64,000 nucleotides of DNA, taken from the IMG/VR virus record IMGVR_UViG_3300013132_000039, positions 1 through 64,000 of that record; one strand, written 5' to 3'. Numbering within the stretch: position 1 is the first letter of the stretch; the number at the start of each line of letters is the position of its first letter. Below, piece after piece: positions 1 to 64,000 of this stretch. The translations under genes were made by a program, and so were the position numbers. The notes below the pieces were generated by a model that did not search any database, was not told the DNA's origin, and saw only the letters and a list, made by a program, of their open reading frames with translations. Source of the stretch: a virus.

Positions 1-363
1 AATTTAACCAACAATAGAAAATACATAGGCAAAAAATTAGCCAAGTTCGCCAAGACCACTGTTCGTGTAGTCAAATTAAAAAATGGTAACAAGCGAAAGA
101 AACGCATCAGAGGCAAGGTAGAAAGTGATTGGAAGGACTATTATGGATCCAACGATCAACTACAGGCAGACGTAGCACAGCTAGGCACAGATAAATTTCG
201 TAGAGACATACTTTATTTTTGTAAAACCAAGGCAGAGTGTAGTTATATTGAGGCAAGAGAGCAATTCTCCAGGCGTGTATTAGAATCAGACGACTACTAT
301 AACGGACACATTCAGGTCCGTGTTCATGGCTCACACATCAAAGGCAAACAATTAAACGGTTAA
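1..363 (+). CDS. Small GIY-YIG family endonuclease (Seg-like), 5'-truncated by the window edge
   Basis: Not in the ORF track. Frame 1 reads NLTNNRKYIGKK...ESDWKDYYGS...FRRDILYFC...SYIEAREQF...YYNGHI to TAA at 361-363. The YIG motif, a conserved Glu helix and YN are typical of GIY-YIG domains. Confidence 0.8.
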   Translation, partial: NLTNNRKYIGKKLAKFAKTTVRVVKLKNGNKRKKRIRGKVESDWKDYYGSNDQLQADVAQLGTDKFRRDILYFCKTKAECSYIEAREQFSRRVLESDDYYNGHIQVRVHGSHIKGKQLNG

Positions 364-780
364 AAGCTAGCGCAGGCTAATTTCGTGCGCCCTAGACCTG
401 GACAATCGTATCACAGGGATGGAATCTTGCCGCCGTAGCAAGAACTCAACCACTACCTCTCGGAGATGAAGACAGTTTAAGACCTACTGTTTGGTTGTTT
501 GAAAAGGATTAAAAGGCCAAAAGAAGGGTAATTCCCTAACGGACATATGCTTGATAGCATAGGTGTATGCTCCTGCCGTCGTGATAAAAACGCTGCTCGT
601 GGTACCGGACGACCGCCACTGTAACGCAGTAATGCTATGTGACTCGAGTACTCGGATAATGCGGAGTCGAATTTTGCCCTTAACGGGCAAAATGTGACTG
701 TCATATCTGGATAATATTAAATCACTTCGTGAAGAAATACGTTCGAGCGCAAGCGAAGAACAGTTGAACTACGTTCAACT
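364..780 (+). ncRNA. Candidate large structured non-coding element (ncRNA and/or replication origin)
   Basis: About 46% GC by hand count over 361-780, against very AT-rich intergenic DNA elsewhere. No credible ORF. More than 10 consecutive stems, e.g. 425-430/438-443, 447-452/492-497, 472-476/486-490, 599-602/616-619, 671-679/685-693, 762-769/773-780. Confidence 0.6.
637..715 (+). repeat. Two copies of the bipartite motif ATGTGACT-N9-GGATAAT flanking a 9-bp hairpin
   Basis: 637-660 is ATGTGACT cgagtactc GGATAAT; 692-715 is ATGTGACT gtcatatct GGATAAT; hairpin 671-693 lies between them. Confidence 0.85.
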
Positions 781-784
781 CTAA

Positions 785-790
785 TAAATA
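785..790 (+). promoter_or_regulatory. T4-type late promoter core (TAAATA)
   Basis: AATAAATA, 7 nt before ATG 798, no Shine-Dalgarno. Confidence 0.65.
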
Positions 791-797
791 TACAACT

Positions 798-1766
798 ATG
801 AAAGTTTATGAAGTAACTTCTGAAGCAATTAAATTTAAAAATCCTTTTAAGAAAACTCCAGCACCTCCTAGGGTTGAACCGACTTTATCAAAGACTAATT
901 CTATTGGAGATATATCTGCTGCTAAGGATTGGTATAATAATTTAGGAAAAAATAAACCTCAGGTTGACAGTGGCATAAAAGATCAACGAGGTCGTCCTAT
1001 CATGCGTGATATGACTGATGACGAACTAGTTGATGCTTATAAAAAGAGCCCTGAATATCAAAAAACTCAACCTAATGCAAAGGACGCTACTCAAGCTGCT
1101 CCCACTGGTCAAATCAAAGGAACACCTAAAACAGCTAATGATTTGCCGAAAGATAGTTTTCTTCATAAATGGATGTTTGGTCCTATTACTAAATTTTTAG
1201 GTTATGTTGCTGGATCGTTATTATGGACAGCATTGTTAGCTTATGGTGTATTAAATGACTTTTTTAGATATAGCAATAGTGTAGGCGCTATAAAATCAAA
1301 TTCTAATTTATCAGATATTGATAAAGAGCGTGCCATATATCAAGCAAGAGGTCAGCTAGTTGCTAGTATTCCTGGATCTATAGCTTCGGCAGGTTTGGCA
1401 AGAGCAGTTCCGATGTTAATAGGATTTTTACTTATTGCCAAAGCTCCTCAGAGAGCTCAATCTGTATTACAATTAGTTAATTATTGGACAGGTCCTGGTG
1501 CCTATATCTTGCAACAAAGAATTGGAGAGAATACACAGGTGTACACAGACTTTTCACAAAAAGCCTTAGAATGGATATCTGAAAAACTTTGGATGGAAGA
1601 AGGCCAGGGAGAAAATTTTACCACACTAGGACATTTATTCTCTTTAAACTTTTTAGCTAATGTGGTTTTCTTAGCAGCAGAAGGAGAACCCATTGAAGTA
1701 TCGCTATGGGTTAAAGCGACAGGAGATCAAACTAAAGCTAAAACTGCTGGCCAACGCGGCGTTTAA
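798..1766 (+). CDS. Hypothetical membrane-associated protein, possible capsid-internal (ejected) protein
   Basis: 322 aa. N-terminus MKVYEVTSE resembles a capsid-targeting sequence. Hydrophobic segments FLGYVAGSLLWTALLAYGVL, AVPMLIGFLLIA and LFSLNFLANVVFLAA. Confidence 0.6.
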   Translation: MKVYEVTSEAIKFKNPFKKTPAPPRVEPTLSKTNSIGDISAAKDWYNNLGKNKPQVDSGIKDQRGRPIMRDMTDDELVDAYKKSPEYQKTQPNAKDATQAAPTGQIKGTPKTANDLPKDSFLHKWMFGPITKFLGYVAGSLLWTALLAYGVLNDFFRYSNSVGAIKSNSNLSDIDKERAIYQARGQLVASIPGSIASAGLARAVPMLIGFLLIAKAPQRAQSVLQLVNYWTGPGAYILQQRIGENTQVYTDFSQKALEWISEKLWMEEGQGENFTTLGHLFSLNFLANVVFLAAEGEPIEVSLWVKATGDQTKAKTAGQRGV

Positions 1767-2002
1767 ATTAGATTTAATCCAGTTTTCTTTGTAGCTTCTA
1801 TATTGTCTTTAATAATACCGTTGATGATTGCACGGTCTTCATATCCATAAACATGAAACAATTCTTGAGAAGTTACACCTCCTCGCATATACCAACTTAA
1901 TCTATAAATTTCATCTTTAATTTCTTTGGCTTCCAAATCTAATCTTTCAACTAGCTGTTTAGTTTGTTCTATATCTAGTTTTAGAAGCCTTACGCGAAAA
2001 AA
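1763..2002 (-). CDS. gp51-like/tail-chaperone extension ORF, probably reached by a -1 frameshift from gp26
   Basis: 79-codon open frame FFRVRLLKLDIEQTKQLVERLDLEAKEIKDEIYRLSWYMRGGVTSQELF...TKKTGLNLI. It opens exactly at the slippery heptamer T TTT TTC (2002-1996). The only ATG is internal at 1888. Confidence 0.7.
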   Translation of the reverse strand, partial: FFRVRLLKLDIEQTKQLVERLDLEAKEIKDEIYRLSWYMRGGVTSQELFHVYGYEDRAIINGIIKDNIEATKKTGLNLI

Positions 2003-2811
2003 TTACTTTGATCTAAAGTTAATTGTATTTTATCTTCGGTATTACAGTTTCCACATTTAACATCGTGTTTTGGCATCGACCAAGCATCTTTATTATCTTC
2101 TAATTTTTGTTTTATCAAACCGTAAATAGACCTTTCACAGTTTCTTAAAAAGTCTTCGATGAATTCTTTATTTGTCACTTGAATATCAGTCTGAATACTT
2201 TCGATTGTAGTTAAAAATAGTTGAAGTTGTAGTGTGCTAAGATCTTGGTAAATCTTATCTATCGTTCGTTGTCGCTCTTCATCTTTTAAATCAGTAGTTT
2301 GGTATAACATTTTTTGCAATTTAAAATTTTCTATAGCAAAATAGTTCATCTCTTCGTATTGCAAAGGGCGTATTTTTATCGATAAATTTTCATTGACCTG
2401 TATAGTATTAACATATTTCAAGTCTTTAAAATAGTCGATTACACCACTTAGGTCTACATCATAGTCGTTTTCAGTTCCACAATTTTTACAGGTATGACTT
2501 AGTGTAATGGTGTTACCGAAAGTAGAGATTCTTATAGCTACTAATAAAGTATCTAGATCAATACTGGGCATAAGCTTGGCATTTTTTATAGTAGGGCAAC
2601 AGCTTTCTATTACTTTGGCTGTAGCTTCTCCACTAAACAAGGCATCAGGTGTTTTACTAATAATCTCGTCCATACCTGTCATTGCAAACACAGGAACGTT
2701 TTCATAACTGCCATTTAACGATCCAGGCTCATAATACAGCCCTCGGCTAGGCAAGGTAATATAAATTTTTGGTTGCCTAAAAAATTTCATTAATGGATTG
2801 TTTTGATTCAT
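1990..2811 (-). CDS. gp26: Baseplate hub assembly chaperone, T4 gp26-like
   Basis: RQPKIYITLPSRG N-terminus, MTGMDEI, DLDTLLVAIRIST, two CxxC zinc knuckles (CKNC, CGNC) and a C-terminal NFF, all typical of T4-like gp26. Confidence 0.8.
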   Translation of the reverse strand: MNQNNPLMKFFRQPKIYITLPSRGLYYEPGSLNGSYENVPVFAMTGMDEIISKTPDALFSGEATAKVIESCCPTIKNAKLMPSIDLDTLLVAIRISTFGNTITLSHTCKNCGTENDYDVDLSGVIDYFKDLKYVNTIQVNENLSIKIRPLQYEEMNYFAIENFKLQKMLYQTTDLKDEERQRTIDKIYQDLSTLQLQLFLTTIESIQTDIQVTNKEFIEDFLRNCERSIYGLIKQKLEDNKDAWSMPKHDVKCGNCNTEDKIQLTLDQSNFFA

Positions 2812-2820
2812 ATTTCATCC

Positions 2821-2854
2821 GATAAATATAATATAGGTATTTATATACGCAGTT
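2821..2854. promoter_or_regulatory. Face-to-face late promoters for gp26 (-) and the tape-measure-like gene (+)
   Basis: GATAAATA at 2821-2828 on +; TATAAATA at 2845-2838 on -; adjacent 12-mer AACTGCGTATAT on - at 2854-2843. Confidence 0.6.
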
Positions 2855-2869
2855 TTTCCTGGAAAAAAT

Positions 2870-5800
2870 ATGTCTAAAGTCGTTGATGCTGATATAGAAG
2901 ATCTCGCCCGTGCTATTGCCAAGGCAATAGGTCGTAGCGGTGGAGGTGGACCAGCTGTTGACTACAGTAAAATTGGAGGGCCTGATCTAGCTTCTAAAAT
3001 AGAAGGCTCTATTACCAATCCTTTGATGGCTGGACTATCAAAAATTCCAGGAGCAGGTAATGAAGTTGTAGCCAGCTTAAAACAAAGCCAAAGCGCATTT
3101 ATGGATCTCAGCAAGGTGGGTGCTGGGTTCAGGGGAGATCTACTGGGTTTAAGTATTGCAGCAGCTAATAGTCGTATGACTATAAGCGAGTTTGCAGATG
3201 TTATAAAAAGAAACAGCGAATCATTGGTAGGTCTTGGGGGCAGCGTTACAAGGGGTGCTGAAGCATTTGCTACTCTTAGTAAAGAATTTCATGATAGTCC
3301 AGCAGCAGATAGCTTAAAATTATTAGGATATACCAGCAAAGATTTAAATGAAGTCCTAATGGTTCAAATGGGTTCGATGCGTTATACCCAAAAAATGGAC
3401 GAAGCTGGCAAGAAACAGGCTGTAGAATCTGCTACTAAGTTAGCAGAACAAATGGATGAAATGGCTCGATTAACTGGCAAGAGTCGAGAAGAACAAGCTG
3501 CTCAGATGAAAAAGGCTCAAGAAGATGCTCAAATAGAAGCTAAGATGAAACTTATAGGGCTTAAAGAAGGTCCTGAAGCAGAAGCTAAAGCTAGAGCATT
3601 GTTTACGCAACAGTACAATGAAGCCCAGTTGCGCGGCCAAGGTCAAATGTTTAAAGAAGTATTTGCTACCGGGCAGATAATGAGCAGAGAAGCTGCTACT
3701 CAAGCTGCGTTAAACAGTCAACAGGCAGCAGCAACAAGAGACAGTGCTCTTGCTACAGCTAAAGGTAATGAGTCGGCAGCATTAGCGGCCAATGAACGAG
3801 CAAGAAAAGCTGCTTATGACGACAGCAAAGATCCAGCAAAATTACAAATGATAGCACTGGGTTCAGCAGGAGGAGAAGCTAGTAAGGCGTTAGGCGATAA
3901 TATGATGGCTAATCGTGGAGTCACTGATGCTTTAAAACGATTAGAACTTGAATCCGGCGGAACAGCAACTAATTTTGCAGAGCTGAATAAACGATTAAAA
4001 GAAAATTTAGAACAAGAAAAAGCTGGCAAAGACAATAATAATAAACAGGTTAATGAAATAGCTAAAACAAATATATTATTTGAAGCTAGAATGAAAGATG
4101 CAGCAGCAGGTATGAATGAATATTTGCTAAAGCCATTATACAAGTTAGGTCCAGGAATAGATCAGTTTGCAAAATATCTACAAGACGCACAAAAAGATTT
4201 TGGAGGATCAGGCAAAGGTATACGACCTGCAATAGCAGAAACAGCATCTGGTAAGGGCAAGTCAGACGATTCTGCTGAAGGAATGTTCCTCGGCGCTCTA
4301 AGGAGTGCTAGTAAAGAGCTTAATGAAGCATCAAAAGCAGCAGGAATAGCAATAGGTGGCATAGCTAAAGAAATGGGAAATGTTGCCAAAACTAATTTTG
4401 AATCATTGGCTAAACTAGGTGAATGGTCAAAAGAATTTCGTAAAGATTTAGATGAAACTTTAGGAAAATGGAAAACAGATGCAGGCAAGCAAACTCCACC
4501 AACTCCTCCGGAAAAAACTGGTCCTACTATAAAAAGAAATACAGGCAGTATTGGAATGTCTGGTAAAATGTTCGAGGATTGGGGAGAAGGAACATTAGTA
4601 GAATTACACGGTATAGAAGGCGTACTTACTCAAGAGCAAATGATAAAATTAGCTAAAGGTATGGGCAGCGAAGGAGCTGCCAAAGCTTTTGGTGGTTTAA
4701 AAGGACAATTAGATAAAGTTAAGGATTCAGGACAGATTGACTTATCCAAGATCAGTAAGGACATTAGTACTTCAGTTTCAGGACAAACTGTTAAAACAGA
4801 ACCCAAAGTAGAAGTTAAACCTTCTACTGCACCTAGCAAAGTGGAAGTTATAAACTGGCCTAAAGAACTAGGAAAAATAGCTGAAGCAGCAACTACTAAA
4901 CCTTCGGAGCCAGCTAAAAAAGAAGAAGCTAAAGCAACTGAACCTAAACCAGCCACTCAGGCTAGTGTTAGAGCAGTTGACAATAAAATTGAAAATGAAC
5001 CTAAACCAGCCACTCAGGCCAGTGTTAGAGCAGTTGATAACGCTTTGGAAATTCCTAAACCAGATTGGAAATCAGCTGCTGGAGAGTTTGGCGAAGAAAT
5101 GAAACTACCTTTTGGTAGTATGATGGATGAATTCGGCAGCAATTTTGATAAGGTTATATCAGATGTAAATCAAAGCCTAGGTGATGTTAACATAGATCAA
5201 TTCTCAGTTAATTTAGAATCAATTAATAAAGACCTGATAGATGCATTACCTGTTATTGAAGTTAGTAAGCAGCAAGAGGAATTCAAGAGTAAGTTTACAG
5301 AAGATCAGAAGAAATTCATAGGTGATTTTCAAGGAATGAGTAAAGAGAACCAAGAATTTACAACATTTGCCTTGAAAAGACAACAAGACATTGATTCGGA
5401 GATTATACAAAAACATAATAATATTGTTAACGATTTACAAAAAGCAAAAAATGAACGCGAGCTTACTGAGGAAGAAGAACATCAACTTAGTGAAAGTCAA
5501 CTAATAGAAACAAGGTACAAAGAACAGGTTGCTCAACGTCAAGAGCAGCTTGATATGATAAAGAATATAGATAGTCTAGCCGATGAATTAGAACTAGAAA
5601 GACTTGATCAACAAGCACGTAAAGAACTAGAACTTATGAAAGGCGCTAATGAAGAACGTCTTGACGCTAATCATTTAGCAATGTTAGAAGCCAATCAAAT
5701 GTTTGATATGCTTCCAGACTACGTGACTGAAGCTAAAGATGCAATGATGCTAGAAATGAATGACATCAAAGGCGATATAGAAGATGTGATGTCAGGAATC

Positions 5801-6520
5801 GAGTTTGAACCGATAGAAATAAGTGATCTAGTATCAGAAAATGATACAGACTATATTTCATCTGCTATTAAAGATGCACTGCCTTTTGACGAAATGGGTG
5901 GTGTCGACGAAGCAACGAAACAACAAGAAGATATGAACTTGTTTGCTGACGATATGCGAGCAGGTATCACAGAAGTGTCTAATGATATACAGGACAATCT
6001 AGGATCTATGATCGATGATGCAGCATTTGCAGCAGGTCCTGGTGATGCTAGTGTGGCTGGTATGGATTTTGCATCAGGTCCCGGAGATGCCAGTGTGGCT
6101 GGTATAGATTATGCTGCTCCTGAACCAGTTAAACAAGCTCTCGATAGTACTAATCCATTTTTTAATGACAAAGGTGAAGTAGACTTAAACAGCATTAATC
6201 TGCCTGGAATGAAAAAATTCGGTGCGGATTTAAAATCACAGACTGCTGCTGCTGGTAAAAAAGACGAAAATCAGAGTGATGCTGAAACTGCTAGATTACA
6301 GAGACAAGCAGAGAAAAAAGAAACATCCAGTACAGAAACTAAAACTGAATCTAAAACAGCAGCGGCTACTACCAAAGACTCTACCTTAAATGATGTAGTC
6401 AAGCAGCTAAGTTCATTAAATAAATCTATAAGAGACTTAATTGACCAAAATGGTAAGCTACTAGGCGACCAAATTCGTGCAACTAAATCTAATAACAAAA
6501 ATAATTTTGTAGGCGCTTAA
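2870..6520 (+). CDS. Tape-measure/baseplate hub protein (gp29-like)
   Basis: 1216 aa, Ala/Glu/Lys-rich helical coiled coil, with the motif GTLVELHGIEGVLT typical of tape-measure proteins. Adjacent to gp26. Confidence 0.65.
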   Translation: MSKVVDADIEDLARAIAKAIGRSGGGGPAVDYSKIGGPDLASKIEGSITNPLMAGLSKIPGAGNEVVASLKQSQSAFMDLSKVGAGFRGDLLGLSIAAANSRMTISEFADVIKRNSESLVGLGGSVTRGAEAFATLSKEFHDSPAADSLKLLGYTSKDLNEVLMVQMGSMRYTQKMDEAGKKQAVESATKLAEQMDEMARLTGKSREEQAAQMKKAQEDAQIEAKMKLIGLKEGPEAEAKARALFTQQYNEAQLRGQGQMFKEVFATGQIMSREAATQAALNSQQAAATRDSALATAKGNESAALAANERARKAAYDDSKDPAKLQMIALGSAGGEASKALGDNMMANRGVTDALKRLELESGGTATNFAELNKRLKENLEQEKAGKDNNNKQVNEIAKTNILFEARMKDAAAGMNEYLLKPLYKLGPGIDQFAKYLQDAQKDFGGSGKGIRPAIAETASGKGKSDDSAEGMFLGALRSASKELNEASKAAGIAIGGIAKEMGNVAKTNFESLAKLGEWSKEFRKDLDETLGKWKTDAGKQTPPTPPEKTGPTIKRNTGSIGMSGKMFEDWGEGTLVELHGIEGVLTQEQMIKLAKGMGSEGAAKAFGGLKGQLDKVKDSGQIDLSKISKDISTSVSGQTVKTEPKVEVKPSTAPSKVEVINWPKELGKIAEAATTKPSEPAKKEEAKATEPKPATQASVRAVDNKIENEPKPATQASVRAVDNALEIPKPDWKSAAGEFGEEMKLPFGSMMDEFGSNFDKVISDVNQSLGDVNIDQFSVNLESINKDLIDALPVIEVSKQQEEFKSKFTEDQKKFIGDFQGMSKENQEFTTFALKRQQDIDSEIIQKHNNIVNDLQKAKNERELTEEEEHQLSESQLIETRYKEQVAQRQEQLDMIKNIDSLADELELERLDQQARKELELMKGANEERLDANHLAMLEANQMFDMLPDYVTEAKDAMMLEMNDIKGDIEDVMSGIEFEPIEISDLVSENDTDYISSAIKDALPFDEMGGVDEATKQQEDMNLFADDMRAGITEVSNDIQDNLGSMIDDAAFAAGPGDASVAGMDFASGPGDASVAGIDYAAPEPVKQALDSTNPFFNDKGEVDLNSINLPGMKKFGADLKSQTAAAGKKDENQSDAETARLQRQAEKKETSSTETKTESKTAAATTKDSTLNDVVKQLSSLNKSIRDLIDQNGKLLGDQIRATKSNNKNNFVGA
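4939..5037 (+). repeat. Intragenic direct repeat, 42 nt x2 at 57-nt period (EPKPATQASVRAVDN)
   Basis: 4939-4980 and 4996-5037 differ by one base. Confidence 0.9.
6026..6109 (+). repeat. Intragenic tandem repeat, 42-nt period (FAxGPGDASVAGxD x2)
   Basis: Seen in both DNA and protein. Confidence 0.85.
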
Positions 6521-6522
6521 TA

Positions 6523-8250
6523 ATGAGTTGGAAAAAATACTTTACCCCGGTGACTGTGGAAAATACTCCTGGAACATATAGTCCTTTAGGGTCAAATGCT
6601 GCCAAGCCTGGACCTGCTAGAGCCAACTATAGTAGCTATCTTCCGGATGTATATACTGGTGCGCCTAATAGAATTGATAGATATCTGCAATATGACACTA
6701 TGGATATGGACAGTGAAGTTAATGCTGCCCTAGATATTCTTGCAGAATTTTGTACACAACCTAGTGAAAATAATAATACACCTTTTAGATTAACATTTAA
6801 AACTCAGGCAACTGGAAGTGAAATACGAATTTTACGAGAATACCTACAACAATGGACTAAACTTAATAAATTCGATACTAGAGTATTTAGAATAATAAGA
6901 AATGTTTTTAAGTACGGAGATGGATTTTTTGTTAGAGATCCTGAAACAAAACAATGGTTTCATGTCGATCCTGGTAAAATTACAAAGATAATTGTAAATG
7001 AAAGTGAAGGTAAAAAACCTGAACAGTATGTGATTAGGGACTTAAATCCTAATTTTATGAACTTAGTGGTCACAACAATTAATCCTAATACAGTGAATAC
7101 TAATAATCGTGGCACAGCCTATGTAGCAGGTGGCGCTGCTGCCAGAGGACAAGCCAGTGCTTATCCAGTAAGTCCTGGAACAAGATTTCAAAACAATCAA
7201 AATGAAGTTGCAATTGAGGCAAAACACGTTGTACATCTTAGCCTTAGCGAAGGATTAGATAACAACTATCCATTTGGAAACAGTTTACTAGAACAGATTT
7301 TTAAAGTATATAAACAAAAAGAATTGTTAGAAGATGCTATTATTATCTATCGTGTTCAACGTGCTCCTGAACGACGTGTGTTTTATATCGATGTAGGAAA
7401 TATGCCTAGCCACTTAGCAATGAGTTTTGTGGAACGTGTTAAAAACGAAATAAATCAACGTCGTATTCCTAGTGTCACAGGCGGTGGAACAAATGTTGTA
7501 GACAGCGCATACAATCCATTAAGCATAGGCGAAGATTATTTTTTCCCACAAACAGCAGAAGGTAGAGGCAGTAAAGTAGATACATTAGCAGGAGGAACTA
7601 ATCTTGGTGAAATAGACGATCTAAAATATTTTACTAATAAATTATTTAGAGGACTAAGAATTCCTAGCAGCTACTTACCTACCGGAGCCGATGATAGCCA
7701 AGCTAGTTATAATGATGGAAGAGTTGGCACAGCTTATATCCAAGAGCTTAGGTTCAACAAATACTGTGAACGTTTACAAAACTTATTAGAAGAAATATTT
7801 GATCAAGAATTTAAATTATATCTTCACGATAAAGGGCTTAATATAGATTCAGCTTTGTTTGAATTGCAATTAAATCCGCCATTAAATTTTGCAGCCTATA
7901 GACAGAGTGAAATGGATGGACAACGTATTAATACCTTTAACACTGTACAAGCAGTTCCTTTTATTAGTAAACGCTTTGCACTTAAGAGATTTTTAGGATT
8001 AACTGACGAAGAGATAGCTGAAAACGAGCGCCAATGGGCTGAAGAAAATGGTAAATCAGAGCCAACTCCAACAGATCCAACTGGCGAAATGCGTAGTGCA
8101 GGCATTAGTCAAGCAGGCATAGAAAGTGATCTTAATGACCTGTCTGATGAAAATGCACCACCTGAGGTAGGTGCTGCTCCAGGGGAAATAGCTCCAGCAG
8201 GTGCTGCTCCAGCTGCTCCAACGGGTGCTCCTGCGGCTCCTACGGTATAA
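6523..8250 (+). CDS. gp20: Portal vertex protein
   Basis: Hallmark T4 gp20 motifs LLEDAIIIYRVQRAPERRVFYIDVGNMP, EDYFFP, GTNLGEIDDLKYF and LRIPSSYL. Confidence 0.97.
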   Translation: MSWKKYFTPVTVENTPGTYSPLGSNAAKPGPARANYSSYLPDVYTGAPNRIDRYLQYDTMDMDSEVNAALDILAEFCTQPSENNNTPFRLTFKTQATGSEIRILREYLQQWTKLNKFDTRVFRIIRNVFKYGDGFFVRDPETKQWFHVDPGKITKIIVNESEGKKPEQYVIRDLNPNFMNLVVTTINPNTVNTNNRGTAYVAGGAAARGQASAYPVSPGTRFQNNQNEVAIEAKHVVHLSLSEGLDNNYPFGNSLLEQIFKVYKQKELLEDAIIIYRVQRAPERRVFYIDVGNMPSHLAMSFVERVKNEINQRRIPSVTGGGTNVVDSAYNPLSIGEDYFFPQTAEGRGSKVDTLAGGTNLGEIDDLKYFTNKLFRGLRIPSSYLPTGADDSQASYNDGRVGTAYIQELRFNKYCERLQNLLEEIFDQEFKLYLHDKGLNIDSALFELQLNPPLNFAAYRQSEMDGQRINTFNTVQAVPFISKRFALKRFLGLTDEEIAENERQWAEENGKSEPTPTDPTGEMRSAGISQAGIESDLNDLSDENAPPEVGAAPGEIAPAGAAPAAPTGAPAAPTV

Positions 8251-8253
8251 ATA
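8246..8253 (+). promoter_or_regulatory. T4-type late promoter TATAAATA
   Basis: Perfect consensus, 5 nt upstream of ATG 8259. Confidence 0.75.
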
Positions 8254-8258
8254 TTTTT

Positions 8259-8498
8259 ATGATATTGCGTGAACTATTTTACAGAGATCAATCACAGCCA
8301 ATTGGGTTTGGCGATCTCGCCTACAATCCTAGTCGTGATACAGACGTTATGAAGCGCAGTGATACTCGTAAAACTAGACTAACACTAAAACAAATTAACG
8401 AACTGCGCAAAGCCAGCGAACAACATATATTAGAGCAAGAAAAAGATTTAGAATTTATTGAATCAATGTATAAACCACCTCCTGCACCTGCGGCATAA
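8259..8498 (+). CDS. Conserved hypothetical head-region protein
   Basis: 79 aa ORF behind a late promoter; DTRKTRLTLKQINELRK. Confidence 0.7.
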   Translation: MILRELFYRDQSQPIGFGDLAYNPSRDTDVMKRSDTRKTRLTLKQINELRKASEQHILEQEKDLEFIESMYKPPPAPAA

Positions 8499-8518
8499 TT
8501 ATTCAAAAAGGACAATAT

Positions 8519-9097
8519 ATGCGTAGTTTTGTGCTAGGTAATGGAAAAAGCCGCCTTAATTTCGACTTCAATGAAATAAAAAGATTTGGTAAAATTTATG
8601 GCTGTAATGCTCTTTATAGAGAATTTGAGCCGGATTATCTTATCGCTGTAGATCCTAAAATGATCTTTGAAATAGAATCTAAAGGTTGGCAAAAAACACA
8701 TCAGGTGTGGACCAATCCAAATACAAAATATAAAAAATTTGAAGGATTTAATTATTTTAATCCTAGTCTCGGATGGAGTAGTGGACCGACCGCTTTAAAT
8801 TTTGCAGCCGGTCACGGTGCTAAAGAAATTTATATTTTTGGGTTTGATTATATCGGAATGCCAGACGGGCTTGTTAATAATATCTATGCAGATACAGAAA
8901 ATTATAAAAAATCACACGAGTCTGCAACTTATTATGGAAACTGGCGCAGACAAACTGAACAAACAATTAGAAACCATCCTAGCATAAAATTTTTTCGAGT
9001 TGTAGATAAAAATAATTTTTTTGATCCGGGCTTTGAATTAAAAAATTTTAAACATCTTAACATAGAAGATTTCAATCAATTAATAAAAACCTGGTAA
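8519..9097 (+). CDS. Sialyltransferase/Maf-like glycosyltransferase fold protein (GT42/GT29/MptE-like)
   Basis: FVLGNGKS, IYGCNALY, PDYLIAVD, SSGPTA and GAKEIYIFGFD parallel the CstII-type motifs GNGPS, CN, TSG and GYKEIYLSGID. Confidence 0.6.
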   Translation: MRSFVLGNGKSRLNFDFNEIKRFGKIYGCNALYREFEPDYLIAVDPKMIFEIESKGWQKTHQVWTNPNTKYKKFEGFNYFNPSLGWSSGPTALNFAAGHGAKEIYIFGFDYIGMPDGLVNNIYADTENYKKSHESATYYGNWRRQTEQTIRNHPSIKFFRVVDKNNFFDPGFELKNFKHLNIEDFNQLIKTW

Positions 9098-9175
9098 AAA
9101 TATACCATTTAGCACGGTTTATTGTAATCTTTTGTAAATAATAATGACAGCCTTGCAACCTATAGGAGATAAAAC

Positions 9176-10123
9176 ATGACTGATCGAAACAAATTCGAGC
9201 AGATGCTCGAACATCTTATTAATGATGAAAGTGACAAAGCCAAAGAGCTTTTCCATCAAATCGTAGTAGCTAAATCTCGTGAAATCTACGAAACAATTCT
9301 AGCTGAAGATTTTAATGAAGCTAAAGATGAAGACGAAGATGATGAGCAACAAGACGAGTCTAAAGATGACGACGAAGATAACGTTGATGAAGCTAAAGAC
9401 GAAGATGACGACGAAGAAATGGACGAGAGTTTTGGCTTTGCAGAAGGAGAGGACGAAGAAGCTGGCGATGATGTAGGCGGTGATGCCGGCGATGACATGA
9501 TTGGTGATCTTGAAGCCGATGATGATATGGGCGGTGAAGAAGATGATCTGGGTGGCGAAGGCGACCTAGAAGATCGTGTAGTTGACCTTGAAGATGCACT
9601 TGATGAATTAAAATCAGAATTTGAAGCTCTAATGTCCGGTGAAGAAGGCATGGATGATATGGGCGGTGAAGACGACATGGACATGGGCGGTGAAGACGAC
9701 ATGGGCATGGATATGGATTCTGAGGAAGATGATCTTAGTTTCGAAACAGACAACTTTATGCGTGAATACGTAGAGAAAGTAGGCGGCAAAGATTATACAA
9801 GTTATGGCAAAATGGGCGACAATGGTGCTAACACAAAAAGTATCGTAGCTGGTAAAAACGATATGGGTGGCACAGTTGCTAACCTTAAGGGTGGCACAGA
9901 AAGTGGTCCAGTAGAAGCCAACAAAGGACACCTAAAAGGAAGTAGTGTTTTCAAAGGAAATCCAAAAGAGGACAATATGGGAAACATTAATGTTCCAGGT
10001 GGAAATGCTGGAAAGACAGCATTTAAACATAAAGAGCCAACATATCCAAATGGCTTAGGAAAAGAGCAGGCTGACAAAAGCGCCGGTAGTTTAATGAACG
10101 GTGCTCCTAAGCGTGCCAAGTAA
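9176..10123 (+). CDS. Highly acidic prohead core/scaffold-like protein
   Basis: 315 aa with a long D/E/G/M low-complexity region, SD GGAG and late promoter core at 9135-9140. Lies between portal and protease, like T4 gp67/68. Confidence 0.6.
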   Translation: MTDRNKFEQMLEHLINDESDKAKELFHQIVVAKSREIYETILAEDFNEAKDEDEDDEQQDESKDDDEDNVDEAKDEDDDEEMDESFGFAEGEDEEAGDDVGGDAGDDMIGDLEADDDMGGEEDDLGGEGDLEDRVVDLEDALDELKSEFEALMSGEEGMDDMGGEDDMDMGGEDDMGMDMDSEEDDLSFETDNFMREYVEKVGGKDYTSYGKMGDNGANTKSIVAGKNDMGGTVANLKGGTESGPVEANKGHLKGSSVFKGNPKEDNMGNINVPGGNAGKTAFKHKEPTYPNGLGKEQADKSAGSLMNGAPKRAK

Positions 10124-10133
10124 GGTAGAATAG

Positions 10134-10763
10134 ATGAACTATCTTCGTGAAAACCTGAGTTTCGACCAAGCTAAAATGGTCGTTGAGTCCGACGGTACTG
10201 ACAATGGAAAATCCTTGTATATGACAGGGATTTTCATTCAAGGTGACAAAAGGAATCAGAATCAGCGTGTTTATCCTGCGAAAGAAATCGCCAGGGCTGT
10301 CAAAACCCTGAACGATCAAATTGAAGGTGGATATTCAGTTCTTGGCGAAGTAGATCATCCAGATGACCTAAGAATTAACCTTGACCGCGTGTGCCATATG
10401 GTCACAAAAATGTGGATGGAAGGCGCAGACGGTTATGGAAAATTAAAAATCCTACCAACACCAATGGGCAACCTAGTGAAAACTATGTTAGAAAGCAGTG
10501 TGAAGTTAGGAGTAAGCAGTCGCGGATCCGGGAACGTTCGAGAGGACGGTTCCGGTGAAGTATCAGATTTCGAGATTATCACAATAGATGTGGTAGCTCA
10601 ACCAAGTGCTCCTGGAGCGTACCCTACACCAATATACGAACACCTTATGAATACTCGTAATGGTTATCGTAGCTTGCGTATAGCGCAAGAGGTCAAAGAC
10701 GATCCTAAGGCACAAAAATATCTCAAAGAGAGCCTATTATCAATAATAGGCAAGCTCCGATAA
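10134..10763 (+). CDS. gp21: Prohead core protease
   Basis: GIFIQGDKRNQNQRVYP, LGEVDHP (catalytic His), GVSSRGSG (catalytic Ser) and DVVAQPSAPGA. Confidence 0.96.
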   Translation: MNYLRENLSFDQAKMVVESDGTDNGKSLYMTGIFIQGDKRNQNQRVYPAKEIARAVKTLNDQIEGGYSVLGEVDHPDDLRINLDRVCHMVTKMWMEGADGYGKLKILPTPMGNLVKTMLESSVKLGVSSRGSGNVREDGSGEVSDFEIITIDVVAQPSAPGAYPTPIYEHLMNTRNGYRSLRIAQEVKDDPKAQKYLKESLLSIIGKLR

Positions 10764-10778
10764 AAATAGGAGAATCAC

Positions 10779-11870
10779 ATGTTGGATGCACTAAAACAAC
10801 TATTTGAGAATAATGTGATTTCTGAAGAGGTAAAAGCTGACATTGAGAAAGCTTGGGATACTCGTATTACCGAGGCCCGTACACAGCTAACTCAAGAACT
10901 ACGTGAAGAATTTGCACAACGCTACGAGCATGACAAACAGGTTATGGTAGAAGCGATTGATCGTATGCTCGGCGACCAGCTGAGAGATGAGATCAAGCAA
11001 TTTGTAGAAGATCGTGGTCAACTTGCTGAAGCTAAGGCAAGAGTTGTTGTTGAAGGTCGAAAGACTGCTAGACTAATGAAGGAATTCATTACAAGACAGC
11101 TTGCAGCTGAAGTTAAAGAGTTGCACGAAGATCAGGTACAGATGGCAGGCAAATTTAAAACTCTAGAAAAGTTTGTAGTAGAAGCTCTTGCACAAGAAAT
11201 AGCAGAATTTCATTTAGACAAGCAGGACTTAGCAAAAACTAAGGTAAAACTTGTTCGTGAAGGACGCGAAGCACTTGCTAAAATGAAAGAACAATTTGTA
11301 AAACGTGCAGCACAATTAGTAGAATCTACAGTTGAAAAAACCCTTACAAAGGAAATTGGTCAACTGAAAGAAGACATTGAAAGTGCTCGTCGTAATGACT
11401 TCGGTCGCAAATTGTTTGAAGCATTTTCAAGCGAATATCAGAACAGTTATCTTAACGAAAAATCAGAAACATCTCGTTTGCTCAAGGTCATAGACACAAA
11501 AGAATTAGAACTTGCCACTGCTAAAAACGCTGTAGCAGAAGCACGTCTGGTTATGGAAAGCAAAGTTAAAGAAGTAAAAATTCTTAAGGAAAGTCAAGAA
11601 CGTCAAGGTATTATGAATGAACTAATAGCTCCTCTTGCTCCACAGCAAAAGGCTATTATGAAGGAATTACTTGAAAGCGTACATACTACAAAACTACGTA
11701 ATAGTTTTGAAAAGTACTTGCCAAGCGTAATTGCTGGCGACGCTCCCCAGAAGAAAAAACAGGCACTAGTTGAGGCAAAAGAAGTTACAGGCAATAAAGA
11801 AACCAACAGCGTAAGTAGCAGCAAAGAAGACGCAAACATTGTTGACATACGTCGTCTTGCTGGAATTTAA
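10779..11870 (+). CDS. gp22: Prohead core scaffolding protein
   Basis: Coiled-coil protein between gp21 and gp23; GRKLFEAF motif. Confidence 0.85.
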   Translation: MLDALKQLFENNVISEEVKADIEKAWDTRITEARTQLTQELREEFAQRYEHDKQVMVEAIDRMLGDQLRDEIKQFVEDRGQLAEAKARVVVEGRKTARLMKEFITRQLAAEVKELHEDQVQMAGKFKTLEKFVVEALAQEIAEFHLDKQDLAKTKVKLVREGREALAKMKEQFVKRAAQLVESTVEKTLTKEIGQLKEDIESARRNDFGRKLFEAFSSEYQNSYLNEKSETSRLLKVIDTKELELATAKNAVAEARLVMESKVKEVKILKESQERQGIMNELIAPLAPQQKAIMKELLESVHTTKLRNSFEKYLPSVIAGDAPQKKKQALVEAKEVTGNKETNSVSSSKEDANIVDIRRLAGI

Positions 11871-11896
11871 GTTTAAGACAATTAGGAGATAATATA

Positions 11897-13066
11897 ATGT
11901 CAGAACTACTAACAGGCCGTTGGGCAGAGACTAAACAGGCTCTTTTAGAAGGCCTACAAGGCACTAAAAAAACAGTAATGGCAACTACACTCGAGAATAC
12001 TCGTAAGTATCTCGCAGAAAGTGCTAGTGCTGGTGCCACTTCTGCCGGCAACGTTGCAACATTAAATCGCGTGATCCTTCCAGTGATTCGTCGCGTTATG
12101 CCAACCGTTATTGCTAACGAGTTAGTTGGTGTACAACCAATGACTGGACCAGTTGGTCAAATCCATACACTACGTGTACGTTATGCTGATAGCTTTAACA
12201 GTACAAGTGGTACAGACGTAACAGCTGGTGAAGAGGCACTAAGCCCATTTAAGATTGCTGAAGGCTATTCTGGCGCTGCTAACGACAAAGCTGCTGTAAC
12301 TGCTGCTTTAGAAGGTGAAGCTGGTCGCAGAATGAGCATTCAAATCTTAAAGCAAACAGTTGAAGCGAAAACTCGTAAGTTAAGCGCTCGCTGGACATTT
12401 GAAGCTGCTCAAGATATGCAAGCTCAACACGGTATTGATGTTGAAGCTGAAATCATGGCTGCTCTAGCACAAGAAATTACTGCTGAAATCGATCGCGAAA
12501 TTCTAGCAAGTCTTAAGACACTAGCTGGTTCACAGAACCAGATCGCTTTTGATCAGGCTGCTGTAAGCGGTACAGCTACATTCGTTGGTGACGAGCACGC
12601 TGCTCTTGCAGTTGCTATCAACCGCGTAAGTAACACAATCGCTCAGCGTACACGTCGTGGCGCTGGTAACTGGGCTGTTGTAAGTCCTACAACATTAACA
12701 ATGTTGCAGAGTGCTACAACTAGTGCATTTGCTCGCACAACAGAAGGTACATTCGAAGCCCCAACAAACACCAAGTTTGCTGGTACACTTAACGGTGCAA
12801 TGAAAGTTTATGTTGATACATATGCTGCCAATGACACAGTGCTTGTTGGTTACAAAGGTTCAACAGAAAGTGATGCACCTGCATTCTACTGCCCATACAT
12901 TCCATTGATGAGCAGTGGTGTTGTTCTTGATCCTAGCACCTTTGAGCCAGTAGTTAGCTTTATGACACGTTATGGTTATGTTGAGCTAACAAATACTGCA
13001 AGCTCTCTAGGTAATGCTGCGGATTATCTTGGAACAGTAACAGTATCTAATCCAACATTCTTCTAA
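11897..13066 (+). CDS. gp23: Major capsid protein
   Basis: RRVMPTVIANELVGVQPMTGPVGQI, KTRKLSARWTFEAAQD, RRGAGNW, AFYCPYIPL and FMTRYG. Confidence 0.98.
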   Translation: MSELLTGRWAETKQALLEGLQGTKKTVMATTLENTRKYLAESASAGATSAGNVATLNRVILPVIRRVMPTVIANELVGVQPMTGPVGQIHTLRVRYADSFNSTSGTDVTAGEEALSPFKIAEGYSGAANDKAAVTAALEGEAGRRMSIQILKQTVEAKTRKLSARWTFEAAQDMQAQHGIDVEAEIMAALAQEITAEIDREILASLKTLAGSQNQIAFDQAAVSGTATFVGDEHAALAVAINRVSNTIAQRTRRGAGNWAVVSPTTLTMLQSATTSAFARTTEGTFEAPTNTKFAGTLNGAMKVYVDTYAANDTVLVGYKGSTESDAPAFYCPYIPLMSSGVVLDPSTFEPVVSFMTRYGYVELTNTASSLGNAADYLGTVTVSNPTFF

Positions 13067-13094
13067 TCAACAAAGAAGAAATAGTTTGATTACT

Positions 13095-13124
13095 AAGGGC
13101 GCCAAGTGCGCCCTTTGTTATTTC
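13095..13124 (+). terminator. Rho-independent terminator after gp23
   Basis: AAGGGCGC-caagt-GCGCCCTT stem followed by a T-rich tail. Confidence 0.8.
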
Positions 13125-13125
13125 T

Positions 13126-13193
13126 TATAAATACATTGTCGATATGACTTATGCTTGCCAAGCATAGACCTAGAACGTCAAGGAGAAAATAAA
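13126..13193 (+). promoter_or_regulatory. Late promoter TATAAATA plus a structured 5' leader abutting the SD
   Basis: TATAAATA at 13126-13133; stems 13145-13148/13177-13180 and 13149-13156/13160-13167; AGGAG at 13181-13185. Confidence 0.6.
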
Positions 13194-13556
13194 ATGGCAA
13201 ATAAAATAAGCAAAAAATATTTCGGTCCTACAGGTAACGCCTCTACTCCCCACTTACCAATCAGATTTAAAACAGGTGGATCTGTTTATGAAGGTTATAT
13301 TTTAAAACAAAAAGGTGCCCGTAGATTCAAATGTAGCAGTGATAACGGTGCTACCACAGCAATTTGTAGTCTTACTGATGCAGTAGTTCCAGCAAATAAC
13401 GGAGATGCTAGTCTAGTAGGAGTGGCAGCAGGAGGAACTTCTGTGCCTTTAAGAAAACTAGGCGGACGTAAAGCTCATGCATTTAATGGTAATAACTATA
13501 AATGGGTATTACAAGACGATTCAACAGAGACCTTAATAGTATTAACACAAATCTAA
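13194..13556 (+). CDS. Virion structural protein (hypothetical)
   Basis: Start moved to ATG 13194 behind AGGAG. First gene of the late structural cluster. Confidence 0.7.
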   Translation: MANKISKKYFGPTGNASTPHLPIRFKTGGSVYEGYILKQKGARRFKCSSDNGATTAICSLTDAVVPANNGDASLVGVAAGGTSVPLRKLGGRKAHAFNGNNYKWVLQDDSTETLIVLTQI

Positions 13557-13557
13557 A

Positions 13558-14655
13558 ATGACCGTAAAAGTATTAAATGTAAGTGACGGCAACTATAAAG
13601 TAGTTGTAAAGCAATCTGGTGATATTGATTTAGATACTAGAGGTCCTACGTCTGTTGGGTTAGGTAAAGTTAACATATACGGTGACCTTTGGATCTATGG
13701 TAGCCAAACACAGGTAGAATCTACGCAGCTTTATGTTAGTGATCAAAAAATCACTATAGCAGATGGTAATAGCAATAGCACTCTACCAGGCGACGGCAAC
13801 GGCGGGTTTGATATTATACGTGGAAATGGAAATGCTAGCTTTTATTTTAATGAAAACATTAATCATCGTAACAGCGCCTATGCACTAATAAATGGTTCAT
13901 TTGAACTATTAATAGGCGGGAATAGAGCTGGACTTTATGTTAGTAGTATTCAAGTTGCTAATAACGATAACTTATATTTGATAAATCAAGGTACTGGTGT
14001 AGTAACTGTTCGAGGAACAAATAATTACGAAGAAAATATTTTAGACTACCCTGTCGGACATACAGCAGGCGGTCAATATGCTCCTGCTACAGGACAAATT
14101 ATTTTATATAACAATGATACAGCTAAGGATGCATTAGTTAATACACAAGGTTTGGCAGACTATGTAACATCTGCATTATACTATGCAAACTTTACTCATA
14201 TTACAAATGATGACACTGAAGTTAGAGTATTTGATGCTAGTAGCACTGATCCTTTAAGCCAAAACAATCCTAGCTATATTAACTTTAAAGTTGATGGGAC
14301 TCAGAGGGCTAAAATTGATTCTAATAATCTTAGCATTCCTGTAAGTACCGATTTTCTTCAAATTTCTAGTAGCGGAGCAAATGCTACTATTAGCGTAACT
14401 GGAGTAGCTAATCGAAATATTGAACTTGATCCTAGTGGAACTGGAAAAGTAAAAGTAAGTTCTGATTTAGAAACTACTGGAGTTTTACAACTAGATAATC
14501 AGGTTTCTACTCCTAGTACCAACAGTAATTATAATGTCCTTTATAGCAAATCTACACTAGGTATGGGCAAAACTGGTCTATACTTTGCTAACCCTACAGC
14601 AGGTGATGAGTTAGTAAGTAGACGTAGAGCCTTGGGATTTAGCATGATATTTTAA
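13558..14655 (+). CDS. Virion structural/fibre-like protein
   Basis: 365 aa, rich in N/T/G/S with beta-structure character; GDLWIYGSQTQVEST fibre-type motif. Confidence 0.65.
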   Translation: MTVKVLNVSDGNYKVVVKQSGDIDLDTRGPTSVGLGKVNIYGDLWIYGSQTQVESTQLYVSDQKITIADGNSNSTLPGDGNGGFDIIRGNGNASFYFNENINHRNSAYALINGSFELLIGGNRAGLYVSSIQVANNDNLYLINQGTGVVTVRGTNNYEENILDYPVGHTAGGQYAPATGQIILYNNDTAKDALVNTQGLADYVTSALYYANFTHITNDDTEVRVFDASSTDPLSQNNPSYINFKVDGTQRAKIDSNNLSIPVSTDFLQISSSGANATISVTGVANRNIELDPSGTGKVKVSSDLETTGVLQLDNQVSTPSTNSNYNVLYSKSTLGMGKTGLYFANPTAGDELVSRRRALGFSMIF

Positions 14656-14665
14656 GGACAAGAAA

Positions 14666-14992
14666 ATGGCAATTCGTAACGCAGCATTATTAACAGGAGG
14701 AACCACAATATTCACTTGTCCAGGTACACTTGTAACCGATGTACAAGAACACGCAGTTACCTGTTTAATATTTTGTAATGTTGATTCTAATGATGCTAAT
14801 TTAGATTTATCTGCATACAGTCAAGATACTGGAAATACAATGAAATTAGTTAATAGTTTAACCGTTCCAGCAGGCGAGACATTTACGTTTGATACAGAAA
14901 AGTTAGTATTAACTACAGGTGATTATTTAATAGCAACACCGTCTGCTAATAATAGACTAGTTGTAACAGTAAGTTCTATGCGAGTAGGTTAA
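14666..14992 (+). CDS. Small virion protein (family shared with 15593 and 29497)
   Basis: 108 aa; CN...VPAGETFTFDTEKLVL. Confidence 0.65.
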   Translation: MAIRNAALLTGGTTIFTCPGTLVTDVQEHAVTCLIFCNVDSNDANLDLSAYSQDTGNTMKLVNSLTVPAGETFTFDTEKLVLTTGDYLIATPSANNRLVVTVSSMRVG

Positions 14993-15534
14993 TGAAGTTT
15001 CTGAAAAAGAGTCAGCTTAATTTTAGAAATGTTAAAGATCAAAGTGTTAGTGTAGAAACTGATGGTCGAGTTACTATGGATGGTAAAATTAGTTTGCTTA
15101 TTCCTAAAGGGCAAACTGCCGACCGTCCAGTAACTTCTATAGAAGGAATGATACGTTATAACTCAGACTCAAATGAACTAGAAGCATATCAAGGAAATAG
15201 CTCTACAGGTAACGCAATTTGGCGTACGATAAAGTTTAAAGAACCGAGCACGCTATCATTCCAATCTTTTGTTTCTCATTCTGGTGGTGATATGTTTGGA
15301 CCTTTAAGCATAAACCCTTTTGACTTTAAAAAAGAAGGCTCTTCTTTGTCACTAACTGCTAGTGAAATCGCAGAAAGACTTTTAGTTATAGTTGAAAATG
15401 TCATACAGGTGGCCAATGTAAATTATGAAATATTGCAAGATCCTATAGGTTATGCAGCAGGTGCTTGGATACATTTTGGTAGTAGTGTTCCAACTACTAA
15501 AAACATTTACATAATAAACGGCCTAGACCGTTAA
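14992..15534 (+). CDS. Virion structural protein
   Basis: LIPKGQTADRP...GMIRYNSDSNELEAY is a common phage fibre motif. Confidence 0.65.
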   Translation: MKFLKKSQLNFRNVKDQSVSVETDGRVTMDGKISLLIPKGQTADRPVTSIEGMIRYNSDSNELEAYQGNSSTGNAIWRTIKFKEPSTLSFQSFVSHSGGDMFGPLSINPFDFKKEGSSLSLTASEIAERLLVIVENVIQVANVNYEILQDPIGYAAGAWIHFGSSVPTTKNIYIINGLDR

Positions 15535-15592
15535 CTAAAAAGCTATTATTTTATTTTTAATAAATACAAGACAAGCTTTTTTTGGATGAAAT

Positions 15593-15922
15593 ATGGCAAC
15601 CTTTTTTAGAACCAAAGTTGTTAAAGGCGTAGGCCTTACACCAGTCGACGTTGTGAACACGATTTCAAACAACAGATTTACAATTTTAGGTTGTAATGCA
15701 GCCAATGTCACAGATGATAATGTAATTGTAGATGTTAAAGTTGTTGATGCAAGCAGTACAGAGGCTTATTGGGTGAAGGGCATTGTTATACCTCCTTACA
15801 ATTCATTAAAAATAGTAACTAATGGTGAAAAACTTATACTAGCAGAAAATTGTGCTCTTAGACTAGTAAGTGATCAACCAGGCAGCGTAGATGTAGTAGT
15901 AAGCTATGCTGAAATTGTTTAA
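15593..15922 (+). CDS. Small virion protein
   Basis: 109 aa; IPPYNSLKIVTNGEKLIL; late promoter core at 15561-15566. Confidence 0.65.
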   Translation: MATFFRTKVVKGVGLTPVDVVNTISNNRFTILGCNAANVTDDNVIVDVKVVDASSTEAYWVKGIVIPPYNSLKIVTNGEKLILAENCALRLVSDQPGSVDVVVSYAEIV

Positions 15923-15932
15923 AGGATAAACG

Positions 15933-16295
15933 ATGGCACAGAATAATTACTTATTTGGACTTGATGAAACTACATTACTAGGCGATGCGCCAAAATATTT
16001 TTATGGGCTAAGACGAACAAAAGAAGGTGATTTATATTTTGGAAAGTATAATACATTACAACCAGACGAACTTATTGTAGTAAACAATAACGGTCCAGCG
16101 GAAGAAGATTACAGCGAATTCGAATATGGTGTTGACTATGTTGATAACATAGATGAGAATCATAATATTGTATATGACAACTTGTATTTTAGTCAATATC
16201 GTTGGGACACAAGGTCTATGTATTATTACATAGACGAAAATGGTAGTTTTATTGCTAGAATTGCGCAAAAATATACCTACGAAGAAGAATTATAA
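15933..16295 (+). CDS. Hypothetical virion protein
   Basis: 120 aa, acidic and Tyr-rich, with SD AAGGA. Confidence 0.65.
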   Translation: MAQNNYLFGLDETTLLGDAPKYFYGLRRTKEGDLYFGKYNTLQPDELIVVNNNGPAEEDYSEFEYGVDYVDNIDENHNIVYDNLYFSQYRWDTRSMYYYIDENGSFIARIAQKYTYEEEL

Positions 16296-16321
16296 ATATT
16301 GAATAAGTACAGGAAAACATA

Positions 16322-19300
16322 ATGGCTGAGTTTAAAATTAGTAGATTGCGCTTTAGATGGCGCGGAATATGGAATTCTAACACAGAGTACTTTTTAGATG
16401 ACATAGTATTCTATGGCGGTGGAAGTTGGACCTGTGTAAGAAGACACGTTTCTACTAATTTTTATGACGGACAAACTTTTCTAGCTGATTCCGCAGATAC
16501 CAGTCCAACACCTGCATTTGAAAGAATGACAGATGGTTTTACTTTTCTTGGAGATTGGCAAAGTTATCAAGATTATACAGCAGGATCTATTATTAATGCA
16601 GGAGGAACTCTGTATGTTTGCTTAACGGATCATGCAGGGACTCAATATTTTAATCAGTCAGAATCTAATTGGACTATATTTGCTATAGGAATAAGATTTA
16701 AAGGCGATTGGCAGATCAATACTAGGTACCAAAAAGGCGATGTTGTTCTTTACAATAGTAATCAGTACCGTTGTATATTAGAGCATACTAGTCCGTCAAT
16801 AGCACAAGGTATTATTGCTGGAAATAATGATGGCAATGATGATAGTACAGGAGAGACCTGGACTTTATTTTTAGAAAATTTTACTTATGCTGGTTCTCAT
16901 ACACCTATTACAAGGTATAGGCTTAATGATCTTGTAAAATACGGTGGAAGTATCTGGAGATGTACTAACGAACATACAAGTAGTTCAATTGTTAATCAAT
17001 TTGATTCTACAAAATTTACTTTGTATCTTTATGGAAATAACTTTCGAGGAGACTATGACCAAACTGCTTATTACGGTGTAGGAGATGTTGTTCGTTATAG
17101 TAGCTATCTTTATGTAGCTACTATTAATGTGTCTCCATTAGATCATAGTATTCCAGGAGTAAGTAGTTTGTTTCCTGATGGAAATCCAACCTGGCAAGTA
17201 CAATTACAAGGGTATAATTTTAAAGGTGATTTTAGCACATCCGGTACTTACAAAAAAGGTGATGTAGTTCTTAGGGGAGCAAACTTATTTGTAAGTTTAA
17301 CAGATACTAATCAGGATGGTAGCTCAATAGATTATTTAGATAATTCTAATTGGACTTTGCTTGTACCTAGCTCAACATTTAGAGGATCTTGGGACTATCC
17401 AGTTTCTTATGATTTAAATGACCTTGTAGTATATTTAGGAACTACTTATAAATCAAACATAGCTCATATAAGTGCTATTAACAGCTTCCCAGGTGACAAC
17501 GGTAGTGGATATAACTATTGGGATGTGTTTGTTCAAGGTGATGTTTATGCAGGATTAAAGAAGCCTGGAGACCTTTTAACCTATAATTTAAGCAGAGATG
17601 ATGTAGGAAACGATGGCAGCACAATTATAGGAGATTTAAGCTCTTATGGTCCTGCTAGGGTGAAGATTGGAGAACAAGATCAACTTTTAGTTATTGAAAA
17701 TGACGATGGTGATATTGGTTATAAAACCTGGGGGAACATTAATAGAGTATTTCATGTAAGAACTAATGGTGTTGATGATGATACAGATCCTAATAGAGGT
17801 ATAAATTATTTTAAACCTTTTAGAACAATTAGATATGCCTGCGAAAAAGCAGATGATGGCTGGACTGGAACCACTACAATTAAAGTTTCTACCGGAGATT
17901 ACTACGAAATTTTACCTATAATTATTCCTGCAAGAACTGCTGTTGTAGGTGAAGAATTAAGGTCAGCAAGAATTTTAGCTAATGAACCTATAGCTGCATT
18001 AGCCAATGATTATAGTTATACTATTGCTTGCCTGAATAGATTAGAATTTATTATGTCTGACTTACTTACTGGTACAACAATAATTAAATCTGTTGGCAAT
18101 ACAGTAAGTCAAAATGTATCAAATACTGGTGCATTAACTGTTAACATTAATAAAGTACTAAGTTTAATAACAGATGTTAAAACTTATATTAATTATAAAG
18201 TAGGCAATGTCGGATCTACTGTTGCTGTTTATGGAACTAACACTGCTACAACTTCAGTATCTGCCTTATCGGCTGCTGCTGCTCTTAGTGCAAATAAAGA
18301 CTTTTTAATTGCAGAAATAAATGCATTTATGACATCTTCTTATCCTAGCTATGTATTTGATCAAGACAGATGTGGAAGAGACACAAAACGTTATATTGAA
18401 GCTTTTATCTATGATGTTACCTATCCTGGTAATTATAAATCAGTCTTAGCTGCTAGGTATTATTCTAATGCAGTAAAAGGTTCTTATCTTGAAGATATGT
18501 TCTATGTAAGAGATGCCACTGGTATTAGAAACATGACTATGCTCGGATTAGAAGGCACCTTGCAAGCTAATATTGGTTTAGAACCTTATCAAAGACCAAG
18601 TGGCGGAAGTTATGTGAGTTTAGACCCAGGATGGGGACCGGATGATAACAGAACCTGGATTTTAACAAGAAGTTGTTATGTACAAAATTGTACTACATTT
18701 GGATATGCAGCTACAGGACAAAAAATTGATGGCGCCATACATAACGGCGGCAATAAATCTATTGTGAGCAATGACTTTACCCAGGTCATTAGTGATGGTG
18801 TAGGCTGTCATGTTCTGAATGGTGGAAGAGCAGAATTAGTTTCAGTGTTTACCTATTATTCGCAAATAGGAATGTTTTCAGAGGATGGAGGCATAATAAG
18901 AGCAACTAACGGAAACAGTTCTTATGGAAAATTTGGCGCGATTGCCGATGGAGGTGATCCGTTAGAAGTACCCCAGATTGGTAAGGTTAACACGCAAACT
19001 GAACAAGCTATTATTGCGTCAGCGTTTGCAGGTGAAGTAAATGATTATATTTTTATTTTAGAATTTCAAAATGCTGGACAAGAATATACAACTGCAAATT
19101 ATACATTTACTAGCTCAGGTACAGGAGCTACCGTTTTACAAGAAGAATTTAGAGATAACGGAGTCTTTGAAGCTCAGGTGCTGACCTCTGGAGCAGGACA
19201 CATAATACGAGGTAATAACGCCCAAATTGGAACGACAACTTCAATTACTCTGGCTAGTAACGATCCAAGTACAGAAGCAGAAATATTAGGATGTAGAATT

Positions 19301-21769
19301 GTAATTACATCAGGCGAAGGAACAGGACAATATGGATATATTACTAGCTATGATCCTATTAACAAATTAGCAACAATAAGTAAAGAATCAAGCGGAACTC
19401 CTGGTTGGGACCATGTTGTTCCAGGAACAATTATTAAAACACAGTTAACAACTTCAAGTCGTTATAGAATTGAGCCAAGAGTAGTATTTTCTGATCCAGG
19501 GTTCTCAGTAGCCTCTACTTTAAGTCAAAGTACAACTATTAAAGCTAATGCTATATACGGTGAAACAATTGAAACTTACACTAATAAATTAACTGATGTT
19601 GGACTAGCTACTTTTAATGTAACAAAAACCGGCAGATCTTACTCAGTGGCCTTAACCTTTGGCGGACTAGATTACGAAGAAAATGACATATTAACAATTA
19701 CTGGAGCTAATATTGGAGGAGAAGCTATTGAGCACGACATAACAATTACTGTAACAAGCATTGATACAGGAGGTGTTATAACTGGGTTTACCTATGAAGG
19801 AATTGGAACTAGCGGTAGATTTGTTATGAGCCCAGGTGCAAGCAGTGTAGCTAGCCATAGCTTAGATGGATTAGTATGGTATGACTCTCTACTACCCACA
19901 TCAGGATTTTGGAGAGCATTGGCCTACGGTATGAATAAGTTTGTAACTATTCTTTACGGTTCAAGTACCATGGCTTATTCTTCCGATGGGGTGAATTGGA
20001 CTCAAGGCAGTATGCCTTCTTCTAGAAATTGGGTAAGCTGTGCGTACGGCGATGGAGTGTTTTGTGCTATAGCAAATAACTTAGATACAGCAGCTACAAG
20101 TATAAACGGCATTGGGTGGGTAGCAACAACATTGCCTGACGTAGGTGATAGTGCAACAAATGAATGGGTAGCGATAACTTATGGAAAAGGAAAGTTTGTT
20201 GCTATAGCAAATAGTAGTAATGCTGTTGCTATAGGAACCTGGAACGGAACAACTATGTCCTGGCAAGGCGCCGTAATTGAAGTTCAAGATTCTAGTTTAC
20301 AAAACTGGGCTAGTATTGCTTACGGCAATGGTAAATTCGTTGCTGTTTCTACTACAGGATATGTAACTTATAGTTTTGATGGACTAAATTGGGAAACAAG
20401 CTCTAACGGAATGCCTCAAGACGATACTTTAGAAATGTATTGGGAACGTATTCGCTACGGACAAGGTGTGTTTTTTGCAACCTGCAAAAGTCCTCAACAA
20501 GATGTAACAGCATTTTGCGCAACTTCCTATGACGGTATAAGCTGGACTGGAAGAAGTTTAAATTCAGCACAAAATTGGGGTCCTGTTGCTTTTGGTAATC
20601 CTGATATTAGTTTAGGAGATTCAACTAAATCTAATAACAGAGGAGTATGGGTAGTAGGTACTACAACAGCCAGTAGATCTATTAATAGAATTTTAACAGG
20701 TGCAAGAGCTTTAGGTCGTGTAGTAGTAGAACAAGGTGTCACTAAAGTATTACTATGGGAACCAGGTTCAGGATATGCAATACCACCTACTATATCTTTA
20801 ACTGATCCAAATATTACTTCAAATGCAACATATAGAGTAAGAATAGCTGATAGTGTACTAGCACAACCTACATTCCTTACAAGAGGAAACGGATATCGAA
20901 CAAGCTCAACAACAGTAGCAGTTAGCGGTGATGGTTTCGCAGATATTCTTCCTGTAGGATCTTATATTACAGTAGACGGTCTAACAACTGTTCCAGGACC
21001 TGGAGCACAATTTTATATTGGCGGAAAATCAACTTATTACACTGCCGTAGTAACAGGTATTAATGTTAGTAATATAAATGGTAAGTACAGATCAACATTT
21101 AGAATAACACCAACTATCACCGTGGCAGATTATATTCAAGATGATATGGAAGTTATTGTAAAAGAATTATATAGTCAGGTTAGAATAACGGGACATGATT
21201 TCTTAGATGTTGGAACAGGAAATTTCTTACAAACAAATTATCCAAGTCTGTATGTAAATTATGACTATGACAGAATTCCTTCTAACGAAGTAGGACAGCT
21301 CAATGGAGGTCGTGTTTTTTATGTAAGCACTGACCAAGACGGTAACTTTAGAGCAGGCGATCTATTTGCAGTTGAGCAAGCAACAGGCATTGTTACAATT
21401 AGCGCTGACTTCTTTGACTTAGCAGGACTTACAGAACTAGCTTTAGGTGGAGTGGTCGTGGGTGGAACAGGAACTGTTATTAGAGAATTTAGTACAGATC
21501 CTAAATTTACAGCTAACTCTAATAATATTGTTCCGACTCAAAAAGCTATTATTTCTTACTTACAATCAAGATTAAACATCGGTGGAGAAGATCTGTTAAC
21601 TGCTAGCTTCATTGCTGGAACAGTAAAAGTAGGTCCTGCTGAAATAAGTAACTCAGCTAACTTAACAAATCAAATTCCAGTAATTGCAAATTTTTCAGGC
21701 CCAGGAAGCGCCATACAAGGTTCTATTTTAGCTCAAAGTATGTTTTACGCTTCTTTTAATGTTGGATAA
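16322..21769 (+). CDS. Giant virion structural/fibre protein with CBM5/12-like repeats and propeller-like repeats (paralogue A)
   Basis: 1815 aa. N-terminal repeats of WxxxxxYxxGDVVxYxG, a beta-helix-like core and W..IAYGNGKFVA repeats. Late promoter TATAAATA at 16291-16298. Confidence 0.75.
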   Translation: MAEFKISRLRFRWRGIWNSNTEYFLDDIVFYGGGSWTCVRRHVSTNFYDGQTFLADSADTSPTPAFERMTDGFTFLGDWQSYQDYTAGSIINAGGTLYVCLTDHAGTQYFNQSESNWTIFAIGIRFKGDWQINTRYQKGDVVLYNSNQYRCILEHTSPSIAQGIIAGNNDGNDDSTGETWTLFLENFTYAGSHTPITRYRLNDLVKYGGSIWRCTNEHTSSSIVNQFDSTKFTLYLYGNNFRGDYDQTAYYGVGDVVRYSSYLYVATINVSPLDHSIPGVSSLFPDGNPTWQVQLQGYNFKGDFSTSGTYKKGDVVLRGANLFVSLTDTNQDGSSIDYLDNSNWTLLVPSSTFRGSWDYPVSYDLNDLVVYLGTTYKSNIAHISAINSFPGDNGSGYNYWDVFVQGDVYAGLKKPGDLLTYNLSRDDVGNDGSTIIGDLSSYGPARVKIGEQDQLLVIENDDGDIGYKTWGNINRVFHVRTNGVDDDTDPNRGINYFKPFRTIRYACEKADDGWTGTTTIKVSTGDYYEILPIIIPARTAVVGEELRSARILANEPIAALANDYSYTIACLNRLEFIMSDLLTGTTIIKSVGNTVSQNVSNTGALTVNINKVLSLITDVKTYINYKVGNVGSTVAVYGTNTATTSVSALSAAAALSANKDFLIAEINAFMTSSYPSYVFDQDRCGRDTKRYIEAFIYDVTYPGNYKSVLAARYYSNAVKGSYLEDMFYVRDATGIRNMTMLGLEGTLQANIGLEPYQRPSGGSYVSLDPGWGPDDNRTWILTRSCYVQNCTTFGYAATGQKIDGAIHNGGNKSIVSNDFTQVISDGVGCHVLNGGRAELVSVFTYYSQIGMFSEDGGIIRATNGNSSYGKFGAIADGGDPLEVPQIGKVNTQTEQAIIASAFAGEVNDYIFILEFQNAGQEYTTANYTFTSSGTGATVLQEEFRDNGVFEAQVLTSGAGHIIRGNNAQIGTTTSITLASNDPSTEAEILGCRIVITSGEGTGQYGYITSYDPINKLATISKESSGTPGWDHVVPGTIIKTQLTTSSRYRIEPRVVFSDPGFSVASTLSQSTTIKANAIYGETIETYTNKLTDVGLATFNVTKTGRSYSVALTFGGLDYEENDILTITGANIGGEAIEHDITITVTSIDTGGVITGFTYEGIGTSGRFVMSPGASSVASHSLDGLVWYDSLLPTSGFWRALAYGMNKFVTILYGSSTMAYSSDGVNWTQGSMPSSRNWVSCAYGDGVFCAIANNLDTAATSINGIGWVATTLPDVGDSATNEWVAITYGKGKFVAIANSSNAVAIGTWNGTTMSWQGAVIEVQDSSLQNWASIAYGNGKFVAVSTTGYVTYSFDGLNWETSSNGMPQDDTLEMYWERIRYGQGVFFATCKSPQQDVTAFCATSYDGISWTGRSLNSAQNWGPVAFGNPDISLGDSTKSNNRGVWVVGTTTASRSINRILTGARALGRVVVEQGVTKVLLWEPGSGYAIPPTISLTDPNITSNATYRVRIADSVLAQPTFLTRGNGYRTSSTTVAVSGDGFADILPVGSYITVDGLTTVPGPGAQFYIGGKSTYYTAVVTGINVSNINGKYRSTFRITPTITVADYIQDDMEVIVKELYSQVRITGHDFLDVGTGNFLQTNYPSLYVNYDYDRIPSNEVGQLNGGRVFYVSTDQDGNFRAGDLFAVEQATGIVTISADFFDLAGLTELALGGVVVGGTGTVIREFSTDPKFTANSNNIVPTQKAIISYLQSRLNIGGEDLLTASFIAGTVKVGPAEISNSANLTNQIPVIANFSGPGSAIQGSILAQSMFYASFNVG

Positions 21770-21805
21770 AAAATAAATATTATAAAATAGAATCTCGGAG
21801 TTAAT

Positions 21806-24800
21806 ATGGCAGAGTTTAAACTTGGTAGACTAAAATTTGTTTGGAAAGGTACCTGGACAACAGCTACAGCGTATGTAAAAGACGACGTTGTAAGATATGG
21901 TAATAGTACCTATATTTGCACCATAGGGCATACCTCTGCTGCAAGCATTAATACAGACATTAATGTTTCTCCAAGCAGATGGAATAAAATGAGTGAAGGA
22001 CAAACCTGGAGAGGGGATTGGACGACATCTACAGTTTATTATGCAGGTGAAATTGTAAAATATGGCGGAAACTTATACACCTGTTTTAACGGTCATACTA
22101 GTGCAGCCACAGCTTCTCTTGGACTGGAGCAAAATACCGCTGACTGGTCCGTATATCTATCGGGCATTGATTATAAAGGTGACTGGTCAACAAGCACACG
22201 TTATAAATTAAATGATGTTGTTCAGTATGGAGCTACAAGTTATATTTGCCTAACATACCATACCAGTGCAGCTACAGCAACACTAGGATTAGAACAAGAT
22301 CAATCTAAATGGGATGTTTATACTACTAGCGTAGACTATAAAGGTACCTGGGCAGCAACAACTAGATATAAAGCCAATGATATTGTAAAATACGGGGCCG
22401 GTTTATGGATTTGTATTGCAGCACATAGCTCAGGATCAAATTTTGGAGCTGATACAGCTTATTGGGAACAATTTGTAGAAGGTTTTGAATACGAATCAGA
22501 CTGGTCGAATTCCACTGTTTATCAGCCAGGTGATGTTGTTAGATATGGTGGTAATCAATATATAGCTAAAACTGTTCATAGTGCTAGTAACCCTATAACA
22601 GGAACATCTAATTGGGACTTATTCAGCGAAAATTTTAAATTTCAATCAACTTGGAGCATTACAACTTCATATAAAATTGGAGAAATAATTAAAGTTGGTG
22701 GAAATTTATTTATTGCCAATACTGATGCACCAAGCGTTCAAACAACCTTACAAAGTACAAGTAGTGTAACAAATTATTTTCAAGCAGTTAGCACTACTGG
22801 CATGGAAGCCGGTATGGTAATTCGTTTTACAGGATCTGCTTTTGGTAATGTTAATATCAGTGGAACATATTATGTTAAGCAGGTAATAAATGCTACACAG
22901 TTTACAATTAGCACAACTCCTGGAGGAACAACATTCGCTCCAACAACTGCTAGTAGCTTATCAAATACAGTTACCTTTAGCCCTAAGCCACCTAATGCTA
23001 CTTACTGGACTGCCTTAAGTGAAGGCCTTAACTGGAGAGGAACCTGGGCTGATGATACAGAGTATGCTCAAAATGATCTTGTTCGATATGGAGCTAACAC
23101 TTATATTTGTAAACTAGCACATAGGTCAGAAGGAGATGACGGGTCTACAGTGGGTGCAACTGGCGGCGGACAGGTGTTAAGCAGACCTGATCAAGACGCA
23201 ACTTCTACATATTGGGATCTGTTTAATGTAGGAACAGAAACCAGTGTAATGACCACTAAAGGCGATATGGTTTATTATGGCACTTCTGGTCCTGTTAGAT
23301 TACCAGTAGGAACAGAAGGTCAGGTTTTACGTGTCTCATCAAGCTCAACACCAGAATGGGTAAGCTGGGGACAAACAGATAATGTTTATTATGTGGCAAC
23401 GAACGGACAAGACTTACCATTTCCAACATATGGCGGAACTATTGATAAACCTTGGAAAACAGTAAGATACGCAGCACAGCAAATCGAACGCGGCTGTATG
23501 AATCCTAATGCCAAACGTTTGTTAGAAATGAATAGAATTTTTATCCAAAAAGAAGTATGTGAGTGGATAGAATATCAAGTAACAAACAATATTAGTCCGT
23601 TTACAACTGGATTTACTTTTGCAAGAGATAGATGTGAACGAGACATTGGATGGGTGATAGACGGGTTGGTATACGACATTACACACGGAGGTAATGTTCG
23701 TAGCAGAGGAGCAGCACTAGCCTATGTAAATGCTCTTTACCCTGGAGAAAATGGAACTTACACAAGACTAGCAGCTGAAAGGTTGCAAGATATAGCTTGC
23801 TATGATTACATGATTACTTTAATACAAAAAGTATTAACCAATCAAGCTCCTACTGTTAATTACCAAGTAACAAATGGAGATAATTCTACAGCTATTGTCA
23901 GTCAGTATATTGACACTACCTACACAGCAGAAACAGGTGTCTATAGTAACATTGTAAGTTTGGTTGGCATTATTAATACTGCATTACTTGATCAATCTAC
24001 TGCTAATATTACTGAAAGAAATCCTGCTAATAATACTATCAATGTAAGAACAGGTGAATACTACGAAACACTTCCTATCATAGTTCCAGAAAGTACAGTA
24101 GTAATTGGAGATGAGTTAAGGTCGACTAGAGTAAGTCCAGCAGGCAGTCTAATAAATTTAAGTGATGTTTCTTATACTCTTAATACAATGAGTAGGCTTA
24201 GAACTGTAGTAGGACAAATTGTTCAAGGAACTAATGTTACAGAAAGTTCTGGAAATACCGCTACTCAAAGCAGTTCTTGGCCATTAGCTCCTGCTTCTAC
24301 TGCTGTAGAAGTAGAAAAGTTAGTAGGCGTTATGCAACATAAGATTGACACTATTGCTAATACAGCTCATATGAGAAGTTATACATTACCTTATCTTTAT
24401 AATAGTGTTAGTTATTTGCAAGGCTACGGAGATGCAAGACAACTTATTATAGAAAATAAAGAATTTATCAAAGAGGAAATTGCTAAATTCACAGATGTAA
24501 ATTACCCAAGTGTGAAATATTCAAGGACAAAGTGTAAAAGAGATGTTGGATATATTGTAGATGCCTTAGTATATGACCTTACATATACCGGAAATACTCA
24601 AAGCTTAAATGCTGGATTAGCCTATTTCGATGGTCCAGGAAGCACTTTGTTAATTGACTCCACAGAATTAGCTGCAACAATTGCTGCATATACACGTCTA
24701 AAAACTGTATTACAACAGGTAGTTCAAAACATTGCAGTAACAGCAAGCACAGGAAATGCTAAAGTGCAATTTAGAGATAGCACTAATTTTCCTAATGGCG

Positions 24801-27800
24801 GAAATACAACAGGATTTATAGGTAATTGTATCGATATAATTACAGGAATCCTAACAGCTAATTCTACTACTGGTCGTCCAAACTTTACAGTAATAAGCAT
24901 TACAGGAAATAATACCTTTAATACAGCAGCAGCTCACGGGCTTGCAGCAGGTGATTTAGTTATTCCTAGAACCACAGCTAATGGTGTTACAGCTGACACA
25001 CGATACTATGTTTTAACAACAACAACAACGTCATTTACTGTGGCACTTTCATATGGCGGGTCTGGTGTAGGAGCTTTAACTAATGGAACAGGATTAACAA
25101 TTGTTTTTGATTGGGAAGATCGTCCAGTAATTAACAATAATAATGTTCTTAGTGCAGGACTAACTACAGCATATACAGCATTAAGTGCTGCTGTAGGAAC
25201 AATAGTTACCAATATGAGCAATTATATAACTGGTAAGTATCCAAGTCTAACTTATAACACTGCCAAATGTAATCGCGATGTAAGAATTATTTTAGATGCA
25301 GTAGGATATGATTTTCAATTTAATACAAATGTACAAACTGTAGCTGCCGCATATTCATATCTAAGAAGCAGTGCAAGTGATGTGTTTAGCTTAGGACAAA
25401 AAACCGCTACAAGAGATGCATTCCAATACGTTAAAGGACAAGCTAAATCGAATGTCGCTGGGGATTCTACTGCACAAAGCAGAATAGAAACACTAATGAA
25501 TACGCTAGACGAAATTGTATTTGGTGCTACTACAGAGGGATTAACCTGCGGTCAAAGCGATCCTAATTTTGATTATGCTATATTACAGTTAGAAAGAAAT
25601 AGAGATTATATTGTAAGTGAAATTACTGCCTATATGGATAGTACTTATAGCGTAACAGTTAGTTCTTATAGCTCATCAACTGGATTGTTTACCTTAGGAG
25701 GTAACGGATCTTGGTTAAAGCGTAATGCGGCTATTAAATTTACAGGAACTGCTTTCTCCGGAGTTACAACAAATACAACTTATTATGTTTATAGTGTTGT
25801 GAATAATAATAATGAGTTTGCTATAGCGACAACAAGAGATGCGACAGCACCATTAACAGGTTCATTGACAACAGGATCTGGTTCGATGACACTAAAGTTA
25901 GTGTTTAATACAACACTTTGTTTAAGAGATGTTAATGAAATGCTTGATGCATTGAAATTCGATCTTCGTTACACTGGCAATTATAAATCTATTTTAGCAG
26001 CGAGATACTATGCTAATGCTGTACGAGGTAGTGCAGAAGAAGATATGTATTATCTAAGAAACGAAACAGGTCTCAGAAATCAAACTATGTTTGGACTAAA
26101 TGGAGATTTGCTAGCACCTAACGCATACGGAACAAGCCGTGTAAGTGCAGGAGCATATGCTAGCTTAGATCCTGGAGCTGGACCACACGATTATCATTCT
26201 TGGATCATAAGCAGAAGTCCTTATATTCAAAACTGTACAACATTTGGTTATGCAGCTATTGGTCAAAAGATTGATGGAGCTTTACATAACGGCGGCAATG
26301 ATAGTATGGTATCTAATGACTTTACTCAGGTTATTAGTGACGGTATAGGATGCTGGGTAACAAATAATGCTAGAGCAGAACTTGTTAGTGTGTTTACCTA
26401 CTATTCACACGTTGGATATTTGTCTGAAAATGGCGGAAGAATTAGAGGAACAAATGGTAACAATAGTTACGGAGACTTTGGTTCTGTAGCTGAAGGGTTT
26501 GACGCAACAGAAACAGCTATAACAGCCGTAGTTGATAATAGAAAATTTACAGCAGATGTTGGATCGGTCCTTACAGATGGTATCAATCAACTGTGGCAAT
26601 ATGAATTTACTAATGCAGGCACAGATTATACATATGCAACATGGTCAATAGGTGGTGCAGGCGCTGGTATAGCAGTAGAGCAAGATGAATTTAGAGACGA
26701 TGGTGTCTTCCAAGTTCGACTATTAGATAACGTGGATGATAGCACAAATGCTCCTGAAGTTGCAGGGAATTTTGGCGGATTTGGATATTTAAGTAATGCA
26801 AATACTGCTCAAGGTGGTACTACAACTAATATAACAATAGCCGCAACAGATTCAGAAGTTAGTAGTGCTTATGTAGGAATGAAAATATTATTAACAGCTG
26901 GATCAGGAGCAGGACAATATGGTATTATTAGTGTTTATAGCTCAGGATTAAAGTTAGCGACAATAATAAAAGAAAGTACTGGAACATCAGGTTGGGATCA
27001 TGTTGTACCTGGGACTACTATAGTAGCACCAGATGCATCAACTACCTATGTTATAGAACCAGCATTGTCATTTACATCTCCTACATTTAGCTCAACAGCT
27101 AGAACTTTAGCTACTAGTTTAACTTATGTTACAGTAGACTGGGCTCCAACAACTGCGTATTATAGTGCAGTAGCGGCTACTGGAGGCAGTGGCGCTGGAG
27201 CAACTTTTAATGTAATTAGAAGAGGTCCTAAATACCTAGTTGTTATTCAGCAAAGTGCAGGTTCAAATTATGCTATAGGAAACACACTTACTATTGCTGG
27301 CACAAACTTAGGAGGCGCTAGTCCTGCTAACAATTTAACTATAACTGTTACCAGCGTAAATACTAGTTCCGGAGCAATCACTCAATTTGAATTCAATGGA
27401 ACTGGACAGGGTGGGTATTTTGTAGCGTTAGCTTCAGGAACGCAAAATCTTAATACTAGCTTAGATGGTATAACCTGGGCAAGCCCCGGTGCAACAGCTT
27501 TACCTAGTGCTAGCAATTGGTCAACAGCAGTAAGTGGAGATATTACAGTATCTGAGACAGCTGGTTCATTTGTAAATGGAAGATTGTATCAAATTATTAG
27601 TGTTGGAAATACTATATGGACAAACATTGGTGCAGCTAATAGCTTGGTAGGAACTTATTTTGTTTATAATAATTACTCAGGCGCAGGATATACTGGAAGT
27701 ACTGGAACAGCTAAACCTATAGCTACAAGTTTAGTAGCAGTATCTGATAGCACAACAGTAAATGCTTACAGCTTAAACGGTGGACAAACCTGGACAGCAG

Positions 27801-29482
27801 GTGGTGCATTACCCGCAGCTTTTGCTTCTGGTAATGCAGGAACATATGTTGCTTATGGACTACAAAGTGGTAATGGAAGATGGGTAGTTATTCGTAATGG
27901 TATAACTGGATCAGGATTCAGCACTAATGGTGGTATCACTTGGACTTCAGGAGGAGCTCTTCCTTCAGCAGCAGCTTGGACTGGTTTAGCCTATGGTAAA
28001 GGTAAATTTGTGGCTGTTTCATCAGGCGGAAATAGTGCTGCCTATTCTACAGATGGTGGTGCAACCTGGACTGCTGCAACATTACCTAGCTCAAGTAATT
28101 GGATAAGCGTAGCTTATGGTAATAACAGATTTGTTGCTGTTTCTGCAACAACTGGAACAGCAGCAGCCTACAGCCTAGATGGTATAACCTGGGTGGCAAG
28201 TACACTGCCTGCCAGCGCTACTTGGACAAGTATAAATTACGGGCAAGGAGTATTCTTAGCAGTAAGCCAAAGTACTCAAGCAGCTTCAAGTGAGGATGGA
28301 GTATTGTGGACATCCAGAACAATGAGCACCGCAGCTAATGGATTTAGTGGTAGTGCTTTCGGAAATCCAAATAAAACTGGAGTTTGGGTAAGTGTACAAA
28401 GAAGTACTGCTGGAACTGTTGCTAGTAGCAGCAATCTTGGAGCAACAACAAAAGCAAGAGCTTATGTAGCTAATAAGAAGATATATGCTGTTCGTATAAC
28501 AGAACCTGGTTCTGGATACGCAAGTGCTCCAACAATGACAATTACTGATCCTAATAACACTTATGAAGCTCCGTTTACAGTAAGAATAGGTAAAGGCGCA
28601 CTAGCTAATCCAAGCTTTAGAAATAGAGGTACTGCTTATGCTTCTGCTACAGCTCAAGTAGATACTGGAGATGGTTACGGAGATAACTTCCAATCTGGTG
28701 CATATGTTGCTGTAAAAAGATTAACAGCAGTGCCAGCAGCAGGCGCAAACGTTGTACTATCAAGCCAGCCAAACTTTGTCTACAAGCTTGTTCAGGTATT
28801 AAGCCAAAGTGGTTCAGAATCTGGATCAATTGGGGCATTTTTACAAATAAGTCCAGACTTATCCTTATATAATGCTCCTAATCATGAAGTTGCTGTAACT
28901 ACTAGAATACGCTATAGTCAGGTTCGATTAACAGGACACGATTTCTTAGATATTGGAACTGGTAACTTTGATGAAACTAATTATCCAGGAGGAATACCGG
29001 ACAACACTCCAAGTCAAGCTAAAGAAACAGTGGATAATAATGGCGGTCGTGTATTTTATACTAGTACTGACCAAGATGGTAATTTTAGGGTTGGGGAGCT
29101 ATTTACAATTGAACAAAGCACTGGTATTGCTACATTAAATGCTGATGCGTTTAATATTGCAGGACTAGCAGAACTTACACTTGGATCAGTTACACTTGGT
29201 GGTAGCAGTGCAACTATTGTTGAATTTAGTACAGATCCATTCTTTACTGCTAACAGTGATCAAATTGTACCAACACAACGAGCAATTAGAACATATATTG
29301 CTTCGCAAATTGGTGGCGGTGGTGCGTCATTAAATGTAAATAGTGTAGTAGCTGGATTTATTGAAATTTCGAACAACCAGATAACAACTACTTCTGGGGC
29401 ACCAATTCAGATGAAGGCTAATTTTAACTTTTCAGCTGGTGTAACAGGATACCCATTAGCTTGGAATTACTTTTTATTATAA
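21806..29482 (+). CDS. Giant virion structural/fibre protein (paralogue B)
   Basis: 2558 aa with the same architecture as 16322-21769 (MAEFKxxRL start, SNDFTQVISDG, TGHDFLD, STDQDGNFR). Confidence 0.75.
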   Translation: MAEFKLGRLKFVWKGTWTTATAYVKDDVVRYGNSTYICTIGHTSAASINTDINVSPSRWNKMSEGQTWRGDWTTSTVYYAGEIVKYGGNLYTCFNGHTSAATASLGLEQNTADWSVYLSGIDYKGDWSTSTRYKLNDVVQYGATSYICLTYHTSAATATLGLEQDQSKWDVYTTSVDYKGTWAATTRYKANDIVKYGAGLWICIAAHSSGSNFGADTAYWEQFVEGFEYESDWSNSTVYQPGDVVRYGGNQYIAKTVHSASNPITGTSNWDLFSENFKFQSTWSITTSYKIGEIIKVGGNLFIANTDAPSVQTTLQSTSSVTNYFQAVSTTGMEAGMVIRFTGSAFGNVNISGTYYVKQVINATQFTISTTPGGTTFAPTTASSLSNTVTFSPKPPNATYWTALSEGLNWRGTWADDTEYAQNDLVRYGANTYICKLAHRSEGDDGSTVGATGGGQVLSRPDQDATSTYWDLFNVGTETSVMTTKGDMVYYGTSGPVRLPVGTEGQVLRVSSSSTPEWVSWGQTDNVYYVATNGQDLPFPTYGGTIDKPWKTVRYAAQQIERGCMNPNAKRLLEMNRIFIQKEVCEWIEYQVTNNISPFTTGFTFARDRCERDIGWVIDGLVYDITHGGNVRSRGAALAYVNALYPGENGTYTRLAAERLQDIACYDYMITLIQKVLTNQAPTVNYQVTNGDNSTAIVSQYIDTTYTAETGVYSNIVSLVGIINTALLDQSTANITERNPANNTINVRTGEYYETLPIIVPESTVVIGDELRSTRVSPAGSLINLSDVSYTLNTMSRLRTVVGQIVQGTNVTESSGNTATQSSSWPLAPASTAVEVEKLVGVMQHKIDTIANTAHMRSYTLPYLYNSVSYLQGYGDARQLIIENKEFIKEEIAKFTDVNYPSVKYSRTKCKRDVGYIVDALVYDLTYTGNTQSLNAGLAYFDGPGSTLLIDSTELAATIAAYTRLKTVLQQVVQNIAVTASTGNAKVQFRDSTNFPNGGNTTGFIGNCIDIITGILTANSTTGRPNFTVISITGNNTFNTAAAHGLAAGDLVIPRTTANGVTADTRYYVLTTTTTSFTVALSYGGSGVGALTNGTGLTIVFDWEDRPVINNNNVLSAGLTTAYTALSAAVGTIVTNMSNYITGKYPSLTYNTAKCNRDVRIILDAVGYDFQFNTNVQTVAAAYSYLRSSASDVFSLGQKTATRDAFQYVKGQAKSNVAGDSTAQSRIETLMNTLDEIVFGATTEGLTCGQSDPNFDYAILQLERNRDYIVSEITAYMDSTYSVTVSSYSSSTGLFTLGGNGSWLKRNAAIKFTGTAFSGVTTNTTYYVYSVVNNNNEFAIATTRDATAPLTGSLTTGSGSMTLKLVFNTTLCLRDVNEMLDALKFDLRYTGNYKSILAARYYANAVRGSAEEDMYYLRNETGLRNQTMFGLNGDLLAPNAYGTSRVSAGAYASLDPGAGPHDYHSWIISRSPYIQNCTTFGYAAIGQKIDGALHNGGNDSMVSNDFTQVISDGIGCWVTNNARAELVSVFTYYSHVGYLSENGGRIRGTNGNNSYGDFGSVAEGFDATETAITAVVDNRKFTADVGSVLTDGINQLWQYEFTNAGTDYTYATWSIGGAGAGIAVEQDEFRDDGVFQVRLLDNVDDSTNAPEVAGNFGGFGYLSNANTAQGGTTTNITIAATDSEVSSAYVGMKILLTAGSGAGQYGIISVYSSGLKLATIIKESTGTSGWDHVVPGTTIVAPDASTTYVIEPALSFTSPTFSSTARTLATSLTYVTVDWAPTTAYYSAVAATGGSGAGATFNVIRRGPKYLVVIQQSAGSNYAIGNTLTIAGTNLGGASPANNLTITVTSVNTSSGAITQFEFNGTGQGGYFVALASGTQNLNTSLDGITWASPGATALPSASNWSTAVSGDITVSETAGSFVNGRLYQIISVGNTIWTNIGAANSLVGTYFVYNNYSGAGYTGSTGTAKPIATSLVAVSDSTTVNAYSLNGGQTWTAGGALPAAFASGNAGTYVAYGLQSGNGRWVVIRNGITGSGFSTNGGITWTSGGALPSAAAWTGLAYGKGKFVAVSSGGNSAAYSTDGGATWTAATLPSSSNWISVAYGNNRFVAVSATTGTAAAYSLDGITWVASTLPASATWTSINYGQGVFLAVSQSTQAASSEDGVLWTSRTMSTAANGFSGSAFGNPNKTGVWVSVQRSTAGTVASSSNLGATTKARAYVANKKIYAVRITEPGSGYASAPTMTITDPNNTYEAPFTVRIGKGALANPSFRNRGTAYASATAQVDTGDGYGDNFQSGAYVAVKRLTAVPAAGANVVLSSQPNFVYKLVQVLSQSGSESGSIGAFLQISPDLSLYNAPNHEVAVTTRIRYSQVRLTGHDFLDIGTGNFDETNYPGGIPDNTPSQAKETVDNNGGRVFYTSTDQDGNFRVGELFTIEQSTGIATLNADAFNIAGLAELTLGSVTLGGSSATIVEFSTDPFFTANSDQIVPTQRAIRTYIASQIGGGGASLNVNSVVAGFIEISNNQITTTSGAPIQMKANFNFSAGVTGYPLAWNYFLL

Positions 29483-29496
29483 TGGAGAATTAAAAC

Positions 29497-29814
29497 ATGG
29501 CAACAGGAAGACTAGGAGCTTCAGATTTATCAGCTACTACTAATACTACTGTATATCAGTGCCCTGCAAGTAATTTTGCAGTAGTTACTTTATCAGTGTG
29601 TAATAGGACAGCAAGCACTATTACTTGTAGAGTAGCATTATCTACAAGTGCAAGCCCTGCACTTGCAGACTATTTAGAATACGGTGTAAGCATTTTAGCA
29701 AATGGTGTATTAGAAAGAACAGGTATTGTAATGGCAGCTAATCAATACTTAATTGTATATTCTAGTGCAAGCAGTGTTAGTGCAGTTGTATTTGGAATTG
29801 AAACAGCGACCTAA
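29497..29814 (+). CDS. Small virion protein
   Basis: 105 aa; SVCNR...LERTGIVM; SD GGAG. Confidence 0.65.
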   Translation: MATGRLGASDLSATTNTTVYQCPASNFAVVTLSVCNRTASTITCRVALSTSASPALADYLEYGVSILANGVLERTGIVMAANQYLIVYSSASSVSAVVFGIETAT

Positions 29815-29819
29815 TTAAT

Positions 29820-31289
29820 ATGACAAGAAGAATATCATCAGGGTACGGGTTCGCATCAGGCGGATTAGGACAAATTCAAGTTATACAAAATACTCTTAGT
29901 ACGTCGGCTGGGGATATTACATTATCCCCTACTTCAGGTGGAATTTTGGACTCAAAGGATATTGTCAGAATTAATAATGCTACAAATTCTACTAGCACTT
30001 CAACTGGTGCTATAAGAGTAAGTGGTCCATTAACAGTAACAGGTTCAGTTAATGTTGGCGGATACATAACTACAACAGCTTGGAATAATGGACCCATAGG
30101 CAGCGTTACACCAGCAGCAGCACGATTTACTACAGTTACAGCTTCAGGCTTGACAACTATAGGCGAAGCAGCTGAAGTATCCTTACCATTAACAGCGGCT
30201 ACCGGTGTTGTGGTACATGATTACACTGTTGCAAATACATTTGTGCATAGCTCAATCAGTGCTAATTTTACAGCTAATTTTACTAATGTTCCTACTACAG
30301 CTAACAGGACTTATACTTTTACACTAGTTCTTAATCAAGGTGCTGTACCATACTATGCCAGCTCGATAGCTATAAATGGATCAGTCCAACCAGTAAATTG
30401 GCAAGGCGGACAATTTAAAGCAAACAATATTGACATTCAATTAATTAGTTTAGTAAGGGCTAATGGTGTATGGACTGTTATTTCAACAATACAAAACCAT
30501 AGCTTACTTTTAGACGGCAGTAGTAGCTCAAGGGCTGCACCTAATGCAAATTACCTATTTAATGCAGGCATTACAACAAGTAATGTTTATTGGATTAATT
30601 TACCTCAGCTAGGACCTACTCAGGTTTATTGTGATATGTCCACTGACGGCGGTCGCTGGATGATGATGGGATACTTAGGTAGTATTGTTGGGGTAGGAAA
30701 CGTACAACAAGCAGTATTTTCTACGTTTGGTACTTTAGCAGCCACAAGAGCTAGCAATCAAACGTCTTTTTGTAGATTAGATATAGCTAAAGCATATCCA
30801 GGAACAGACGGTGGTAATACACAGTTAATGTGGAGACGAACCAGTAATGCAAATATTATAGTAATACACTCTTTAGATGCATTATATGATAGAATGGCTA
30901 CTAATCCAGCAACAAGTAGTCCATTATTAAATTTTACCGATGATCCTAACGGACAAGGCATTGGGAATCCAATTAAAGTTTTTAAAATGTCAAACACTGG
31001 GCCAGCTAACTTAAAGTTGAACGGAGGTGCTAGATATGAAAATGGACCTTCTTATCCAGGATTAGCTTGGAATGGGCCTTATAATGATAATACAGACAGT
31101 ACAGGATCATTTACTAGTTATCTAAATCCCAGAAGCATTCTACAATGGGAAACCGGCGGAGTTGAAAATAATACTCAATGGTTTAGAGGAAGTTCGTTGA
31201 CACTTTCAGCTTCAACAGGTAATTTTGGAAATCAAGCTATGCGAGATGTAGAAATTTATTTTAGATATAATCCGTTAGGAAATTTATAA
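29820..31289 (+). CDS. Tail fibre/receptor-binding protein with a fibrinogen-like C-terminal domain
   Basis: STSTSTGA shaft repeats; YWI...QVYCDMSTDGGRWM is the fibrinogen C-domain motif. Confidence 0.7.
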   Translation: MTRRISSGYGFASGGLGQIQVIQNTLSTSAGDITLSPTSGGILDSKDIVRINNATNSTSTSTGAIRVSGPLTVTGSVNVGGYITTTAWNNGPIGSVTPAAARFTTVTASGLTTIGEAAEVSLPLTAATGVVVHDYTVANTFVHSSISANFTANFTNVPTTANRTYTFTLVLNQGAVPYYASSIAINGSVQPVNWQGGQFKANNIDIQLISLVRANGVWTVISTIQNHSLLLDGSSSSRAAPNANYLFNAGITTSNVYWINLPQLGPTQVYCDMSTDGGRWMMMGYLGSIVGVGNVQQAVFSTFGTLAATRASNQTSFCRLDIAKAYPGTDGGNTQLMWRRTSNANIIVIHSLDALYDRMATNPATSSPLLNFTDDPNGQGIGNPIKVFKMSNTGPANLKLNGGARYENGPSYPGLAWNGPYNDNTDSTGSFTSYLNPRSILQWETGGVENNTQWFRGSSLTLSASTGNFGNQAMRDVEIYFRYNPLGNL

Positions 31290-31290
31290 T

Positions 31291-32652
31291 ATGCCAAGAA
31301 AGATTTCACAAGGTACGGCTGTTACAGGAGCAAGTGGTGGAGCTGGAACACTATTAGTAACAGGGACCAATGTAAGTACACAGGATGTAAACGGTGACAT
31401 AACGTTTAGTCCTGCTAATACTTTAATTGTTCCTTCAAGATTCGTTGTTAGTAATACAACACCAAGCACAACAACAGCTACAGGAGCAATAACCACAACT
31501 GGTGGCGTGGGTGTAGCAGGTGCAATTAGTATAACTGGTGCATTAAATAGCACTGGAGGTCTTAGTAATGCTCCTGTAGGAAATGTAAATCCAAGCACAG
31601 GTGTGTTTACAGACTTAACAGTAACTTCTATGACTTACGAAGAAACTAGTGAAGTTCTTGTTCCGTTGTCAGGAGCAACTGGTGTTGTAGTTCATAATTT
31701 TGCATTAGGTATGAATTTTTCACATACAGGTATTGCAGCAAACTTTACGGCTAATTTTACTAATATGCCTACTACTGACAATAGAAAGTATGAATTAACA
31801 TTATATTTGACTCAGGGCGCGACCGGGTATCTTGCTACAGCAGTACAAATAGATGGAGCAAGTGTAAATATCTACTGGGCAGGTGGAACATTTCCTACTG
31901 TAGGATCTAGTAGTTTTGATACTCAAAGCTTTACATTAATTAGATCCGGTGGTGCTTGGACCGTCTTTTCATCCTTAAATGTAAACGGACAAAATTATCC
32001 AGGAAGTAGCCAAACAAATCCGGCACCTAATGGGTATTGGATAGCAAACAATATTAGACAACCTTTTAGCCTAACTTCAGGAACGTTCTGGATTAAAAGT
32101 GCTAAAATGCCCAATGCTCTACAAATGTATGTAGACTTAAACTACGAAAGTGGCGGCTATGACTTTTATAATATATCAGCAGGTACAGCGATAACCAAGT
32201 ACGGTGAACAGCATAGTGGTTGTGCTTTGGGATTAGATCTTGTTTACCCTAGAAGTGTACTCCATTGGCGTGCAATGACAGATTATGTTAGAAATATTAT
32301 AGGCAGTGCAAACAATGACTATTTCCAAACTGCATATGTAGTTTATAGGAACACTTCAACTACTGGCGGAACTGTCAACGGAAATTATAGTACCTATATT
32401 ATGAGAAATCCTAGATTTTATGCTTCAGGAGCTCCTGATTGGAAAACTGGAGATGGTGGCAGATGGTGGTTAAGAGATAGCACATTTACTGATCCTAGCG
32501 GAGACTATTCAGAACGTAATTTTCTAGGTATCGGAGCAGCTGGATATACTCATCCAAATCCTTACACAGGACAAGATATTCAACTTAATGATAATACAGC
32601 AGGTTATAGTACAGGTACTAGGTACTTAGTAAGCACTAATGCTAAACCTTAA
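31291..32652 (+). CDS. Tail fibre/receptor-binding protein
   Basis: TGAITTTGGVGVAG shaft; shared ANFTANFTN module; FWIK...MYVDLNYESGGY tip domain. Confidence 0.7.
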   Translation: MPRKISQGTAVTGASGGAGTLLVTGTNVSTQDVNGDITFSPANTLIVPSRFVVSNTTPSTTTATGAITTTGGVGVAGAISITGALNSTGGLSNAPVGNVNPSTGVFTDLTVTSMTYEETSEVLVPLSGATGVVVHNFALGMNFSHTGIAANFTANFTNMPTTDNRKYELTLYLTQGATGYLATAVQIDGASVNIYWAGGTFPTVGSSSFDTQSFTLIRSGGAWTVFSSLNVNGQNYPGSSQTNPAPNGYWIANNIRQPFSLTSGTFWIKSAKMPNALQMYVDLNYESGGYDFYNISAGTAITKYGEQHSGCALGLDLVYPRSVLHWRAMTDYVRNIIGSANNDYFQTAYVVYRNTSTTGGTVNGNYSTYIMRNPRFYASGAPDWKTGDGGRWWLRDSTFTDPSGDYSERNFLGIGAAGYTHPNPYTGQDIQLNDNTAGYSTGTRYLVSTNAKP

Positions 32653-32663
32653 TGGAGTAAAAA

Positions 32664-34355
32664 GTGGCAAGAACAACTAGATCAGGTGTAGCAGGCAGCG
32701 CAGCAAGTGGATTGGGTGGATTATCAGTTCAAGATACAACAATTACTACATTGACTTCCGGCGAAAATATAACATTAAATGCTCCAGGAACTGGAGTTAC
32801 TATTTCTACAACACCTTTGGTGGCTAGTAATACTACAGGAGCTATAACAGGTCTTACAGCTACATTGGCTACAGGTACAGCGATTGTAACTATCACAGGT
32901 GTAGGACAAACAACAAATGGTCTTTTAGTAGGACAATCTCTTACAGTTACAGCAGGAACTGGATTATTTGGCGTAGGAGCAACAATATCTAGTATAGATA
33001 GTTTAACTCAGTTTACAATGAGTGCCAATCATAATACATCAGGAGCTGTAACATTTAGTCAAACTGCTGCTCCAGGATTAGGAGTAGTAGGTGGTGTAGG
33101 TATTGCACAGGATTTATTTGCTGGTGGAACCTTAACTGTATTAGGTGGATTCAGTGCTCCTATCGGAATTTCTCCTGCGGTATCAAGTACAGGTGCTTTT
33201 ACTAGCTTACAAAGTACTGGATTGCAGCTAGTTACAAGTTCAGTCGACGCTGTCGCAGTAAAAACTAATGCTACTTTAACAGTGAACCATGATTTTAACG
33301 AAAGTAATATTTGGTATCATTATAACATAACTAGCGATTTTACTCTTAATCTTATTAATGTGCCTACTACTAATGATAGAGTGTTGGCTGTTAGCGTAGT
33401 TCTTGTTCAAGGAGCCACAGGTCGTGCTGTTACAGGGTTTCAAATAGATGGAGTTGCACAGACCTTAAGATACCCAGGATACATAGCTATTAGCGGTACA
33501 GCTAGTAGGACTGAAGTACAAACGTTTGTACTCCAACGCTCAAGTAATGCATGGACAGTACGAACCTATATGAGTACTTATGGAGAAGCTATAGGATCAA
33601 GTCCGTTAAATCCTGCTTCTAGTGCAGACGCGATTAAAACTGCCAATGCTAGCGCAACCAGTGGACTATATTGGATTAAAGGATCAACTTGGACTTATCC
33701 AGCTTTATGCTATTGCGAAATGACACTACACGGAGGCGGATGGGTTTATTTGATGCAACGCCTTTGTACAAATGATCAAGGACTACCGTCTACTTATTTG
33801 ACTGCTCCAGCTGCTGGATTGCCAAATCACGCTAGCTCTGATTTTTACGGAACAAGAGATCTGTTAAATAACTCTTTAACAGTGCAGGCTATGTGGAATG
33901 GTATTGTTGGAGCAGCAGGTTCAGGAAAAATATTTGCAAGAGAAATGCAGATAGTTGGCGGAACTTATGATGAAGCACAAAGATATGTTTCTTCGGTTGA
34001 TGCTGGAGCTATAGATTGGACAGCTTTTCAAAGATTTTTTGCAGGTAATTTTGTAAATGGAACATTTACCTCAACAAATTTATCTGTTTGGTATAATAAT
34101 GGAAATAACGTAGCATTAAACAAACGAGGATTTAGTTATAGTGCTCCTTACCTGGCCACAATAAATTCAGGAGCTACTAACGATACTGATTTATGGTTTT
34201 GTAACGGAGCAGACGGTGACAGTGCTACAGGTGCTAATTGGAGCTTTGCCCTACAAAAAGGCGGCGCTGCTCCTCCTGCAACAGCAACAACAGCTAATGG
34301 TGGAAATCGACACAGTGGAAGATCAAGATGGGCAATAATAGCTATAAAAGCATAA
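32664..34355 (+). CDS. Tail fibre/receptor-binding protein with a fibrinogen-like domain
   Basis: GGVGIAQDL shaft; SGLYWIK...CYCEMTLHGGGW; GTG start behind GGAG. Confidence 0.7.
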   Translation: MARTTRSGVAGSAASGLGGLSVQDTTITTLTSGENITLNAPGTGVTISTTPLVASNTTGAITGLTATLATGTAIVTITGVGQTTNGLLVGQSLTVTAGTGLFGVGATISSIDSLTQFTMSANHNTSGAVTFSQTAAPGLGVVGGVGIAQDLFAGGTLTVLGGFSAPIGISPAVSSTGAFTSLQSTGLQLVTSSVDAVAVKTNATLTVNHDFNESNIWYHYNITSDFTLNLINVPTTNDRVLAVSVVLVQGATGRAVTGFQIDGVAQTLRYPGYIAISGTASRTEVQTFVLQRSSNAWTVRTYMSTYGEAIGSSPLNPASSADAIKTANASATSGLYWIKGSTWTYPALCYCEMTLHGGGWVYLMQRLCTNDQGLPSTYLTAPAAGLPNHASSDFYGTRDLLNNSLTVQAMWNGIVGAAGSGKIFAREMQIVGGTYDEAQRYVSSVDAGAIDWTAFQRFFAGNFVNGTFTSTNLSVWYNNGNNVALNKRGFSYSAPYLATINSGATNDTDLWFCNGADGDSATGANWSFALQKGGAAPPATATTANGGNRHSGRSRWAIIAIKA

Positions 34356-34364
34356 GGAGAAAAA

Positions 34365-35564
34365 ATGGGTTTTTTTAATAAAGCATCACAAAGTTCAGCA
34401 GGAAAATATTACGAAAAGCCATCTCCAGGATTCACTGCACCAGATACTGCACAAATATCCGGTGCTAATAACGGGGCTAGTGTTAGTGTAGGAACATTTA
34501 CTCCCTTAACAGACCCGTTTGGAAGAGGAAGAACAACCTGGTCATTTAATGGAGATCTTCCTCCAGGATGGACTTTTAATAGTGTAAATGGTCAGATCAC
34601 TATGCAAAGTATTTTAGGTGGGTTGAATGCTGAATTTGTCGTTTATAGATTTAGTGTAACAGCAAGCGAAATCGTTCCAAATTATAATCAAACTAGAACA
34701 GTTACAAGAAAATATAGTATTAGTTTAACAACTGCTTGGATTAATAGACAGATTATAACACAGGTTTATATGGCGGGAGGTTACCAAAATGGTGTAGTTT
34801 GGTCAAATGTTAATAGAACCACTGCTGCCACCGACACTACTGTAAATTTAGGCGACGGAACTATTAATAACTTTCATTATAAATCAGGCGCCTGCGGATA
34901 TACTAAACTGTATATTTGGAATAATACCACCACTGCATTTAATATGAGAACTGAAGTGAGATCAAATTCAGGGCAAAGTGTTGCTTCAGCTAATAGTGGA
35001 ACTGCCTTTGAGCCAAATAGAGAATACGCTTGGTGTAACGGTGAAGGAGCAGGCCAGGTTAGAAAATGGACTTTTAGTACAGAAACTGTAGCCAACTTAG
35101 GCAATGGATGGAATGATCACGCTGCCAGTATTTCAGGGGAATTCCGCGGAATTTTTTGGGGAAATAGCGCCCAAACAGCGAGAACAATATTTGCCACAGA
35201 TGCGTGGGCTTATATGGGACATAGTGCTGGAGCTCACGGGCAACAAAAAGGCCTAATGGCAAAAACAGGATTTGGGTATGGTGGAAATCAAGGAAACTAT
35301 AACGGCGGATATCAATTTAGAAAAACTAATATTGAAACAGAAACTGGAGCGGGCACATTTAGTAAACTTCATGGAAACTACGGTGAAGAGAACTTTGGTA
35401 TGGCACAAACAGCAGGATACTTATTAGGGCAATATAATGGAGCACAAAACAATGCTTCTTTTAAATATACATATGCTACTGATAGTGGATTTACTGGCGG
35501 TGCAACATTAGAACCAAAAGGACACGGAGGATGCAGTTCAGGACACTGTGGCTGGAGGGATTAA
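34365..35564 (+). CDS. Virion protein with a putative Ig (He_PIG-like) domain and Gly-rich propeller-like repeats
   Basis: GDLPPGWTFNSVNGQI Ig motif; repeats of GY..GG...(F/Y)xTET; C-terminal HGGCSSGHC. Confidence 0.6.
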   Translation: MGFFNKASQSSAGKYYEKPSPGFTAPDTAQISGANNGASVSVGTFTPLTDPFGRGRTTWSFNGDLPPGWTFNSVNGQITMQSILGGLNAEFVVYRFSVTASEIVPNYNQTRTVTRKYSISLTTAWINRQIITQVYMAGGYQNGVVWSNVNRTTAATDTTVNLGDGTINNFHYKSGACGYTKLYIWNNTTTAFNMRTEVRSNSGQSVASANSGTAFEPNREYAWCNGEGAGQVRKWTFSTETVANLGNGWNDHAASISGEFRGIFWGNSAQTARTIFATDAWAYMGHSAGAHGQQKGLMAKTGFGYGGNQGNYNGGYQFRKTNIETETGAGTFSKLHGNYGEENFGMAQTAGYLLGQYNGAQNNASFKYTYATDSGFTGGATLEPKGHGGCSSGHCGWRD

Positions 35565-35593
35565 TAAGATAATTAACTTTTTAAGAGAATACA

Positions 35594-36442
35594 ATGACAA
35601 ACTTAGTTAATTTTCCAATAAATCTTTTTGACAAATATGATGAGTTTACTCCTCACGACTCATCAACTACTCATAATAGATTGCTATCTTCAGAGCAAAA
35701 AGCTATTGTAGAAAAGGCAATGAACATTACATTTGTTAATCCTAAATTTAAAATGGAGCATTTTGTTACAAGTGGACAGATTACTCCATACAGTGCATTA
35801 AAACAATGGGTCTTAGAGCTTAAGGGACACGAAGAAACTACTGAAAACTACGAGCACACAATTCGAAAGTTAGACTTAGAAATAGAAGTTTTAGAATTAA
35901 GATCAAAACGCTCAGACGATGAGATAGAAAAGAGACTGATAGAAATAGAATTATTAGAAAAAAGTAAACAAAATAAACAAAACAAAAGAAGACTAAAACA
36001 ACTATACATTGAAAGAGAGCAATTTGTAGAGCTTATTCAAGAATTCTTAGAAAAGCCAGAAAGTAAGACCCCAGATGGCAGAAGTTTATTAGACATCTTT
36101 GAAACACCGGAAGAAGAAGAATATGAAAAACAATATTGGTCAGTGAGGTTGGCCAGACAGGCAGCAATGGATATAAGTTCTTACGGTAAAATTAGTCACG
36201 GTAACTTAGATGCGATTTGCCAATTGCCTCCTGAAATGCAAAATCAAACCTTAGCATTAGCTCACGAGGTAAGTTTAAAAATAGAATCGGCAAATGATTA
36301 TATTAGAAATGAAACACATAAACATTTGTTAGCCAATGACAAAGAATATAAAGATAATACCAGCAGCAATAACAAATCTACACCAAAAATTTCGCTGACT
36401 GAATACAAGGAAGGAAATATTAACGATGTTTATCGTAGTTGA
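35594..36442 (+). CDS. Hypothetical coiled-coil protein
   Basis: 282 aa, helical; EKQYWSVRLARQAAMDI. Confidence 0.7.
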   Translation: MTNLVNFPINLFDKYDEFTPHDSSTTHNRLLSSEQKAIVEKAMNITFVNPKFKMEHFVTSGQITPYSALKQWVLELKGHEETTENYEHTIRKLDLEIEVLELRSKRSDDEIEKRLIEIELLEKSKQNKQNKRRLKQLYIEREQFVELIQEFLEKPESKTPDGRSLLDIFETPEEEEYEKQYWSVRLARQAAMDISSYGKISHGNLDAICQLPPEMQNQTLALAHEVSLKIESANDYIRNETHKHLLANDKEYKDNTSSNNKSTPKISLTEYKEGNINDVYRS

Positions 36443-36980
36443 AAGTTATGCCTCTAATGATCCAAGAGTAGTTCCAGAAATGGAATATATTGATCATTAT
36501 AATGATTGGCTGTTTGATGTTGTGTATATACGACCAGAAAACGTTACTAAAGTTCCTTTAAACCAAATGAACTATGAAGAAGTACCTGAAGCAGTTGCTC
36601 GCGCAGCCAAGTTTAGTAAGGCAGACCCTAATTTTCGTTGTAGCTTTGAAGAAAATGGTCCAGAATTGAGTGAAATTCCGAATCAGACGTTAGATGAACA
36701 CGCTACAAAATATAAAAAATATTATAATCTTACTGAGCAAGATAAATCATTGTTAGTTGAATATTATAAAATTCAGATGAGATTATATATTAATTTTCAT
36801 TATAGATTTTTATCTCCAGAGATTGTAATGCGAAACGTACAATTTAGGCAAAACCTTGTCACCGAAATAAACAGTTTAAGTTCTGTTGAGGAATGTAGAA
36901 GTATTTTACATACAAAATTTGACTGCCATACAGCACATACAGCTAATAGTGGACCATCTAAATTAGATTTACACAGATAA
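36426..36980 (+). CDS. Hypothetical protein
   Basis: 184 aa ORF overlapping the previous stop. Confidence 0.65.
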   Translation: MFIVVESYASNDPRVVPEMEYIDHYNDWLFDVVYIRPENVTKVPLNQMNYEEVPEAVARAAKFSKADPNFRCSFEENGPELSEIPNQTLDEHATKYKKYYNLTEQDKSLLVEYYKIQMRLYINFHYRFLSPEIVMRNVQFRQNLVTEINSLSSVEECRSILHTKFDCHTAHTANSGPSKLDLHR

Positions 36981-36981
36981 A

Positions 36982-37587
36982 TTGATTTTTTTAAAAGACT
37001 ATATAGAAATTGATCAGTTTTTATCTAAGGATGATCAACACAAACTATTACATCATTTAATACATCCTAGTTTTCCCTGGGCAATGAGCCTAGATGCTGT
37101 TTACGGATCAGACGGCATAACTTATAATGAAAACTCAACTATAGGATTTTATCATACTTTACTTTATCAAGGTGAACCTTGCTCATCGGAGCTATCTAAA
37201 CTTTCCTGGGTGGCAGATAAACTTTATCATACTGATTTTAAATTTTTTACTGTAGATAAACTTTTAAGATTTAGAATAGGATTTTTCACAAAACATTTTA
37301 CTACAAAAGCACACAGTCCTCATATTGATTCAGAAATTGATCATTGGACCTGTGTTTATTATGTTAATCAGTGTGACGGAGATACTGTTGTATATCAAGA
37401 CCAATTTCCACAATTACAGCAGAATTATGTTAAAGATTATAAATTTACTGAAAGATACCGTTGTAAACCTAAAATGGGAAAGCTTGTTACATTTGATGGA
37501 AAGTACTATCATAGCAGCAGTTACCCTACTATCAATCCTTTTAGGTTAGCTATCACTTTTAATTTTACTGTTAAGAAAAATACTTAA
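36982..37587 (+). CDS. 2OG-Fe(II) oxygenase
   Basis: PHID (HxD), YYVN.CDGDT, FDGKYYHSS (distal His) and RLAITFNF. Confidence 0.8.
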   Translation: MIFLKDYIEIDQFLSKDDQHKLLHHLIHPSFPWAMSLDAVYGSDGITYNENSTIGFYHTLLYQGEPCSSELSKLSWVADKLYHTDFKFFTVDKLLRFRIGFFTKHFTTKAHSPHIDSEIDHWTCVYYVNQCDGDTVVYQDQFPQLQQNYVKDYKFTERYRCKPKMGKLVTFDGKYYHSSSYPTINPFRLAITFNFTVKKNT

Positions 37588-37610
37588 ATAAAATCACTAC
37601 AGAGACTAAA

Positions 37611-38216
37611 ATGTTTGATGATTTTATTGGTGTGTTTGACAATGTTCTAGATAACGACAGCTGTCATAAAATAATTGAATACTATGAAAATTTAAAATCC
37701 TTAAATTTAGTGTATTCTCGTCAATCGTTAAAGGATGGCTTAGCACATTATAAAAACGACGAGACTGCATTTTTGCTTCAGTATGACACTATCACAACAA
37801 TGAAAAAAAATCCTGTACTACAAGATTTTTTAAAAGAGTTTTGGAAATGTTACGAAATTTATGCAGAAGAATATAGTTTATTGTTTGAAAGTGGTTTACA
37901 CGGAATCAACAGTATAAGGTTACAAAAAACTAGACCTGGTCAAGGATTTCATATGTGGCATTATGAATCCAGTGAATATATAACAGCAAACAGAGTTATA
38001 GCTTGGACCTTATACTTAAACACAGTAGTAGAAGGTGGCGAAACAGAATTTTTGTACTACAAAAAACGTATAACTGCTAAACAAGGAAGATTGATTATTT
38101 GGCCAGCAGGTTTTACTCATACTCACAGAGGCAACTCTCCACTTTCAAATGACAAGTATATAATTACAGGTTGGTTAGAATTTATAGGCGGAAATAATGA
38201 CAAGAAAAATTTTTAG
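37611..38216 (+). CDS. 2OG-Fe(II) oxygenase, prolyl-4-hydroxylase-like
   Basis: WHYE (HxE), LYLN..EGGETEF, IWPAGFTHTHRG and KYIITGW. Confidence 0.9.
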   Translation: MFDDFIGVFDNVLDNDSCHKIIEYYENLKSLNLVYSRQSLKDGLAHYKNDETAFLLQYDTITTMKKNPVLQDFLKEFWKCYEIYAEEYSLLFESGLHGINSIRLQKTRPGQGFHMWHYESSEYITANRVIAWTLYLNTVVEGGETEFLYYKKRITAKQGRLIIWPAGFTHTHRGNSPLSNDKYIITGWLEFIGGNNDKKNF

Positions 38217-39885
38217 TGTACCCCTAAATCCAAAATTGGATCCACAAGAATACTTTGACTTTATGAACTTTTGTCAAGATTATAAAGACTGGATAGCTGA
38301 TATTTACGTAACATTACGTATACCACCATTTAACCAAGATGCAATGGGGGATGTTATTATATTAGAAGAAGCGAAACTAAGCCTAATAGAAGCTGCTCTT
38401 AACCTTCACAATTCTACAGACATTCCACTAAGTGCAACTTTCAATAATATTCAAGTACCTCCTACTCAAAAAAATCTAGATATTTTTATTAAAAATTACC
38501 AAAAACTTTATTCTTTAGGAATCAAAACACTTGTAGTTCCGCATACTCATTGGGTGGCTACAGGTCAAATACAAGCAGCTTTTCCCGGAGTTTATATAAA
38601 AAATACTATTCTACGTGATGTTCATACTGCTCAAGAAATAGTTAATTTAGCCAAATACGGGTTTGATTATATCAACCTTGATCGAGACCTAATGCGGGAT
38701 AAAGAAAAATTATTAGAAATTAAACGAGCCAAAGAGTTTGTAAAAAAAGAATACGGTAAAGATATCGCAATTAGTTTATTAGCTAACGAAGGATGTGTAG
38801 GACAGTGTCCTATGATGGTTGAACATTTCGAATATAATAATAATAGAACAGAAACACAGCCGCAATACTTTTTTGATCCTATTAGCAGAACAACCTGTCC
38901 TAAGTGGGATGTTGAAGATCCTGCTATAGCTTTAAAAACAGCTAATTTTAGCCCCTGGAAAGCAGACTGGGATTACTACTTAGATGAGCTAGGCATTGAT
39001 GTTTTTAAGATGCACGGACGTGAAGATAAAGGTCGTTTGCAAGAAACAATGACACTAATTTCTAGATATGTAAACCAAGAAACATTTGTAGATCCAGGTT
39101 TTGAACAATGGTGCCAAGAAACTAACATAGTAGGTAAACCTATAGAGCTTTGGCGTGAAAAAATTAAAACCTGCAGATTTGAATGTTGGGAATGCCAATA
39201 TTGCGATAAAATACACGAAAAAAAATCTGATTTAGATTATACACCGTTAGTTAAACATGTAGCTCAATCTATTGCTGATTCAGGAGTACCTAAAATTTTT
39301 GTTGATGTTCCCGGTCTAACAAGCCCTCGTGTGCAAACTTTAATAAATCATCTAGCTTCAGGAGTAGGCACTTATATGGAAGTAGGTTCATATTTAGGAG
39401 CAACAGCAATAGCAGCTTTAAAAAATAATAATATAAAAGCAGCCTTTATAGATAATTGGAAGCAGGTACCTCAACCTAAAAAAGAAGGGTTTAAGGTAGC
39501 GGATATTAGTAGTAAAGAAATTTTTGCCAATAATATAAAACCGTATGTAGAAAATTCATTTGTAACTATACTAGATAACGATCTTTTTGAAGTTCCTATA
39601 TGGGAATTCAATCAAGCAGTACAATTTCTGTTTTATGACGGGCTTCACGACAAAGAAACTACTAAAAAAGCTGTAATGTTTTATTATTCTGCATTAGCTG
39701 AAGAATCTATTTTAGTTATGGACGATGCTAATTGGGCAGGAGTAGTAGAAGGAACTAGAGAAGCGTTAGCAGAGCTAGGAGCACAGGTTACTTATGAACG
39801 TCTACTTCTTAATGATGAAGAAAATTTAGAAGAATGGTGGAATGGACTACTTATTTGTGTTATAAGGAAAAATAATGTTAATTAA
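38197..39885 (+). CDS. U32-family (Fe-S hydroxylase-like) domain fused to a class I SAM methyltransferase
   Basis: N-half: INLDRDL, NEGCVGQCP...C, DVFKMHGRE (cf. U32 DSLKIEGR) and CRFECWECQYC. C-half: MEVGSYLGAT, FYDGLH and LVMDD. Confidence 0.75.
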   Translation: MTRKIFSVPLNPKLDPQEYFDFMNFCQDYKDWIADIYVTLRIPPFNQDAMGDVIILEEAKLSLIEAALNLHNSTDIPLSATFNNIQVPPTQKNLDIFIKNYQKLYSLGIKTLVVPHTHWVATGQIQAAFPGVYIKNTILRDVHTAQEIVNLAKYGFDYINLDRDLMRDKEKLLEIKRAKEFVKKEYGKDIAISLLANEGCVGQCPMMVEHFEYNNNRTETQPQYFFDPISRTTCPKWDVEDPAIALKTANFSPWKADWDYYLDELGIDVFKMHGREDKGRLQETMTLISRYVNQETFVDPGFEQWCQETNIVGKPIELWREKIKTCRFECWECQYCDKIHEKKSDLDYTPLVKHVAQSIADSGVPKIFVDVPGLTSPRVQTLINHLASGVGTYMEVGSYLGATAIAALKNNNIKAAFIDNWKQVPQPKKEGFKVADISSKEIFANNIKPYVENSFVTILDNDLFEVPIWEFNQAVQFLFYDGLHDKETTKKAVMFYYSALAEESILVMDDANWAGVVEGTREALAELGAQVTYERLLLNDEENLEEWWNGLLICVIRKNNVN

Positions 39886-41386
39886 CAAAGTTAAAAAAAT
39901 AATTATTTTTGGTGGCGGAACAAGTGGCTGGTTAACCGCAGCATATCTTATAAAAAATTTAACTATTCCTTGCGAAATATTATTGATTGAAAGTACGGTA
40001 ATGGGTCCAATCGGAGTAGGAGAAGGAACTCAACCAGCTACAGCTAGATTTTTATATGATTGCGGCATAGATCCTTTAACCTGGATGAAACCTAGTCAGG
40101 CGAGTTTTAAATTAGGTGTTGAATTTGTTGGATGGACTAAAGACAATTACTTTGTAGATAATGACTTTATAGAAAATACGTTAATAGCTCCTAATCTCTT
40201 TACTACAGATTATTTTATTTCTCAAGACAAGAATGCATTTTATGATTGGCTACCTGCTTATCAAATGGCTAAGGAGAATAAAAGTCCTAAACTGGCAGGT
40301 ATGGATACTAATTATGCACAATCTGGACAGCGTAACTGGGGGGCGGTTCATTTTAATGCATTACAAATTGTAGAAAGTATCAAGAATATTATAGGAAATA
40401 AAATAGAATATGCAGATACTAAAATTGTTAATATAGAAAAAAATCAAGACGGCATTACCGGACTAGTTGATGAAAATGGTATTCGTTTTACAGGTGACCT
40501 GTATCTTGACTGTTCTGGATTTAAGGCTAGATTAATAAATGAAACTTTAGGTGTAGAATTTGAATCTATTACAGATATTCTACCTAATGATAAAGCCGTG
40601 GTGATGCCTACGCAATACAACGATCCTCAAAAAGAATGTTTCCCGTATACTCGTTCAACTGCAATGAATTCGGGTTGGAAATTTACTATTCCTATTTTTA
40701 CTCGAGTAGGTAATGGATACGTTTATAGCAGTAAGTTTATTAGTCAAGAAGATGCAGAGAAAGAATTGCGTGAATCACTAAATGAATATGAAAGCAAAGC
40801 TAATCATTTAGATATGAGATGCGGAATAAACAAAGTTATAGCACATAAAAATGTATGTGCTATAGGATTAAGTGCTGGATTTGTTGAGCCACTAGAGGCT
40901 ACCGGAATTACTTTTACCACCAAGGCAGTAGAAATGGTATGTCAGGCTCTTAACACTACACACGGTATCTGGAGCAATCCTATAAAAAATGAAATTAATA
41001 AAATTTATACTGAGATGTTTTGGGAAATAGTTGCATTTGTTTGGGCACATTATCATTTTAGTTCTAAAAATGATACTGCTTATTGGCAAACAATCAGGTG
41101 TCAGTCTGAAGATATGATTCCAAAAAAAGTTTCTAATATCGTTGAAAAATTTTACCCTTTACCAGGAAGACATTTTTTCCTTAATCCTTCTTCAAGCTTC
41201 CATATTGGTCATTGGTTTAGTGTGTTAAATGCTGGAGATGCATACAAAAATAGTGACTTTAAAATAGACGGAGAAGTCAGAAAGTACGCTGAGTATTTTA
41301 TAAAAAATAACCAACATAGAGTAAATTTGGTTAAAGAAATATTCCCTAATCACTATGACTTTTTAGCAGAATGGTATAATGCATAG
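39875..41386 (+). CDS. Flavin-dependent tryptophan halogenase family protein
   Basis: GGGTSGW FAD motif, IGVGEGT, FKLG (catalytic Lys position), DCSGF, GWKFTIP and GFVEPLEATG. Confidence 0.9.
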   Translation: MLINKVKKIIIFGGGTSGWLTAAYLIKNLTIPCEILLIESTVMGPIGVGEGTQPATARFLYDCGIDPLTWMKPSQASFKLGVEFVGWTKDNYFVDNDFIENTLIAPNLFTTDYFISQDKNAFYDWLPAYQMAKENKSPKLAGMDTNYAQSGQRNWGAVHFNALQIVESIKNIIGNKIEYADTKIVNIEKNQDGITGLVDENGIRFTGDLYLDCSGFKARLINETLGVEFESITDILPNDKAVVMPTQYNDPQKECFPYTRSTAMNSGWKFTIPIFTRVGNGYVYSSKFISQEDAEKELRESLNEYESKANHLDMRCGINKVIAHKNVCAIGLSAGFVEPLEATGITFTTKAVEMVCQALNTTHGIWSNPIKNEINKIYTEMFWEIVAFVWAHYHFSSKNDTAYWQTIRCQSEDMIPKKVSNIVEKFYPLPGRHFFLNPSSSFHIGHWFSVLNAGDAYKNSDFKIDGEVRKYAEYFIKNNQHRVNLVKEIFPNHYDFLAEWYNA

Positions 41387-41954
41387 ACAAACAACATTAT
41401 TTAGAGCCGATCTATTTCATAAAGGAAATATAGGAACCACTGAACAAAGAACTGAACTCATTAAAGAACTTAAGGCCGCTAGTTCTAGTGTGGAAGAAAT
41501 AGATATGTCCAATCCGGGTTGTAAACGAATCTATAAGCCTTGCAAAAATATAGAATGGCTTTATAAAGAAATAGATCAATTACTATCATCTGCTATTGAC
41601 TTTTATCAAAAAGAAGATATAATATTTAAATCACACTCAAAGGAGAGAAAAAAAACTGACTATTGGGCTAATATAAATTCTCCTGGAAGTAGAAATGTAT
41701 TTCACAGTCATAAAGAAAATACCTTTTCTTTAGTTTATTATTTGCAAGCAGATGGAACTGGCGCTTTAAGATTTGTTAATAGTTCTAATATATTAGGTGA
41801 TTGTAATTCTATGTCTCCATTCTCGAGAGATTTTGAAGTCCATCCAAAAGAAGGGGATTTGTTTTTATGGCCGAGCTGGGTCCCGCACGAAGTAGAAACA
41901 AATCAATCTAATATAGAAAGAATTAACTTGGTTTTTAATATAACTTTACACTAA
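41379..41954 (+). CDS. Putative 2OG-Fe(II) oxygenase (HxH, TIGR02466-like)
   Basis: WANINSPGSRNVFHSH, SLVYY, LWPSWVPHEV and RINLVFN. Confidence 0.85.
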   Translation: MHRQTTLFRADLFHKGNIGTTEQRTELIKELKAASSSVEEIDMSNPGCKRIYKPCKNIEWLYKEIDQLLSSAIDFYQKEDIIFKSHSKERKKTDYWANINSPGSRNVFHSHKENTFSLVYYLQADGTGALRFVNSSNILGDCNSMSPFSRDFEVHPKEGDLFLWPSWVPHEVETNQSNIERINLVFNITLH

Positions 41955-42694
41955 TGAAAAAAATTACATTTTTCTCAATTACGCCTGGACTTAAAGAATT
42001 ATTTCCAGTTATTCCTGCACAACAATATAAACCTAAATGGGTAAGTAAAGCTAGAGAATCTTTTAAGGAAGAATTAAAAAATTATGAAGGCGATAAATTT
42101 TCACACATTTATAGATGTCCTGGAATTTTTGATTTGATGAAGTATGGATATATACTTACTTTACCGTTTGACTTAACTATAGAAACTAATGGGGATAAAG
42201 AAACAGTATCATACATACTACCATCAACTGATTTAAAATTATTAATGGGTACAGAACCTTTATCTGCCCATATGGATAATAAAATTGTAGGATTTTTTCC
42301 TCCTAAGCCCTGGTCTATTAAAACTATTATTAAAATAACAACTCCTTGGTATATAATTGCTCCAAAAAATTTAAAGTTTTTAATTATACCTATTCCATAT
42401 TCGGACAACTATGAATTTGAAATGGCTCCGGGTATTTTAGATCCAGGACTTAGCAGCGAAATTAATTTCCAGTTACATTGGAATGTTGTTATAGGCAAAA
42501 GAACAATAAAAGCAGGAACTCCTATTTGTCAAATTATTCCTATAAGTGAGGAAAAATATGAACTAGAAGTTCGTGATGCAACTGAAAAAGATTTAAAGTG
42601 GATTAGGATGAAACGATACTTTTATGGGTTTAGCTTTAACTTTAATAAAAATATCTTTAAAAAAATGTACGAAAAATGGTTTAATCTAAAATGA
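41954..42694 (+). CDS. Conserved phage protein found with oxygenase clusters (DUF6065-like)
   Basis: CPGIFD..KYGYIL, KITTPW, PGILD and IKAGTPICQIIP. Confidence 0.6.
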   Translation: MKKITFFSITPGLKELFPVIPAQQYKPKWVSKARESFKEELKNYEGDKFSHIYRCPGIFDLMKYGYILTLPFDLTIETNGDKETVSYILPSTDLKLLMGTEPLSAHMDNKIVGFFPPKPWSIKTIIKITTPWYIIAPKNLKFLIIPIPYSDNYEFEMAPGILDPGLSSEINFQLHWNVVIGKRTIKAGTPICQIIPISEEKYELEVRDATEKDLKWIRMKRYFYGFSFNFNKNIFKKMYEKWFNLK

Positions 42695-43221
42695 GAATTG
42701 ATAGATTTATCACTCCTACTTGGCTAGGACATATAGAAATAACAGATAAGACCATAGACAGCTATAGGAAATGGGCAGATTTTGAAAAAACATTGGATCC
42801 TTTAGGAGCTACACTTTCAACTACTGTGAAAGGATGGCAATATATTTTTCATCAAAATGACAAAGATCCTATTTGGTTGCAAGATTTAAGATCTGAAATT
42901 ACAAAAATTAAAGAAGAAGTAAATTGGAGTAGGGTAAAAACTATATGGGCTATCGATTACGAGCCAGGAGGATATCAAGACCCTCATTTTCATAATGTTG
43001 GGGTAGTCCAGCTTGTTTCTGTTATTATAAACTTATTAGGAACTGCTCAACTCATACTACAAGACCCTAGACCGATAGCGCAAGCTCAAGGAGAAGATTT
43101 CGCTAGTATTATAGATTTATCTCCAGGAGATTGGTGTGCCTTTCCATCATACATTATACATAACTCTAGGCCCTGTGAAAAACATCGTAGCATACTAGTT
43201 ATAGATGCTTTTTTAGGATAG
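42691..43221 (+). CDS. Putative 2OG-Fe(II) oxygenase (HxH)
   Basis: YEPGGYQDPHFH, FPSYIIHNS and RSILVID. Confidence 0.75.
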   Translation: MRIDRFITPTWLGHIEITDKTIDSYRKWADFEKTLDPLGATLSTTVKGWQYIFHQNDKDPIWLQDLRSEITKIKEEVNWSRVKTIWAIDYEPGGYQDPHFHNVGVVQLVSVIINLLGTAQLILQDPRPIAQAQGEDFASIIDLSPGDWCAFPSYIIHNSRPCEKHRSILVIDAFLG

Positions 43222-43224
43222 GAA

Positions 43225-43773
43225 ATGAAATACAGTTACTATCATATTCCAAAATTTCATTCAATTTCAGAATGCAAAGCAATTTATAATCATTGTTTAG
43301 AAAATATTAACCATTCAATTGAAGATTTTCCTGCTGTAGATGTTGTAAAAACAAGTAAAGTAAAATACTGTTACTTCGGCAACGTAAAAGATGCATTAGA
43401 TAAAATTAAACATATTACTATAGATATTAATAGGCAATTTTTTGGATTCGACCTTTATGAAAAATCTAACTTCGACACAGCTAATCTGAATGAGTACTCA
43501 GATACCAACCAAGGAGAATATGGATGGCATTCAGATGGACACTTGGATGGTATTTGGGATTCTAAATTAACAGTAATCTTAAATCTTTCTCAAGACGAAT
43601 ATGAAGGAGGAGATTTCGAGATTTTTTTAAATAAGCCTATAAAAATTAATGAATTTAAAGAATCGGGTTCATTATTAATCTTTCCTTCATTCCTACATCA
43701 CAGAGTAACACCAGTCACTAAGGGTCACCGCATTACACTATCTCAATGGTTTTTAGGACCTGCACTTAGATAA
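43225..43773 (+). CDS. 2OG-Fe(II) oxygenase, PKHD-type
   Basis: YGWHSD, KLTVILNLS, YEGGDF and IFPSFLHHRVTPVTKGHR. Confidence 0.9.
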   Translation: MKYSYYHIPKFHSISECKAIYNHCLENINHSIEDFPAVDVVKTSKVKYCYFGNVKDALDKIKHITIDINRQFFGFDLYEKSNFDTANLNEYSDTNQGEYGWHSDGHLDGIWDSKLTVILNLSQDEYEGGDFEIFLNKPIKINEFKESGSLLIFPSFLHHRVTPVTKGHRITLSQWFLGPALR

Positions 43774-44035
43774 GATGTTTTGATTCTTCTATCTTTTCAG
43801 AAATTTTTTGTCGTATTTTAATTATATTATTTCTTGTTTCAACTGTGGCAGTAGGAATCCTATGGCTTATAACTACCTCATTATGTTGTATATCAATTTT
43901 TTTAACTTCATTAAGCAAGGCATTTAATAAAGCATAAAGTTCTTCTTTAACTTTATCATTGTTAATTTTATTAATCTTATTTTTAAAATTAATATATTCT
44001 TCTTGAAATTCTTTACTCTTTTCTAGATTAAACAT
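43766..44035 (-). CDS. Hypothetical protein
   Basis: 89 aa helical ORF co-oriented with the NUDIX gene. Confidence 0.6.
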   Translation of the reverse strand: MFNLEKSKEFQEEYINFKNKINKINNDKVKEELYALLNALLNEVKKIDIQHNEVVISHRIPTATVETRNNIIKIRQKISEKIEESKHLI

Positions 44036-44043
44036 TTATATTC

Positions 44044-44502
44044 CTACATTATTTCGATTAAATCAACTATAGTATTAATTTTGTTCTGTATAATTTTATT
44101 TTTCAAACTTAAGTCTAATGCTTTATGAACGGGCTTAGGAAAATAGTTTAGATTAAACCACCCCCATCCTAGGTGTTCTTCGCTAAGTTTAGGAACAAAT
44201 TCGTCTTCAACTATACAAAAATACGTACTAAAATTAAACAGATTGTCATTGCTTACAAACTTTTCTAAAGGTATTATTTTACTAATGTTCGGTAGAAAAC
44301 TTAATTCTTCTTCTATTTCACGTTGTAAACCCTGCCAGGCTGTTTCTCCTTGCAGATGCGTACCTCCAACAAGCCCCCAGGTTCCGTTATGCTTTCCATT
44401 AGACTTTTGTAATAATAAAACTCGTTGAGTAGCTCTTGAACATATTATTGCGCCCGAACATATTATTTTTTTAGAGTTGTATTCTCCACTGCCCTCTATC
44501 AT
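44044..44502 (-). CDS. NUDIX hydrolase
   Basis: Nudix box GLVGGTHLQGETAWQGLQREIEEE. The start is uncertain (ATG 44502 chosen). Confidence 0.85.
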   Translation of the reverse strand: MIEGSGEYNSKKIICSGAIICSRATQRVLLLQKSNGKHNGTWGLVGGTHLQGETAWQGLQREIEEELSFLPNISKIIPLEKFVSNDNLFNFSTYFCIVEDEFVPKLSEEHLGWGWFNLNYFPKPVHKALDLSLKNKIIQNKINTIVDLIEIM

Positions 44503-46120
44503 ATTCACCTTCAAAGCTTTTTGTCCAAGACACGCCATCCCACTTGTACTGTGTGCCTGTATAGTAATTAGTTTGATAGATTATGGAGTCGGTTCGAGTT
44601 TGAGCGCTAAAAATCATACGCCATTCTGTGCCATTCCAAGATATAATATCATTAGAATATGCTATTGTATCATCCCCAGAGCTGGATTTCCAAGCATCCG
44701 GACCATCTTCATTAAAATTAAGAATATAAGTTATAGTACTTCCTTTAGGAATAACAGTGCTAGTTTTAATATGGCATTTTCCTGATACGTTATCTAATAG
44801 ATGAGAAGTAAGTACTCCATTAACAAATAGTTTACTAGAGTTTATAACATCAAAATCTTCTCCTGTATTAATAATTTTAGACGATCTAAGACTAATAAAA
44901 GTTTCTCTAGCACCACCCCCTAGATTTTCAACTAACAAATATCTTACTCCTGCACTGATAGGTTGATCAAAATGTTCTCCGTTGGGTCTTTTAGGATTAA
45001 ATGTTTGCGGATTAACTATTGCATCAAAGGTACCTCGACCTGTACTATTATCATATCCTAAATCTATGTTTTGAATATTACCCTGATCATCTATATAGTT
45101 ATTACTATGGGCAGTATCTGGATCCCATATAACGCTTAATAATCCAGGATCCAAAGGATTCAAAGCTAAAGTTCCTACTACTATAGTTCCATCTTTTTGT
45201 ATTAAAAAAATCTTACTTAGGCCTGATCTAAAATCTCCAGGTATCTGCTCTAGTAAAATACTCCAAGCCAAATTATCTTTTTCACCTTTGGCTTTACTAA
45301 ACATACGTATACCCTCAGGAGTAACTAATATTTCAAAATTACCCACAGTAGTAGTGGAAGTAAACTCGTAATCAGTCAGACCAAGTCCATAAGCTTCAGT
45401 GTCGGTACCAAGCCCTTCTACATAGTCACCTATTCCTCCTGTGGTTCCCGTATAAATGTTATTAATAATACTTGTAACTACACCTAATTTTTTAATCTTA
45501 ATCGGAGGAGTTAACCAGGTAGGTGTTTTTAATGTTATAGAAGCAATATCAATAGAGCTATTTGTTCCTACTGGAACAGCTCTTGAACTAAAGTTCACAT
45601 CTTCTAACTCTACAACACTTAAACTTGTCCAATCAATATAATTATCTGTAGTTTGTATCTCAAGACTAGGGTTAAACAAAACTAAAATTTGTTCAAGTAT
45701 TTGTAATTTTTGTTCAGTGTTAGATGTCCATATGTCAACTTTCACTGTAAGATCAAACGGTGTAGGCATTAACCTTTCTACTGTAAAATTTTTACCTTGT
45801 TCACTTGTATAAAAATCATTACCTCCACTGTCAGATTCAATAGCTCGCTCTCTAATTTGCATTTTACTAATAAATGTAGGCTCTTGAATTCGTTGACGAT
45901 TAAGTTCGTATTCTGTAATGTATACTGCTATTCTAGGTACACTAGGTATAGAATTTTCACTATTCTGATTAATAATATGGGCTACTTGTCTATCAGGGTC
46001 ACCGTACATTACAGGAACTCTTACCAATGTTCCGTCACCGTATCGTACTACAAAATTACTCAAAAGACGAACAATCTGAGTGACATATCGTCTTATTTGA
46101 CCGTCGTAAAAAAATTGCAT
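44471..46120 (-). CDS. gp15: Tail sheath stabiliser/terminator (gp15-like) with a C-terminal extension
   Basis: FFYDGQIRRY, VPVMYG, PRIAVYIT, MPTPFDL, QILEQILVLFNP. Confidence 0.8.
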   Translation of the reverse strand: MQFFYDGQIRRYVTQIVRLLSNFVVRYGDGTLVRVPVMYGDPDRQVAHIINQNSENSIPSVPRIAVYITEYELNRQRIQEPTFISKMQIRERAIESDSGGNDFYTSEQGKNFTVERLMPTPFDLTVKVDIWTSNTEQKLQILEQILVLFNPSLEIQTTDNYIDWTSLSVVELEDVNFSSRAVPVGTNSSIDIASITLKTPTWLTPPIKIKKLGVVTSIINNIYTGTTGGIGDYVEGLGTDTEAYGLGLTDYEFTSTTTVGNFEILVTPEGIRMFSKAKGEKDNLAWSILLEQIPGDFRSGLSKIFLIQKDGTIVVGTLALNPLDPGLLSVIWDPDTAHSNNYIDDQGNIQNIDLGYDNSTGRGTFDAIVNPQTFNPKRPNGEHFDQPISAGVRYLLVENLGGGARETFISLRSSKIINTGEDFDVINSSKLFVNGVLTSHLLDNVSGKCHIKTSTVIPKGSTITYILNFNEDGPDAWKSSSGDDTIAYSNDIISWNGTEWRMIFSAQTRTDSIIYQTNYYTGTQYKWDGVSWTKSFEGEYDRGQWRIQL

Positions 46121-47415
46121 TATAAATCTGCCTTAGGTTTGAGTGCTTTACTTATTGGTTGACGTTCATCTACCATATCGCCGTCGATATTAGAAACTTT
46201 TGTATTATTAATAAAGCTAGTTTTCAATGTGCTTCTTGTGTCAGTATTAGTTAGAGTATGTCTAACATTATCCTCACGCTTTACCCAACGTTTACCCGAG
46301 TACCTAAACAGTCTATTTGGGCGATAATCAGTTCTTAAAAAGTAATCTCCTTCTACTGCGCCTTGTGGGAACCCAGTTCCGAATCCAAACTGCACACCGT
46401 TGTCTGGTACACCGTCGCCTAACAAGTATCCGTGATATCCGGTTCGTAACGGCCTTTCCATTATTCTACTTGCATCTAACGTTGTCATACTAACATCAAT
46501 ATCAGTTTCATCTGCTGTTTTAAGAGCAGGATTCCCTTCATCATCGACAGCCAAAGTAAATAGTTGTCTTGTTTCATATCCGCTTTTAGGAGCGTTAGCT
46601 TCTGCTTCTGCTATAATTGCATCATTAATTTCTAAAGCTTTATTTTGAGTACTAACTGTTTCCTGGATAGTAGTGCCTGTATATAAAGAGAAGTAGGTGC
46701 TTTCAGGTGGTTCATGCCCGGACACAGTGGATAATACTGTATAAAGATTGCCTTGGTACCTAATTATTTGCCCTGCTGTATAAGTTGTACTACTATCATA
46801 ATCTCCTACAAAATTAGCATCTTTATTTGTGGGAGATTTTAGAATATCTGTAAACTGTTGACTATCGGTAATTTTCTTTAATTTTAATCTATATAAATGG
46901 GGATACCATGTTCGGCTAAAACCTTCGCTGGCTCTTCCTACATCTTCTATAACATAGAACCTAGGTAAACTAGTATCAAAATCATTTAATGCAAATTCAT
47001 CACGCAAATGTGGCAATTCCACCACGTCGCCGCTTAAAGGTTTACGACCGATTAATTTTATTGTATCATTAATATGAACAGTAATTGTTAAAGTATCATT
47101 ATCAAGCCAAAGACCGAATTGGCTTAAGTTAAAATCTATATCTGCTACGTTATAAATGCCTCTAAGGGTATAAATGCTTGGATCATATTTTCTATCTCTA
47201 TTTTCTAAAAATAGTAAATCCTGTATGTTTGTTACGCTTTGATTAGCATAATGAGGGCGTTCCGGAGTAGCTTCTCCTTCTGCTGTGTTCAGCGGTCCTA
47301 TATATTTGTGAAAATAAAGATCTGTTCCTCCAACCTGGAACATTTCACTTATGTTTCTATCAAGGAATTTATAATCGTTGCCCTTTTCTGGACGGTAAAG
47401 TGATAAACGTGGCAT
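46120..47415 (-). CDS. gp14: Neck protein (gp14-like)
   Basis: LSQFGLWLDND, RKPLSGDVVELP, FYVIEDV; lies between gp13 and gp15. Start is ATG 47415 or 47421, behind the late promoter core at 47428-47423. Confidence 0.7.
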   Translation of the reverse strand: MPRLSLYRPEKGNDYKFLDRNISEMFQVGGTDLYFHKYIGPLNTAEGEATPERPHYANQSVTNIQDLLFLENRDRKYDPSIYTLRGIYNVADIDFNLSQFGLWLDNDTLTITVHINDTIKLIGRKPLSGDVVELPHLRDEFALNDFDTSLPRFYVIEDVGRASEGFSRTWYPHLYRLKLKKITDSQQFTDILKSPTNKDANFVGDYDSSTTYTAGQIIRYQGNLYTVLSTVSGHEPPESTYFSLYTGTTIQETVSTQNKALEINDAIIAEAEANAPKSGYETRQLFTLAVDDEGNPALKTADETDIDVSMTTLDASRIMERPLRTGYHGYLLGDGVPDNGVQFGFGTGFPQGAVEGDYFLRTDYRPNRLFRYSGKRWVKREDNVRHTLTNTDTRSTLKTSFINNTKVSNIDGDMVDERQPISKALKPKADL

Positions 47416-47452
47416 AGTCATATATTTATGGTAAATATTAATGGAGAATAGT

Positions 47453-48214
47453 ATGAACGACAATCCACAAGAAGAACGACAAAAAGTCTATGATTATTGC
47501 CGCACCATGCTGGGTGATGGCATGATTGATGTTGAATTAGATCCTGCTCATTACGAAACTGCTCTTAATCGCACGTTAAACAAGTACAGACAACGTAGTA
47601 GTCACAGTGTAGAAGAAAGCTATTGCTTTTTAACTCTTGAAAAAGATAAAAATGATTACAAGTTAAGTGAAGAAATAATCAATGTACAAAGTGCATTTCG
47701 TAGAACATTAGGGTCCAGAACAGGCGGCGGCACAGGAACAAATTTTGAACCTTTTAATTTAGCTTATACAAATACATATTTACTAAACAGCACAATGTTA
47801 GGAGGTATAGCAACATATTTTATGTTTGCCAGCTATCAGGAACTAATAGGTAAAATGTTTGGATCATATATTGAATTCCAGTGGATACAGCATAGCAGAA
47901 CTTTTAGAATTTTACAACGTCCATTTGCAGATGCTGAAGTATTAATGCTTCGTGTTCAAAACTATAAACCCGATTTTATTATTTTAAATGACTTATATGC
48001 TAAACAATGGATATTAGATTATACCTTGGCTAATTGTAAAATTATCTTAGGTGAAGCACGTAGTAAGTTTGCAAACATCGCCGGGCCTCAGGGTGGTGGA
48101 CAGCTAAATGGTGGAGATCTTAAAACTCAAGGTACAGCGGAAATAGAAAAATTAGAAAAAGAACTGTTTGACCTTATCCCCGGCGGAACCGGATATACTT
48201 TTATTATAGGTTAA
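47453..48214 (+). CDS. gp13: Neck protein (gp13-like)
   Basis: LGDGMIDVEL, WILDYTLA.CK..LG..RSKF..I.GP.GG..LNG; start behind GGAG. Confidence 0.85.
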   Translation: MNDNPQEERQKVYDYCRTMLGDGMIDVELDPAHYETALNRTLNKYRQRSSHSVEESYCFLTLEKDKNDYKLSEEIINVQSAFRRTLGSRTGGGTGTNFEPFNLAYTNTYLLNSTMLGGIATYFMFASYQELIGKMFGSYIEFQWIQHSRTFRILQRPFADAEVLMLRVQNYKPDFIILNDLYAKQWILDYTLANCKIILGEARSKFANIAGPQGGGQLNGGDLKTQGTAEIEKLEKELFDLIPGGTGYTFIIG

Positions 48215-48216
48215 TT

Positions 48217-48573
48217 ATGAAAATTTTTGAGATCTTAACTGAAAAAGCAGAAAAAAAATTAGGCAAAAATATTAAACAATCTGGAAGTCACGCCAAACAA
48301 TATCATGATATAGACCAATACTATGGTATGTATAGATTCGGTATACAGATGGCGGGTGCTCCTGATAAACCTATAAACAAAGAAGGCCCAGCTAAAGATG
48401 TACCTGCTGTTTGGATGTATAGCAAAGGTGAGGAAGATATTGTTAATGCCGCACAACGAAACCAAGGTATTAGTGGAAAAACTTTAGTAGGCAAAGGACC
48501 TAGCGAAGAATTAAAAGTGGTTAATAAAAATAGCATAGTAGCCAAGCCAAAACCTAACAAATATGGTGTCTAA
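48217..48573 (+). CDS. Hypothetical protein, possible capsid-internal protein
   Basis: N-terminus MKIFEILTE; basic. Confidence 0.6.
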   Translation: MKIFEILTEKAEKKLGKNIKQSGSHAKQYHDIDQYYGMYRFGIQMAGAPDKPINKEGPAKDVPAVWMYSKGEEDIVNAAQRNQGISGKTLVGKGPSEELKVVNKNSIVAKPKPNKYGV

Positions 48574-48576
48574 ATA

Positions 48577-48605
48577 TTGACATCTTAATCTAAATTTAAT
48601 AAAAT
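48577..48605 (+). promoter_or_regulatory. Sigma70-type early promoter for dNMP kinase
   Basis: TTGACA (48577-48582), 17 nt spacer, TAAAAT (48600-48605), then SD AGGAG. Confidence 0.8.
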
Positions 48606-48626
48606 ATAGTATCGGTAGGAGATACT

Positions 48627-49325
48627 ATGATAGTAGGATTCGTTGGATTTATTGGGTCAGGCAAAGATACAGCAGCAGATTATCTTGTTAACTTTCATGG
48701 ATTTAGAAGAGATAGTTTTGCAAATACACTAAAAGATGCAGTAGCAGCAGTGTTTGGTTGGGATAGAACGCTATTAGAAGGACGAACAGCTGAAAGTAGA
48801 GAATGGCGAGATCAAGTCGACTTTTGGTGGTCTAATCGATTAGGTAGACAAATTACTCCTCGCTGGGTCTTACAATACTGGGGTACCGAAGTTCTAAGAA
48901 CTAATTTTCACGATGATATTTGGATTGCAAGTCTTGAAAATAAATTGCGAAAAACAAAAGATAATATTGTTATTAGCGATGTCAGATTTCCTAACGAAAT
49001 TGAAGCAATACACAATGCTAAAGGGCTAGTAGTTAGAGTGAAACGCGGCCCTGACCCTGATTGGTACAATGATGCACTCAATATGAACAAAGGCCCAACA
49101 AATATGAGTTGGGCTATAAGCAAACAACGTATGAGTGAGTTAAAAATTCATGCAAGCGAAACAAGTTGGGTTGGCGGCGATATAGACTATACAATCACTA
49201 ACGACTCGACTATAGATGAATTATTTCAGCAACTTAGAAATCTGGTAGAAGATCACCTTGACGCCATTGATGCCCTTCAATATGCAAAACCCTCTGACAG
49301 TTCGCACATATTGTCTTTAGGTTAA
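48627..49325 (+). CDS. Deoxynucleoside monophosphate kinase (T4 gp1-like)
   Basis: P-loop GFIGSGKDT, SFANTLKD, TPRWVLQYWGTE, ISDVRFPNE and HASE. Confidence 0.92.
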   Translation: MIVGFVGFIGSGKDTAADYLVNFHGFRRDSFANTLKDAVAAVFGWDRTLLEGRTAESREWRDQVDFWWSNRLGRQITPRWVLQYWGTEVLRTNFHDDIWIASLENKLRKTKDNIVISDVRFPNEIEAIHNAKGLVVRVKRGPDPDWYNDALNMNKGPTNMSWAISKQRMSELKIHASETSWVGGDIDYTITNDSTIDELFQQLRNLVEDHLDAIDALQYAKPSDSSHILSLG

Positions 49326-49575
49326 CTGAACGAGTATTATTTAAATTACCGTCAATGTGATAAACATTGAATTGCTCTTTATACTTACTCTTAAAGCCAC
49401 ACTTATCGCATAAGGATTTTACACGATATCCATCTTGGTACCATTTAGGATATCCTTTGCCTACTCCACCGTACCTAATACAGATTTCACATTTTTTCCT
49501 ATAAAAAATTTTACCATTCTTGTGATAGTTTACAGCAGCAGGTCTTAGTTTACAAATACATAAAGGACGTGACAT
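49234..49575 (-). CDS. Zinc-binding HNH-like protein
   Basis: CxxC pairs; VYHIDGNLNN...NLKTICANCQR HNH-like core; late promoter core at 49585-49580. Confidence 0.7.
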   Translation of the reverse strand: MSRPLCICKLRPAAVNYHKNGKIFYRKKCEICIRYGGVGKGYPKWYQDGYRVKSLCDKCGFKSKYKEQFNVYHIDGNLNNTRSVNLKTICANCQRVLHIEGHQWRQGDLLPDF

Positions 49576-49682
49576 ATTGTATTTAGTTGCCCTTTTTGGT
49601 CCCTTTTCTTAGGGTAATAACTGTTTATTTTTGGAAAAATCCAATAAATAATATTAGAACAGAAACCTTAGGAGAATCCAAG

Positions 49683-52600
49683 ATGGCATTAAGTTCACCA
49701 GGCGTAGAAGTCAAAGTTATTGACGAATCATTTTATACACCAGCTGAGCCTGGCACCGTTCCTCTGATCGTTGTTGCCACAGCTGAAAACAAAACCAACG
49801 GCAGCGGCTCTGGAATCGCCCCAGGCACACTTAAAGCCAATGCTGGAGACATTTATCTTATTACTAGTCAAAGAGATCTTGCAGATACCTTTGGCGATCC
49901 TATCTTCAAAACAGATTCAAGCGGCAATCCAGTTCATGCTGGAGAGCAAAACGAATATGGTTTACAAGCTGCATATAGCTACTTAGGTGTAAGCAATCGT
50001 GCATATGTTGTTCGTGCTGATGTAGACTTAGGTCAACTTGATGCACTGGCAGATGAGCCAACAAGTGATTCCGCAGGTGGAACACATTGGTTAGATACCG
50101 CAACTAGCACTTGGGGAATATTTGAGTGGAATGGAGCTGCTGTTACAACAACAGGCGGGCAGACATTTACTAACAAAAAGCCCTTAATTATTACTGAATC
50201 TAGTAAAGTTAATCCTGTAAACGGATTTCCAAAGAATTCGGTTGGAGCTATCGGTGACTACGCGGTAGTGAGTGTTGATACAGACACAACTACTGGATCA
50301 TTAACAACTATACACGGTAATAGTTATGAAAATGCTATCTATTATAAAAAATCATCAGGTTGGGTACAGGTCGGATCAACAAGCTGGATTAACAGCAGTT
50401 TATCGTTACAAATAAGCCCACATACTGATATACCACTATGGAAAACAAATGAAAGTAATGCGGCTACCGGAAGCGTTTGGATTAAAACAACATCACCAAA
50501 TGCAGGAGTTAGCCTTAAGGTAAAACGTTGGAACTCCAGCACATTATTATGGGACAGATTAAGTTGTCCAGTATATGATAATGGGCATAGTGCAGTTTAC
50601 GGGTTAGATCCAACTGGTGGCGGAAAAAATATTCTTACTGGATCTTTGTATGCTCAAACAAATCATACAGAAGACAGTCAAAAATTAGTTAATTTTAAAC
50701 TTTATATTCGTGGCGCTTTTGGTTCTACTGTAGTAACAAGTAATAAAATTTTAGCAACAACATTTGTAGATGGCACTAGCTATACTTTCCAAATGCGTGA
50801 AAGTCTGCTAGATGGTACATTAGATACAGCGAAAACTATTACATTTACTGCTGCAACTACAACTGGCGACGATTCTACAGAGGCACCTACAGATGCTGAA
50901 TCATTAGCCAGTGCAATTAGTGCTGCTGGATTTAATTTTGTTCAAGCAGAAGTTGACTCTCAAAACAGATTAGTAATAAAGCATATCGGCGGAGGTGAAA
51001 TGCGCTTTGATAATGGCGGCGGCACTAGCCCATTACCATTAATATTTGCTGTATATCAGTATGAGCCTGGTTCAAATAACAATTCAAGAACACGCTTCTT
51101 ACAAGATGCTCCAGATGCAACAAATGAATATATTGCCAGCAATTGGGAACCATTAGTATATGCCTCATCATCAACAGCACCAGCTAGAATCCCACTAGAT
51201 GGTCAGCTATGGTATAGCAGTATTATTGATGAAGTTGACATTATGGTACATAATGGTACAACCTGGAAGGGATATCAAAATGTTTATCCAAACGCCAGCG
51301 CTCCTTTCGTTGCTGCTAGCGCACCTGAAACAAAAGCAGACGGTGTAACAGCATTGGAAAACGGAGATATTTGGATTGATAGTAGTGATTTAGAAAAATT
51401 TCCACAAATTTATTTTTACAATGCTGCATTGACAAATAGACCTGTAGTAAAACGATGGGTTCAACGTGATACCACTGATCAAAGTACAGAAAATGGTGTA
51501 TTATTTGCTGATGCACGTTGGACAGAAGCTGGTGACGATGCTGGTGCAGAAGCAAGCTCAATAACTGATTTGCTTGTGAGTGACTTTTTAGACCCAGATG
51601 CTCCAGATCCTGCACTATATCCAAAAGGTATGCTGCTATGGAATCTACGTCGTAGCGGGTTTAATGTAAAACAATTTAAGCGTGATTATATTGATACAAC
51701 AGCTGGTAATCCACGTGATAATGATAGCTCAATGGCTGATTACTATCCACATCGTTGGGTAACAGTATCAAGCAATCAAGACGATGGTAGTGGTAGCTTT
51801 GGTCATAAGGCACAAAGAAAGTACATTGTAAAACAATTACAAGCAGTAGTTAATAACAATGACGAACTAAGAGATGAAGAACGTAGAGTGTTTAACTTAT
51901 TAGCCTGTCCAGGGTATCCTGAGCTAATTGGAGAGCTTATTTCATTAAACTATGATAGAGCTTTAACAGGATTTGTTGTTGGTGATAGCCCTGCTAGACT
52001 AACACCAGACGCTACATCTTTATTAAAATGGGCAAGTAACGAAAATGTTGCAAATGAAGACAACGACCTTGGTGCTGCAAGCTACGACGAGTATATGGCT
52101 ATGTTTTATCCTTGGGGCTTCACTAGCGACAACTTCGGTAATAATATTGTAGTACCTCCAAGCCATATGATGCTAAGAACTATAGCATTAAATGACCAGG
52201 TAGCTTATCCTTGGTTTGCTCCAGCTGGTGTTCGTAGAGGTGGTATAACAAATTCAACAGCAGTAGGCTACATTACAAATGAAGGTGAATTTAGAAGTGT
52301 AGCTCTTAATACTGGACAACGTGATACACTATATGAGCAAAAAGTTAATCCTATTACATTTTTAACTGGAACAGGATTAGTTAACTATGGACAGAAAACA
52401 AGAGCAAAAGCAGCAAGTGCTCTAGATCGTATAAATGTTGCACGTTTAGTAGTATACCTACGCAGACAACTAAGTTTATTAGCTAAACCTTACATTTTCG
52501 AGCCAAACGATAAGATAACAAGAGATCAAATTAAGGCAGCAGCAGAAGCCTTACTACTAGAATTAGTAGGACAACGAGCTCTATATGATTATCTAGTTGT

Positions 52601-52745
52601 TTGTGATGATTCAAACAACACACCAAGTAGAATTGATCGTAATGAATTATGGTTAGATATTGCTATCGAACCAGTTAAAGCAGTAGAATTTATCTACATT
52701 CCATTACGTATTAAGAACACTGGCGAAATTGCAAGCTTAGGCTAA
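49683..52745 (+). CDS. gp18: Tail sheath protein
   Basis: MALSSPGVEVKVIDES, YPWFAPAGVRRG, SALDRINVARL, FEPND and IEPVKAVEFIYI. Start is ATG 49683 behind GGAG. Confidence 0.95.
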   Translation: MALSSPGVEVKVIDESFYTPAEPGTVPLIVVATAENKTNGSGSGIAPGTLKANAGDIYLITSQRDLADTFGDPIFKTDSSGNPVHAGEQNEYGLQAAYSYLGVSNRAYVVRADVDLGQLDALADEPTSDSAGGTHWLDTATSTWGIFEWNGAAVTTTGGQTFTNKKPLIITESSKVNPVNGFPKNSVGAIGDYAVVSVDTDTTTGSLTTIHGNSYENAIYYKKSSGWVQVGSTSWINSSLSLQISPHTDIPLWKTNESNAATGSVWIKTTSPNAGVSLKVKRWNSSTLLWDRLSCPVYDNGHSAVYGLDPTGGGKNILTGSLYAQTNHTEDSQKLVNFKLYIRGAFGSTVVTSNKILATTFVDGTSYTFQMRESLLDGTLDTAKTITFTAATTTGDDSTEAPTDAESLASAISAAGFNFVQAEVDSQNRLVIKHIGGGEMRFDNGGGTSPLPLIFAVYQYEPGSNNNSRTRFLQDAPDATNEYIASNWEPLVYASSSTAPARIPLDGQLWYSSIIDEVDIMVHNGTTWKGYQNVYPNASAPFVAASAPETKADGVTALENGDIWIDSSDLEKFPQIYFYNAALTNRPVVKRWVQRDTTDQSTENGVLFADARWTEAGDDAGAEASSITDLLVSDFLDPDAPDPALYPKGMLLWNLRRSGFNVKQFKRDYIDTTAGNPRDNDSSMADYYPHRWVTVSSNQDDGSGSFGHKAQRKYIVKQLQAVVNNNDELRDEERRVFNLLACPGYPELIGELISLNYDRALTGFVVGDSPARLTPDATSLLKWASNENVANEDNDLGAASYDEYMAMFYPWGFTSDNFGNNIVVPPSHMMLRTIALNDQVAYPWFAPAGVRRGGITNSTAVGYITNEGEFRSVALNTGQRDTLYEQKVNPITFLTGTGLVNYGQKTRAKAASALDRINVARLVVYLRRQLSLLAKPYIFEPNDKITRDQIKAAAEALLLELVGQRALYDYLVVCDDSNNTPSRIDRNELWLDIAIEPVKAVEFIYIPLRIKNTGEIASLG

Positions 52746-52759
52746 TTTAGGAGAAAATA

Positions 52760-53401
52760 ATGGCAATCGCTTCATTGAAAAATTTTACAGTTCCACTAGC
52801 ATCTCAATCTGTCGCTACTAATGCTGGCCTATTAATGCCTAAACTGAAATATAGGTTTAGAGTAATATTTCTAAATTTTGGCGCAGGTGGCGGAGCAGTC
52901 GCGGAACTTACAAAACAGGTTGTTGATGCAACCAGACCAAACGTTCAGTTCACAAACGTTCCTATTGAAGTTTATAACAGTAAAGTAAACATTGCTGGTA
53001 AGCACACCTGGCAAACTTTAACTATTAACCTTAGAGACGACGCTACAGGTAATATTAGCAAGTTAGTTGGTGAGCAGCTTCAAAAGCAATTTGACTTTTT
53101 AGAGCAAAGTTCTGCTGTAGCAGCACAAGATTATAAATTCCAAACCAATATTGAAATATTAGATGGCGGTAACGGTGCTGATAATAATACTACTTTAGAA
53201 ACCTGGGAATGTTATGGTTGTTACTTAGAACAAGTTAACTATCAACAATTAGCATATTCTGACAGCAACCCAGTTACTATTTCTTTAACTATCAGACCTG
53301 ATAACTGTTTACAAACAGCTGGTGGCAACTATCCAGGCGTTGGAGCTAAGATAGCTAGATTAGCTGGTACATTGGCAAGCGGACAAACTGTAGGAGGTTA
53401 A
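52760..53401 (+). CDS. gp19: Tail tube protein
   Basis: PKLKYRFRV, AGKHTWQ.LTINLRDD, ETWECYGC; directly after the sheath gene. Confidence 0.88.
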   Translation: MAIASLKNFTVPLASQSVATNAGLLMPKLKYRFRVIFLNFGAGGGAVAELTKQVVDATRPNVQFTNVPIEVYNSKVNIAGKHTWQTLTINLRDDATGNISKLVGEQLQKQFDFLEQSSAVAAQDYKFQTNIEILDGGNGADNNTTLETWECYGCYLEQVNYQQLAYSDSNPVTISLTIRPDNCLQTAGGNYPGVGAKIARLAGTLASGQTVGG

Positions 53402-53412
53402 AGTTTTAATTC

Positions 53413-53443
53413 ACAAAAAAACACCCTCAAGGTGTTTTTTTGT
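53413..53443. terminator. Bidirectional intrinsic terminator after gp19
   Basis: ACAAAAAAACACC-ctcaa-GGTGTTTTTTTGT, a 13-bp perfect stem. Confidence 0.8.
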
Positions 53444-53488
53444 AGAGGTTCATTAACTGCGTATATTATATTTCTAATAAATATTTAT

Positions 53489-54577
53489 ATGACAAGTAAA
53501 AGTAATAGTTGGTTCATTAATAATTTAACCAGTCCTAAGGGTCAGGTAGCTGACTTTCAACACGCAGCAAGGTTGTTTGTTGATGATGATCTTAGACTTG
53601 CTCCTAAGCTAAAATTTCAATTTCACGTCAGTTTTAGTGTTAACCCATCTGCTCTTAAAAGTTTAAATTTTAATTATAGGCATCAGGAAGAGTTCAATAT
53701 GTTAGTAAAAACTGTTGAACTTCCAAAATTTCAAGTACAGGTTGACACCTTAAACCAGTATAATAGAAGAAAAGTTACACAGGTTAAGCTAGATTACCAA
53801 CCAGTAGTAATAACCTTTCATGAAGATAATAGTAATGTTGTAAGGACATTATGGGATAGCTATTATAGCTACTATTATGCTGATAATGATGCATCAAAAA
53901 TTAAGGCAAACTATATTAGATCATCTATGTTAGGACCTAGTTTTATTAGAACTCCATATGGATTTGATAACGGAAGTACTGTGCCATTTTTTAATAATAT
54001 TACAATCTATCTAATGGCGAGACATAGGTATAATTCAGTACAATTAATTAATCCTGTAATTACTGCTTTTACTCATGATACTGCAAATTACGCTGAATCA
54101 AGTCCTATACAGAATTCGATGACTTTAGCATACGAAGCAGTTAACTATGATGAAGGAAATGTTTCAAAAGGTAATCCACCGGGATTCGCTTCTAGTCACT
54201 ATGATCACACTCCTAGTCCGCTAAGTTTAGCAGGCGGTGGTACTGCTACAGTTTTTGGGCCAGGAGGAGTACTAGCAGGTGCTTCAACTATATTCGGTGA
54301 CCTAGCATCAGGAAAAACATTTGATAATCCAGCAAATTTTTTAACCACTGCAATACAAACTATTAATACATATCAAAATGCAAAAAGTTTAACAAAAGCA
54401 GGAGTTAAAAATGAATTACAAAATATTGCTGTGAAAGGAATAACTGCCGGTGCACGAGAATTAAATACTCCTAATTCCCCTTATAATAGACAGTTTCCTG
54501 TAAATGATACCGGTAATCAACAAGATACAACAAAAGGAACACCATATGGAGGATCGACCCAGGGAGGTGGCCCATGA
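53489..54577 (+). CDS. Baseplate tail-tube initiator-like protein (gp54/gp48 type)
   Basis: Tube-fold motif VELPKF...NQYNRRK...YQPVVITFHED. Start is ATG 53489, 5 nt after TAAATA. Confidence 0.65.
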   Translation: MTSKSNSWFINNLTSPKGQVADFQHAARLFVDDDLRLAPKLKFQFHVSFSVNPSALKSLNFNYRHQEEFNMLVKTVELPKFQVQVDTLNQYNRRKVTQVKLDYQPVVITFHEDNSNVVRTLWDSYYSYYYADNDASKIKANYIRSSMLGPSFIRTPYGFDNGSTVPFFNNITIYLMARHRYNSVQLINPVITAFTHDTANYAESSPIQNSMTLAYEAVNYDEGNVSKGNPPGFASSHYDHTPSPLSLAGGGTATVFGPGGVLAGASTIFGDLASGKTFDNPANFLTTAIQTINTYQNAKSLTKAGVKNELQNIAVKGITAGARELNTPNSPYNRQFPVNDTGNQQDTTKGTPYGGSTQGGGP

Positions 54578-54948
54578 TAGATAAACAAAATTTTCCTAGC
54601 AATTCTCCTCCTGATAGCTCAGCTAAGGTTAAGTCTTTTTTTGATCGCTATTTTTTACATCAAATAACATTTCCTAGTAATCAAATAGATGCTGTTGTGG
54701 GACATTTTATTAAACGTGGGTTCGATGAAATTGCTGCCAAAAGTACAGCTATAGTATTACTTACACAAAGTAGACTAGAAAATGTAAATGTTTTTCAATT
54801 ACTAGATACATTAAAAGGTGTGTCAGACCAAGAACTTAGCCTTGTAGTAGCAGAAATTTTAAACGTTTATAGAGAAAAAACTAGCAGTTTAGGCTTTAAA
54901 AGCACTACGTTAACTGAAAATTACGAGAGCAGAAATATTCGTCAATGA
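54574..54948 (+). CDS. Hypothetical protein
   Basis: 124 aa, ATGA-coupled to neighbouring genes. Confidence 0.7.
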   Translation: MIDKQNFPSNSPPDSSAKVKSFFDRYFLHQITFPSNQIDAVVGHFIKRGFDEIAAKSTAIVLLTQSRLENVNVFQLLDTLKGVSDQELSLVVAEILNVYREKTSSLGFKSTTLTENYESRNIRQ

Positions 54949-55376
54949 AACGAAACTACGCTCAAGGAAAATATAACATATCTAATCCTGACAAATACGT
55001 GGGCAATCGCCAACCTACATATAGATCAAGCTGGGAATGGAACTTTATGAGGTTCTGCGACAGCAATCCTAACATATTAAAATGGGCCAGTGAAGCAATT
55101 AAAATTCCATATAAAGATCCTTTTACAGGACGACAAACAATTTATGTGCCTGATTTTTTTATACAATATGTAGATAAAAACAGTAAAGTTCATACCGAAC
55201 TTATTGAAGTTAAGCCTGCAAGTCAAACACTAAAAGAGCACGTAGGTAAAAGTAAACATAATCAAGTACAATATGCTAAAAATCAATATAAATGGCGTGC
55301 TGCTTATGAATGGTGCGGTAAACAAGGAATAAAATTTCGAATCTTAACCGAAAATGATTTGTTCACCAATAGATAA
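54945..55376 (+). CDS. gp4: Head completion nuclease (TnsA-like PD-(D/E)xK)
   Basis: NPDKYVG, YRSSWE, WASE.I.IPY, YVPDF, IEVKP and FRILTE. Confidence 0.92.
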   Translation: MKRNYAQGKYNISNPDKYVGNRQPTYRSSWEWNFMRFCDSNPNILKWASEAIKIPYKDPFTGRQTIYVPDFFIQYVDKNSKVHTELIEVKPASQTLKEHVGKSKHNQVQYAKNQYKWRAAYEWCGKQGIKFRILTENDLFTNR

Positions 55377-55384
55377 GTATTTGT

Positions 55385-55855
55385 ATGAAAAAACTTGAAG
55401 AAATACTTAATTTACCTGAAAGCAAAAAAACTATTAAAAAAGCTGAGAGAGAAGAAATTAAAACAGCGAATCAACCTATGCTACGGGACATAGGAGAGTT
55501 TGATAAAATAAGTGCTGCTCTACCACAGGTTAAAGGGTTAGGCGATATGAGCGATAGTGAATTTGATTCATTAGCTCAACGTGCTACCGATGCTTTTGAT
55601 GATCTTATGGATCTTGGAATGAATGTAGAAGCTAGATACAGTGGTCGTGTATTTGAAGTAGCTAGTACAATGTTAAAAAATGCTATTGATGCTAAAGCAG
55701 CAAAAATAGATAAAAAGTTAAAAATGATTGAATTACAAATAAAGAAAGAAAAGTTAGACAAAGAAACTTCTAATGAAGGAATCGATGTAAGTGGCACTGG
55801 AGTTATTGTGACAGATCGCAATAGCCTAATTGAAAAACTTAAGAATATGAAATAA
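55385..55855 (+). CDS. Probable terminase small subunit (gp16-like)
   Basis: Helical, with RVFEVASTMLK resembling the gp16 RAYEV motif; near gp17. Confidence 0.5.
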   Translation: MKKLEEILNLPESKKTIKKAEREEIKTANQPMLRDIGEFDKISAALPQVKGLGDMSDSEFDSLAQRATDAFDDLMDLGMNVEARYSGRVFEVASTMLKNAIDAKAAKIDKKLKMIELQIKKEKLDKETSNEGIDVSGTGVIVTDRNSLIEKLKNMK

Positions 55856-55876
55856 ATATATTATTAGGATCACGGT

Positions 55877-56491
55877 ATGAAATCGTTTAAAGAATACTTA
55901 GTTGAAAGTCAAGAAGAAAAAATCTACAGCTTTAAGTTAAAAGTTGCAGGTGAGCTGCCTGATAATTTTGAAGATGTTGTAGAAACTTGTCTAAAAAAAT
56001 ATGAATGTTGCAAATTTTCAAAGTCAAAAACAGTCCCTATCCAAGAAACATTACCTGACTTTCCTGATCTTAAAAATTTAGAAGTTAGCGTGTTTGATGT
56101 TGATTGCAAGTATCCTACAACAAGCACAGTTTTAACAAGCTATATTGCAGAACATACAGGTGTGCCTGTTAGCTTTGTAAAAGTAAGAAGTCTACGGGAA
56201 GAAGAAGCAGCAGAGGTTAAAGAAAATCCAGAAACAAGTGGCGGAAAAGCTCTTATTGGCCAATGTGACTTTCCTAAAGAAAACCATCAAAGTTTAGTAG
56301 GTGAAAAACACGTTTCTGCTTTCCTAAAAGAACTTGCTAAAGAACGTAAAAAGAACGAGCCACAGCAATACAAAGGTGTAAATGACCAGTTACTAGCTAA
56401 AAAGGCTCATAGAGAAAAAGCCAATGAAATGGCAAAACCAGGACCAGCAAAAAGTGCCCTTAAGGGTCTAACTGGCAGATTCTCTAATTAA
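55877..56491 (+). CDS. Hypothetical protein with a T4-like capsid-targeting N-terminus
   Basis: MKSFKEYLVE; late promoter core at 55853-55858. Confidence 0.65.
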   Translation: MKSFKEYLVESQEEKIYSFKLKVAGELPDNFEDVVETCLKKYECCKFSKSKTVPIQETLPDFPDLKNLEVSVFDVDCKYPTTSTVLTSYIAEHTGVPVSFVKVRSLREEEAAEVKENPETSGGKALIGQCDFPKENHQSLVGEKHVSAFLKELAKERKKNEPQQYKGVNDQLLAKKAHREKANEMAKPGPAKSALKGLTGRFSN

Positions 56492-56501
56492 GGACATCAA
56501 A

Positions 56502-57095
56502 ATGAATTTTCAAGAACTTTATAAAAAAATATATGAATTAGATAATCCTGTCGTAGAAGAACCCAATGAAGGCAACGCTTATGGACAGGCAGTTCAAAAC
56601 ACTCCTCCCGGTGAAGAAATTAAAATTAATGGCAAGGGGACAGGAGACATTAAACGAGAAGAAACTTTATCAAATGAGTGTGGACCAGAGATGGGGCCTG
56701 GTCCATCTACTCAACAGGATAATGTTAGTATGAATGTTAATATGAGTGGTAGTGGTTCAGGCGGTATTAGAGATTTAATTAATATCCTTAAAAACATTGA
56801 AGGAGAACACGGTGGTGGCAGTGATGACCTAGGCGATTTGATCGGAAAAATGGACCACCCACATGACGATGAACACGGTGATATGGGGGCTAAAAAAGGT
56901 GTAGTAATAGGTGATGACCAGCCAGTTGACGAATTCGCCAATGAGCCTTCAGAACAAAATCTTCCATTGCCTATGGCCGGAAATGATTTGCATAAGCCAC
57001 ACGGAAATTATCCAGCAACACAACCTGGAGATAATCCTATGGCAGTTGCGAGAATACGCGAAAATTTAGAAAACTTATATAAAAAATATCAATAA
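56502..57095 (+). CDS. Hypothetical acidic protein (head-associated?)
   Basis: 197 aa; EGNAYG, DEFANEP and GDNPMAV. Confidence 0.65.
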   Translation: MNFQELYKKIYELDNPVVEEPNEGNAYGQAVQNTPPGEEIKINGKGTGDIKREETLSNECGPEMGPGPSTQQDNVSMNVNMSGSGSGGIRDLINILKNIEGEHGGGSDDLGDLIGKMDHPHDDEHGDMGAKKGVVIGDDQPVDEFANEPSEQNLPLPMAGNDLHKPHGNYPATQPGDNPMAVARIRENLENLYKKYQ

Positions 57096-57115
57096 TCCTT
57101 GTAACCAAAACTTCT

Positions 57116-57143
57116 AAATAGGCTCATAGAGCCTATTTTTTTC
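57116..57143 (+). terminator. Intrinsic terminator
   Basis: AAATAGGCTC-ata-GAGCCTATTT followed by a T run. Confidence 0.8.
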
Positions 57144-57154
57144 TTAAATACATT

Positions 57155-58747
57155 ATGGCTGGAAAAAGTTTAGACGGTGTCTTAATTAAAAAGGCACATA
57201 AGCAAACATCATTCACTAATGATCAGGTAGAAGACCTTGTTAAGTGTAGTGCCGATAATGGCTATCATTATTTTTGTGATAATTTCTTTTACATACAACA
57301 TCCTGTAAGAGGTAAGCTTTTATTTGCACCTTTTACTTACCAAACACGTTTATTAGATGCATATCATTTTCATAGATTTAATGTAAACTTATTACCACGA
57401 CAAATGGGTAAAACTACCTGTGCCGCAGGATATCTGCTTTGGTATGCAATGTTTCATCCTGATCAAACTATTTTAATTTCAGCACACAAATATACAGGGT
57501 CGCAGGAAATTATGCAGCGTATTCGATATGGCTATGAATTGTGTCCCGACCATATACGATGTGGTGTAACAAACTATAACAAAGGTAGCATAGAATTTGA
57601 CAACGGCAGTCGTATTGTAAGCACAACTACTACTGAAAACACAGGACGAGGTATGAGTATTAGTTTACTCTACTGTGACGAGTTTGCTTTTGTGCCACCT
57701 AATATTGCTGCTGAATTTTGGACCTCAATAAGTCCTACACTAGCAACTGGTGGTAAATGTATTATTACTAGCACACCTAACAGTGACGAAGATACATTTG
57801 CTATGATATGGAAGGAAGCTAACAAGAAATTTGATGAGTATGGTAATGAACGTGAAGTAGGTATTAATGGCTTTTATCCCTTTACCTGTCAATGGGATGA
57901 ACACCCTGACAGAGACGATGCTTGGGCTACAGAAGAACGGGGGCGCATTGGAGAAGAACGTTTTCGTCGTGAATATAACTGCGAATTCTTAATCTATGAT
58001 GAAACACTTATCAATAGTATTCATTTAGCCGGAATGGAAGGAAAAGCACCTATTTTAAATATGGGACAAATACGATGGTATAAAACTCCTAGTAAAGAAT
58101 TCAGTTATGCTATTGCACTAGATCCTAGCTTAGGAACAGGTGGAAATAATGCTGCTATAGAGATATTTGAATTACCTAGCTTCACACAGGTCGGAGAATG
58201 GCAGCACAACCTTACTCAAATAAGCCAGCAAGTAAAAATTATGAGAGATATTTTACGCTACATCTCAGAATGTATCGGTGAAGATAACAATAATAATATC
58301 TATTGGAGTATAGAAAATAATAACATAGGTGAAGCAGGACTAATATGTATAAGAGACTTAGGTGAAGAAACTTTTCCAGGGCTTTTTATCAGTGAACCAA
58401 TAAGAAAGGGGCACGTTAGAAAATTCCGAAAAGGATTTAATACAACTCACAAAACTAAAATTAGTGCTTGTGCCAGATTAAAGTACCTAATAGAATCTAA
58501 TAAACTCACTGTTAATAGCAAGCCTCTTGTTTCAGAGTTAAAAACTTTTGTGGCAAGTGGAATTACCTATAAGGCCAAGCTAGAAGAGCAAGATGACTTA
58601 GTAAGTGCCTGTTTACTTATTGTAAGAATGACTCAAATTTTAGCAGATTGGGATAGCAAAATATTTGATGCTTTCAGCACAAATGAAGCCTGGAATGAAG
58701 AAGAATATGAACCCCCTATGCCTATTTTCATTTCAACAGCCCTTTGA
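57155..58747 (+). CDS. gp17: Terminase large subunit
   Basis: Walker A PRQMGKTT, Walker B LLYCDEFAF, ITSTPN, FRREYNCEF, and nuclease motifs ALDPS and DDLV. Confidence 0.97.
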   Translation: MAGKSLDGVLIKKAHKQTSFTNDQVEDLVKCSADNGYHYFCDNFFYIQHPVRGKLLFAPFTYQTRLLDAYHFHRFNVNLLPRQMGKTTCAAGYLLWYAMFHPDQTILISAHKYTGSQEIMQRIRYGYELCPDHIRCGVTNYNKGSIEFDNGSRIVSTTTTENTGRGMSISLLYCDEFAFVPPNIAAEFWTSISPTLATGGKCIITSTPNSDEDTFAMIWKEANKKFDEYGNEREVGINGFYPFTCQWDEHPDRDDAWATEERGRIGEERFRREYNCEFLIYDETLINSIHLAGMEGKAPILNMGQIRWYKTPSKEFSYAIALDPSLGTGGNNAAIEIFELPSFTQVGEWQHNLTQISQQVKIMRDILRYISECIGEDNNNNIYWSIENNNIGEAGLICIRDLGEETFPGLFISEPIRKGHVRKFRKGFNTTHKTKISACARLKYLIESNKLTVNSKPLVSELKTFVASGITYKAKLEEQDDLVSACLLIVRMTQILADWDSKIFDAFSTNEAWNEEEYEPPMPIFISTAL

Positions 58748-58758
58748 TAAATATAGTT

Positions 58759-60318
58759 ATGGAAAAAAACCTAGAAAATATTGCTATGGAACTTTTTGGA
58801 AAATTACGAACTCAATTTCCAAGCATCAAATTACGAGATAAAGATGAAGATCCTACTGATAGAGCAAAAGATGCTAGGTTTTTTGAATTTAACTATGTAA
58901 AAAATAATATAGACCTAGGCACAATTACAGTAAGTATAGACGATAACCCAGGTGAAGAAAGCGACGGCTTAGTAGTAATGTATAGTCAAGATATAGTTGC
59001 TAATCAACCTGAGCCTATTAAACATAGATGGTTTCGTTTTTTAGAAAGCTTAAGTGATTTTGCAAGTAGACATTTTATGGAATATAACATTAGAGATATA
59101 ACAAAAAGCAATTTAGATTCTAGACAGCAGTTATATTTGGCCAATAATCGCGGAGATGGCGCAATGAGTGAAAGTAAAAAATTATGGGGAACTTCCAGGA
59201 CCAGTTTTCAGGAAATGGGAGAAGCAAAACTAATAGTAAAACATAGCAAACCTGTTAACTATGACATTCCAGCTGGTCGTGCTATGCATATTGAAAGCAT
59301 CTTTGTTGAAAGCTCTGAAGGAGAACGCTTCAAATATCCATTTAAACATTTAAACGGAGCAAGAGCTTTAGCTGTTCACGTAGCTCACGGCGGAACTAGC
59401 TATGATCCAATTGGCCAACACATAATCGGATTAAGTGAAGAATTATCTAAACTTAGAATGTTTAAAGGCTATGTAGACCGTAATGAAATGGTTAGTGAAG
59501 CAATGGGCAATATACAAGGTAAAGTCTTAGAGCGCATTGATCAGGTCAAAAAAGAAATCCACAGTCTACAAAGTAAAAACTATTATCAATCATTTGCAGA
59601 AAGTTTTACTGCCAATGACAAGGTAGAGATCCCAGAAGATATTGTTAATGATTGGGTAGACAGATTAACTATTAGAAGCTTCAATGAAGAACTTAAAAAT
59701 GTATTTCCATACATTTATAAACTAGTAGGAGAAGATTCGGGACCAGTCAAAGAGCTAACACCAGAAGATCTAATTAATGGTAATAGCACACAGGACCCTG
59801 TAAATGAAATTGAATCTGAGCTTAAAGAACTTAGTGACTTTGAAGCATATATGCATGAACTGGCAATGACCGAAGCGGAAAAAGATGATCCACCGTTTGA
59901 CCCAGATCCGCCTAAGGAAAAGAAAGATGCTGGGGATAACGCAGAGCACGGCGGGCATAGTCGTGCCAAACACCTAGCCAAGGCAGCTATGGAAAAAGCC
60001 AAAAAAGCAGGAGCTAAAAAAGAAACTATTATCAATTTAGGCGGTCAAGATATGACACTTGGCGAAGCAGCCGCTATGGTTGGCATTGATGCAGATGAAT
60101 TCTTTACAGAAAGCAAAGGTGCTCAAGAAGTAGTAGAATTTATTAAGTCAATGTATGACGAAAATACCGGACAGTTCCCTAAAGGTGAAGAAGGTGTTAA
60201 GATTGCAGTAGAAAAAGAATTCGGTGAAGACGCAGGCCAAATTGCAGAACGGGTGATGGCTGAGTTAAATCAAGTGTTTGAAAGTAATAGAATTAGGAAA
60301 TTAGCTGGTTTGATTTAA
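58759..60318 (+). CDS. Conserved hypothetical (likely head-associated) protein
   Basis: About 519 aa; GERFKYPFKHLNGARALAVHV; C-terminal RIRKLAGLI. Start is ATG 58759 after TAAATA. Confidence 0.7.
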   Translation: MEKNLENIAMELFGKLRTQFPSIKLRDKDEDPTDRAKDARFFEFNYVKNNIDLGTITVSIDDNPGEESDGLVVMYSQDIVANQPEPIKHRWFRFLESLSDFASRHFMEYNIRDITKSNLDSRQQLYLANNRGDGAMSESKKLWGTSRTSFQEMGEAKLIVKHSKPVNYDIPAGRAMHIESIFVESSEGERFKYPFKHLNGARALAVHVAHGGTSYDPIGQHIIGLSEELSKLRMFKGYVDRNEMVSEAMGNIQGKVLERIDQVKKEIHSLQSKNYYQSFAESFTANDKVEIPEDIVNDWVDRLTIRSFNEELKNVFPYIYKLVGEDSGPVKELTPEDLINGNSTQDPVNEIESELKELSDFEAYMHELAMTEAEKDDPPFDPDPPKEKKDAGDNAEHGGHSRAKHLAKAAMEKAKKAGAKKETIINLGGQDMTLGEAAAMVGIDADEFFTESKGAQEVVEFIKSMYDENTGQFPKGEEGVKIAVEKEFGEDAGQIAERVMAELNQVFESNRIRKLAGLI

Positions 60319-60341
60319 TCAAGTTTCGGCAATCTTTGAGG

Positions 60342-60446
60342 TTGCAAGACTAAATAAAAACGCATACAATAACAAGTATGCGTTTTTTGTTTAACTGGTG
60401 TTAAACAATATAGGCAAATATAGAGGCTAACAATAGGAGAAAAATT
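60342..60446 (+). promoter_or_regulatory. Composite promoter, terminator and leader of gp32
   Basis: TTGCAA-17-TACAAT (60342-60370); nested TAAATA (60351-60356); 12-bp stem 60356-60367/60376-60387; second stem 60387-60395/60400-60408. Confidence 0.65.
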
Positions 60447-61430
60447 ATGGCATCTTTAGCAGAAATTCGCGCGAAATTAAAAGAACAAGAAGCCCGCTCA
60501 AATGGAGAGGGTAATAGGTCAGGCGGTGATAATTCGATTTATCCCTTCTGGAACTTAAAGGAAGGTAGTGAGTCAACAGTCCGTTTTCTTCCTGACGGAG
60601 ATACCAATAACACATTTTTCTGGGTAGAACGTGCAATGATTAAATTGCCATTTCCTGGAATTAAAGATTCTACAGAAAATAAACCAGTAGTAGTAAATGT
60701 TCCTTGTATGGAGATGTATGGAGAAACCTGCCCAATTCTTAGCGAAGTGCGTGGTTGGTTTAAAGACCCTAGTTTAGAAGATATGGGTCGTAAATATTGG
60801 AAAAAACGTAGTTATATTTTCCAAGGCTTTGTAGTTGAAGATGGATTAAAAGAAGAAAGCCGTCCTGAAAATCCAATTCGTAGACTTATTATTGGCCCTC
60901 AAATTTTCCAGCTTATCCGTGGAGCATTACTTGACCCAGAAATGGATGACTTACCTACTGATGCAGTAAATGGCGTTGACTTCAAGCTGATCAAGACCAG
61001 TAAAGGTGGTTATGCAGATTATAGCACTAGCAAATGGAGCCGCCGTAGTCGTCCATTAGGAGACAGTGAGACACAGGCATTATCTGCACACGGTCTTTTT
61101 AATCTCAAAGATTATCTACCAAAGAAACCCGGAAATGTTGAGGTACAGGTAATTAAAGAAATGTTTGAAGCTAGTGTTGACGGTGAACCTTTTGATATGG
61201 AACGCTGGAGTCAATACTTTAAACCAGCCGGTATGAGCTCCGCTACCGGTGATCCGGCTGCTCGCCCAGCCAAAGCTTCTGCACCGGCTGAAGAAGAGTA
61301 CGACGATGAACCAGTTGTAGCTAAGGCTGCTCCTGCTCCTAAAGCAGAAGATTCAAAAGCGACTGCTAATGCTGGTGGTAGCAAGGCTGAAGATATTCTT
61401 GCTATGATTCGCAATCGTAAACAACAATAA
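60447..61430 (+). CDS. gp32: Single-stranded DNA-binding protein
   Basis: VRFLPDGD..NTFFW, C...G..CP, KYWKKRSY, GVDFKL.K and YADYSTS. Confidence 0.93.
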   Translation: MASLAEIRAKLKEQEARSNGEGNRSGGDNSIYPFWNLKEGSESTVRFLPDGDTNNTFFWVERAMIKLPFPGIKDSTENKPVVVNVPCMEMYGETCPILSEVRGWFKDPSLEDMGRKYWKKRSYIFQGFVVEDGLKEESRPENPIRRLIIGPQIFQLIRGALLDPEMDDLPTDAVNGVDFKLIKTSKGGYADYSTSKWSRRSRPLGDSETQALSAHGLFNLKDYLPKKPGNVEVQVIKEMFEASVDGEPFDMERWSQYFKPAGMSSATGDPAARPAKASAPAEEEYDDEPVVAKAAPAPKAEDSKATANAGGSKAEDILAMIRNRKQQ

Positions 61431-61437
61431 TAACAAT

Positions 61438-61464
61438 GCTCGGGTTAACAGCCCGAGCCTTCTT
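61438..61464 (+). terminator. Intrinsic terminator/stem-loop after gp32
   Basis: GCTCGGG-ttaacag-CCCGAGC followed by CTTCTT. Confidence 0.65.
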
Positions 61465-61477
61465 CACGGAGAATATA

Positions 61478-61690
61478 ATGGCAAAATTAGTAAAAATTAA
61501 TGAAAGTTTTAGTTTAAATTACAGTAGTCGCGAAGCAGACACAGGGGATACTGTAATGGATTGTAATATCAATTTTGACAATCCCAAAGATGACTCTACT
61601 ATAATTCATAGATTAAACACTTGGCTATCAGCAATTGGCAGAACTGACATTGTTGTAGAACCAAAAGAGTATCCTAAAGGAATAAAGTAA
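61478..61690 (+). CDS. Hypothetical protein
   Basis: 70 aa from ATG 61478 behind GGAG. Confidence 0.65.
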   Translation: MAKLVKINESFSLNYSSREADTGDTVMDCNINFDNPKDDSTIIHRLNTWLSAIGRTDIVVEPKEYPKGIK

Positions 61691-62748
61691 TGGCAACAAA
61701 ACCTTTTGATTTAAGTAAATTTCGTAAGACATTAACCAAGAGTATCGATGGTCTTGGTGTAGGATTTAACGATCCTACTGATTGGGTAAGCACAGGCAAC
61801 TACGCCCTAAACTATTTGATTAGCGGCGACTTTAATAAAGGTATCCCATTGGGTAAAGTTACTGTGTTTGCCGGTGAAAGTGGTGCTGGTAAAAGCTACA
61901 TCTGCTCAGGCAATATTATTCGACACGCACAAGAACAAGGCATCTATGTTGTATTGATTGACAGTGAAAACGCACTAGATCAATCGTGGCTAACTGCCTT
62001 AGGTGTTGATACCAACGAGAACAAACTCCTCAAACTCAATATGGCTATGATTGATGACGTAGCTAAAACTATTAACGAGTTTATGAAAGAGTTTAAGGCA
62101 CTAAGCGAAACTGATAAGCCTAAAGTACTATTTGTTATAGATAGTCTAGGTATGCTATTAACCCCAACCGACGTTAATCAGTTTGAAGCAGGAGACCTTA
62201 AAGGTGATATGGGCCGTAAGCCCAAGGCACTGACTGCACTTGTTCGTAATTGTGTCAATATGTTTGGTAGTCATAATGTAGGGTTAGTTGCTACTAATCA
62301 TACATATGCTAGCCAGGATATGTTTGACCCTGATGATAAGATTAGTGGCGGACAAGGCTTTATCTATGCCAGCTCAATTGTAGTTGCTATGCGCAAATTA
62401 AAACTTAAAGTTGATGGGGATGGCAATAAAACTAGCCAGGTTCACGGTATTCGTGCTGCCTGTAAGATTATGAAAACACGATATGCCAAGCCTTTTGAAA
62501 CTATGGAAGTTGAGATTCCTTACAAAACAGGCATGAATCCTTGTAGTGGGCTAGTAGATTTATTTGAAAAAGAAGGACTATTAGTTCAGCAAGGGAACAG
62601 ACTCAAGTTTGTTGACAGTTCAGGTAATGAACACTTATACTACCGAAAAGAGTGGAAAGAAGATAAATTACATATGATAATGAACGACTTTCATTATCAT
62701 AAAAAAACTATAACTGAACAAACTGAGGAGCCTGTAGCAAATGAATGA
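61690..62748 (+). CDS. uvsX: RecA-like recombinase UvsX
   Basis: GESGAGKS Walker A, IDSENAL, VIDSLG, NHTY, SGGQG and KTRYAKP. Confidence 0.95.
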   Translation: MATKPFDLSKFRKTLTKSIDGLGVGFNDPTDWVSTGNYALNYLISGDFNKGIPLGKVTVFAGESGAGKSYICSGNIIRHAQEQGIYVVLIDSENALDQSWLTALGVDTNENKLLKLNMAMIDDVAKTINEFMKEFKALSETDKPKVLFVIDSLGMLLTPTDVNQFEAGDLKGDMGRKPKALTALVRNCVNMFGSHNVGLVATNHTYASQDMFDPDDKISGGQGFIYASSIVVAMRKLKLKVDGDGNKTSQVHGIRAACKIMKTRYAKPFETMEVEIPYKTGMNPCSGLVDLFEKEGLLVQQGNRLKFVDSSGNEHLYYRKEWKEDKLHMIMNDFHYHKKTITEQTEEPVANE

Positions 62749-62989
62749 AAATCAAATCGCCGATATCTGGATGCTGTTTAAAGAGTATGTAGATAAAAAA
62801 GTGCTTGAGGCTGTAGCTGAAAGATATATCGACTTATTAGCTGACCACGGAATTTCAGATAAAATTTTGGAATCAGCTACTGGAATTGACGATGACTTAG
62901 ATACTGCTATAGAATATTATCTAGATCAAGGCGAGGATGAAGAAGAGGACTACGAAGAAGATAACTGGGACTACGAAGACGACGAATGA
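62741..62989 (+). CDS. Small acidic hypothetical protein
   Basis: 82 aa with a D/E-rich tail, between uvsX and uvsY. Confidence 0.7.
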   Translation: MNENQIADIWMLFKEYVDKKVLEAVAERYIDLLADHGISDKILESATGIDDDLDTAIEYYLDQGEDEEEDYEEDNWDYEDDE

Positions 62990-63441
62990 ATTGGTACACA
63001 AAAATATCCAAGGATATTAGTCACATTCCTGATGCCGTGGCATATTACGAATCTGAATTACAAGCAGCACGACAAGATAGTCGTATAACGGGTAATATAG
63101 AAAAAGCTGCTGCCAATATGCCAGGCATCGTAGAACAGCGATTTGGGCAACTTCAAGAGATTGAAGCAATACTTGAATATTTAAATATAGAATTACGTCG
63201 CTTAAAAAGTAGATTTTTTCGAAAATACCTTGAAAACTATCAACGTGCTTTGAGTAGCCGAGACTGTGAAAAGTTTGTAGACGGAGAAGATGACGTCATC
63301 GATTTCGAAAAAATTATCAATGAATTCGCTTTAATACGAAACAAATGGTTAGGTGTAACTAAAGCACTTGATCAAAAACAATGGATGATTACTAACATTG
63401 TTAAACTCAGAGTTGCCGGTATGGAGGATGCAACTTTGTAA
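62986..63441 (+). CDS. uvsY: Recombination mediator UvsY
   Basis: Helical; KYLENY.RALSSRD.EKFVDGE and KALDQKQW.I.NIVKL. Confidence 0.85.
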   Translation: MNWYTKISKDISHIPDAVAYYESELQAARQDSRITGNIEKAAANMPGIVEQRFGQLQEIEAILEYLNIELRRLKSRFFRKYLENYQRALSSRDCEKFVDGEDDVIDFEKIINEFALIRNKWLGVTKALDQKQWMITNIVKLRVAGMEDATL

Positions 63442-63449
63442 ATACAACC

Positions 63450-63782
63450 ATGAATACGGTCGATAGGCAATGGGGGTATTGGAGAAGCTTAAGTGACTCC
63501 AAAACTTATAAAGTTAAAGAACTAGTGATAAATCCTAATTCAAAATTAAGCTTTCAAAAGCATAATCTAAGAGATGAGCATTGGTACGTCCTTCAAGGAC
63601 AATGTTCAATTCTCACGGAATTTGGAAAAGTTCAAAATACTGTTAGTAAACATAGAAATGATTCCTACCTAATAGGTAAAAACGTTTGGCATCAAGCTAT
63701 TAATAATACAGATAACTATTGCCATATATTAGTAGTTCAATTCGGTGACAGATGCGAAGAAGAGGACATTGAGCAAAGATGA
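63450..63782 (+). CDS. Cupin, mannose-6-phosphate isomerase type II C-terminal-like
   Basis: RQWGYW, KVKELVINP..KLSFQKH..RDEHW, WHQ and EEDIE. Confidence 0.85.
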   Translation: MNTVDRQWGYWRSLSDSKTYKVKELVINPNSKLSFQKHNLRDEHWYVLQGQCSILTEFGKVQNTVSKHRNDSYLIGKNVWHQAINNTDNYCHILVVQFGDRCEEEDIEQR

Positions 63783-64000
63783 TAAAACTTTTTATTGGGT
63801 ATGATCAAAGAGAAATAGTTGCTTACCATGTCTGTGCTAACAGTATTATCAGGCAAGCTACTAACCCGTTATCTATTAGTCCTTTGGCATTAAATTTACT
63901 CAAAGACTATAAAGAACTACACACTGATGGTAGTAATAACTTTATCTATAGTAGATTTTTAGTTCCATACTTAATGAGTTATAAAGGTTGGGCTATTTTT
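63779..64000 (+). CDS. GT-A fold glycosyltransferase, 3'-truncated by the window edge
   Basis: Not in the ORF track: MIKLFIGYDQREIVAYHVCANSII...GSNNFIYSRFLVPYLMSYKGWAIF. Confidence 0.8.
   Translation, partial: MIKLFIGYDQREIVAYHVCANSIIRQATNPLSISPLALNLLKDYKELHTDGSNNFIYSRFLVPYLMSYKGWAIF

What the first reader, a model, noticed from the sequence alone, without database searches (positions are those of the whole stretch)
1..780. Minimal GIY-YIG nuclease followed immediately by a ~420-nt highly structured non-coding element: candidate nuclease-RNA system
Seen: right after the GIY-YIG stop (363), GC rises to about 46%. Nearly the whole stretch to 780 can pair into nested stems: 370-374/386-390, 397-400/414-417, 425-430/438-443, 447-452/492-497 enclosing 472-476/486-490, 525-528/534-537, 541-551/562-573 with G-U pairs, 592-596/626-630 enclosing 599-602/616-619, 641-645/664-668 and 671-679/685-693. 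It is by far the largest intergenic gap in a gene-dense window. The protein ends just after the catalytic domain, with none of the C-terminal DNA-binding modules of Seg/I-TevI homing enzymes, and it carries a very basic insert (KTTVRVVKLKNGNKRKKRIRGK). Known: compact nucleases paired with an adjacent structured RNA (IscB/TnpB omegaRNA, HEARO) are RNA-guided or RNA-bound. Inference: this may be a GIY-YIG ribonucleoprotein or an undescribed phage ncRNA class. An origin of replication is the main alternative.
Basis: partly seen in the sequence, partly recalled or inferred. Interest (0 to 1): 0.8.

Follow-up and report, generated by a model that had tools for sequence, protein, structure and literature searches.

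The report
Structured phage element, likely replication origin
The folded 420-base stretch after this phage nuclease gene is real, and its first third is a known RNA family, but it also sits beside an unrelated nuclease or none at all, so it is not the nuclease's guide RNA and most likely acts as an RNA-primed start site for copying the phage DNA.

Summary
Bases 364-785 are conserved over their whole length and covary, with two pseudoknots. Bases 365-500 are Rfam Polynucleobacter-1; the rest matches no Rfam family. The nuclease-RNA reading fails. The same element follows an unrelated RusA/Hjc-like resolvase in the same slot (22 of 80 loci strictly, none with GIY-YIG), occurs in a complete 30-kb phage lacking the nuclease, and its 5' architectures shuffle across the nuclease tree. 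They are followed by DNA-type mini-hairpins, one of which also lies just past the ColE1 origin. The element is single-copy in two 345-kb genomes and occurs in 30-kb phages with no recognisable replication genes. Best reading (about 50%, inferred): a cis-acting RNA-primed (R-loop) replication origin working like ColE1 RNA II plus pas. No transcript or origin activity is shown. This scan noted similar elements on other DNA (e1-5735907, e1-5918003).

The parts
1..363 (+). 3' part (residues 26-145) of a single-domain SegE-like GIY-YIG nuclease gene, phrog_447; the basic insert is a predicted beta-hairpin (residues 40-66)
365..500 (+). Rfam RF01718 Polynucleobacter-1 RNA = 5' third of the element (architecture type A)
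   Evidence: 100.1 bits against gathering score 37, E 1.9e-20
541..573 (+). Long hairpin whose loop (554-559) forms pseudoknot 1 with 633-638
   Evidence: All 6 pseudoknot pairs have changes on both sides
578..630 (+). Most conserved core: hairpin 599-619 whose loop (609-613) forms pseudoknot 2 with 578-582, closed by 592-596/626-630
   Evidence: Covariation 580/611, 600/618, 593/629
639..661 (+). Direct repeat copy 1 (variable core 654-660)
   Evidence: Same-letter covariation at +55
671..693 (+). Hairpin between the two repeats
694..716 (+). Direct repeat copy 2 (variable core 709-715); spacing to copy 1 is 47-60 nt in homologues
722..732 (+). Small hairpin with a TTC loop, i.e. a GAA-type mini-hairpin on the minus strand; optional
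   Evidence: CTTCG[CT] present in 51 of 106
741..761 (+). Hairpin T1 with tandem G.A mismatches and a GN(N)A loop; the same motif lies in ColE1 at 1332
762..780 (+). Terminal perfect hairpin T2; loop C-GN(N)A-G on + in 73 of 106 homologues, on - in 2 (the window's own loop reads so on -)
785..790 (+). TAAATA, T4-late-type promoter motif of the next gene (798-1766); bounds the element at its 3' end
   Evidence: motif upstream of 18 of 57 window ORFs, 1.3 expected

Best explanation
The element is a cis-acting, RNA-primed (R-loop) replication origin that works like ColE1 RNA II plus pas, or T4 oriF. Step 1 (inferred): the + strand is transcribed, by read-through of the gp47-gp46-nuclease cluster in the large phages or from a TAAATA promoter about 390 nt upstream of the repeats in the small phages. 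Step 2 (structure shown, RNA inferred): 364-640 folds into a doubly pseudoknotted RNA. Step 3 (inferred from shown same-letter covariation): repeat 1 of the RNA pairs with the template DNA strand at repeat 2, nucleating a persistent RNA-DNA hybrid whose processed 3' end primes leading-strand synthesis. Step 4 (motif shown, function inferred): the displaced + strand folds the T1/T2 DNA mini-hairpins, which load the primosome or helicase. The GIY-YIG gene is a neighbour at the end of the recombination cluster, interchangeable with a RusA/Hjc-like resolvase, and so probably a branched-DNA nuclease (inferred).
For: One gene and one module in each of two complete 345-347 kb genomes. Present in three 30-31 kb genomes rated 100% complete, whose scanned ORFs show no polymerase, primase, helicase or initiator. 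Repeats identical at three unconstrained positions in 108 of 110 distinct modules, 18.3 expected. Position 654 changes at least 22 times on a 93-protein tree, with no third copy or complement within 1.5 kb and no nuclease residue tracking it, which points to direct pairing or copying between the copies. G.T outnumbers A.C in several 5' helices (141:8, 55:6, 34:4, 60:26) but not in T2 (19:18); T1 loops show no GNRA preference (29 GNRA, 24 GNYA). The strict T1 hairpin occurs once in the 64-kb window (745) and once in ColE1 (1332), on the strand opposite RNA I and about 135 nt past the origin region; two other hits in 347 kb give the chance rate. ColE1 and T4 R-loop mechanisms: passages of PMC3640518, PMC3167613, PMC3016281.
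Against: No origin activity or transcript is shown: metatranscriptome contigs are low-depth, cover gene and element alike and reach only about 643. GC skew in the two complete genomes follows gene strand, with no clear switch at the element. There is no sequence similarity to ColE1 or any plasmid beyond a 12-nt motif, and no antisense RNA I analogue was seen. The ColE1 precedent for RNA-to-template pairing between two G6 runs is recalled, not found in print (empty), though both runs are visible. The repeats can also pair with each other antiparallel in types A/B (560 of 630 ungapped cells, largely invariant columns). Three helices lack the wobble bias (P2 18:19, P3 16:23, pseudoknot 2 4:33). 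T4 origins need no elaborate RNA fold. Most small-phage ORFs have no family hit, so a hidden initiator is not excluded. The T1 match to ColE1 was found after the fact.
Confidence: 0.5

Rival explanations
1. A free large non-coding RNA acting in trans or as a ribozyme or scaffold (GOLLD/ROOL/OLE-like), with the 3' hairpins as a stabilising end and the repeats as binding sites or symmetric tertiary contacts.
For: Size, two pseudoknots and invariant unpaired bases; own promoter motif in small phages; Rfam types the 5' third as sRNA.
Against: Several unrelated 5' folds share only the 3' repeat-hairpin module. Concerted repeat changes have no cis partner. The 3' loops are DNA-type. The four runs laid gave only low-depth contigs, which cannot show level or ends.
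Confidence: 0.2
2. A DNA site processed by the neighbouring nuclease (GIY-YIG or resolvase), as Ssn nucleases cut their flanking ssDNA hairpins: a site for concatemer resolution, packaging initiation or recombination.
For: A nuclease is adjacent in two unrelated families, and GIY-YIG lies just downstream of the element in some small phages. Ssn precedent: PMC11893778, passages.
Against: The element persists without either nuclease (G014; small-phage loci such as L502, L504, L532, L547 with no GIY-YIG in the DNA held). Two unrelated folds would have to read one site. No protein residue tracks the repeat variant. A 280-nt wobble-rich pseudoknotted part is not needed for this.
Confidence: 0.14
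3. A 3'-UTR regulator or attenuator of the gp47-gp46-nuclease mRNA.
For: Position at the end of the cluster, same strand, in the large phages; Weinberg's table marks the motif as possibly cis-regulatory.
Against: No terminator-like site in 1-1000. Present in small phages away from these genes, with its own promoter motif, and relocated in G001.
Confidence: 0.08
4. One reading: a GIY-YIG ribonucleoprotein, RNA-guided or RNA-bound like IscB/TnpB omegaRNA or HEARO.
For: Tight adjacency in the clade: 59 of 80 gene-first loci, 63 of 80 motif-first loci; basic beta-hairpin.
Against: Same Rfam family after an unrelated resolvase (L572, L573, L576). 0 of 80 resolvase loci have GIY-YIG within 4 kb. Architecture types need 15 changes on the nuclease tree (minimum 2; clustered, shuffles 40) and all three occur with the resolvase. 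Genes are inserted between nuclease and element in 9 loci. Cultured relatives have the same compact basic protein with no gap. Single copy per genome, no variable guide segment seen.
Confidence: 0.06

Closest known systems
Rfam RF01718 Polynucleobacter-1 RNA (Weinberg 2010, PMC2864571)
   Same: 365-500 is a full-length member.
   Different: The model covers 141 positions. The conserved element runs on about 285 nt to 780, and types B and C share the 3' module but did not hit RF01718.
ColE1-type origin (RNA II preprimer + n'-pas/ssiA)
   Same: Proposed order on one strand: long folded RNA, hybrid-forming region, downstream ssDNA hairpin; shared GA-GC-loop-GC-GA hairpin.
   Different: No sequence homology; no RNA I hit; repeats 47-60 nt apart around a hairpin; T1 only about 25-60 nt past repeat 2; in phages; function untested.
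T4 oriF/oriG R-loop origins
   Same: T4-like phage; transcript-primed initiation proposed.
   Different: T4 origins are about 100 bp, a middle promoter plus an A+T-rich unwinding element with no sequence requirement (PMC3016281 passages); here the element is long, conserved and structured.
SegE-like GIY-YIG, phrog_447 (mis-annotated 'NAD synthetase'); I-TevI catalytic domain; Ssn
   Same: GIY-YIG fold (Z 7.9, rmsd 2.4, 78 aligned to 1ln0), single domain.
   Different: No C-terminal DNA-binding modules; 464 phage records carry a relative; swapped for a resolvase in sister phages; not flanked by multicopy repeats as Ssn is.
OMEGA (IscB/TnpB) and HEARO RNA-nuclease systems
   Same: Compact nuclease next to a large structured element.
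   Different: Association is not obligate, the element is not restricted to one protein family, and no mobile-element ends or guide were seen.

Membership tests
Polynucleobacter-1 RNA (RF01718) | Score above the gathering threshold over the full model | tested here: met
   100.1 bits against 37, model 1-141
GIY-YIG nuclease (SegE-like) | GIY and YIG motifs, conserved Glu and Asn, fold | tested here: met
   Invariant G19-F-V-Y22, Y33-I-G35, E109, N126 in 23 sequences; Pfam above cut-off; fold. The catalytic Arg was not assigned.
GIY-YIG nuclease (SegE-like) | Nuclease activity and substrate | not testable with these tools
   Needs biochemistry
RNA-guided/RNA-bound nuclease system (OMEGA, HEARO) | RNA found only with its nuclease family | tested here: not met
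RNA-guided/RNA-bound nuclease system (OMEGA, HEARO) | RNA architecture tracks the protein tree | tested here: not met
   15 changes against a minimum of 2; same three types with the resolvase (short alignment, many open forks)
RNA-guided/RNA-bound nuclease system (OMEGA, HEARO) | Protein binds the RNA | not testable with these tools
   Needs RIP-seq
ColE1-type origin | Homology to RNA II / RNA I | tested here: not met
   No RF00106 hit; no plasmid match; the module profile misses ColE1
ColE1-type origin | pas-type ssDNA hairpin downstream on the primer-sense strand | tested here: inconclusive
   Shared T1 motif, strand and order; that this hairpin is the PriA site is recalled, not annotated in the record
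ColE1-type origin | Promoter-driven long transcript | tested here: inconclusive
   TAAATA 376-402 nt upstream of the repeats in 8 of 12 small-phage loci, 4 of the 8 near-copies; RNA data uninformative
ColE1-type origin | R-loop, RNase H processing, autonomous replication | not testable with these tools
   Needs experiment
Ssn/SRM | Multicopy hairpin repeats flanking the gene | tested here: not met
   One module per complete genome; the strict T1 hairpin occurs once in the window

The most novel reading that the evidence does not exclude
A family of interchangeable, pseudoknotted primer RNAs coupled to a self-matching repeat pair forms the replication origin of a large group of uncultured aquatic T4-like jumbo phages. 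The same origin is carried by 30-kb phages that lack replication genes and a late sigma factor yet have late-type promoter motifs, i.e. satellites that ride on the jumbo phage's transcription and replisome.
Probability: 0.3. Interest if true: 0.82.

Novelty: new variant of a known kind. Interest (0 to 1): 0.6.

Why it matters
It would give a function and true length to a 2010 orphan Rfam motif. It would show ColE1-like structured primer RNAs in jumbo phages, whose origins are unmapped, and point to a possible class of satellite phages. Independently of the origin reading, the swap of phrog_447 for a RusA/Hjc-like resolvase in the same slot makes a testable prediction for a widespread T4-like protein mis-annotated as NAD synthetase. 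It also removes a false lead for RNA-guided nuclease mining.

Tried and rejected
Rfam at E<=10 over 300-900: nothing credible beyond RF01718. tRNA/tmRNA: none. blastn of the element against cultured phages and plasmids: no match. Core motif in genome contigs: 120 hits, nearly all chance; only 4 short MAG contigs score with the module profile. DNA search of four cultured phage genomes: uninformative, because the positive control G007 also failed. Third copy or complement of the repeat within 1.5 kb: none. Protein residue covarying with position 654: none; position 658 shows only a clade-level association at the variable C-terminus. GC skew test: no support. RNA runs: 4 of the 7 listed runs laid, contigs only, share 0.04-0.14; no cover beyond about 643 except a piece at 947-1000, which proves nothing. 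Single-sequence AlphaFold failed (pLDDT 36); the alignment model gave pLDDT 82; Foldseek had no hit at E<=0.001; PDB sequence search was empty. Slx1 scored only Z 3.3, so the resolvase role rests on gene replacement alone. Endonuclease VII search: no match over cut-off in 5 genomes, and no control genome rang. Atlas look-up of a 362-aa protein that follows the corresponding gap in one small phage: no named family. Literature: 'Polynucleobacter-1' gave one paper; (listings only) showed no description of the full element; some searches were empty.

Full report
Observation. The ORF, GC rise, gap size and most stems are as described. The window begins at the contig start; relative L001 supplies the full 145-aa gene and the upstream order gp47, gp46, an 85-aa ORF, nuclease. 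Portal, major head, sheath and terminase hits make the window a T4-like phage (16 ORFs scanned). Relatives reach 345-347 kb.

Known part. cmscan of the whole window gives one hit, RF01718 Polynucleobacter-1, 365-500. The only paper found with that name is PMC2864571. I saw its Table 1 row and parts of supplements 2, 3, 5 and 6. Additional File 1 (.DOC) and File 3, which hold the authors' discussion and flanking genes, could not be read and may already note the neighbouring gene.

The element is longer than the model. 106 de-duplicated homologues (of 165 with enough flank; mean identity 61%) are conserved from about 365 to 785. Mutual information gives Watson-Crick covariation in all major helices and two pseudoknots, 554-559/633-638 and 578-582/609-613. 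On a separate 22-row alignment of 500-785, 30 of 43 named pairs change on both sides; 0 of 500 shuffles reach the score 0.436, and slid registers give 0.09-0.17. The structure was derived from related data, so these controls lean in its favour.

Repeat pair. Columns 55 nt apart covary with the same letter (654/709, 658/713, 660/715, 655/710, 639/694). Among the 106, the 100 that parsed all had the same hexamer in both copies. A collection scan with the variable positions left open gave 118 of 120 concordant hits, 108 of 110 distinct modules against 18.3 expected; the two discordant hits lack every other feature. One real discordant element is visible by eye (L592). Position 654 changes at least 22 times on the nuclease tree, with no third copy or complement in cis and no tracking residue. 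Inference: the copies interact directly. A transcript's copy 1 pairing with the template strand of copy 2 gives this signature. Antiparallel pairing of the two copies is possible for types A and B but breaks in the ACAT/GCAT variants.

3' end. T1 has tandem G.A and GN(N)A loops without GNRA preference. T2 has a C-GN(N)A-G loop on the + strand in 73 of 106, and no G.T excess, whereas several 5' helices have a strong one. That GNA loops closed by C-G are unusually stable in DNA is recalled knowledge. The strict T1 pattern occurs once in the window and once in ColE1, at 1332, downstream of the origin region on the RNA II strand. The phiX174 F-G spacer, recalled as its pas, carries GCGAAGC.

Link to the nuclease. 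Gene-first: of 80 loci, 59 adjacent, 9 further, 2 none, 10 too short. Motif-first: of the 80 loci fetched with long flanks (of 120), 63 adjacent, 9 at 1.0-1.3 kb, 3 none within 1.5 kb, 5 too short. These sets share contigs. In G011 and G012 the slot holds a phrog_244 RusA/Hjc-like resolvase instead. Of 80 loci of that protein, none has GIY-YIG within 4 kb and 22 carry the strict module. A profile finds 41 adjacent and 5 further, several only weakly via the 3' hairpins; 33 have none and 1 is short (many near-duplicates). RF01718 itself hits 3 resolvase loci among 13 loci scanned. The two complete GIY-YIG genomes lack phrog_244. Three architectures occur with both nucleases and interleave on the GIY-YIG tree; more divergent ones are visible. 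Four cultured relatives have the compact protein, a basic hairpin and gaps of at most about 150 nt behind the gene. So linkage is positional, not obligate.

Small phages. G014, G015 and G016 (30-31 kb, CheckV 100%) carry a type C element. Their scanned ORFs hit packaging, head, tail and methylase families but no replication family (for G014 and G015 mainly the non-tail ORFs were scanned, and many ORFs have no hit). They lack the late sigma factor that G006 and G007 encode, yet TAAATA lies 376-402 nt upstream of the repeats in 8 of 12 loci. G014 has no GIY-YIG; in G015 and G016 it lies downstream of the element. Only 7 of 80 terminase-related loci had the strict module (many are short), 12 with a looser pattern, so it is not universal in that family.

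Against the origin reading: no skew switch, no transcript evidence, no plasmid homology, and the ColE1 G-stretch precedent is recalled only (empty). The ColE1 comparison was first suggested to me by an earlier scan note (e1-5735907). The repeat test, the resolvase swap, the small phages and the check on the ColE1 record were done here.

Papers seen: PMC2864571 (passages, supplements as above), PMC11893778, PMC3640518, PMC5778457, PMC3167613, PMC3016281 (passages); others as search listings only. That the full element is undescribed rests and on a library that lacks most subscription journals.

Verdict. A real, conserved element that extends a known Rfam motif threefold and is not a GIY-YIG ribonucleoprotein. 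It is most likely a structured RNA-primed origin (0.5). New variant of a known kind; interest 0.6.

Noticed in passing
L487:11138-11650 (-), L488:11077-11580 (-); loci L569-L648: phrog_244 resolvase replaces phrog_447 GIY-YIG after gp46; mutually exclusive in the loci and the two complete genomes checked, suggesting phrog_447 ('NAD synthetase') resolves branched DNA.
   Followed up: partly
G014, G015, G016 (L482-L485, L650-L651): 30-kb phages with no recognisable replication genes or late sigma factor but with TAAATA motifs upstream of some genes (3 of 33 and 5 of 36 ORFs; 0.4 and 1.5 expected): possible satellites of T4-like jumbo phages.
   Followed up: partly
L604, L607, L626, L633 downstream of the resolvase; L512:2750-3530; L529:700-1560; L544:6960-7680: Further unrelated 400-700 nt structured architectures in the same slots, ending in T1/T2-like hairpins; some have their own repeat pair.
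   Followed up: no
L581, L606, L624, L636, directly after the resolvase stop: Short (about 100-nt) conserved-looking structured motif in place of the long element.
   Followed up: no
L445:7471-8078 (G001): Type B element relocated among unrelated genes, with no GIY-YIG or resolvase match in the 92-kb contig (26% complete); preceded by short tandem AGGCACA-type repeats.
   Followed up: partly
L083, after the core motif: One repeat unit and the intervening hairpin appear deleted.
   Followed up: no
window 769-773 against L001:3770-3774: The terminal hairpin's C-GNA-G loop reads on opposite strands in two otherwise nearly identical elements.
   Followed up: no
L557:1640-2725: 362-aa protein of unknown family follows the corresponding gap in a small phage that lacks the element; possible initiator, no evidence.
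   Followed up: partly
window 8251-8518: Second-largest ORF-free gap (268 nt), after the portal gene; not examined.
   Followed up: no
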